Of a stretch of 64,000 nt of DNA, positions 1 to 64,000 are shown piece after piece. The stretch is taken from the NCBI RefSeq assembly GCF_964204645.1, contig NC_134032.1:10094275-10158274 (forward strand), read 5' to 3'. The translations under genes and the position numbers were made by a program. The notes under the pieces were generated by a model, which did no database searches, was not told the origin of the DNA, and was given only the letters and a program-made list of their open reading frames with translations. This DNA comes from Tubulanus polymorphus. Its lineage: Eukaryota; Animalia; Nemertea. How positions within the stretch are numbered: position 1 is the stretch's first letter; the number at the start of each line of letters is the position of its first letter.

Positions 1-2870
1 ATAAAGGATTGAACTTAGTTTAGTTTGCTTGCACGATACCGTTTTAGCCCAAAAATTGATCATTCTACGTTTTACTTCAATATACATAGGATAACGCCCT
101 AGCTCTGCCAGCACTTGCACATTATGGGAATACTTCGTAACTTTCATAATAATTTTACAGAATAAGCAGTGGAGGTTTTCTAGTAAATCGAGATTCTCAT
201 AACCCCAGATTTCGCAGCCGTATAGAGCTACAGGAGCGACACACATGTCAAATAGTTTAAGCATTACATCTATCGGAAGTTTCAAACGTCTACCCTTCTG
301 AATAATAGAAAACATGGCTCTCATAGCTTTATCATAAAGATATTTTTTTGCTTTAGCGAAACTGCCATTCCAGTTGGATTTTACTCCAAGATACAAATAA
401 CCTTCAACTACCACTAACTCTTGGTTACCAAACATAAATTTTCTTGAAATTTTCTTGATCCTACTTTTACTTCTAGCGAAGACTAATATTTTAGTTTTAT
501 CAACATTCACTGAAAGGCCATTGTCGGCGCAATATTCAAATAGTGTCTCTAAATGTAACTGGAGAGATTTTTCATCTTCAGCAAGAATAACTGTGTCATC
601 CGCATACAGGACAATGAATAGATTAAGTAAAGTCCCTAGTTCTGGATCACAATTCAGATTCAGTTTTTCAATAAACGACAAAGTTGGATTACTGCGCGTG
701 AAAAAAAAACTCTTTAATATCGTTTAGAAATAGGGAAAATAGAATTGGTGATAAGTTTTCATCTTGTGGCAAGCCTCTATCTGCAGCAAAGTATTGTGAT
801 GTGTTACCGTTAAATTTAACACATGACTTAACGGAGTTATAAATATTTTCAACTATATTTAAGAAATTCCCCTTTATGCTACTATCGATTAATTTTCTCC
901 ATAATGTAACTCGACAAACCGAGTCAAAAGCCTTCTTAAAATCAACAAAGGCGCAAAAAAGTCTCCTTCCCTGACAAAGGTACAATTCGACAATAGTTTT
1001 CAATGTATAAATGTGATCAATAGTTGAATATTTTGGTCTAAAACCGGCTTGGACCTCGCTAATCATATCATTTGAATCTAGGAAAGCTGACAGTCTATGA
1101 TTAAGTATACTGGCTAGTAAACAATTTACCTAAACAACTAACAAACGTAATGCCTCGATAATTATCAGGATTAGTGGGGTCGCCTTTCTTCTTAAAAATA
1201 GGTTTGATTACTCCTACGGACCATGTTTCTGGAACATGTCCAGTTTTAGATACTAGATTGAATAGGTTTTGTAGTATGTTAACCAAACAGGGATAACGGC
1301 TAAATTTTAATAACTCATTAGTGATTCCATCGATACCAGAAGCCTTATTGTTTTTTAAGAAAGAGATAGCTTTAGTTACTTCATCGACAGTTATGTCGCA
1401 GTTAAGAATATGATTGTCATAGACAGGAGGTTCATCATCCGTATGTTCTACATGATCGTTTATTCCGTTTGCATCGTTTAAATCATTTAGTTGCATAAAA
1501 TGTTCGAAGAAGATATCAATATCAATATTAGCATTACTGTCTTTTGCACCAGTCGCGGAATTTAGAATCGCCCAGTACTTTTTCGGATTATTGATTTCGC
1601 AATCTCTTAGTTCTTTGATAAAAGCTTCTTTTTGTTTTTTCTTACTTTCTCGGATAATTCTTTTGTATTTCTTGGATGAGTTTTTAAGAGCGTCAAAGTT
1701 AGAAGGGGTTGGACGGCCCCTATAACGGCTTTTCCTATAATTATATTCTTTACGCGCATCCCTACAGCTCCGGCCATACCACTTATTACGAACTGGGGTT
1801 CTACGACTCCTACTTTTCCTGTGATACATCAAATCACATTCTTCTGCACTTTCTAACAAGGAAGATACAAATCTATCAGTGAGCTCATTTATATAGTTCG
1901 GAGACTGGCTAACTAGGTCCTGTAGTCCATTCAAAAGTAGATCATTAAGGCCAATATCACATAATTTAGATTCAACTTTCATGAAAAACTGATCCGATCT
2001 ATCATTGTCCCACCTAATTGAAGGCTTTTCGTTTACTTGTTCATGGTTCTCATTATCAGCAACAATAGGGACCTTAGAATTCTTAAGTAAACATAGTCTA
2101 AGTGGACTGTGCCCATCAGACAGTAAAGATTCAAATGGCATTATCTGGAAATCATAAACAGATTCAAAAAGGTCAATATCACATACAAAATAATCAATAA
2201 CACTAGTTTCCCTAAAAGTATAATTACCAGACTGGTCACCACCACATCTGCCATTAAGTATAATCAAAGAATGGTTCTTACAAAGATCAATTAGCTGATA
2301 GCCGGTATTATTAGTTCTTTTGTCTTGATTGTTTAGCAGGGTGTAAATCGTCCTCTAATATATGGTTATCAGGTTCTAGAAAGTCTGGTACACATAAGGT
2401 GTGAGCATTAAAGTCACCTGTAATTAGCACGTTAAAATCGTTTTCAATCTTTAGCTGTAATAATTCCAACTCTATTTCACTAATTGCTCTATTCGAATAG
2501 TATTTACTTGTTTCAGGGGGAATATAAACCACTCCTAAAAGTATGTTTTTATTGAACTTAAACAAATCCTTATCTAAACAGTACCAAGATACAAATGGGC
2601 ACTCAGTAAGTATTGGATCTATCATACTATCTAAACAACGCCTATAAATGATACCGATTCCACCCGATTTCCTGTTCGAAATTTTCTCCCTGTTTTTAAA
2701 ATGTGATACATATGAATCAGGCAAATCATGACTTAGATTCCCATCTACATCGTCGAGGTGGGTTTCAGATAAACAAATGAAATCATAGCTCCGAATAAAA
2801 TCTTCAAATTCCGGGACACCGAGTTTACTATTAATACCACATATATTGAGACTCGCAAAGTTGATACTTT
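1..2870 (-). pseudogene. LINE ORF2 (APE endonuclease + reverse transcriptase), disrupted
   Basis: ORFs 2311-2724, 1101-2267 and 689-1066 are consecutive pieces of one EN-RT polyprotein and are collinear with the ORF at 4418-6364. Confidence 0.88.
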
Positions 2871-3186
2871 TGATTGGTTGATTATTATCGACGTCTAATT
2901 TGTTTTCTTCACTAATACTAGCATAATAAGTGTCTAATTGGATACCTTCAACGTTTTAAAGAGGGGAGACATCTTCAATTAAATTATCAATTACATCATA
3001 ATCATTATTTTCACTATTTATATCTGAGTCATTATTTACATCACGATCATTAATTTCACTATTTACATCAGAATAATCACAGAAAAGAGTAAAACTATCT
3101 ACATAGTCCAGAGCATAGCACCGACCTTTCGAGAGCAACGCTATTCGTTCGAGACATTCGATGAGTATAGTTCCCTCCGCCGCATC

Positions 3187-4001
3187 CTAATTGCTGTCCA
3201 TGGGAGCGCGGTCCCGACGATCGCGGATAACGAGCTTATCCTTAACGAAGTACGCATTTTTCCCGCTGGCCTTCGCAGCCCTGAGTTCGGGTAGTTTCTC
3301 GCGCCGACGATCGGCCCACTCTTTCGGCACTTGTTCGCTCAATCCCTTCGATGTTCCGGTTAAGTTTTTCGCCACGGATCGAACAAGTTCTCGGTCTTTG
3401 AAATGTTCAAATTTCGCGTGGTTTTTTCTGATCACTTCTCGGACGCCCGAGCCGGTGAACTCTCGCAAAGTCGATAGACTGGACTACTTCGTCCTCTAGT
3501 CTAAGATCGTTCTTGCAGAACCCTTTCACCTTTTCCTCCGCGTCTTCGCCTACTGCTTCATCGATCCCGTAGAAAATCAAGTTATCTCGCATGCTCCGCC
3601 ATTGCTGGTCTAACAGGAGTTCGTGATCGGAATTCGCGAGTATTTCTTGGTCCGCTACCTGTTTTTCTAGATGCTGAACTTTGTTACGCAGCATCTCATT
3701 CTCCTGCTTAAGAAGCCTCACGTCCTCGTGACAGTATTCGAGTGACTGCTTAACGTCATTCATGTTTTTTTTCGAGATTGTCTAGCTTGTTCAGTTTATT
3801 AATAATCTCGTCCAGTTTCGCATACAGCGCTTGGTCGTCTCGCGGCGTCGTAGTTTTCTGTTCAAGAATTTGCTTCAGTTGTTTTTCGGAGATGTGTATG
3901 GGTGTCGCAGTCGAGTTTCTGTTACTGGTCTGGTTGGTCTTCGTCGTCAGTTTCGGCTGTTTTCTCGGGGGAGAAACGCTCTGCCGACTGCTACTCGCCA
4001 T
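3187..4001 (-). pseudogene. LINE ORF1 (coiled coil + RRM/CTD, L1-ORF1/Transposase_22-like), split by two frameshifts
   Basis: Three overlapping ORFs join into MASSSRQS...LEKQVADQE..RSMRDNLIFYGIDE..FARVHRLG..EQVPKEWADRR..AYFVKDKLVI. The breaks lie at or near T homopolymers (~3765, ~3425). Confidence 0.8.
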
Positions 4002-4233
4002 GACTCTCGTTGTTGGGGTTGGAAGAGAGAGGGTGAAAAAAAAACTTCGCGTTAAAATCGAAAATAAAACGTTTCTTTTTCGAACAGGGTTATGCTCACA
4101 CACAGCGTTATGTGGTTAATGTATTGATATTACTGGGAAATAGTTTTGATTATCAGTTAAAACTAACCTCGTTGCTTGTGTTCTAGGAGCACACCGAGAG
4201 TACGTCCGTACAGTTTGAAATCCGCGCACGGCC

Positions 4234-6375
4234 TGATTACGATTACGATTACGATTACGATTTATTTACACTCCAACCATTTCCATGGTATATGGAGGAA
4301 AACTATTACACATGTATATACAAATATTTACAAAACAACACTAAAGTGATTAAAATTTAGAGAATGAAAACGTAACGAAATATATATATACATCAACTAT
4401 TTACAATACTATATATACTATTGGAGGGATCTATATACATCTAAGCCGGTCTTAATGAATTTAGCTAAGTTGACCGTTGGGTTTTTCAGAATATCAAGGG
4501 TATTAAAGGTATTCAAATTCAAAAAGTTTTTGCGTTGTTCGTTAAGTAAGGTACAGTCAAACAGAAAATGGGATTCGTCACCTAAAGTATTACAAGTGGG
4601 GCATATTCTATCGGCTCTGTCTAAATGAAGGTTTGAAAATTTGTTCACAGGTAAAATATAGGACCCGACCCTAAATTCAAATAAACTAGTTCCTAAGTCA
4701 TCACCAAGTTCTATTATATACTTCTCTAACCTAATATCATTTTTATATTGCCTAAAGTTAGTGTATATCGGATTAGTATTTATGGCAGATACAGTTTCTT
4801 GAAGGTGCTGGTCACGGAGTATCTGTTTTATTCGTTTTGAAAAAGATTTACTGTTAGTCATGAATTGCTGCGTCCAAATGCAGGACAAACCACAGTCATC
4901 AAACGTTTTCTTTATATATGATAACCAAGGGCTCTTAAATTTATCCCTTAAAAATAAATTGAAAGATATTTTATAGAGTATTGAATTAAGTTTGGTTTGC
5001 TTTCCAGATACTGTTTTCACCCAAAAGTTAATCATCCTGCGTCTAACATCTATATTCAAAGGGTAACGTCCTAGCTCTGATAAAACTTGTAAGTTGCGAG
5101 AATATTTCGTCACTTTCATTAAGATTTTACAGAAGAAGCAATGAATATTTTCTAATAAATCAAGATTTTCATATCCCCAGATCTCACACCCATACATGGC
5201 TATTGGAGCAACACACGTATCAAATAATTTAAACATAACATCTATGGGCAATTTCAAACGTCTGCCTTTTTGAACGATCGAAAACATAGCTCTGATAGCT
5301 TTATCGTAAAGATACTTTTTTGCCTTAGCAAAGTTACCATTCCAATTGAATTTTACTCCGAGATAAACATAATCTTCAACTACCTCTAACTCTTGATCAC
5401 CAAACATAAATTTCGAAATCGTTTTTATCCGGGATTTACTTCGCGCAAATACTAGTACTTTAGTTTTCTCTGGGTTAACAGTGAGACCATTAGCCGCGCA
5501 ATATTCAAATAAGGTATCTAAGTGTAGCTGAAGAGATTTCTCATCCTCAGCAAGAATAACTGTATCATCTGCGTATAGTATTATGAATAAATTCAGTAAA
5601 GTATCAATATCCTGATCACGATTCAAATTTAGTTTTTCTATAAATGACAAAGTTGGTTTTCCACGATCAATGAAAAATTCTTCAATGTCGTTTAAGAATA
5701 ACGAAAAGAGGATAGGTGAGAGATTTTCGCCTTGTCTTAAGCCTCTATCAGCTGCAAAGTATTGTGACGTGCAACCATTTAATTCAACACATGATTTTTT
5801 ATACATATTTTTGACCACATTGAAAAAGTTTCCATTAACATTGTTAGCAATTAATTTTCGCCATAACTTTACCCTACAAATCGAGTCGAAAGCTTTCTTA
5901 AAATCAACAAAGGCGCAAAAAAGTCTTATTCCCTGACAAAGATACAGCTCTACGATTGTTTTAAGCGTGTAAATATGATCAATGGTGGAATATTTCGATC
6001 TAAAGCCAGCCTGGGCTTCACTTATAATGTGATTCGTATCTAGAAATGTTGACAATCTTTGATTTAGGATACTTTTAAATAATTTACCAAGACAGCTAAC
6101 TAAGGTAATACCTCTATAATTATCAGGATTAGAGGGATCGCCATTCTTTTTGAAAATGGGTTTGATGACGCCTATAGACCACATCTCTGGAACATATCCT
6201 GTTTTAAGAACTAAATTGAATAATTTTTGTAATATATCAACTAAAAACGGATACTGACTAACTCCCAGCAGCTCATTCGTGATTCCATCAATGCCTGGGG
6301 CCTTATTGTTTTTGAGTAAAGAGATAGCCTTAATTACCTCATCACTGGTTATATCACTGTTCAAAATATAATTGT
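4234..6375 (-). mobile_element. 5'-truncated LINE of a related RTE-X-like family, with intact RT ORF, 3' UTR and (TCGTAA)n tail
   Basis: 648-aa RT ORF (YADD, ELGRYPL, C-terminal CPTC..DESHFLFDC zinc knuckle). AATAAA and (GATTAC)x4 on the + strand at 4235-4266. Similarity to the left LINE stops at ~6375. Confidence 0.92.
4418..6364 (-). CDS. LINE ORF2 C-terminal part: reverse transcriptase + CCHC knuckle (5'-truncated, no endonuclease)
   Basis: ORF track: NYRGITL, QAGFR, DFKKAFDS, GLRQGENLSP, LYADDT, YLGV motifs. Confidence 0.9.
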   Translation of the reverse strand: MNSDITSDEVIKAISLLKNNKAPGIDGITNELLGVSQYPFLVDILQKLFNLVLKTGYVPEMWSIGVIKPIFKKNGDPSNPDNYRGITLVSCLGKLFKSILNQRLSTFLDTNHIISEAQAGFRSKYSTIDHIYTLKTIVELYLCQGIRLFCAFVDFKKAFDSICRVKLWRKLIANNVNGNFFNVVKNMYKKSCVELNGCTSQYFAADRGLRQGENLSPILFSLFLNDIEEFFIDRGKPTLSFIEKLNLNRDQDIDTLLNLFIILYADDTVILAEDEKSLQLHLDTLFEYCAANGLTVNPEKTKVLVFARSKSRIKTISKFMFGDQELEVVEDYVYLGVKFNWNGNFAKAKKYLYDKAIRAMFSIVQKGRRLKLPIDVMFKLFDTCVAPIAMYGCEIWGYENLDLLENIHCFFCKILMKVTKYSRNLQVLSELGRYPLNIDVRRRMINFWVKTVSGKQTKLNSILYKISFNLFLRDKFKSPWLSYIKKTFDDCGLSCIWTQQFMTNSKSFSKRIKQILRDQHLQETVSAINTNPIYTNFRQYKNDIRLEKYIIELGDDLGTSLFEFRVGSYILPVNKFSNLHLDRADRICPTCNTLGDESHFLFDCTLLNEQRKNFLNLNTFNTLDILKNPTVNLAKFIKTGLDVYRSLQ

Positions 6376-7179
6376 GGGCCCCACTCCGCGCGGTTACGCC
6401 ACCGTGCGGGATTTACGCGAAGCAGCAAACACAAACACGGCCACTCTCTCAATTTTCAATGATAGAAATCGTGTGTGCATTTCAATTATTTCGGCTGTTA
6501 GGGTTATAAGGCACAATATAAGTTGATGATGTGATATGGCGATGTTAATTAATGATAATTCCGCAGTGAAGCTAGTCACGAACGGTACCGATTGAGTGTA
6601 CAGCTGCCAAAAACACTGAAATGTGCGTAGTTGCGTAACTATTTGCAGTGAATTGCAGACGAAACATGAAGCCTTAACGGCCGTTTAAAAGAAAATTACC
6701 AATCGCAATTGTAAAATAAAAATGAGATAGAACCTAAGTTAAAATTCTGGCCATTTCTAAAATGTTATTAATAATTTTTAGTCAGTGCGGAACGTTTAGT
6801 TTTCCAACAATAATGAGGGGTGGTAGGTAGTCATGCAATTCAAGTCATCATTTATTACACGTTACTTCCGTGTTGTTGAAAATCTCGCGAGTCCTGGACC
6901 AAACCCCATTGAACAGTGTGATCTGTGTGCTGGCCACAAATGCACACAGATCACACTACACCACCCATTACACACTCCAGTACCCACAGCTTTCATATAT
7001 CCATCCAAATATTTAGAGTGTCTTTCTTCCTGGATATAGCGAGAGCCTTCTAGTTTACTAACACGTGACATAAACAACATAGACAAACCAAAAGAATAAT
7101 CTTTTAGTAGACTTGTAATTTAAGTCAGTATTAACGGTACATCCAATCGATCACATCGAAAACCCTTAATACCATCAGA

Positions 7180-7726
7180 TTAGAAACATATTCCGCCTCC
7201 ACATTTGTTACTGCAACAATCATCACCGCTTGAACACATGGTCATCGCTCCCGTGCACTCGTTATAGCCTAAAAGAAGGACGTTAGAAATGGAATTTCGA
7301 AGTGAATCACTTTTTTTACTTCAATTGCAGAAATAATTGAACTTCCCACCCTGGTTGTAGGACCCATGATAACCCAGACGATTATAATGATCATAAATGA
7401 CCCTCGTTCATGTCGACCATTCAAAGTTAAGGAAATACATGTATATAAGAACAACATTCCGTGTTAATTAAATTGATTTTTGTCAGAATATAAATATGTT
7501 GTATAATATCTGAAATGCAATTTATCAAATTCATTTAATCAATTGATAAACAAATGTGTAGGCCTACTGATAATCGCAACTTTAATTCATACCTATTATG
7601 CATGAAATCCTTTGAAATTGTGTATCATTTTCCTACGTTTTACTCACCCCATGACTCAGCAAATGACGCAGCACTGACCACAATCGTAACAATAGCACAT
7701 ACACGAGGTATCAAATCAGTAAACAT
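7180..7726 (-). CDS. Secreted knottin/ICK-like 6-Cys peptide, copy 1 (exons 7648-7726 and 7180-7268): MFTDLIPRVCAIVTIVVSAASFAESW-G-YNECTGAMTMCSSGDDCCSNKCGGGICF*
   Basis: Manual minus-strand translation. A hydrophobic signal-peptide exon ends in phase-1 G|GTGAGT. The second exon follows TTTTAG|, is phase compatible, reads C-x6-C-x5-CC-x3-C-x4-C and then stops. A paralog with the same exon layout lies at 18303-20541. Confidence 0.8.
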
Positions 7727-8353
7727 TTTCGTCGACTATAATTTTAATTGAAATATATTAGCAACTTGGCACTTTCCACAAATTATCGTACATTGTATAT
7801 TCAATAATCTTCAATAGGCTCTCAGCTAATTAATCTTTTGTCAGATACCAGGTTCATGCTGCTTCGTAAAAAAAACTGACAATAGATAATGTGTCAAAGT
7901 ATCGATAACGGGTTTTGTGCCTTGCTGGTTTGAATGCCGTGCTATCAAGCGTTTCGTCAAAATTAGTCGGAACAGTTTGTTTAACAGTAGGAATGAAAAT
8001 AATAATCAATTCAGTAAATATCTGTTTGAAACATTAGAATAATTTGATGTCAATTAGATGGCAGACGCTGTACATTACGCAGTCACGTGACTTTCTTTGG
8101 CGGATTGTTGTCTTTCTGGCCCTGAGTGCGGGGCGGCCATATCACTTGCATATTGCGTACGTGTCGGGCTTTATACATGAATAGATATTCATTATAAAGA
8201 TTGTCCCGAGTCGTTTGACTGAAATTAGTTCATCACCCCCCTTTTTCAAGGCGTCCTCTTTAAAACACTAGAATCATTCCTCACCTCGCCTCGGGATATT
8301 CGGTTATGAACTTTATGCAGCTAAAATTAAGATCCCCATCGGTTTAAATCCAG

Positions 8354-9750
8354 GGGCTAGTTGCTCAAAAGTTGATTAGAGTTAACCAGGGGATAATTGA
8401 CACGTGTGGTTTGATCTCATGATATTACTTTATGCTGACGATACACTGTTACTAGCCGATAGTGTCTCTAATTTACAAATCATGTTGTACCAAGTAGTTG
8501 AGTACTGTGAAATTAATTATCAACGCCGATAAAACGAAGGCAATCGTTTTTGAGAGGAGGAAGTCCGCTAGGCTACCCACTTTTTATATCCGAGATACAC
8601 CTATAGAGACCGTGTCAGAATTTAAATACCTCGGCATTCTTTTTAACTATACTGGAAACTTTGCTAAATGTAGAAACGCGATATGTGATCATGCAAAGAA
8701 GGCATTATTTTTTGTATAACAGCAAGTACAGAGGCACTGTTTGGATATCGATGCCTCGTTCCAGATTTTTGATGCACTAGTCGGTTCAATACTTTCGTTT
8801 GGTAGCGAGGTTTGGGGTTTTATCAATTTAGATGCCGTTGAAAAAATTCGTTTAATGTTTTGTAAGTATCTCACGAAACTGAGACGCGCTACACCAAGTG
8901 CAATGATATATGGTGAGCTAGGGCGATTCCCTATCTAAAATCAAATAAGAATAAAAATGGTTAAATTCTGGGGCCATCTCATCATGCAGGAGTCGCCTCA
9001 CTCTGGGAAAATGTATAGAGTCTTGCTAAATAATCATGTTAATGGCAATAATAGTAAATGGATATCATGCGTAAAATCAACGTTAGAAAATTGTGGCCTA
9101 GGTTACATTTGGTACGAGCAGTCCTTCCCAAACATTCGATATCTAACGGAGTTAGTCAAACTACGACTACAGGATGGTTTTAAACAAAATTGGCATAAAT
9201 CTCTCGAATATTACTCAAAACTAGACACTTATCGTAGCATTAAATTAGAATGGGGAACAGAGCAATTTTTACTTAACCTACCAATGGATTTACGTTCGGC
9301 TCGTATCCGATTTTGATGCTCTAATCACCCGCTACCTATTGAAACTGGTAGATACCAAAACATACCAAGGGGCGATCGCTTATGTACCAAATGTAACCTA
9401 AACAAAATTGGTGACGAATTCCATTATGTTTTGGAATGTAATTACTTTTTGAACTTGCGAAATGCGTATATACCCGAATTTTTCAACTACCTACAAATTT
9501 AGGAATTTATTCAATACAAATGATAGAAATGTGATAAGAAAACTTGCAGTTTATGTTAAAATATTATGTAGAAGTATGTAAACTTTTATTTCTATGTATA
9601 TTAATGTTGTTTTTGTGCTCGAAAAATTATGTACAATTTGGAGCAATAAAGAATAAATGTAATGTAAATGTAAATGACAATTAAATGTTCATTTCTACTA
9701 TGGTATTTATCCGCCGGTTGTCTTTAACAAACACTTGAACAACAGGTACC
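8354..9750. mobile_element. Palindromic MITE (GGGCCAGTTGCTCA-type ends) split in two by the LINE insertion
   Basis: 8354-8404 and 9677-9750 together match the reverse complement of the in-window copy at 28960-29066. Confidence 0.7.
8405..9676 (+). mobile_element. Degenerate 5'-truncated LINE (RT C-terminus, zinc knuckle, AATAAA + (TAAATG)n-like tail)
   Basis: LLYADDT at ~8425, FKYLGI, GELGRFPI and LPIETGRY..C..C..IGDEFHY with in-frame stops; tail at 9645-9676. Confidence 0.85.
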
Positions 9751-10289
9751 AATGTACTAGGTGTGATCAGCTGTCGACCACGTCGTTGACCATAAACCCT
9801 TGCATTATTTTCAGCAAAAAATATTTAGTCACGTGTTGCATCTTAGATTCCAGTTACAGAAATCGCTTCTGTACGTTTAAAAGTATATTCATTTGTTATT
9901 TTTCCTTTGATATTACTTTCCTTTAATTATAACGCTCGATTGCCATGGATGATTGTTAAAATTCGAATGAAAAGTGTAATAGATATAATAAAGCAAAGAG
10001 TTTCAAATCAGGTATTAGAAGTGTACTCAGGTATTAGACGTTTTCCTATAGTGTAGAACCTATCTTAACACACACTTATCAAACACTTTCAAAACACTAT
10101 CGAAATCGACAAAATTAGGACTTCCACCTGTTTAGACAAGCGTTCGCTGGAATCTCACTTGATGAAATTCATAAAATAATTAATCTCTTCTACTTCTATC
10201 GTCTATCTGATATGTTATACCGCGTGTTTAATAGTTGTGTGACAATCAACGTTGGTTATGAATGATAAAGATTTGAATATTTCATCACT

Positions 10290-10620
10290 GGGCTTACCTT
10301 AGTCGCTGCTTCCAACGTATATTCAACTTTTGAAATGTAATAATCTCGTTTTTCCTAGCCAATAAAGCATTGGATGTCATATTTTATGCGTTTCAAATGC
10401 GAATTGAAATTATAATAATGTTTGCACAGCTTGATATCGATTGAAACTTATATCGATGCTTTGTTTGTTAGAAAGGGCAACTGCGGAAAAAAGCAGAAAA
10501 CTATTTCACCATATTTTGTTCAAAAATAGGTTTAGTAGAAACTTCGGCCATCGCCATTTTCTCTAGCGGACACTTTTCTTTCTGCTATGACGTAGTGCGG
10601 GCCCTCTGCGATACGTGCTA
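10290..10620 (-). promoter_or_regulatory. Putative promoter / 5' non-coding exon of knottin copy 1
   Basis: Block conserved with 21430-21730. Contains a YY1-like CGCCATTTT, a TGACGT half-CRE and a minus-strand donor (AAG|GTAAGC here, AAG|GTAGGC in the paralog). Both knottin ATG exons are preceded by an AG acceptor, implying an upstream UTR exon. Confidence 0.4.
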
Positions 10621-11039
10621 TTGCCGTTATTGCGAGTGTTCTCATCACTTGTCCAACAACAGTTCTAAAATGCAGCATAATGCCAAATATACAATTAATT
10701 TATTTTTCAACTCGGATATCGGTAAAGCTTTCATTTATAATTGATTTACCTAAGAACAAGGTCGTTCAATTATGATAAAGATATTGAACAAACCAAAGGC
10801 GGAAAACCGAGCAACTTCTAGCGAGACTTGTGGATCCTCGCTTGCCATAAGCGGAATCCTCGATTGCCTCAGCAGGTCGTAGGTTCCCCATTGTTTGGAT
10901 ATGTCAAAAAGTGTTTGGATGTTTCGAACAGTAGATGGATGGATAAAAGCAGAGGCCACACTGGCAGTACAGCAGGAGTTTTCTTATCGGGATATTTAAC
11001 TGAGATTTCGATGAACGTATCATTTTGTGTACACACTCA

Positions 11040-11150
11040 CGTGCTTGATGGACCATCTTCACCCGTCAAGGGATTCGAACCCACTACGTTAAAGCTGTTC
11101 GCCGAACCCCTTGACCTCACAAGTCGTTGGAGTCGTTACTAGCCGACCAG
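11040..11150 (-). repeat. tRNA-derived SINE-like fragment
   Basis: Minus strand has a GGTTCGAATCCC B-box; no complete tRNA cloverleaf is visible. Confidence 0.4.
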
Positions 11151-11487
11151 AATCCGGTCGAACCAATCACAGCGCTTGTAGCAAACGACTTTAGGCTTCT
11201 ATTGGTTTTCCCGTTAAATGGACCAATCAACGAACGTTTTACTGAACAAGGAAGTATTTCGCAAATCGATATATGACGTCATGCGCAACAGCGCCAGTTT
11301 GAAATCACGCTTCGTGAGGCCTGGGGGCTGGTGGAAGCGAATTCGGGAGTGATACCGGACCCCTGGCAAGCGAGGATGTTGGTGGACCGGGACTTCGATT
11401 ACATGTCACACTTTGGGGTATTTACATGGCGGCTCTCCTCTGCCTTACATTGTGTATGAGTTAATAAGGGAGAATTGAAAATCTCAA

Positions 11488-11855
11488 CTAATGCCTATTT
11501 CAACTTGACTTGAGGGCACATCAGTTAGCCTGGCAGTGTCAGTTTGGAGACACCATTTCATGAACTCTTTAACAGTATGTTTCCATGCCTAACATTTGGA
11601 ACTTTTTTCTAATCATCAGAAATCATGGCTCCTAAGCATACATGCAATCACGGGCATTTTGTTGAAAATTAAAAGATGGCCGCTTCTCATTTCAACATGA
11701 GAAAATAAATAGCTTTTGGCGATGCTTCAAAAACAATGTTTTAGATCAACATTCAGCCCATTTAGGTCATATCAAGACTTTTATCAGGTATATACTACCA
11801 AAACTGATTGAGCTAGGCCAACCCATCTTTCAGGCCAAGGTGAAATAGACGTTAG
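11488..11855. mobile_element. MITE with ~26-bp imperfect TIRs (CTAATGCCTATTTCAACTTGACTTGA / TCAGGCCAAGGTGAAATAGACGTTAG)
   Basis: Inverted termini; absent at the paralogous site near 21985. Confidence 0.65.
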
Positions 11856-25013: not shown

Positions 25014-26075
25014 TTATTTCACTGAATATCTACAGCGGATTCTCATACAGAAATATTCACGAATCTCTCGTCCCAGTAAAAGATATACGTAGAAATTAAC
25101 CACATAGTTACAAACTCGAAACTGATTGAAAATGTCCAATAGGAATTCTTTCTGTATGGGTGAGAGTGGTAACATTGCAATAGTAGTGGTAGGAATTGTG
25201 GATATCGCAAATGCGAGTGAAACTGTTACAAGCATTATTGTCCTACGTTTTGATTTCGTATTTTTCTGATCGGATGAAACCATTTTTGAACCTACCGGTA
25301 TCCGAAATATCTTATTGATGTTACGGACGCCGTGTACGTATCTCTCCAGACAGAAAGAGAGGCATAGAAAGAAAAAAGAGACGAAAAACAACCTTGTTGT
25401 ACCTCTGAATAACTGAACTATTATGACAGTATTTGATGAAATTATCAGAGTTAACGGAAGAATATAACCGTAGGTGACAATAATCGTAAAATATGTTATC
25501 TGGTCAAATAATTCAAAGTAACAGCCGAAAGACTGGTCGGTGAAATGTATCGACATAGCAGGTGTGAGATATACAACTAGTACATTCACTGCGGTAATTA
25601 TCAGGATAGCAAATCTAGCGAATCTCGGTGTACAGATCAAACGAGATGTGAACGGGAAGAGAACAACTGCCACACGTTCTAGAGATATTACCACTATTAA
25701 CCACGAACTATTGCTGGCTGCAAGTGTCATTACAAAATCATAGATTTGACAACTGATCAGTGAATCCATCAAGAATATTGGATCGCCGTTTAGACGCAAG
25801 AGAACAAACAGTAAAACAGGCATCAGCGTAAAATTGGCGCAGAACGTGAAATCACTGAGGGACAAAACGATCAGATAGTTAGCGTAAGATAAACCGCGGA
25901 ATCTGCGACCAATCATTATCAGGAAAGTAGCCAAATTCCCGAAGACTCCGAACAGAAACAAGACAGGTAGAGTTACTAATAGCACAGTACGGTAGATTCC
26001 AGAGCTGTTCATCACAGACATTAGGACGATGTTGCTACTCTGAGTTCGACCAATTTGCATCTGAGTTGAATTCAT
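25014..26075 (-). CDS. Class A GPCR, paralog 4, with a 111-bp insertion (candidate intron 25292-25402) in ICL3
   Basis: 353 aa unspliced. Removing 25292-25402 restores a 316-aa protein collinear with paralogs 3 and 5. Confidence 0.9.
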   Translation of the reverse strand: MNSTQMQIGRTQSSNIVLMSVMNSSGIYRTVLLVTLPVLFLFGVFGNLATFLIMIGRRFRGLSYANYLIVLSLSDFTFCANFTLMPVLLFVLLRLNGDPIFLMDSLISCQIYDFVMTLAASNSSWLIVVISLERVAVVLFPFTSRLICTPRFARFAILIITAVNVLVVYLTPAMSIHFTDQSFGCYFELFDQITYFTIIVTYGYILPLTLIISSNTVIIVQLFRGTTRLFFVSFFFLCLSFCLERYVHGVRNINKIFRIPVGSKMVSSDQKNTKSKRRTIMLVTVSLAFAISTIPTTTIAMLPLSPIQKEFLLDIFNQFRVCNYVVNFYVYLLLGREIREYFCMRIRCRYSVK

Positions 26076-27090
26076 GATTTCTTCGAGGATCAGAGTGTGA
26101 AAAGACTGTCTGAAAGTCTAACTGTTTGAGAATATAATAGGAACTGACGGAGTCTTCGCCAACAAGATTCATTTTACGCATCAAATGAAAAATCCATTTA
26201 CAGAAATTTCTAACGCAATCTACTCGCGTTTGTCAAAGTTTATGATAGCGTTGAATATAAATGTGGCCAAATCAAATTCGCCGTACGCAAACGAATTCAT
26301 TGTAAAATGTGTTATATATTGTAGTAAAACATCTGAGCAGGTTGAAAAATGTCGACAGGATCCACCAGGACCGGTGCAATGTGTACGTGTCGACACGATG
26401 GACAGACCTATGCGTGACCCTGGGTACCCTTTGATGGTCACTGGTTTGGGCAGATCATGGGCAGATTGGCAGCGTTTTCTACTGTGTATTCCGGATACAG
26501 TGTAATCAGGCCGAAGGTGGATCCAGCCTAACGCATTCGCCAGTATAATTATAGAGAACATTTGCGCAAACCTTATAGTCTTAGTCTTTTAGTATTTTAC
26601 CCTTCGCTGAGCATTGTAATACGGTCTTCCCCTATTAGATACGTAATGAATTTTAAAAGTAATTTATTTTTGTTCGAGTTAGTCAACAGTCCAAGTTGGC
26701 CATGTCATAGTAAGGCAAAGTTTTCTATACTAGCGGACCTGGTGGATCTTTGCTCCCTTGCTCTTAAGGCCACAATGATACGGCGTGAGACGGCTTCAGA
26801 TATCGGAGGTCCCGAGTTCGATTCCGTTTTCGGTTTTCAATTGAATGAATGAAGAAGTGAATTTGAAACAAACAGAAAATCAATTCTTTACCTCTTTTGT
26901 ATTTGCGTGTGTGTTCTGCTGAAGGATGTACAAATATGATAACAATTTAACAATTGTTGAGGGACGATTTTGATTGTCCGAAGTAGTTTTTGGAGTTGTA
27001 AAAATTACGTAATTTAGTCAGTGTAATCAGTCCACAGCAATAACATATTGGAGTCGTATTAAGTGATTGGAACTTAAAATAGAATAATGT

Positions 27091-28041
27091 TTATTTGACT
27101 GAATTTCTACAGCGAATTTTCATACAGAAATATTCACGAATTTCTCGTCCCAGTAAAAGATATATGTAGAAGTTTATCACATAGTTGCAAACTTGAAACT
27201 GATTGAAAATGTCCAATAGAAATTCTCTCTGTTCCGGTGAGATTGATAACAATGCAATAATAGTGGATGGAAATGTAGATATTGCGAATGCGAGTGAAAC
27301 TGTTACAAGCATTATTGTTGTACGTTTTGATTTCGCAGTTTTCTGATCGGAAGAAACCATTTTTGAGCCTCTGAATAACTGAACTATTATCAGAGAATTA
27401 GATGTAATAATCAAAGCTAACGGTACGATATAACCGTGGGTGACAATTATGGTAAAAAACGTTATCTGGTCAAATAATTCAAAGTAACACCCGAAAGACT
27501 GGTCGGAAAAATGTATCGACATAGCAGGTGTGAGATAAAGAACCAGTGCGTTCGCTGCAGTAATTATTAGCACTACAAATCTAGCGAATCTCGGTGTACA
27601 TATCAAACGAGATGTGAACGGGAAGAGAACAACTGCCGCACGTTCTAGAGATATTACCACTATTAACCACGAACTATTGCTGGCTGCGAGCGTCATTACA
27701 AAATCGTAGATTTGACAACTGATCAGTGAATCCATCAAGAATATTGGACCGGAGTTTAGACGTAAGAGAACAAACTGTAAAACAGGCATCAGCGTAAAAT
27801 TGGCGCAGAACGTGAAATCACCGAGAGACAAAGCGATCAGATAGTTAGCGTAAGATAAACTCCTGAATCTGCGATTTATCATTATCAGGAAAGTAGCTGA
27901 ATTTCCGAATGCTCCGAACAGAAACAAGATAGGAAGGATAACTAGTAATACAGTACGGTAGATTCCAGATCTGTTGACCACAGACATTAAGACGATGTAA
28001 CTGCTATGAGTTCGACCAATTTGCATATGAGTTGAATTCAT
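27091..28041 (-). CDS. Intronless class A GPCR, paralog 5
   Basis: 316 aa, collinear with the other paralogs. Confidence 0.92.
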   Translation of the reverse strand: MNSTHMQIGRTHSSYIVLMSVVNRSGIYRTVLLVILPILFLFGAFGNSATFLIMINRRFRSLSYANYLIALSLGDFTFCANFTLMPVLQFVLLRLNSGPIFLMDSLISCQIYDFVMTLAASNSSWLIVVISLERAAVVLFPFTSRLICTPRFARFVVLIITAANALVLYLTPAMSIHFSDQSFGCYFELFDQITFFTIIVTHGYIVPLALIITSNSLIIVQLFRGSKMVSSDQKTAKSKRTTIMLVTVSLAFAISTFPSTIIALLSISPEQREFLLDIFNQFQVCNYVINFYIYLLLGREIREYFCMKIRCRNSVK

Positions 28042-28600
28042 GATTTATGATGATCAAAATTATAGTCTAGTTAGTGATAGTCTTAGAATCTACTGGCTGT
28101 CTGAGAATGTACTGGAACTGGTCGTGACTTCTCGCATATTGGAAAATAAATTGAATTTCAGTGCGAATATATCAGTAAATTCAGCTGTCGAAAGATTTAT
28201 TTTGCGCATAAAATGAGGAATCAATTGTAATGCAATTTAACACAATTTACTCTGATTCGCCAAAGTTTGTTATTGTGTAAAATATAAATGTAACTAAATC
28301 AAATATCAATATGTGTTGTACGAGAAAGAATTCATTGCCAATCGTGAAATATTACAGTAAAATATCTGAACAGGTTTCGAAAATATCGTTAAAGCCATCA
28401 GTATCGGTGCAATGTGTTATGTGTCGACACTATGGACAGAATTATGCGCGACCCTGGGTCCGATTACCAGCCGCGTTCACACTTGATTCGGCGCTTACGA
28501 AGTACCGTTCTTCGCTGGTGCCGAATTCACCAAAATACGGCGCTTATACAGCTATTTACGTTCACACCACGAGTCGCGATTCGGCACTTAGTAAGCCCAG

Positions 28601-31600
28601 TATAGTGGTCACCCAGTGTGCCAATAGAGGGGAGTGTTGCTTGCCTTGCCGGTTTGTCCTTGGTGGAATCCCCCTCGAATATCACAGTAGCGATTGTAAT
28701 TCTCCATTAGTGGACCGTCTTTCGGTGTGATGCCATCATTCCACAGGACGTAATGTCTGAAACCTTCATCAGAGACAATCAGCATACTAGGATTGAACAA
28801 ATATCTATCCAAGGGCCAGTTGCTCATTAGTTGGTTAAAAGCATGGGCCCGGTTCCACAGCTGTGAGTTAAGATTTGACTCAGAGTTAACTCATTGAAAA
28901 TTAACTAATCTTAACTCAGAGTTAACACTACCTCAGAACTGTGGAACTGGATCCATGGACTCTTAAGATAACCAGCGGATATATACCATAGTAACAATGA
29001 ACGTTTAGTTGCCACTGTCAACTATCCACTGGTCAACTCTCTAACCAACCTTTGAGCAACTGGCCCAAGCTGCTGGATTGTCCGAAAAGGCCATGATTTC
29101 CGGCCGTTTAATATCTGAAGGGTTGCTTTGGACCTGTGGCTGCAGACCGCCCAGATGGGTGGTTTTAGGCTCCCGATCGTCGAGCGACACATCAAACAAC
29201 GCAATAGACAAAGCCAAAGAATAATTTCCAAAATACATCTTTTTTAGTAAACTCGTAATTTAATTTAGTATTCAATTGATATAATCAATATTCAAGGTAA
29301 CATTGATTTAAACTTCTTTTTTTAGTAGCACATATTCACGGTTTTCGAGTACAAACAATGAGTTTTCATGAGTTTTTAATACAAGGTAATTTTCTACGTC
29401 TTTCGTAGTGAAAATGGCGTCCATGATAATATCGGATTTGGGTAGATGAAAAATAAATAACGAATGATCCATTTCAACTGTTTTGAACGAATTGAAACGA
29501 GTAAGTAAAATTTGAATCGATAAAACATTTGCAAAAAAAACTCGTTTACAATGCACGACATAATAATATAAATAGGGTGCTTAAAAATTGCATTTAATGC
29601 AAAGCCTCTAATTCATCCCTCCCTGTTACCGGAAAACGGGTAAAAATAAAAATAAAATACCGACAGACATAAAATAACTAAACTAAAATTGATATCTTAT
29701 TAAATCGCGTTATAACAACGAAGTTTCACGGATAAACAATGTGGGTGATTTTTCAAAGCGATGGGGCACCGGCACACATCGCTAGATGGCGCGATTAACA
29801 GTCAGTCAGTTTTTGAATTGAATTAAGTGTAAGACAGTATTCTTTTTTCCTCCATATACGTACTATGCAAATGGTTGGAGCGTAATAAATATCCCTGCAT
29901 GTATTCGTATTTGTATTCAATCCGATCAGTTCACACCCACCTCCCTGAGCAAAAATATGTGTACATTAATCTTAGGCAATACAAATACGATATTAAATTA
30001 GAGAGGTGTTTTTTAGTGAACTTGATGACGATTTAGTAATCAGTTTATTCGAATTTAGAATTAGAGCTTGTATAGTTTTTTTTAACCTAGTCCAAATAAA
30101 TTAGCAGACCTTCACTTAGATACTTAGATAGAATTGATAGATTATGCTCCGCTAAATGCTTTAATTAAAATGAAGCTTTATATGCTTTGAAATAAAAAGT
30201 TGATGAATTTAAATTTCATTTTTTGCTTGCATTCTAATTAAATCCGTGAAAACAATCGAAACTTGAACTCTTTTTGCAATCTTGATATTCTAAAAAAATC
30301 CAACAACCCAGTTAGCGATAATTTATCAATTATTCACCAATAACTCATCAAAATATGCTTAAATGTGTACATAGATCCCTCAAAGTTAATATATCGTATA
30401 CCAGGTCCATGGAAATAGTTGGAGAAGTGTTAATATATTCCCAAGCTGTATTCATCAAAATCATTTTCAATCAACTTGAGCTGGTTGTCTCTAAACACCG
30501 AATCTAAATAACACGAAACGGACCTCGAAAAAGATACATGATTCACTTTTCTACCCTAGATGTTTGCAGGGGTGGATCCAGAAATTTGAGCGCAGTATAG
30601 TGGTCACCCAGTGTGCCAATAGAGGGGAGTGTTGCTTGCCTTGCCGGTTTGTCCTTGGTGGAATCCCCCTCGAATATCACAGTAGCGATTGTAATTCTCC
30701 ATTAGTGGACCGTCTGTCGGTGTGATGCCATCATTCTACAGGACGTAATGTCTGAAACCTTCATCAGAGACAATCAGCATACTAGGATTGAACAAATATC
30801 TATCCAAGGGCCAGTTGCTCATTAGTTGGTTAAAAGCATGGGCCCGGTTCCACAGCTGTGAGTTAAGATTTGACTCAGAGTTAACTCATTGAAAATTAAC
30901 TAATCTTAACTCAGAGTTAACACTACCTCAGAACTGTGGAACTGGATCCATGGACTCTTAAGATAACCAGCGGATATATACCATAGTAACAATGAACGTT
31001 TAGTTGCCACTGTCAACTATCCACTGGTCAACTCTCTAACCAACCTTTGAGCAACTGGCCCAAGCTGCTGGATTGTTCGAAAAGGCCATGATTTCCGGCC
31101 GTTTAATATCTGAAGGGTTGCTTTGGACCTGTGGCTGCAGACCGCCCAGATGGGTGGTTTTAGGCTCCCGATCGTCGAGCGACACATCAAACAACGCAAT
31201 AGACAAAGCCAAAGAATAATTTCCAAAATACATCTTTTTTAGTAAACTCGTAATTTAATTTAGTATTCAATTGATATAATCAATATTCAAGGTAACATTG
31301 ATTTAAACTTCTTTTTTTAGTAGCACATATTCACGGTTTTCGAGTACAAACAATGAGTTTTCATGAGTTTTTAATACAAGGTAATTTTCTACGTCTTTCG
31401 TAGTGAAAATGGCGTCCATGATAATATCGGATTTGGGTAGATGAAAAATAAATAACGAATGATCCATTTCAACTGTTTTGAACGAATTGAAACGAGTAAG
31501 TAAAATTTGAATCGATAAAACATTTGCAAAAAAAACTCGTTTACAATGCACGACATAATAATATAAATAGGGTGCTTAAAAATTGCATTTAATGCAAAGC

Positions 31601-32590
31601 CTCTAATTCCTCCCTCCCTGTTACCGAAAAACGGGTAAAAATAAAAATAAAATACCGACAGACATAAAATAACTAAACTAAAATTGATATCTTATTAAAT
31701 CGCGTTATAACAACGAAGTTTCACGGGTAAACAATGTGGGTGATTTTTCAAAGCGATGGGGCACCGGCACACATCGCTAGATGGCGCGATTAACAGTCAG
31801 TCAGTTTTTGAATTGAATTAAGTGTAAGACAGTATTCTTTTTTCCTCCATATACGTACTATGCAAATGGTTGGAGCGTAATAAATATCCCTGCATGTATT
31901 CGTATTTGTATTCAATCCGATCAGTTCACACCCACCTCCCTGAGCAAAAATATGTGTACATTAATCTTAGGCAATACAAATACGATATTAAATTAGAGAG
32001 GTGTTTTTTAGTGAACTTGATGACGATTTAGTAATCAGTTTATTCGAATTTAGAATTAGAGCTTGTATAGTTTTTTTTAACCTAGTCCAAATAAATTAGC
32101 AGACCTTCACTTAGATACTTAGATAGAATTGATAGATTATGCTCCGCTAAATGCTTTAATTAAAATGAAGCTTTATATGCTTTGAAATAAAAAGTTGATG
32201 AATTTAAATTTTATTTTTTGCTTGCATTCTACTTAAATCCGTGAAAACAATCGAAACTGGAACTCTTTTTGCAATCTTGATATTCTAAAAAAATCCAACA
32301 ACCCAGTTAGCGATAATTTATCAATTATTCACCAATAACTCATCAAAATATGCCTAAATGTGTACATAGATCCCTCAAAGTTAATATATCGTATACCAGG
32401 TCCATGGAAATAGTTGGAGAAGTGTTAATATATTCCCAAGCTGTATTCATCAAAATCATTTTCAATCAACTTGAGCTGGTTGTCTCTTAACACTGAATCT
32501 AAATAACACGAAACGGACCTCGAAAAAGATACATGATTCACTTTTCTACCCTAGATGTTTGCAGGGGTGGATCCAGAAATTTGAGCACAG
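28601..32590 (+). repeat. Near-identical tandem duplication, unit 1995 bp (28601-30595 / 30596-32590)
   Basis: Same sequence at a constant offset of 1995 with scattered substitutions; CAG microhomology at the junction. Confidence 0.95.
28813..29066. mobile_element. Palindromic MITE with a second MITE (28846-28953, flanked by CATG) nested inside; repeated at +1995
   Basis: Outer TIR GGGCCAGTTGCTCA/TGAGCAACTGGCCC. Inner TIR GGCCCGGTTCCACAG/CTGTGGAACTGGATC with CATG on both sides. Confidence 0.8.
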
Positions 32591-32833
32591 GGGGTCAAGC
32601 GCAGTGTTTTCCCAGGTAGACCTATAGTCTCTTGATATTTCAATGAAAAATGAATTCATAAAAATGTATGCATTACCTACAGCAATTTCTGGCAGACGCC
32701 AAAACAGCGATCGATAATGATATAAATTGTCGTTAGTTCATCATTAATGCGATTGATATCACCGCCCGAAAATTTTCGGACACGGAGCAGGGATAACGCC
32801 GAGAGCCCCTAAAACCCTTTGGATCTGCCCCTG
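32562..32833. mobile_element. hAT-like MITE (CAGGGGTGGATCCA...TGGATCTGCCCCTG)
   Basis: Inverted termini; only its first ~28 bp are present at the end of the first 2-kb unit. Confidence 0.7.
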
Positions 32834-33266
32834 GTTTTGTTTAGTTTTTCATTGACAATTGATTTACAATAGGAGGGAAAAGTTGATTCGATTTGAATCG
32901 AAAGTTAGAACAAAGACTAAAGCTGTGGTTCATCCTCACTTGCCTTGGCAGCGGTGCTGGTACCCCGTACAAAAAAATCAAAACAAAGCAGAGCCCCGGG
33001 CCCGGTATTTTCAGAACAGTAGGCGTAAAAAGCGTCCACATTTTCGAACGATAAAAATATCATCCGAAACAATAATAATAATAATCTAAAGCGATACATA
33101 TTTCATATTCATAAACAATATTATAATAATTTAATATAAACGAATAATTACTATCCGTAATTGATAATAATTGTTATCAATATTTCAATAAATAAATTCT
33201 GCGTCGAGAATTCCAAGCCGTTTATCGATGGTTGTTGGTTGTATCTCTGTACCTCCCGTCGTCTGT

Positions 33267-36083
33267 TCATGTTAACAGTTGTAGGTTCCCAGTCACCTGA
33301 TTGACGACGTCCGTTTTACCCATAATGGCTAAACACGTGATCGACCCTGACGCCACCTAGTGGTGATTAACAAAAATTATTCGATAATTTAAACTGACGT
33401 AATAAATGCTGTCATGGGGAATTTATGGTAAGTTAGGCCCATGCTGAGTTTTTTTTTCTAGGGGCAGTTCTATTCCATGAAAAAGGACACTTTGAAAAGG
33501 AGCACTTTCATTTCGAAAAAGGATAGATCTCAAATATGAGGTGTCCGGGTACCTGAATAAATCATTTGAGAATTGATTACTTTTCATTTTCCAAAAAAAA
33601 ACATGAAAATGATTTCCAAATTCCGAAACATCTTAACCCAAATTTTTTAAACAAATTTTACCGAACCCTTTTTTGCCCTGAACCCTTCCTTGAAGTGGGC
33701 CTGAAAGTGTCTATAAAGGATGATTTTTGTTCAAAGGGGTAGTTATGGAGGCAATCGTATGGGACAATTTGATGATGTCATAGGGGGATTTATAAAGGCT
33801 GCCAACATTTCTTTTAGTGTCAAGGGACAATTCAATGATTTCATGGAGGGATATTGAAGACAGTCATATTTTCTAGAAGGGACTTTGAGATGACATCATT
33901 GGAGGGATTTATTGACATACACCATACCTCGGTTCTGCCTGCATCTTGTACCAGGTGGTATGGCAGCTCGGTGGCGACACATTTGGCAGAAAGTTGCATT
34001 AAATGCTCCGAACTGTTGCCTTTCACCACGATCTTCGTTTCTCTGATAGACAAAAGAATTACATGAGAAAATTCGGACAAGAGACATTCATTTTCAGTTA
34101 GGCATCAATTCTGAGCTATTGAAATCATTCTATACCCATTAGCACTCAGGAATTTCACTATGTAGAGGCAATTACTCCTCAGAAAATTCAAGGAAAAATC
34201 AAAGTTCATCACGATACCGAATAGCTCATTCGCTGTTTATTTCTATGCATTACAAGTTAGTGTTATTTTGTAGTAAATGGTCAAGGCTTTCATTAGATGT
34301 AAGATTTGATGAGGTGGGCCACCAAAATCGTGTCCTTATGGCCCCCCGAAATTCATCCAAACTTAATTGGATTTGAAGTGAGAGCTCAGACGTGTCATGT
34401 TCAAACTCAAAATACTCGAGAGATTGAAATAGGAGGATGTTGATTTCAGTTCGCTATTTCGAGGACGTAGGTATCTCGGTTATCATAAGCTATCGGGTAA
34501 AAATCCTACAAACCGTTTTCGTGTAGCATACGTAAAGTGTCGGGCGGATTCGGGCGGCTTGAGGAGTAATAGGCAGGGCGGAGTGCTAATGGGTTAAAAT
34601 TCTGTAACAATAATTTTACTTTTTCGTGATTTTTTACTCGAAACCGGCTCTAATTTACTGGAATTAACACTCCGAACAGGTACAAGTTTCATTCCTCTAA
34701 TTATCTCAAAGTTCCAAGGACAAGAGACATTCATTTTCAGTTAGGCATCAATTCTGAGCTATTGAAATCATTCTATACCCATTAGCACTCAGGAATTTCA
34801 CTATGTAGAGGCAATTACTCCTCAGAAAATTCAAGGAAAAATCAAAGTTCATCACGATACCGAATAGCTCATTTGCTGTTTATTTCTATGCATTACAAGT
34901 TAGTGTTATTTTGTAGTAAATGGTCAAGGCTTTCATTAGATGTAAGATTTGATGAGGTGGGCCACCAAAATCGTGTCCTTTTGGCCCCCCGAAATTCATC
35001 CAAACTTACTTGGATTTGAAGTGAGAGCTCAGACGTGTCATGTTCAAACTCAAAATACTCGAGAGATTGAAATAGGAGGATGTTGATTTCAGTTCGCTAT
35101 TTCGAGGACGTAGGTATCTCGGTTATCATAAGCTATCGGGTAAAAATCCTACAAACCGTTTTCGTGTAGCATACGTAAAGTGTCGGGCGGATTCGGGCGG
35201 CTTGAGGAGTAATAGGCAGGGCAGAGTGCTAATGGGTTAAAATTTCCAGGTAAATCAAGTTTGAAATTTATATTGAACTTTTTACCCGAACTGTTCCCAT
35301 TGTAGCACCATTTCGCCGTATTTCTGCTGGTCGTCTAAAAGCTTTCGATACAGCCCGAGCGTCGCGTGCCCGACCTGTGCGGCCATCTTCCCACTGCTCA
35401 TATTCAATTCGCCGTTGACGATGAAAACCATTTTATGAAAATCGCCCGCCTCCAGGAATTCAGCGCCGTCGTCCTCGGAATCTTCGGAGACAGCCGAGCT
35501 CTCTAGTGGCTGGATATAAATCACAATCGATGATACACTGTAACACAAAGTATACTACCCCCGCTTGCCAGGGCTCGGTATGGTAAGCTTACACCAAACT
35601 ATGCGTCAGTACAAGCAATACAAAATTTGTCATTCATCTGGTATCATATTCTATTGATTGCGGACCAATTACAAGTGAAATTCGTGTGACTTTAGGTTTA
35701 ATCATTTTAAAATCTAAAACGTTGGTGCTGAAGTCAAATAATTGGATATGAGATTATCTCTCAAAGATTTAGGCCAATTTTCAGTTTTAACTGGATAAAT
35801 ATATTGAAAATTATTCCCCAATTTTTTTTAGACTATTCTTGACGATGCAAAATTGCCACAATTTTCAAATTTCCGTGATTAAACACAGTCAGTTTCGAAT
35901 ACTATGCGAATTATACATTTTTCTAAACTTTAGTGTAGAAAATAAGCCAAATTTTTGGGAAATTTTCACAATAACTCCTCGACTCCTCACCACTTGAAAG
36001 GGGGCGTCTATATCTTGATCCTGGTTGTCTAGAGCCCAAGCTGCCGCCAAATCTGCATTCTGATTTCCGGTAAAATAAAGTGC
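33267..36083 (-). CDS. Peptidyl-tRNA hydrolase 2 family protein with N-terminal UBA-like domain; exons 35991-36083, 35286-35509, 33928-34042, 33267-33356; first coding exon not located
   Basis: Phase-compatible GT-AG exons give ALYFTGNQNADLAAAWALDN (UBA), KMVFIVNGELNMSSGKMAAQVGHA, GETKIVVKG, LVQDAGRTEVASGSITCLAI and VNQVTGNLQLLT* (PTH2 signature motifs). Confidence 0.88.
34075..35244 (+). repeat. Intronic direct repeat of 527 bp (34075-34601 / 34718-35244), each copy containing a piggyBac-like MITE (CCCATTAGCACTC TIRs)
   Basis: Constant offset of 643. The 116-bp spacer matches ~38782-38894. Confidence 0.9.
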
Positions 36084-36555
36084 CTGAAATAAAGAGAAAA
36101 TTTAAGACATCGATCGAAGAAATAGAACAGAATTTTTCATTTCAGTTGCTAAGTTTTTGATTTTTCATATCTACTGGTTTTTTACAAGAAATTGCTGTCC
36201 GGGTGCCATTTACAATCAAATAAGATCATAGTCTGGATGGTGCCTCCTAATGGCAAGGAGACCACTCTACCAGTCCGACGGTGTCTCCTTGGGCAAAAGA
36301 CCGCTCCCCTAGTCCGGGAGATGATGACAGATATCTCTTACCCTGACGGCGGCATTACGGGAAATTCCCATTCCGGTCAGAAGAGCGACTTTTTCCTCAT
36401 TCGGAACGAAGTTTCCGCCACCGTATGCACCAGTAACATCCATTTCAGTAGCTATTCAACCAATAAACTGCTTGCTTCGCTTAATCCGATGGACTGGACC
36501 AGTCATGAAAAAAAATCAAAATTGAGAGAATAAGGCAGATAGGCCTAAATGCTAA

Positions 36556-36703
36556 ATAATCCACAGGGGCTTGTCACAATTTGATGGAGGATGGATGATA
36601 CCAGTATCCCTATAGGCTATAAAAAAGAATATAGGGATACTGGTATCATCCATCCTCCAACCCAAAAGTCCAAATTGTGACAGACAAGCCCCTGTGGAAT
36701 TAT
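36556..36703. repeat. Long foldback palindrome
   Basis: ATAATCCACAGGGGCTTGTCACAATTTG..GGAGGATGGATGATACCAGTATCCCTATA is mirrored by TATAGGGATACTGGTATCATCCATCCTCC..CAAATTGTGAC..CAAGCCCCTGTGGAATTAT. Confidence 0.85.
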
Positions 36704-39700
36704 CTGATAATCGTCATTACTGATTCAGGTAAGGCCCTCCTCAGTGAACTTGAAGAAAACGAAGAGATAAAGGAATCGGATATATTAACGTCTGATTTTA
36801 CCTCATTCGATCTAGAATTCGATTTTTACGTGTTAAATTCCGGCCTAAATTTCTATTTACATTCAGACCATGGGCGCCGCCATCTTGGAATCGACGGATT
36901 GTGTTTTGGATCTGAAATGGAATCCTCGCTTGCCAGGGTATGTGTGAATAACATTGGTTCGTGGTTTCTCGGCATTGGCAACCCCCCCCCCCCTCCAGAA
37001 CGGAAAACCTGTACCACCTGTGGTTGGTGTCGGTGAAGTAAAAAATCAAAGCGCAATATCCTTTTTGCGATAGATTTCCCGCAGGAGCGTATCTTGTCAG
37101 TAACCTGACTGTGGGTGGTTTAGTTTCACGATCGGATATATTCCGTGACAAACCACATTTGGTATAAGCCCAGGCATCCGATCATAAAAAGCTTACTACC
37201 AACGATTAGGTAACTAGCTAGAGCGTATCCAGACTGCGTCGCACCTAATGAAAAGTATTCAGTACTATATTCAGTAACCTGTCTGTGGTTTAGTTTCACG
37301 ATCGGATCTTTCAGCCAATCCGATTATAAAAAGATTGTACAACAACTAATTAGTATTAGGTAAAACCACACCAGTACGCCGGTTGTGACCTGTTGACCCT
37401 CTGGTCTTGTGGCCTTGTGAAAATATCCGATCGTGAACTAAAACCACCAAGAGACGGGTTACCCTGACTGGCTCGAAAAATTGTGCCTTTCGCGAAAAAA
37501 ATACCGGCACCGCTGCTCTTTTCAAGAATTGTTTGAGGACAGAATGTCGTTCTTTTACTCTGAGCAGACGACTACTAATGCCGATGAAAACTGCAGACGT
37601 CCAGATGAGAAGTTGTGGAGCCAGCAGCAGCGAGTTAAACCGCCCAACGATGGATTTCTTCAAGGTGGTGGATTTCTACAAACATTATGATTCAGGAGCA
37701 GCAGCAGCGGATCTTATAAAACACTCCTGGAGCAGAGGATGGACAATAGCGCATATTAAAAAACACTGATCTAGGAGCAGCAGAGACAATAGTGGATCTT
37801 TGAAGTTAGGATAATTAGGGTTCTGTGGTCTTAGAAGGAACTAACTACGTTTGAATATTTCCATAAAATCCCATCCAAATACTTTGTATTGATTGGGTGA
37901 ACTATTTTCGAGGACTAATGAATTTGTAAACAGTCCTTCTGTTTTGTAATCTGATTTAAGTTCCTTTTAGTCTCATTAAATCTAGTTACATGATTTTGCT
38001 CCCAGGTAGATTAGTTAATTAGGTTGGTGACGCTTTTTAAATGATCGCGTCCACTGCCTGTTACAATGGTAAATCATTTTAGTCTGACACTAAACGCGGT
38101 ATATCGTTCTCATTTTCGAGAACTTTGAATTGGTCAGTCGTGGTCAGTGATGGTCAATTTATTAACTTATTAAAGAAATTTGTAGTTTGAATAGAACAGC
38201 GATCCAGTGATGGCCCTGACTTGGTCAACTTGTCACATCCCGCGCAATTTAAAATGACTTGATATATTATGCCTGCTGACTAGCTTTTGCCTTTATCTCC
38301 CGATAGCTGTCATCATAAAGCAATTTGGTTGATTTAGTAGCAATAAAAAAGTGGAGATGTATTAGGATCGGCATGGTCGTTTCACGATCCTCGGATATTT
38401 TTACAAGCCCATCCGATTTAAAAAAGCTAACGGACACCAACAATTAGGCAACTAACTACGCTGTTGAGTTACTCAGCAAAAAACTTTCGGACAAAAAACA
38501 GTCAGAATTACGCCGATTTTAAAAAACTGGAGCAGACCGGCCTATGATTCACTTTTCCGTATTTCAGGAAAAAATTCGGGTGTAAATCTCGAAAAGTTAT
38601 TTGATAGACGGATACAAATTTGGACCTGATTTGAAACGCACTGCAGTGAACACTGCGTTCAATCGAACGATGCTTGTTCAATATATTCCTCCTTTGAATT
38701 TGACCCGGAGTTTAAATTTACTCCTCATCCGTGAAGTAGGGCACACTGACCGCTAGAGGTCGCCGGAGTCGCAGTAAAATTCTGTAACAATAATTTTACT
38801 TTTTCGTGATTTTTTACTCGAAACCGGCTCTAATTTACTGGAATTAACACTCCGAACAGGTACAAGTTCCATTCGTCTAATTATCTCAAAGTTCTATTTC
38901 AATGTTACCGTGAATCATCAAACACTAAAACCAAATCGCCGCAGGTCGCTTCAGTTCAGTTATTGTCAATGTCATAGACATAGACATTTAATAAGTATAA
39001 CACTAACTACATGGTTTACTTGAGGAGTTGAAGTAGTCTACTCCTCCACATCTCGGCGACCCCTCTGCTAAGGGCTTACTGTATAACTAATTGTGAGGGT
39101 CTGTTGGAATAACCAAAGAAAAAGTAAATGATGTCAATAATTAAAATAATAAAGATAACCAGTTGTCGGTTGCTGCCATTTTGTTTGGATACTTTTTCTT
39201 AAAAGTCATTGCCTGGGCCATTTTATCCTCTTTAAGACGATATGATACGTTTTTAACGATAGTCGACATTCACTTCTTCGTGAGTGATTTTGACAACTTT
39301 GGTAACGTATTTTCCACGTTTGCTGCAAGCGCTGCGGCATTATTGGTTTTGTCGATTAGTTCTGGAGGAAGGCTTTGTTTCATCGGTTCAAAGACATCAG
39401 TATTGTGAAATCGTACACCAAAATCGTGTCCTGTCATAGTTCATCAGCATTCTTGGACCGCGCCAATACTAGAAAGTGGCAAAATCGTGAACAGTTCTTT
39501 TATCAGGAGAAATGTCTAGTACACGATAAGTCTGGTGGAAGTGAATTTCCAGTAATTGACTATTCTGTTGGTAAAAAAGGTTTTCCCCGCCGTTTCTGTT
39601 AATATGGACTTAATAACTTATATTGATATATATTATTGATATTTATATTATCCTTCTCCCCCTGAATTTTCTGTAAGTAAGAGAGGGGAGACTTAGCGTT

Positions 39701-40322
39701 AGCCCTTTTCGTAACATGGATGTCTTACACAGGGGTGTCGGGAGCAATTTTTGATCACCGCGGCCAATTGTCGATTTTTGACAGGTTCTAATAGGCCTAT
39801 ATTGCCGTGGCAAATTTACTTCAATTTCGTCAAAAGCATGACAATCAAAGAACAAAAAACGTCATTCAGTTGATTATTGCCGCTTTTATTTTCGTTTTGC
39901 CGCTATGTTATTCTGAAACATATATATGAAGTCGTGGCGTCTAATGGGTTAAAAACATCTCAAAGTTCTAAGTTTAAAATAAGTAATGATATTTAATGGC
40001 TGGACGAAACTTAAAAGGAAGCTTTAAGTAGTCGGCGAAGTGCCCGGGCATCGGGGCTGTAGGACGTAAAATGGTCCGTATGAGACCCTGTGTGTATGCC
40101 CTATATGAACACAGTATTTTTGTATCATTCATCCTCTCTGCTCGCTCTGACAGGGTTTATACAATATCTGATTGATGAGCTGGGGGCCTTGATAGCCGCC
40201 CAGTTGCATCACTCAGTGGTCTCGGCGATTTCACCGCTACGAAAGTCACGCACACATGGTACATTCCTTATTTGAATGGTATATGAAAATCTGATTTAAT
40301 GGAGAAATAAAGATATTTCACA

Positions 40323-40382
40323 ATAAAAGAGATTTCCCCATAAAATACGATTTTCTATAGGGCCTAAAGAATTTTTTGTCAC

Positions 40383-40450
<68 letters not shown>

Positions 40451-40581
40451 CATTGTCGACACCGTACCTTATAATTTTTAACTGTATCGAAAATTACTAT
40501 GTAGAGAAGCAGTGTTTCGCGATAAAAGATATTTCCCCATAAAATACGATTTTCTATAGGGCCTAAAGAATTTTTTGTCAC

Positions 40582-40653
<72 letters not shown>

Positions 40654-40722
40654 CATTGTCGACACTGTACCTTATAATTTTTAACTGTATCGAAAATTAC
40701 TATGTAGAGAAGCAGTGTTTCG
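40323..40722 (+). repeat. ~200-bp tandem duplication, each unit with a long (TA)n microsatellite
   Basis: Direct reading: (TA)n at ~40387-40446 and ~40586-40649 within duplicated flanks. Confidence 0.9.
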
Positions 40723-40850
40723 CTTGTGGGTGTGTCACTACTCGGAGTATGAAACTTCCATCACGAGTCATCTCCTGTCTGAATACAATCTAGGACCGGT
40801 CGGTCGGGTTCTCGGATACAGATATATATATATATATATTTGGGTAACGC

Positions 40851-41996
40851 ATGGCGTTCGATTCGATGAACATTTCGTTGAACATTTCGACGACTTTGCA
40901 GCCGACCGTACAAAGCTGGTCCGGATGGTGCGAGCGCGTTGTGAATACCCAACCGTACCGTTGGGACCTGAAATTCGGCGTTTACATGTATATTTTCGGT
41001 TGCGGATCCTTCACGATACTCGGCATTAGTTTGAACGTCGTCACGCTTCTAGTATTGAAGAAGATGAACAATGAAGTTTATCATTTGATCAGAGTTTTAG
41101 CTATTTTCGATTTATCTTATTGTATAAGCGTATTTATATTGTATCCTTTACGATTAATATACATCTATATACATTTAGGCGGCGAAGTGCTTTTCCGCAA
41201 AGATGATTGGTATTACGGTTATGGATTCATACAAGTGGCCATAGGTCCGTATCAAATGTTTCAACTCGTTCGAAACTGGAGCGTCAGTCTGATCTCGTTT
41301 GAGCGAATCGTTATCACGCTTTTTCCATTGAAATCGCGATTGTTCTGGACGCGAAAAGTGGTGAATTCTTTTGTATTTTTTATCACCGCCTACGGCTTAC
41401 TTTGTTTTTTTCCGCTCATGGTACCGACCGTAAAGTACCGGCCGATAGCATGTGTCACAGGGGATCCCGGTGTGATACTAGTTCGAGGTAAACCATTTTC
41501 ATTTTATCCAGAAATCGTGTTAAAAGCTTTAAGAAAATGGGCACGGTATTCGAATAGCTGGAAAGCATTGATATCCAGTATTTTCATACCGATGATTTTA
41601 CTAATCGTTTTGAATCTCGTTTTGATAATGAGTTTAATAGTTGCGAAACTATCGCGCGGAAAGAAGTTGTCGAGGAGTGCCACCAGTAGCGTAGAACTGC
41701 GCGTTTTACGTATGTCGTTCGCTTTAGTCGCCGTGTACGTTACGTGTGAGTCGTTACTCGTCATAGAAAAGATGGCCTACAGTGGTTTCTTCAGACTTGT
41801 TCGTCTTCCGATTTTGGGTTTATCGGGCTTAAAATTAAGGAAACAACAAGGTTCGATCATGTACCGGAAAATGGCTATCGGTCTGACGGTCGTTGATTCC
41901 TCGTTAAACTTTTTCGTCTATTGTTTCACGAATGGTAAATTCAGACTAGCTGCGAAACATTTACTCGTCGCATGTGCGACCAATCTGAAATGTTAA
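40851..41996 (+). CDS. Intronless class A GPCR (FMRFamide/sex-peptide-receptor-like group), distant from the five clustered paralogs
   Basis: 381 aa with GISLNVV, LAIFD, RNWSVSLISFERIV..LFPLKS, FIP, VYVTCE and DSSLNFFVY. Confidence 0.88.
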   Translation: MAFDSMNISLNISTTLQPTVQSWSGWCERVVNTQPYRWDLKFGVYMYIFGCGSFTILGISLNVVTLLVLKKMNNEVYHLIRVLAIFDLSYCISVFILYPLRLIYIYIHLGGEVLFRKDDWYYGYGFIQVAIGPYQMFQLVRNWSVSLISFERIVITLFPLKSRLFWTRKVVNSFVFFITAYGLLCFFPLMVPTVKYRPIACVTGDPGVILVRGKPFSFYPEIVLKALRKWARYSNSWKALISSIFIPMILLIVLNLVLIMSLIVAKLSRGKKLSRSATSSVELRVLRMSFALVAVYVTCESLLVIEKMAYSGFFRLVRLPILGLSGLKLRKQQGSIMYRKMAIGLTVVDSSLNFFVYCFTNGKFRLAAKHLLVACATNLKC

Positions 41997-42204
41997 ACGA
42001 GGGGAAATATCAACTCTATTGTGATCCACCAGGTGTCGCTAGTATTCCTCGGTTCTTATGCCATTCAATATCTTCTACCCGGTGCATTCTTCCCTTTAAC
42101 GCAAAAGTCAATGAGTGTACAATCGTGAGCCAAAAATCAGGGTATAAAGCTGATTGAAATTCACTAATTTTTATAACGTAAGGAATTATGGGAATGAGGA
42201 ATTC

Positions 42205-42500
42205 GTTTACACTCCATCCAACCATTTCCGCGGTATATGGAGGGAGACTAAAATATGAGTTACAATATTTACAAAACAACAGAGAATAAAAACTTTTCTT
42301 AATGAAACATATGTAACAAACTTATTAACAATACATGCATAAACTATTTACAATAACTTCTGGGTCTGGCTCTCGATCACCAAACATGAATTTCCAAGTT
42401 CGTTTCATACTGATTTTACCTCAAGCGATGATTCACGTTTTAGTTTTCTCAACATTCACAGTAAATACGAATATGAATATTTTTTACACTCCAACCGTTC
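42205..42500 (-). mobile_element. Short, internally deleted LINE derivative (3' UTR joined to an ORF2 scrap)
   Basis: 42205-42290 resembles 4265-4345 (CTCCAACCATTTCC..GGTATATGGAGG). 42370-42460 resembles ORF2 at ~5390-5480. Confidence 0.6.
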
Positions 42501-43646
42501 CCATACTTACTGATAGTCACGCCATCTGGTGAGATTCAATTGCGATCATTTATCCGAACTGATGATATATTTTCAATCTGAGCAATGATGAAAACGATGA
42601 ATTTTTCATCATTTTGTAGCAATAGATTGTAACCTGATTTATGGAAAACTTTCCGTCGGCCCAGAGGACCGGTTGATTCAATTTGTGCCGCTGGCCCCCG
42701 TTTTAATACCGCTGTCTGTTTGTCTAGATTTTATATGATGCCATTAAAACAAGAGAATGATAACCACAAATTGATGAATACATTGCGTCCTAGGCTTGTA
42801 AGTGATTTGTTTTGATAACCAATACCGTTTCAGGAGATGTACTGATATTCATAATCAAATGCATTTTCCTAAGGTTAATTCGGCGCTATAAACTCAGAAT
42901 TGACTAAACTCGAATTTTGCCAATCGCAAAGCCGAATTCCAGTCCACTAACAACATGTCCGTTGATATTATTGTGCAACTATACTGAGTCCGCCTGAAGG
43001 GGGGAATTAGCAAATATGATTCGAGAAAATAAATTTCTGAAGCTTATCAGGGATGGAAACTTGCAAGGGAAGACCCCCTTGTACCTGCAGCTTTCAGAAA
43101 AAAAAACAATTTTAACTGGTATACCTGACATGTCAGTTAAGGTGCACGAATCGTGGTTCCCACAGAACAGGGAAATTGGGAAGAACTTGGGAATTTTGAA
43201 ATAATGATTCCCGGTTTGGAAATATTTGGGAATTTGAAAAATTTTCCTCAAATAAGGGAAATATTTGGGAAATTCATTGCATTTCACATATTGCATTTGC
43301 CAATTTCCCTTGTAAATCACCTTTATCAACCAGTCACCGCTAAAATATTGACTGTTGCATGACGATATACATGTTCATTTGCATTTGGGAAAATTGAGAA
43401 ATCACCCATGAAATACAGGGGAAAAACTTGGGAATTTTGAATTCATATAACTGTGGGAACTATGACGAATTATGAAGGTCCTTATCATTCGTGAAACTGG
43501 TCCACAGCACCATAATATCGGATTTAATCCTGTTGAAAAGTGATTCGTACTTGAAACAGGTTTTGTTTTTTATTTTCAGAAAAAATGACGAGACGTTATA
43601 ATTTTGGACTAAACACAGATGCGTAAGATTGAGAGCGACGACGAAT

Positions 43647-46600
43647 ATGGGTTGCTGTACAGGCAGGTGTATTCTGATCACGTTATGTTCTCTACAGCTC
43701 GTAAGTAAAATTTCGATTTTTTTCATTCACTCTCATTTTGATCTTGCTTTTTCTATCATTCCTTTAGTTTCGAACCGGCCGCATTACTTCCCCGGCAAGG
43801 GAGGAACCCCTGGGACACCTGAAATGACTACGACTACTATTTGACAGTAGTTTCTACTTACTCTTTTCAACTAATCCCAAAAATATCTAAGTTCTCTCAA
43901 AATCAGAATAATTCTGAGTTCGTTTTCGATTAAACTATAATTATTGATATAAAATCACTCTCATTTTTTGTGAAAACTCTTCGGTCCTGTGATACTTTGT
44001 GATATAGGACGTTGGAGTCGATTTTCTAAATTTCCAATACCTGTAGATGCAATTTCAGAACTATTTAGGGTCATTCCCGAGGTAAACCGAACAGGCCTTT
44101 CGATACTGATCAACACGATTTCAAGCGTTGAGACAATGATCAGGGCACTCGGTGGTCTGGGTCCAGTAGCTATTCGATCTAATCGAACCTCACTTGCCAC
44201 GAGTGGAATCCTCTATCGCCGCAGTTGTAGCACTGTCAGGTCCTTATTGATATTTAATGAGATTGCTATTGGTTTATTAGTCGACGAGACTGAGGTGTTG
44301 TCGGTTGTGTATGCCGTATACGTGCGATGCAGCCCGTCGAGTACATGCCTGCGATGCTGTGTGTGCTGGTATTAATATTTTTTCAATACGATGTTTGACG
44401 GCTCTGCGAAAAAAGTCAATATAAGTTTGTGATTTATGATTTTGTTTTGGTCTGTCGCGTGTAAGCTTTATTGAGCGTTTTATAATGCGCGAACCTTTTA
44501 ATATCTAATGTCAATCATTCTACGCACTTTCCCTTAAGGCAGCGTCGGTGACTTTTATCGAACTGTGTCAGTGGATTTGGATCCAGAAATAGAAAAACCC
44601 ACGCAACTGTGGAACTGGGTCCAGAGTCAAATTAAATCTGCACAACTGTGGGACTGCGTCCAGAATCAAATTATCAAACCCACACAACTGTTGAACTTGG
44701 TCCATAGTCAACTGTCAAAGTCATTAGTCAAATTGGACCTAGGCAACTGTGGAACTGGCTCCACAGTCAAATGAATCCCACAAGGCTGTAGAACTGGGTC
44801 CAAAGTCAAATATTAACCAATACAACTGTTGAACTTGGTCCATAGTCAAATAAAACGCATAACTGTCAAAGTCCATAGTCAAATTGGACCTAGGCAACTG
44901 TGGAACTGGGTCCACAGTCAAATGAATCCCACACAACTGTTGAATTTGGTCCATAGTCAAATAAAACTCACAACTGTGAAAGTCCATAGTCAAATAAACC
45001 TCATAACTGTGGAACTGGTTCCATAGTCAAATTAAACCCTGACAACTGTGGAACCGGGTCCTGACTCACTATATGACTGAGTGTCACTGTGGGAATGTAC
45101 TGTGTCCTCGGTACTGTAGGTAATGTATGTGTGGTATTATTATAGATTGTGTAATTGAATATTCTTCGCGCAGCTGTTTTATGTTTAAATTATGTCAAAT
45201 GCTTCGAGTCGTCGAATATTATTCGATTTCGCCCCAGTTCGCGCTGTTTTGTTGTTACCTGCCAGGAGCCGTGCACACCTCTTCGCAACAAGGTCCTTTG
45301 CTTTTCACGTCGGAATTCAAACGCAGTTCACTAGTTCTTCTATAAAGACAAAATCAGATTTTGCACCGAACAAGAAATCCTTGTATTCGGACTGAGTCGA
45401 CACTTTCTTCAACCTAATAAACGTCGATTAATTTCCCGAAGAGCTTTCGTTCTCGAAAATTCCATAGAATTTTTTCACCCCTATAATCGACCCGTAATGA
45501 TATTTATTAGGCCTATATCAATTATTCTCGCGGAAATTCGCTCGCTCGCCACGGTTGGATATAATTAAATGGATCAAAAGCCAGCGATGGCCTGCGATCG
45601 ACGCCCTGAGGCTTCTAGTGACCCCGGAATAGTGTCCTTTTAGTGTTGTAGAATGACCCGTTATAATTGAAAAATGAAACCTTCATAACCCCCGGCGAGG
45701 TATGATAGATCTTAAGCAAAATTATGATTAGTTTCTAACGACTACCTTCGCGGTTTCAATGACTGCGACGATTCAGAAATATTATAATTAGACATAAATG
45801 ACAGCCTTTTCATTGTCATTATGACTTCTCAGCGATTCAGTAAAATTATGATTATTGTTATTAACAATGACCTTCTCATTGTCGATGAATTCAGTAATGA
45901 TCTGGTTGAAATCATGCTCTTCTATCAACAATGACCTTCCCATTTTCCATGACTTTCGCGATTCTTCGGTAAAATTATGATTAGTTACGTTCATATATGA
46001 CAACCTTTCCATTCTCAGTAACTTCAACAAGTCATTATGATTATTCACCCTTATTGTTCACCTTCATTATTAACCCTTTCAGTGCATCTACAGCGCAGTG
46101 CGGTGTATGAATCGGTGATGGATTTTGCTAGTACACCGCACTGCGGTGTATTGATGTAATTAGTAGTTAGTAATTATTTCTCTTGAAAAATGGCAGCACC
46201 TGTCAAACATAGTGAAATATTAGTAACTAACGATACACCGCACCACGGTGTAGACGCACCATTGTGGTAATCCCGTATTCAACACACTAGGGTGGAATTT
46301 CTCAAAATATTCAAATTATCTCCAGCACTATAAGGTATCAATTAGTCAGCACTGAAAGGGTTAATGGCGAGATTCAATCAACTTTTCAGCGAAATTACGA
46401 TTCTGTTTTTGTTATTTCCATTTCAGATTTTAAGCGTGGAGCATCAAGTGTTCTGTTTTCTCGGATATTTATGGGGTGCAATAATAGGGAATTTTCTACA
46501 AATCATCATGGTGATAATCGGTCTGTTCGGCGCCTGTCAGTACAGACCTAGAGTAGTTTTAGCTGTAAGTATAGCACTTAAGTTGTATAATAGAGCCTCG

Positions 46601-49600
46601 TGGATAAGATGGATAGTTGGAAAGACCCCCAATGACATCAGTTAAGATGGCTAGATGATAAACCCCCAAATGGTGTCATCAGATTTTTCCGACCAGATAT
46701 AGGCCTATTGGGATGGCCGCCTTCTTGAATCTCCCTATGACATCATGGCATGAATCTTCACAAAAATCAATTATCGAGAATTTCGATAACATTTTCGATG
46801 GATCGGAACATTTGGGGGGAAATTCGACGATGGCATCGGGGGACGTTACAGAAGCAGCCGTCTCGGGCATAGGTTGGCCACAATATGGATAAAGTTGAAA
46901 CTCGTTGATACGATTCTGTTAAAGACGAAACCTGTTTATAGTATGATGATTTCCAGCGTGTCCCCGGCTGACGTACAGTAAACCTTACTTAACTCGGACA
47001 AACTGGGACTGGTGAAATCGGTCCGAGATAAGGGTAGTCGGAGTGAGGGATAGGAAAATGCGTTAGTTAGAAAAATTAGTTGGAAATTGGAAAAATTAGT
47101 TAGTTTTTGTCGCGAGTTAGTCGAAAGTCCGAGATGGCCGTGTGCGAGTAAGGCGAGGTTTACTGTATTAAGGCCTATATCAACCGGGCTTTGGATGCTA
47201 CGAAACCCGTTTAATGTAACAACGATTTCGACGCAAAATTCGTATCAACTAGTTTCCACTGTATCTATCTGATCGGTGAGTAGCGGTGCGATCAGCATTT
47301 CCACATGAAGCGGCTTTGAAAACAATGATTTAAACGGCGTAATGATGTTGCTGGTCGTGCTGTATATACGTAGAAAGAGTATCTACGATAATGAATCCAA
47401 TAGGATACGGTTAATTGTATAACCGCGTAATTACCGGAATGACAGTAATATGTGTTTATATAGTCAGTAATAATTATTAGTATGTTTTAATAATACGGAT
47501 CTCCTGTTGCTCTGTTTGTTGTGCGGTGGGATAGATCCTGAATACTGGTTCTCGTCGGTTCTGCTAACTACTGCTACTGCTGCTGCTTCCTCGTCATTAT
47601 TTGCTGAAACCGATCTCTCTCTCTCATTATGGTTATGAGTGTTTGTTTAAATGCGTGCTCGTTATTTGTACGGGATACGCGTTTATGACATTTCATCAAA
47701 GACCGTATTCAATCCCTGAATTACATGCCCTTTCTACAGACAGACTCCCTCATCCCCTCACAGATTCATTCACCCCTCATCACTCACAGACCCCCTCATC
47801 CCCTCACATACTCCCTCATCCCCTCACATACTCCCTCATCCCTTCCCAGACCCCCTTGCATCCCCTCACATACTCCCTCATCCTTTCACAGATTCCCTCA
47901 TCCCCTCACAGACTCCCTCATCCTCTCACAGATTCCTCCATCCCCTAACAGATTCTTTCATCCCCTCACATACTCCCCCATCCTCTCAGACTCCCTCATC
48001 CCCTCACAGATTCCCTTCTTTCACAAACTCCCTCATAGACTCCTTCCTCCCATCACAGATTCCCTCATCCCCTCACTGACTCCCTCATCTCACCGACTCC
48101 TTCACCCTCACACAGACTTCTTCATCCTCACAAAGACTCACTCATCCCCTCACATCCTCCCCCACATGTTACACTTCCCCACAGTGTGCCGCTTTGATCC
48201 ATAATTTTGTTAATAATCTGGTGATCTACGTGTAATGCATCAGTTTGTTCAGTAATGATTTATCTATATTTTTCAGTATGCAATTTGGCTGTTACTGTGG
48301 TTAGCTGTTGGTATATTTGTGATTTGTTTATATCTAAAAATAGGACTGCTGACTGATGTAAGTATATATATGACGACAATCTCAACCCGCGCATTTGGGC
48401 TTAGCCATTTGGGCTTTAGGTGTGTTTTCATAAAAAGACTTTCTTAAAAAAGCAACAATATTTGTCCTTGTACGTTTACGTAGTTGGATGGCATTCAAGT
48501 GTTGAGCATCGGAACACGTTCGGAAAGCTGGTGGCTACAATACGGAATCGGCTGCGGAACGCGGCAAGGATGTCTGCTCGCGTGGCAATACGTCGAAATC
48601 ATCCATACTGGTTTACAATGTTTATTATGTGTAAGTAATCGCTGCTGTTTATGGGACCATGTCGAAAATTTTGATGGGATCGCATTTTACAGGTATAGAT
48701 CCTTCGAGAAAAGATGGCTGCTGCCATAAACCCCCATTTGACTACCTTCGAAATCCCCCCTCTTACATCATCAAATTGCGCGCATCGACATTACGGAAAA
48801 TATGGCTGCCTTCGTAATTCTCCCTATGATGTCATCACATTGCCCTATAACAGGCATAACAGAACCGAAGAATGCCTTCTTTATTCCACGTATGATGTCA
48901 TTCATCGCATTGAACCTATGGACACTGCAAAAAGATAACTGCCTTCATAATTCCCCCTATGACATCATCACACTGCCCGTATGGACGCTGTAAAAAAGAT
49001 GACTACCCAAAAATGCTTAATGTCTGTTTCAACTTAACTTAAGAGGACGTGGGGTGGCGTAGCTCAGCCAGTTTTTGTAGAACATACATGATATAGATCT
49101 TAAAAAGACCAGCACAGGTGGGCAGCTGAACTAAAACATTGATTTTTAATCCCTTTGACACTGTATTAAAAGATTTACCAAAAAGTGTTTTTGAATGCAG
49201 GAGAATAGAGAAAAGTGACACCATAATTTTAATATTTGACCATAGGTTTTCTATGCGTCCGTATCTACATACCATAATTTTTGGTGATCTGAAAAAAAGT
49301 TTTGTTGGTAGGCATGGAAACAAATTGTTAAACTTGATTTATTAAAGAAAATGTTGTCTCTTTTCTCTATTCCACCCCATTTAAACAATACTTTTTGCCA
49401 TCCTTCGATACAGTGTAAAATGGATTCATAATGTTATAGTTCAACTGCCAGTCTGTGCTGATCCTATTAGGACCTATATCGGGTGTGTGTCTGAGCTAGG
49501 CCACCCGATATCCTTTCAAGCTAAGTTAGAATAGTTGCTGTAGAGACTTCCCCAAAAAAACGAGCTCATAGATTGATGAAATAAATGAAAAGTCCACGCC

Positions 49601-51276
49601 CTTGTTTCTTTCTATTTTCAGATAATTGCTTTTATCGCCGCTTGTTACGTTATATATGTGTTCATGGAAGAGGACGACTCTTGTAAGTTTTACCAACATG
49701 CTGCCCTCTATTTCCTGAACGAGGCGTTTCACGATTACCGCGGCGAGGCGCCGACGGACGGCGACACTGCCTCGTCGGTCGATCATCGTCGCCGTACGAT
49801 CCACCAGTGTTACAGCGCGCCGAGTACGTTGGCGCGCGCCGTACGCGTACGCGCCAACGATGATAACGATACCGCTGCCGCCCACCACCATCATAATTAC
49901 GGTTTCCGTAGTCTCGGCCGGCACGGTTACCACCGGCGCAGTTGGTTGATTCCGACGTACGTGTCGTATTCGGACGAATCGACGACGACTGCTGACGGAT
50001 TCGATTCCGTCGCTACGCCCGCTCCAACGGCGAGCGGTCCGTAAATTATTCAGGGTCCGACTGTGAGTCCGTTTACGGGTTTTAGCATGGGTCCTATGCG
50101 GGTTCTCTATTCTATTATTCTAAAACCTATCATAAGAATTATTGATTATTATTACGCACACTTTTCGGTGATCGGTGAAAAGCTATTTTGATTACGCAAT
50201 TCATGCCACGAAAATTAAAGTTGACATTAAAATCACATTATTAGAATATTATCGTAACCACCTCAAACTATCAAAATATCATACGCGAATAATAATCCTA
50301 GTTATTTGCACTGATCTGTAAACTTGGTCTAGTCAAGCTGCAAATCTTGTAATGTTTCTGAGTTTTCAGTATTCCTCAAAAATGGCTTTAAGATAAGAAT
50401 ATGGACCCAAAAATCAGAAAAATCACGAGACTTGCAGCTTTTTTGTTATTTTATGCGAAAATATATAAAAATCACCTCAAACTATGAAAGAAATCAAATT
50501 CACTTCAAACTACATGTATTGAATATCAGAATGCCAAAAACCACCATTTAAACTATTGAACTATCATTCTTTCACTTAAAAAGAGGTAGAAATTGGCAGT
50601 ATGTTGCAAATAGAGACTAGAAGGTCGAACCAACAATGAAAAAGAATTAAAAGATTTAAAACATGAATTCTGACAAGAATTTTGATAAAAACTTTCCGCT
50701 TTCAGCTAAAAATCATTATCAAAAAATGATTTTTAGCGAGGATAAGGATTTTAGTTGAAAAATTAGTATCTTCAAAACAATTTTTCGATTTTTTCAATCA
50801 TCGGGCTTTTTGTCATCGTGGGTTTGTCGGTCTATTTTTTCACATTCCTCTTTGCGTGAAACTCAATATCGCGGTAGTCCGTATATAGGCCTATACCGAA
50901 TACGTATATTGCCGTGGCGCGGTGATATGTTATATGCGATGCATTCATGATTATTGTTGATTGATTTCAGTTGATTTTATCGGGGGCTTCGACCCGTACA
51001 CGCCCAGTTATAACGCGCCGGAAAAGAACGCACAACAACTGCAACTTCAGCCAGTTTACGTGTATGTAACGGCGGTGACAATTGTTGCATGGTGTTAGAG
51101 TTGCGATGATATGTATATATATGAATATATTGTTTCGTTAGTTCTAAGCTTATACCCCTCCCCCAATTTCGTTTTTTTATGCGTGTTGATATCTGGTTAC
51201 TGCATGTTTGCGTGAATTTAATTTCGCTTTTCAAAACGCTCGACCGCGAATTTTTTTCCATTTTAGAAAATGCTAG
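43647..51276 (+). CDS. NKAIN: Sodium/potassium-transporting ATPase subunit beta-interacting protein; exons 43647-43700, 46427-46564, 48277-48357, 48484-48630, 49622-49682, 50971-51061, 51267-51276
   Basis: MGCCTGRCILITLCSLQL / ILSVEHQVFCFLGYLWGAIIGNF..GACQYRP / SWWLQYGIGC..CLLAWQYVEIIH / MEEDDS-FDFIGGFD..QLQLQPVYVKC*. All junctions are GT-AG and in phase. Confidence 0.93.
44575..45062 (+). repeat. Minisatellite of ~35-bp units (CAACTGTGGAACTGGGTCCATAGTCAAAT..)
   Basis: Direct reading; more than ten degenerate units. Confidence 0.85.
46074..46360. mobile_element. piggyBac-type MITE with TTAA TSD
   Basis: TTAA|CCCTTTCAGTGC...GCACTGAAAGGG|TTAA. Confidence 0.9.
46976..47165. mobile_element. Tc1/mariner-pogo-type MITE with TA TSD
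   Basis: TA|CAGTAAACCT...AGGTTTACTG|TA. Confidence 0.8.
47735..48170 (+). repeat. C-rich ~20-bp minisatellite (ACTCCCTCATCCCCTCACAG)n
   Basis: Direct reading; explains the Pro/His/Ser-rich ORFs here. Confidence 0.9.
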
Positions 51277-53989
51277 TTCCGCCGTGTTCAGTTCTGAAGA
51301 AGAACTACGCTGTACCCAGCATCCCACCCTGGCTTACCCCTGCTGAAATAGTTCATCACGAGACCTCCTTCGGAAATTTCGTCCCGAGTAGCCCTATGTT
51401 TGAGCATGTTCTACTTACATCCTGACCCGACCCTCTATCGCTTTCCCTGCCCATCCCTCTACCCGTCCCAATCTTTACGCCAAGGTATAATTTTCCTCCG
51501 GGTCAATAGACGGCTCTTAGGTCTCCTCTTGCGTCGACTGGCTTTGAAGTTGTAGTTTTGAGCGCTTACTCGCAAACATATGATAATAATATGCTATGTA
51601 TGATTGAGTTTGTTGGGCTGGGCATGAAATTGTGAAATATTGAACATGCGGAATGATTGCTTAGTACAATGTATTAATCAGTCATAAGATAATGATCTTA
51701 ATGATTATTGACTTCGTACAGTTAAAAATTCTATGTTGAAATCACGATCTGATTTATCAAAGTTAGACTGGGCGAGTCATCGGACTGGCTTCCCTACAAG
51801 TTAAACACTACATAGAGCTTTCTGTAAAGATGGTTGTCTCCGTAAATCCCCAAATAATATCATCTTTATTCCTTTTGGCTAGTGATTCGATCCATAGCCT
51901 CAGCCAGAATGATGTCAAAGGGGGGATAAAAAAAATGTTTATAAGTCTTATTCAACGTTATGTCATTGGGGATTTATGAAAAAGCCATCCTTCCTTGAAG
52001 TGTCTATAGGAGTAATTTGATGATGTTATAGGGAGATTAAGGACTGGTTTTTGTTAGATAACTTTTGTTAAATAATGGTTAGAAGAAGATTCGGGAATTT
52101 TATTGGAATGGTTCCCCTGCAGGGTCCCAACGACTCTTCGATTCCTAAAAAACCCCTTTAAATTTGAAAATCCTTTTGAAGGTGCTTGAAACTCCTTAAA
52201 TTTGAACAAAGCGCCCAAAACTCGTTCAATTTTTGAGAAATAGGCAATTAGAAATTTTTTTGTAACGCAAAGGATAAAAATCTGATGACGAAACCACCGA
52301 ATTAACAATTTACCGAGATAAACAGTACCAAACCACCGAATTAACAATTTACCGAGATAAACAGTACCGATTTGGGAGAAGTCTACAGTGATTGCGACAC
52401 TTCCTCACAATTTGAAATTTTCTCCTTTAAAACTCCATGAAAAATCTGTATACACACAGGAATAACTGATCCGTAGGGACCCTGCCCTTTACGTATCTCG
52501 TGTGGAATAAATCTCGGACTGCTGGTTCAGCGTATATTATAACTGCGTATCATAAGGTGGTGTTTGTATTGTTTTTGTTACATATACACAGCGGCCATGT
52601 TTATAGTGTTAAACTACGGCGGTCCGTCGACCCCCACGGACTATATACGCGCCACTTACTAAATATTACCTACTAGCCGCCCCAACGCGCACAGGGGCCC
52701 CCGGTAAGTAAACGGAAGTAATACGTTTTACATATATTGTCGTCTTTTATTGCGTTATTTGAAAGTATAATTTCTTTCCGCCTCGCGTAATTTTGTATAA
52801 CGCGCCGTAGATACTTGTCTTGGGCAGAAAGTTTCGCAATTCGTTTTACGTCATGCGCTTTATTTCTCTAGGAGTAGGACATTATTTCCCCCGTCTTCGG
52901 ATTTTAATTTTCTAAATTTCTTTCGTTTGTTTTCGATTCAGATTTTCATGTGCTATATTCTTTAGGAGTAGGAAATTTTTACTATTTTCTTTTTTTTCGA
53001 AATCTTAAGTTCATTCGGCGGGATCGGAATTTCGATATAGTTTCCAATCAACAGAACGAAAAATATTTCATCTGATTTTTCTCTTCATCTCTCTACACAA
53101 TTACGAAGAGCTTCTTTTCTTCAAATATTTTAGTTAAGATTCTGATAATTATAAAGAAACTTCATTAAAAAAATGATCATCTACACGGTATTCATTTCAG
53201 ACATAACCTACTGGTCCACATGAAAACCCTTTCGCGATATTATTAATGATATGCCTAATAAAATCTAACTTCTAAGAAGCTATGGTCTCGGTTCGACCCG
53301 TGATCGTGGTTAAGATCGATGATTACGTTTTTCGGTTGTTTTGATTAGTAAAACAAGCATGTAGCATGTAAGCAGTTGATGATAGTAGAATGTTAGTGAT
53401 GAATGTATCCAATTGATATAACGTCTCATACCACGGTGCCAGAAACCATAGTGTATTTTGCCAGTTTATTGTACCACGGTCGCGGAAAACCATGGTTTTT
53501 TATGAATCATACTGTTGATGATGGTTCACGTACCACGGTACATGTGACAATGGAAAAATATGGAATTTGAAAAGGGTATACCTCTAGTTCATAGTCTGTC
53601 CCATGGTACGAATGTTAGATCTAAGTATGTGTCCCTCAGTTGTGGTGTATTGTATCATGGTATGTACCATATGTAAGGGAAACCACAGGTTATGTATGGT
53701 TTAAGTGTACCTTGGTTTATTCTAATACGGTTTTTATAGATCAGGGAATTCCAGATTTGTTTTTCCCTTCTGACTCTCCTCGTATATCAGGGAAAAGTCA
53801 GCGATTTGGAATTTTTTGTTTCTTGGGCCTCTTGCTGATGACAAGTGGCACAAGGAACCTCTTGATAGGAAACGGTCCCTGCTGAGATATCTTAGAATTT
53901 AATTGGGGAATTTTTGATCGAGGGTCCGGGAAATATCGGGAAATTTTGGACTCTATGTAAGAATCCTATTATGATTAAGGTAAATTGTT

Positions 53990-54432
53990 CCATCGCGCAT
54001 GAAACCATGGTTTATTTGTATGGTTCATCATTCCATGGCGTTTGAAACCTTGATTAATGTATTTGGTACTCTGTACCGTGGTAAATGAAACAATGGTGTT
54101 TGCATATGGTATTCTGTACCGTGGTATTTGAACGATGGTACTTGTATGTATTTGGTCTATCGTACCAAGTTATGTGAAACCATATTTTATGTGTATGGTA
54201 TTCATACGTGGCTCTGTGCACATAATATTCTGTACCATGGTACGTGAAACCATGGTTTATGTATATAGCAATCAAACCATGGTATCTTGCATAAGATAAT
54301 CTGTACGTGGTATGTGAAACCATGGTTTGTATTCATACCGTGGTACTTAGCATAAGATATTCTGTACCATGGTATGTGAAACCATGCTTTATGTATACGG
54401 TTATCTGTACCATGGTTAGTGTGCATGGTTGT
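53990..54432 (+). repeat. Degenerate minisatellite built on CCATGG/TGTACCATGGTATGTGAAA
   Basis: Direct reading. Confidence 0.8.
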
Positions 54433-55226
54433 ACATGAATGGAATTATCATTTCAAAAAGACAGATGTACGTATTTGTTTTTAGTGAGTGAGTATCGAAA
54501 TGAATTCACAATGCGTCGCAAATAAAGACTGACAGTGTCAAACCAATAATGAAAAAAAAAAAAATGAAAAAGTTTTAGAATATTGAACAATTTATTACAA
54601 AATTCGAAATTATTGGTTTTCATCTAAAAACCAAACATATTCATAATGATTCCTTGAAAATCGTTTATAGTGGAAAACTGAAGATTTTTTATTTTTAATT
54701 GAATTTTCCGATGTTTTAAAGCTTGTTTGTTTTTTCATGGATTTGACACTGGAGTCTAATAGAATACTTGAGATGACGGAAATTTGTGAAAAATTGTAGA
54801 AAAGTTTTCGAAACTTCTTTAGGAGACCAGAGATGCATTTTGCCTGATTGATTTGATAAGTTATTGGTCTCGATTCATGGCTCTCAGGATGGCCACTTAA
54901 CTGGAAAACCTTGAAACTCATGGAATCAGACAAATCTAAAATTCGGGGAATTTGATAAATTTTGCGAAACAGATCTGGAAAACTCGGGGATTTTTGGATA
55001 ATGTTATTGGCCGCATGTTTCATTATCAGTATGTGATTCAATGAAAAATGAATGAATTGTAACGTTTTAAACCTAGAAATTTAGAAAAGGAATTTTGTGT
55101 AATGACATGAGAAATTCAGGGGATTTATTAGTGGGCGGAACGTGGCCAGCCACATTGCATAGCTGACAGTTAAGAAAAAGAAATGCGATTAAAATTTTGA
55201 TTTTTTAATTTTCGTTTATTTTGCAG

Positions 55227-55771
55227 CACAACCGGTCAGTGACGAACTGGAATATATCAAAATGCGCTACAAGTCGCCGTCTCGCGCGTTGAACTATCGC
55301 GACGCCGGCGCCGGCGCGACTCTTCGAGAGTTGGACTCGATGCCCGCGTCGAACGAATCGGATTATAATTCGTTTACGCTGCACACGACGATCGACGCGA
55401 CGACGCTCGACCGTCGTTCGGTCGCCACGCACGGCAGCCACCGCCAACTACAACAACAACCGACGTTGCTGCAACAATTACACGGTAACAACACGCAACA
55501 ACGCCATAGCATCCACGTGGACAAATACGCGCGTTCGAATTCGGATAAATATTCGCAGAAAAGCGGAAGCGGCGGCGGCGGCAGCAAACCAGACGTGCAG
55601 CAGCAGACGCAACAGCGCCTGCCGTGGGTGACGGTGGCGCCATCCGTTACCAGCGATCTGCCGCAGGTTATCGACGACGACCCGGGCCCGCCGTCGTACT
55701 ATCAAATTCAAATGACCGACGATCGACGTTATCGCGATTACCGCCGCGATAAAGATTCGATCATCATCTAA
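55227..55771 (+). CDS. NKAIN: Alternative terminal coding exon of NKAIN (long cytoplasmic tail, SQPVSDELEYIKMRYK...DSIII*)
   Basis: TTTTGCAG| acceptor in phase 1, compatible with the exon-5 donor at 49682; GC-rich, coding-like, 180-codon open frame. Confidence 0.7.
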
Positions 55772-56028
55772 AAGATGTGGCTCCGTCGCGTTGATTCTGT
55801 GCTTCTTTTTCTGGACAGATTTTTCTTTTTTTATTTCTCATTTCTCAATCATGTTCCGGCCGCTATTGTTCGATTGCTATGCAGCAGCAGTAGACGGCAT
55901 TGTTTTACTTTGTTACTATGCAACTGGTCTACCAGCGGCGGAAGTAGTTGGCTATTAGTGCGAATACTTATAGTAATGCCATGCAACAATGAGCCAGCTG
56001 ATGATCACGATATATTTCATTTCGTTAA

Positions 56029-56169
56029 CCCTTTCAGTGCTGACCAATAACACCCGAAGGTGCTGGAGATGAAAAAGGAGTGTGAAAATTTTAAAAGATT
56101 TCATCCCAGTGTTTTGAATAAGGAGCATACCGCTTCAGTGCGTCGCAGTGTGCAGACGCACTGAAAGGG
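56029..56169. mobile_element. piggyBac-type MITE, shorter relative of 46074-46360
   Basis: Identical TIRs and TTAA TSD. Confidence 0.88.
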
Positions 56170-56896
56170 TTAAGACATTTTTTTTTAGAGCAGGGTTTGT
56201 AGCGATTATGTGCCCAGTTCAGAATTGACCACGACTGCTAATACAAGAGTAGTTTCTTTCTATTCTATTTTAAGAGCTAAGCTACTCCCAAATATATCAA
56301 AATACTCTCATAAATTTTGGCGAAACTACTACACTGTTAGAAATATCAGCTATAGTGCGGTCTACTTTGAAATTTTATCAGGGTCAATTACGTCTTAATG
56401 TGCAAATTCTAAAAAGAAATGCCAGGAACGCGTCTTCGGATTCAGGAAAAACTGGCTTGACTCTAAAAAGTGCTTAGGACTTATGCTTCAGTCTATCAGC
56501 TACAAACCCTGTAAAAAAGTATTCAAATGATCAGAGTTTTTCAATAAGTTGCAAGGCAACTAACTCTATGGCAGCCATGTTTTTTTTCGTCGTAGGTAGT
56601 TTTCGATAGCATCATGCGCGCGTGTTTTTAGAAATTCATTTTCGTCTTCGAAGAAGTCGGGTAGTAGGAAGCAGTGGCAGACAAGCTTTCCCCCCAGATG
56701 GCGTGGCCAGCTTGGTCCGTTTCAAAAATCGAAGTTAATTTCTCCACATTTCTCATAGTGCAGATATTCTGATCGTTGAATTGGATTCTAAGACTATTGA
56801 GAAAGAATGATTTAGCAAATAATTACCTCCTAAAAACAGAAATGGAATGATTTTTCAACTAATAATATCAAATGGATGTGTAAATCTCGAGTTAGC

Positions 56897-57225
56897 CCAC
56901 CTGGTGTATCCTTACTTACCGCTAGTAGAACTCTCTATTGCTGGATAGTTGATGTCGTACAGCACACTTATGACACCTGGTGGATCCTTCCTTACTTGCC
57001 ACTAGTGGAATCCTCTATTGCCGGATAGTTGATGTCCTTCAGCACACTAGCCACACCTGGTGGATCTTTACTTGCCACTAGTGGAATCCTCTATTGCGGG
57101 ATGGTTGATGTCCTACAGCACACTAGCCACACTTGGTGGATCTTTACTTGCCACATGTGGAATCCTCTGTTGCGCAGAAGTTGATGTCCTACAGCACACT
57201 AGCGACACCTGGCGGATCCTCACTA
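56897..57225 (+). repeat. ~75-bp tandem repeat, about four units (CACCTGGTGGATC..CTTGCCACTAGTGGAATCCTCTATTGC..GTTGATGTCCTACAGCACACTAGC)
   Basis: Direct reading; single related units at ~17665, ~32930 and ~44188. Confidence 0.85.
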
Positions 57226-58375
57226 ACCAAGTTCGAGTGATATTTTTATTAAGTTGATGAATATTTCCTATGCATGCTCATCAGTTTGTTTTATGAAATC
57301 ATATCTTTGTTTTAGTATCGGATTTTCGTATTCTTTTCGTAGAAACGAAGATGGAATATTCTTTTAATATACGTATTGTAAACTTTAAGTCGAATTCGAA
57401 TTCTTTCTTCGAACTTTCTTCACTCGCATAATAATATAAATCCGGATAGTTGAATCAGAATTTTTGATATTCGCGGATTCGAACGATTTCAGGGCCTATT
57501 TCTGCGAGTCAGATTATCTTTGCTTCGTTTAAACTGGATGTTGTATATCGAAGGCTTGGAGCGAAAGACTGTGATGCGTATTATTAATTTAGCGTTTAAG
57601 GCAATCGGTTCTGAGCTCCGGATTAAAGAAATTATGTTGTTAAAAATATATCATTTCAAGATTTTGAATCGAAGAATTTCGCTTGTGATTCAACATGATT
57701 GACCTGCCACGCGAGTGTCAATCCTGGCAGCCTGGAACTACCCTGCTTCAGATATTCAGTAGTCATGTGAAGCTAGTAACCTGTCTAGGGGTTTAGTTTC
57801 ATAATTGGATAATTTCACAAACGACACGTTTGAAGTGAGCCCATCCAATTTCTAATTTCTGCTATTAAAGCTTACTTCCAACGATTAGATGAGTAACTAC
57901 AGACAAACCTGCTTATTTCGGATCGGCTTAATCCGGATTTTGGTCTTATCCGGACAATATTTGCAGTTCATTTGTTCATTAATACACAAGAAAATGACTT
58001 TTAATCCAGATTTCCCATAAACCAGATGATTTTTGTTGGTCCGAATTAAGTGGATTGGACTGTAATTAGGAATGTCGACAATCAGATTTTGAACGCCTTG
58101 CGATAGAATGTCTGAAATCTGGTGTTTGTAATTCATATGAAATTGACGATGTCTCGGGTGAAGTCCTGAACGCTGAATTCCGGACGATACAAAAAGTTTG
58201 GAGAATGGTGATAAAAGTATCTGTCTGTAGGGTCCAGGCTACCGACTGATACCTGCTTTAAACATGTAGATAGGAAATTGTAGATACGAGTGAAGAAGTT
58301 CGGCTATCTATACTGGCATGCCATTAGTAATAGAACAAATATGAGCTTAGATTAGTCCTCATCATCCTCATATCA

Positions 58376-58511
58376 GGGGTTCCAAACTGATGATGGCATC
58401 TCTAGATTCGGCCACGGCTCAAAACCCTGCCATACTAGACCGTACTTACCTGGTCTAATGTGGCAGGGTTTCGTACCGTGGTGAGTCTCGATTCCGTCAG
58501 GTTCGAATCCC
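58376..58511. repeat. Imperfect foldback element
   Basis: CCACGG..AAACCCTGCCA..TAGACC / GGTCTA..TGGCAGGGTTT..CCGTGG with inverted outer arms. Confidence 0.65.
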
Positions 58512-59014
58512 TGCCAGGGCAGGATGTGACTTCATTTGAAGGGTTTAAACCTGGATAGGGCTCGATATTTAGGGGTAGTTAAAGAGAAATGTGTGTCAAG
58601 CGTGCGGATATTTTTGTAAATAGATTTTTTAGTCCATACAGTATAACTCATTTACTTCGAGGGACAGTGAGTGCTGCCATCTATATTTTGTCAGCCTGTA
58701 ATCTTTTTCATTGATTATCTTTGAAAGCCGCTCCGTGTACGATGTATAAATGTATTATAATAATAATTATTATTATTAGATATTATTGTAAAATGAATGA
58801 GTGTCTTTTAAGAAAACCCTTGTGCAACAAAATTATCTTTGATTGATTTAAAAATGAATGAATTGTTTTATATAGTTTAAAAATTATTTTGTTTTCGTGT
58901 TTTCATGTTAACGACAAGTGTTTTTCTGAGGGACCTTTTCCCCGAGGCTTTACTTTACGTACTTTCATTAGGACCCTGACATGTCTTAGCCTATCATAAG
59001 ACACGTCTTGGTCG

Positions 59015-59255
59015 TTTTTCCAATCAGGAGGCATGTCAAGCTCTTTCAGCCAATCAGGGGATATCTCTAGCTTTTTTAACCAATCAGGAGATACGTCTAG
59101 CTTTTTCTACAAATCAGGAGGCATCTCCTGCTCTTGCAGCGATCACTTAGATCTTTCAGCCAATCGAAAGGCATCTGTAAATCTTTGAACCAATCAGGAG
59201 AAACCTCTAACCCATTCAACCAATAAGGTGACGCCTCTAGCTTAGCCAATCATAG
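59015..59255 (+). repeat. ~30-bp tandem repeat containing CCAATCAG
   Basis: About eight CCAATC-containing units. Confidence 0.75.
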
Positions 59256-59801
59256 CTCATTGATTGAGGTGTATATTTATTTTTTACCTGTCCCCAGGAT
59301 AAAATTTAAAAGATGAAACAACAGAAAAATGTAAATACCAATAATAATCTAATAATTTTATTTTATCGCGAAAAAATTAACAAATCTTTATACAATGACG
59401 ACAACACGGGACGGAATGAGTCGCCGGAAAAAAATACCAGCTTGAAATATTACAATATTCAATAGAAAAAAAAACAACATAGATTATTCAAAATAGAACT
59501 CATTTGCATATTCAAATCAGACGGACGGAGTCAATATTTAAATTAATTCATTCTTATTCCAGCAGATTGGACGGAATTATTCCTATATAAAATATTAATA
59601 CCGCGATATTTCGATGCCCTCAAATGACCCAAGTTTCAACATGACCTTGACCTTTGCGTAGATTGCCGGACATTTTGAAATTCTTTTTATATCGTCAACA
59701 AAAATCAATGTAATCCTGTGTAATTTTCGATGTGCCTTTAAAGGTGTTTTCGGTTGTTTTTCTTCGCAAAAATGTCTTTTTGTGCAACGCAATTTATGGA
59801 C

Positions 59802-62800
59802 TTATTTCTTCGGAGCGATGATGCCTTCCAGTTGAGTCTAAAGGCAAAAAGAAAAATCAATTAACACTTTAAAAATGAATCATTCTGGCCAAATGATCAA
59901 CTAATGACATGGTCAAGGCGTCGTAAATTTAGATCTCGTTCTTGTTATAGGAGCGAAAAGATCTTCCCCCTAGTCACGCGCCTACGTACCTTCAACTGCT
60001 GGTTCGTTCTCTTTAAGAATTGTATTTCCTCGGTGTGTTTTTTCTCTTCGACCTGCCTCTGTTCGGCTCCGCGTTTTTCGATCTGGTCACACTTGGCTTT
60101 CAGCTCGTTCACCTGTTTTTCCAGGTCGCGTTTATCTTGTTCCAATTCGGAAATCTGCCGTTTGAGAAAAAAAAAACATCTCGAGATAGAAACGCCTCCT
60201 TCGGTAATATTTTGATAGACTCGGTTCCACAGTTTTAAGATTCGACTCTTCCGAGACTAAATCCTGGTTCCAGTTTTATGACAGTGACTTTGGTTCGAAA
60301 AAAGGTTTTAAATCTACCGGGTAGTCAGGTCTGGTGGTGATAAAACAAGCCTCAGATTTTACTGTTAAATCAAGTCAATTTCTAAATCTTTTCAATTTTT
60401 GTAAAATGATTCCACATTTAACTTCATTTCCGCACAGGTTTTGGGCGACGAAAGTGCTGCGTTAAAACTGATTCCAATTCCAAATTGAGTAAACGCATTC
60501 ATTTTCAGTTAATTTGACTATTCAAATCTCGCAACTGTCGAACTGGGTCCAGTTTCACAAAACAAACCTGATTCTAATTAATGAACAACCTTTATTAACC
60601 TGTAAGCCTAATTGTTGACCAAGAATTGGTGCTACGACCCTGGAAATCTACATCGGTCGAATCAAAATAATACGAACCTTTCTCTCCATGTCGGATTTGC
60701 CTTGTTCGGCTTGTAGGGCTTTCCTCATGCCAAACGCGACGCTGCTCTCGTACAGAGTCTGATACGCAGCTATAGTCATCCTGATCTCGTCGCGTACTCT
60801 CAACAGTAATAAACCACGCTCGGCGCAGTTTATAGTCACCTGGCGGATTAATTCATCTGTAAATAATGAGATAATTGTTAATTATTGGTTAAATATTTAT
60901 TAGCTTCACACAGGTGTGTTGTGAACAGTCTCCCTACATAAGCTTTTTCAGAAGCCCCCCGTGTATGAAGGTACCAAATATTATGGTTGCTCTAACATAA
61001 CATTCACATTTTGAGCATACGCAACTGGGTAGAGCGTGATATCATCAAATTACCTCTGGTATGTTTTTGGTAGGCAATTCCTATGATGTCATTTAAGGGG
61101 ATCTATACACGGGTAATTTGATTTTGGAGGGATTTATGAACATAAAAAGAAGTCTATACGTAAACGTTATCACTTGTAGACAGTTTGAATAATACATGTA
61201 GGCCTATGAAAGGGAGAGAAGAGTCCACCGGTAGATCAAATTGATCATTTGTTGCATTGTAGTTGATCACTTGATATAGTCATAGGGGATGACATATAGC
61301 ACCAGCCATCTTGAGTAGAGTGAGTTTATAACTGAGCAAACCACTAGTTAACCATTTGACGATGTCAAAGGGATATCTGATGGAGACAGAGCCATCTGTT
61401 GATGGAAATTTCTATAGCCTGCATTCTTCGTTACATACCGAAACACTGCGAGTAAAGTTCTCGTCTCACCGGACAGATTCCGGTTTCGCGAGCCTGTCTC
61501 TGTTGTAATCTACGGTCGAGTTCTTCTTGGAGATTGACAACGTCTAACCGCGTGGCCGGCGTGCTGGATACTTGTTGTACCCACAACTGACCGCCTTCAG
61601 TCCATTCCCTAGCAGAGAAAGTAAAGACAATAGAAGGTTTTTTCAAACTAAATTTTTCCACTACAGGGCGATGGGTAAAAAGAATAATCTTGATTATGAA
61701 TTTCCATTGAAATTGATTGATATTTTCCATTTGATACTAATATGTTGGTTCGGGTCTAAATTACCTAAATTTGTCATAATTAATGTATAGGCCCTACTTC
61801 AAGAATTAGGTATGGTTAGGGTCTAGGATTAAGTAAATTAAGGATTAGAGGATAAGGGGAAATGCAGACATTTTGTTTCTAATTTAATCATGAGGATGAT
61901 TAATTTTTTAAAAGACTCGAATGGTTTCCAATCAGATTATCTTCTTTTCTATTGAAATCAAACTTTTATTTCAAATAATTCAATAGGATATTCGTCATTT
62001 TTACCTGGGGGGTAAAATGGAGTTCAGAATCTCATCAGTTTGTTGTGAAGACTTTGCGTCGACTGGAGGTAGTTTCTGTTTGCCACCACCAGGGGGACTC
62101 GGTACCGGGCCGTTGACCGGCGGCTGTTGAGGAGTTGCTTTTAACTGACGAGCCTGGGTGAAGGAAGAAGAAATCAAATTTAAAAATCGAAACCACAGAA
62201 CGCCAAATAGGATTGGTCAGGTATGAGTAGAACTCCTGGGAGCTTGGTTCTATATTTCTTACTAAATAATCAGAGGTAAGTTATTATTTATATCTATAAC
62301 CCTTCCATCTGTAACCAGGTTTTTTATGTGACAATCACACATCTATGCCTGTCGCGACGCGCATCTGTCATGAAAAGTTGCTGATGATTTCAGACCAACA
62401 ACAAGGGTGTGATAAAAGGGGCAAAGCCAAAATAGTTGGTAGCCTATGTTTAAATGTTCAATTTCTATAAACAACCACAAACTACAACACAAGCCTCTAA
62501 TTAAGCCCATGCAATTATTTTATTCAGGAATAGGCCAGTATAGGATTACAGTGGCTGTTAGGCCTTAGAGAAAATAGCTTCTTTTAGGAAGAAGGCTAGC
62601 CTTGTTGAAAGCAGAGAAAAAAGGCCAATCTGAAATTGGACATGATGTTGAAAAAAGTGACAGGTGGGGTTGGAGTTCGGTTTTTTTTTAGTAATCCTAA
62701 CTAAAAATTATTTATAAGGATAGATTTTGATTTTGAATGCTTACCCGTGGAGTTTTCTTATCAGTATTTCGGCTAACTAAAACCGGGTTGTCATATTTCA

Positions 62801-62825
62801 CCAGTGAAGCGTGCGGTGGAATCAT
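59802..62825 (-). CDS. DNALI1: Axonemal dynein light intermediate polypeptide 1 (p28); exons 62745-62825, 62005-62153, 61439-61608, 60678-60856, 59990-60154, 59802-59837 (259 aa)
   Basis: MIPPHASLVKYDNPVLVS..EILNSILPPREWTEGGQLWVQQVSSTPATRLDV..ARETGICPVRRELYSQCFDELIRQVTINCAERGLLLLRVRDE..TQLEGIIAPKK*. All junctions are GT-AG and in phase. Confidence 0.97.
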
Positions 62826-63048
62826 CTTTGATGCGATTTAGGACGGAATTCGACGACAGAATGACCAGCAACCCAAAGATATTCGTGGTAGTTTCGATCA
62901 CTTCCTGGTTTATTAGAGAGCGTCTTTCGTTACTAAGGGCGACCGAGTCGCACTAAATACCACCGGCGACCGATTAATTAAGAATTAGGGCGCCTCCGAG
63001 AAAATCGTAATCAGCGTGTCCACCCGGTTTCAGTCTTTTCGATTCAAA
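62826..63048. promoter_or_regulatory. Bidirectional promoter region between DNALI1 and EMC2, with an RFX X-box-like motif (62929-62943) and an ETS-like ACTTCC
   Basis: Divergent ATGs are 223 bp apart. GTTACTAAGGGCGAC resembles the X-box consensus typical of ciliary genes. Confidence 0.6.

Positions 63049-64000: not shown

What the first reader, a model, noticed from the sequence alone, without database searches (positions are those of the whole stretch)
25292..25402. Candidate de novo intron: 111-bp GT..AG insertion with AGGT duplication in one intronless GPCR paralog
Seen in sequence: paralog 3 reads CAGAGGTTCAAAA on the minus strand, while paralog 4 reads CAGAG|GTACAAC...CCGGTAG|GTTCAAAA. 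The 4-mer AGGT is duplicated around the insert, so splicing GT..AG would restore the coding sequence perfectly. The insert is a multiple of 3 and stop-free, so retention just adds 37 aa to ICL3. Established knowledge: duplication of an AGGT proto-splice site is the route by which Introner-type elements or repair insertions create introns. Four empty paralogs alongside give the ancestral state. Caveat: the donor (GTACAA) and the pyrimidine tract before the AG are weak.
Basis: partly seen in the sequence, partly recalled or inferred. Interest (0 to 1): 0.8.

Follow-up and report, generated by a model that had tools for sequence, protein, structure and literature searches.

The report
Fresh break-repair insert, possible newborn intron
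One receptor gene of a ribbon worm recently gained a 108-base copy of single-copy DNA from another chromosome, most likely as a patch during break repair; it landed so that it could be spliced out as a new intron, but nothing here shows that it is.

Summary
Of five tandem intronless GPCR genes, only the one at 25014-26075 (minus strand) carries 111 extra bases (25292-25402). They are in frame, stop-free and flanked by a duplicated (A)GGT.

New here: the insert is not an Introner. Its core (25293-25400, 108 bp) is 100% identical to one other place in the genome, C6:7525421-7525528, which is single-copy and has no ORF, TE or RNA match. The genome is Tubulanus polymorphus. The junctions show 0-1 nt of microhomology, a 3-4 bp target duplication, no poly(A) and no terminal repeats. 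This fits a very young templated or captured DNA patch at a staggered double-strand break.

Whether it is an intron could not be tested, because no RNA data were reachable. A splice model built from 56 introns of this genome puts the donor at the 18th percentile and the acceptor at the 7th. The 3' T-tract falls at the 2nd-3rd percentile. The length fits the short-intron class. Each insert-free paralog ORF holds 5-21 equally good GT..AG decoy pairs.

If retained, the insert adds a hydrophobic 37-aa stretch after TM5.

The scan has unchecked notes of other templated or break-repair insertions elsewhere in this genome, but none of this one.

I put the chance that it is spliced at about 0.2.

The parts
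25014..26075 (-). Intronless rhodopsin-type GPCR gene (paralog 4). It is 353 aa with the insert read through.
   Evidence: ORF. Pfam 7tm_1 E=4.8e-12. dN/dS against the other paralogs is 0.22-0.38.
25293..25400 (-). 108-bp copy of single-copy DNA from G000:C6:7525421-7525528, with 108/108 bases identical.
25401..25403 (-). Left copy of the duplicated target GGT (AGGT if 25404 is included). The GT at 25402-25401 is the would-be 5' splice site.
25290..25292 (-). Right copy of the duplicated target GGT. The preceding A (25293) is ambiguous between donor and target. The AG at 25293-25292 is the would-be 3' splice site.
25292..25402 (-). Candidate 111-nt phase-1 GT..AG intron. If not spliced, it is a 37-aa in-frame insertion (TTRLFFVSFFFLCLSFCLERYVHGVRNINKIFRIPVG) after TM5, in intracellular loop 3.
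   Evidence: Donor 5.6 bits (18th percentile of real introns), acceptor 2.5 bits (7th percentile). The 19-residue hydropathy peak is 1.82.
25287..25297 (-). Junction-born donor-like motif ccg|GTAGGT (G at 25295). It is the best-scoring GT in the whole gene at 6.7 bits.
13450..14403 (-). Insert-free paralog (317 aa).
15812..16756 (-). Insert-free paralog (314 aa).
23090..24040 (-). Insert-free paralog (316 aa). Its empty site reads CAGAGGTTCAAAA.
27091..28041 (-). Insert-free paralog (316 aa) and the closest relative: 89% DNA identity, dS 0.29.

Best explanation
A staggered double-strand break in the ICL3-coding part of one intronless GPCR gene of Tubulanus polymorphus was repaired by end joining. 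A 108-bp piece of DNA copied from a single-copy, non-coding place on another chromosome-scale contig (C6) was used as a patch. Filling in the 3-4-nt overhangs duplicated (A)GGT.

Shown: the insert, its single donor, the junction anatomy and its extreme youth.

Inferred: the repair pathway. Whether the patch was a DNA fragment or a cDNA is open.

Because the break fell on AGGT, the insert happens to be bounded by GT..AG, so it could be removed exactly as a phase-1 intron. Its 3' splice signals are poor. My reading is that most transcripts, if the gene is expressed at all, keep it. That would give a receptor with an extra hydrophobic 37 aa after TM5, which is probably a damaged or neutral allele of a highly redundant family. 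The allele is probably still polymorphic.
For: - **One donor.** There is exactly one other copy in the 268-Mb genome, 108/108 identical, on another contig.
- **Donor context.** The donor flanks are unrelated to the target flanks. 1.4 kb around the donor is otherwise single-copy. There is no Pfam match and no Rfam match.
- **Junctions.** Microhomology is 0 nt on the left and 0-1 nt on the right. The target duplication is 3-4 bp. There is no poly(A) and no terminal inverted repeats.
- **Derived state.** All other family members lack the insert.
- **Age.** There are 0/108 differences from the donor, against dS 0.29-0.40 between paralogs. The insertion is therefore many times younger than the gene duplications.
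- **Splice signals.** The donor is at the 18th percentile and the acceptor at the 7th percentile of 56 own-genome introns. The T fraction at -20..-4 is 0.29 against 0.55+-0.12. GC is 41% against 35+-5%.
- **Decoys.** Each insert-free paralog ORF holds 5-21 GT..AG pairs with an equal or better summed score.
- **Known process.** Templated or captured insertions from distant loci at repaired breaks are established (PMC5110952, PMC11724301).
Against: - The combination of a 3n length, no stop and exact GT-AG excisability is rare for a random event: about 0.14% given 3n, or about 0.05% overall. This hints at a filter that cares about both the reading frame and splicing.
- The donor GAG|GTACAA resembles real short-intron donors of this genome such as aag|GTACAT.
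- 111 nt fits the 77-125-nt short-intron class.
- The family evolves under purifying selection (dN/dS 0.2-0.4), so a crippling insertion would not be neutral if this copy matters.
- That C6 is the donor rests on parsimony. No outgroup was available.
Confidence: 0.65

Rival explanations
1. Newborn spliceosomal intron. The same break-repair insertion occurred, but the GT..AG made by the AGGT duplication is used by the spliceosome at least part of the time. This would restore the 316-aa receptor, and the open 3n insert would make unspliced transcripts harmless.
For: - Exact excision restores the paralog-type sequence R-G-S-K.
- The donor lies within the real range (18th percentile) and matches real aag|GTACAT donors. 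The length fits the short-intron class.
- Only about 1% of random insertions would be excisable, and only about 0.14% would be excisable and open as well.
- Break-repair intron gain with short flanking repeats is a published model (PMC3443670, PMC4202315, PMC3020277).
Against: - No transcript evidence was reachable.
- The acceptor is at the 7th percentile, the T-tract at the 2nd-3rd percentile and GC at the 93rd-97th percentile of real introns.
- The predicted RNA fold pairs the 3' end, including the GGUA just before the AG.
- Equally good decoy pairs sit in presumably unspliced paralog ORFs.
- The host family is otherwise intronless.
- The rarity argument suffers from ascertainment, because the case was flagged for these very features.
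Confidence: 0.2
2. The patch was made from RNA. A transcript of the C6 region was reverse-transcribed (LINE reverse transcriptases are present in the genome) and the cDNA was used to fill the break. This would be a class-2 templated sequence insertion. It is a variant of the best explanation, not exclusive of it.
For: - In human cells, patches from distant loci were reported to derive from RNA (PMC5110952).
- Non-LTR reverse-transcriptase ORFs lie in this window at 689-6364.
- The donor stays intact.
Against: - There is no poly(A) and no sign that the donor is transcribed.
- No Rfam family matches and no gene was recognised there.
- The copy ends match neither exon borders nor an RNA end.
Confidence: 0.2
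3. Mobile element or Introner-like family with a 3-4-bp target duplication.
For: A short target duplication at AGGT is what transposon-born introns show (PMC3443670).
Against: - There are only two copies in 268 Mb, even at E<=10.
- There are no terminal inverted repeats.
- The C6 copy has no matching target duplication: at most AA against (A)GGT.
- The C6 surroundings are unique.
Confidence: 0.02
4. Assembly or sequencing artefact.
For: Perfect identity to another locus is what a chimeric read could give.
Against: A chimera does not return to the same locus after 108 bp, and it does not create a clean 3-bp target duplication with both flanks collinear. Reads could not be inspected.
Confidence: 0.03

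Closest known systems
Templated sequence insertions / DNA 'patches' at repaired double-strand breaks (class 2 TSIPs of human genomes; distant templated insertions in yeast)
   Same: A short stretch copied from a distant locus on a different chromosome-scale contig, with that locus left intact. The junctions are end-joining type with 0-1 nt microhomology. There is no poly(A) and no LINE-type target site (PMC5110952, PMC11724301).
   Different: Here there is a 3-4-bp target duplication, which implies a staggered break with fill-in. Class 2 TSIPs are described as lacking duplications. The event lies inside a coding exon and keeps the frame. Whether an RNA intermediate was involved is unknown.
[quoted passage not shown] 2009/2014, Farlow et al. 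2011)
   Same: A novel sequence inside a formerly uninterrupted exon, flanked by a short direct repeat, at an AGGT proto-splice site. It is young enough to be a likely polymorphism (PMC3443670, PMC4202315, PMC3020277).
   Different: In Daphnia the inserts were shown to be removed from mRNA, and their sources were mostly not found. Here the source is found at 100% identity but splicing is untested, and the 3' signals are weak.
Introner / Introner-like elements and transposon-born introns
   Same: Insertion at AGGT with duplication would allow exact splicing (PMC3443670).
   Different: This is not a multi-copy family (2 copies), it has no terminal repeats, and the donor is ordinary single-copy DNA.
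Intron creation by tandem duplication of an AGGT-containing exon segment (Hellsten et al. 2011, cited from my own knowledge; reviewed in PMC3443670)
   Same: The two splice sites come from two copies of AGGT.
   Different: Only 3-4 bases are duplicated. The body of the would-be intron is foreign DNA, not a copy of the exon.

Membership tests
Spliceosomal intron (newly gained) | GT...AG borders whose removal restores the uninterrupted coding sequence | tested here: met
   G|GT...AG|GT. The flanks align without a gap to four paralogs. The joined model itself was not built or searched.
Spliceosomal intron (newly gained) | Splice signals and composition within the range of the genome's own introns | tested here: inconclusive
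   Donor at the 18th percentile, acceptor at the 7th, summed score at the 9th, T-tract at the 2nd-3rd, GC at the 93rd-97th. The length fits. Decoy pairs of equal score occur in the paralog ORFs.
Spliceosomal intron (newly gained) | Absent from mature mRNA | not testable with these tools
   No transcript data were available. The five paralogs are not in the protein collection, and only four annotated relatives were found.
Introner / Introner-like element | Many near-identical copies, mostly in introns | tested here: not met
   Two copies in 268 Mb at E<=10. The donor flanks are single-copy.
Introner / Introner-like element | Transposon ends (terminal inverted repeats) with a constant target duplication | tested here: not met
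   The ends ACAACAAGG... and ...ATACCGGTA are not inverted repeats. The C6 copy lacks a matching duplication.
Templated / captured insertion at an end-joined double-strand break | Insert identical to a distant genomic locus that remains in place | tested here: met
   108/108 identity to C6:7525421-7525528, with the donor intact in its own unique context.
Templated / captured insertion at an end-joined double-strand break | End-joining junctions: little or no microhomology, small duplications or deletions, no poly(A), no LINE endonuclease site | tested here: met
   0 and 0-1 nt microhomology, a 3-4-bp duplication, no A-tract.
Templated / captured insertion at an end-joined double-strand break | Nature of the patch (DNA fragment, copied by synthesis, or cDNA) | not testable with these tools
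   The sequence alone does not tell. There was no Rfam or Pfam match at the donor.
LINE-mediated retrocopy (class 1 templated insertion) | Target duplication of 5 bp or more, poly(A) tail, TTTT/A target | tested here: not met
   A 3-4-bp duplication, no poly(A), and the target is CAGAGGT/TCAAAA (criteria from PMC5110952).
Rhodopsin-type GPCR (Pfam 7tm_1) | Match to PF00001 above the curated cut-off | tested here: met
   46.4 bits with the insert and 64 bits for the insert-free neighbour, against a cut-off of 30.5.

The most novel reading that the evidence does not exclude
An intron caught at birth. A break-repair patch with an identifiable, 100%-identical single-copy donor landed on an AGGT proto-splice site of an intronless receptor gene and is already spliced, at least partly. 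Its 3n, stop-free body would make failed splicing harmless. This would be a rare case where both the source DNA and the first step of break-repair intron gain are visible.
Probability: 0.2. Interest if true: 0.7.

Novelty: new member of a known kind. Interest (0 to 1): 0.45.

Why it matters
How new spliceosomal introns arise is still debated. Break repair is one proposed route, but the source DNA of young introns is usually untraceable (PMC4202315, PMC3443670). Here the source, the target, the duplication and the ancestral empty sites are all readable. One RNA-seq or RT-PCR experiment on Tubulanus polymorphus would therefore show whether a random patch at a proto-splice site is spliced from the start. 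If it is not spliced, this is simply a clean germ-line example of a templated insertion polymorphism in a lophotrochozoan, which is ordinary.

Tried and rejected
- **Introner or mobile-element family:** rejected. There are two copies only, no inverted ends, and the donor is single-copy.
- **LINE-type retrocopy:** rejected. There is no poly(A), and the duplication is under 5 bp.
- **Small-RNA gene as donor:** no Rfam match at E<=1 in 2 kb around the donor.
- **Coding exon as donor:** the 117-aa ORF that crosses the donor has no Pfam match. The copy ends do not coincide with the nearby AG and GT that could bound an exon.
- **Microhomology-primed copying (polymerase-theta style):** the junctions do not fit. 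Priming on the donor's GGT would give ...ATACCGGTTCAAAA, not the observed ...ATACCGGTAGGTTCAAAA (reasoned).
- **Hairpins defining the fragment ends:**
  - The 108-mer starts with ACAAC-AAG-GTTGT and ends with the palindrome TACCGGTA. Both features together occur in 0.15% of random 108-mers, and the plus-strand RNA fold has z = -3.1.
  - In donor context, however, the 5' stem extends 2 bp beyond the breakpoint, and the folds with flanks are not unusual (z = -0.7 and -1.4).
  - This is post hoc and is left as a curiosity.
- **Annotation evidence for splicing:** exact look-ups of all five paralog proteins found nothing. The word search found only four annotated T. polymorphus relatives at 58% identity or less, so public annotation says nothing either way.
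- **Haplotig without the insert:** none in the assembly.
- **Joined (spliced) protein model:** not built, searched or folded. The two coding parts were judged only through the alignment with the paralogs.

Full report
**1. The observation**

On the minus strand the window carries five tandem, uninterrupted ORFs of 314-353 aa, at 13450-14403, 15812-16756, 23090-24040, 25014-26075 and 27091-28041. They are rhodopsin-type GPCRs (Pfam 7tm_1).

In their DNA alignment, only 25014-26075 has 111 extra columns. The sequence reads ...TTCAGAG|GTACAAC...ATACCGGTAG|GTTCAAAA, with the extra bases at 25402..25292.

The insert keeps the frame and has no stop, so the ORF is 353 aa. Removing 25402..25292 would restore ...F-R-G-S-K..., which makes it a would-be phase-1 intron.

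Across the genome the family is very large. A protein search gave 1850 first-look candidates, and all 125 that were scored were about 315 aa and uninterrupted. At least 40 scored DNA relatives all break exactly at the insert. The insert is therefore derived and unique to this copy.

**2. Where the insert came from**

A search of the window's own assembly (268 Mb, 77 contigs) with the insert and short flanks found exactly one other place, even at E<=10. That place is G000:C6:7525421-7525528, which is 108/108 identical to window 25293-25400.

The flanks there are unrelated to the target flanks:
- Donor: ...gccagataa|ACAAC...CCGGTA|attattg...
- Target: ...ttcagaggt|ACAAC...CCGGTA|ggttcaaaa...

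A 1.4-kb stretch around the donor has no other match in the genome apart from the 108 bp. The donor surroundings show only short ORFs. The 117-aa ORF that crosses the donor has no Pfam match, and there is no Rfam match within 2 kb.

So the insert is a copy of ordinary single-copy, apparently non-coding DNA from another chromosome-scale contig. It is not a member of a repeat family. The Introner idea fails on copy number, on the lack of terminal inverted repeats, and on the lack of a matching duplication at C6.

**3. Junction anatomy and mechanism**

- The left junction has no microhomology.
- The right junction has at most one ambiguous base. The A at 25293 can belong either to the donor or to the target.
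- The target duplication is GGT for certain (25401-25403 and 25290-25292), or AGGT if the A is counted.
- There is no poly(A). The target is not a TTTT/A site.
- Priming on the donor's internal GGT would give a different junction from the one seen.

This is the signature of a staggered break whose 3-4-nt overhangs were filled in, with the ends joined to a foreign fragment. It matches the 'patch' type of templated insertion known from human polymorphisms and from yeast break-repair assays (PMC5110952, PMC11724301).

The pathway is an inference from the junctions. Whether the patch was a DNA fragment or a cDNA cannot be told from sequence.

**4. Age**

Insert and donor differ at 0 of 108 sites. 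That gives a rough 95% upper bound of about 3% divergence. The five paralogs differ from each other by dS 0.29-0.40. The insertion is therefore far younger than the gene duplications, and young enough that it may still be polymorphic.

dN/dS between paralogs is 0.21-0.38. The family, including the lineage of this copy, was under purifying selection for most of its history.

**5. Organism**

The best database relatives are annotated proteins of Tubulanus polymorphus. One of them, P0001, matches the assembly at 100% over its full length. The genome is therefore this ribbon worm, as earlier notes of the scan also say (s1-518606, s1-503544).

None of the five window paralogs is in the protein collection by exact sequence. 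Only four relatives turned up in the word search. Public annotation therefore gives no hint on splicing.

**6. Could it be spliced?**

With no transcripts to hand, I built a splice model from this genome.
- Exon-by-exon Pfam matches to myosin, TCP1 and kinesin genes were fetched.
- Each pair of neighbouring exons was joined by the GT..AG that keeps the frame and the profile coordinates.
- This gave 56 uniquely placed introns, or 88 with resolved ambiguous cases.

Scored against that model:

| Feature | Candidate | Position among real introns |
|---|---|---|
| Donor gag\|GTACAA | 5.6 bits | 18th percentile (leave-one-out) |
| Acceptor ...GGATACCGGTAG\|g | 2.5 bits | 7th percentile |
| Summed score | 8.1 bits | 9th percentile |

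Real short introns include donors such as aag|GTACAT. A third of the introns are 71-125 nt long, so 111 nt fits that class.

The 3' side is poor:
- The T fraction at -20..-4 is 0.29 against 0.55+-0.12, which is the 2nd-3rd percentile.
- GC is 41% against 35+-5%.
- The predicted RNA fold also pairs the last bases before the AG.

As a control, each insert-free paralog ORF holds 5-21 GT..AG pairs, 70-500 nt apart, with an equal or better summed score. These signals therefore do not separate the candidate from sites that are presumably never used.

The insertion also created the best donor-like site of the whole gene, ccg|GTAGGT at 25295. That site could compete with the candidate donor.

**7. If it is retained**

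The 37 added residues (TTRLFFVSFFFLCLSFCLERYVHGVRNINKIFRIPVG) sit directly after TM5. They contain a 19-residue window of hydropathy 1.82, within the range of the receptor's own helices at 1.64-2.27. The Pfam score is 46 bits, against 64 bits for the nearest insert-free paralog. A retained insert is thus more likely to disturb the receptor than to be a harmless loop extension. In a family of hundreds of copies, such an allele may be nearly neutral.

**8. How odd is the combination?**

I simulated random 108-mers from this genome inserted with a 3-bp duplication at random sites of the insert-free paralogs.

| Outcome | Share of trials |
|---|---|
| Open reading frame kept | 12-14% |
| Exactly GT-AG excisable | 1.06% |
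| Excisable and open | 0.14% |
| Excisable, open, and scoring at least as well as the candidate | 0.011% |

A further factor of 1/3 applies for a length divisible by three.

This rarity is the best argument for a real role of splicing with tolerated retention. But the case was picked out for exactly these features, and the number of insertions screened is unknown. I count it as a hint only.

**9. Comparison with known kinds**

The event works like a templated insertion at a repaired break. As a candidate, it is what the break-repair model of intron gain predicts as the first step (PMC3443670, PMC3020277, PMC4202315). In Daphnia the new introns were shown to be spliced but their sources mostly could not be found. 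Here the source is plain and the splicing is unknown.

It is not an Introner, not a LINE retrocopy, and not a tandem-duplication intron.

**10. Verdict**

The origin is resolved as a very young patch copied from C6 at a staggered break on AGGT. The Introner reading is rejected. The intron reading remains open, at about 0.2.

The scan holds unchecked notes of other templated or break-repair insertions elsewhere in this genome (s1-503544, s1-508819, s1-518820), but none of this one.

Noticed in passing
window 25293-25400 and L004:4922-5029: The copied 108-mer begins with a small hairpin (ACAAC-AAG-GTTGT) and ends with the palindrome TACCGGTA. Both features together occur in 0.15% of random 108-mers, and the plus-strand RNA fold has z = -3.1. 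In donor context the 5' stem runs 2 bp past the breakpoint and the folds are unremarkable. It could mean a structured single-stranded fragment trimmed back to its stems, or it could be chance.
   Followed up: partly
window 25287-25297 (-): The right junction creates ccg|GTAGGT, the strongest donor-like site in the gene at 6.7 bits. With a weak AG at 25122 it would give a frame-preserving 174-nt deletion.
   Followed up: partly
window 689-6364 (-): Two copies of a non-LTR retrotransposon reading frame. The 648-aa ORF at 4418-6364 has an RT-like YADD motif. Broken pieces lie at 689-2724.
   Followed up: no
window 40851-41996 (+): Another uninterrupted 381-aa ORF that looks like a 7TM receptor. 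It is unrelated in sequence to the tandem cluster.
   Followed up: no
window 47725-48204 (+): A 159-aa ORF made of a degenerate Pro/Ser/His-rich repeat (…SLIPSQIP…HPLTDSLI…). It is probably a translated tandem repeat.
   Followed up: no
G000 genome-wide: The GPCR family of this cluster is very large: 1850 first-look candidates, with 125 of 125 scored being full-length and almost all open. Yet only four relatives appear among annotated T. polymorphus proteins in the collection. Most of the family seems unannotated.
   Followed up: partly
L005-L059 (myosin, TCP1 and kinesin genes of G000): Intron lengths in this genome look bimodal. There is a tight short class at about 71-125 nt (29 of 88) and a broad class around 300-700 nt. 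Donor sites are fairly degenerate: G at +5 in only 61%, and A at +3 in 86%.
   Followed up: partly
G000:C12:6519527-6566610: Three copies of the P0001 receptor gene at 99-100% protein identity lie within 47 kb. This is a very recent triplication.
   Followed up: no
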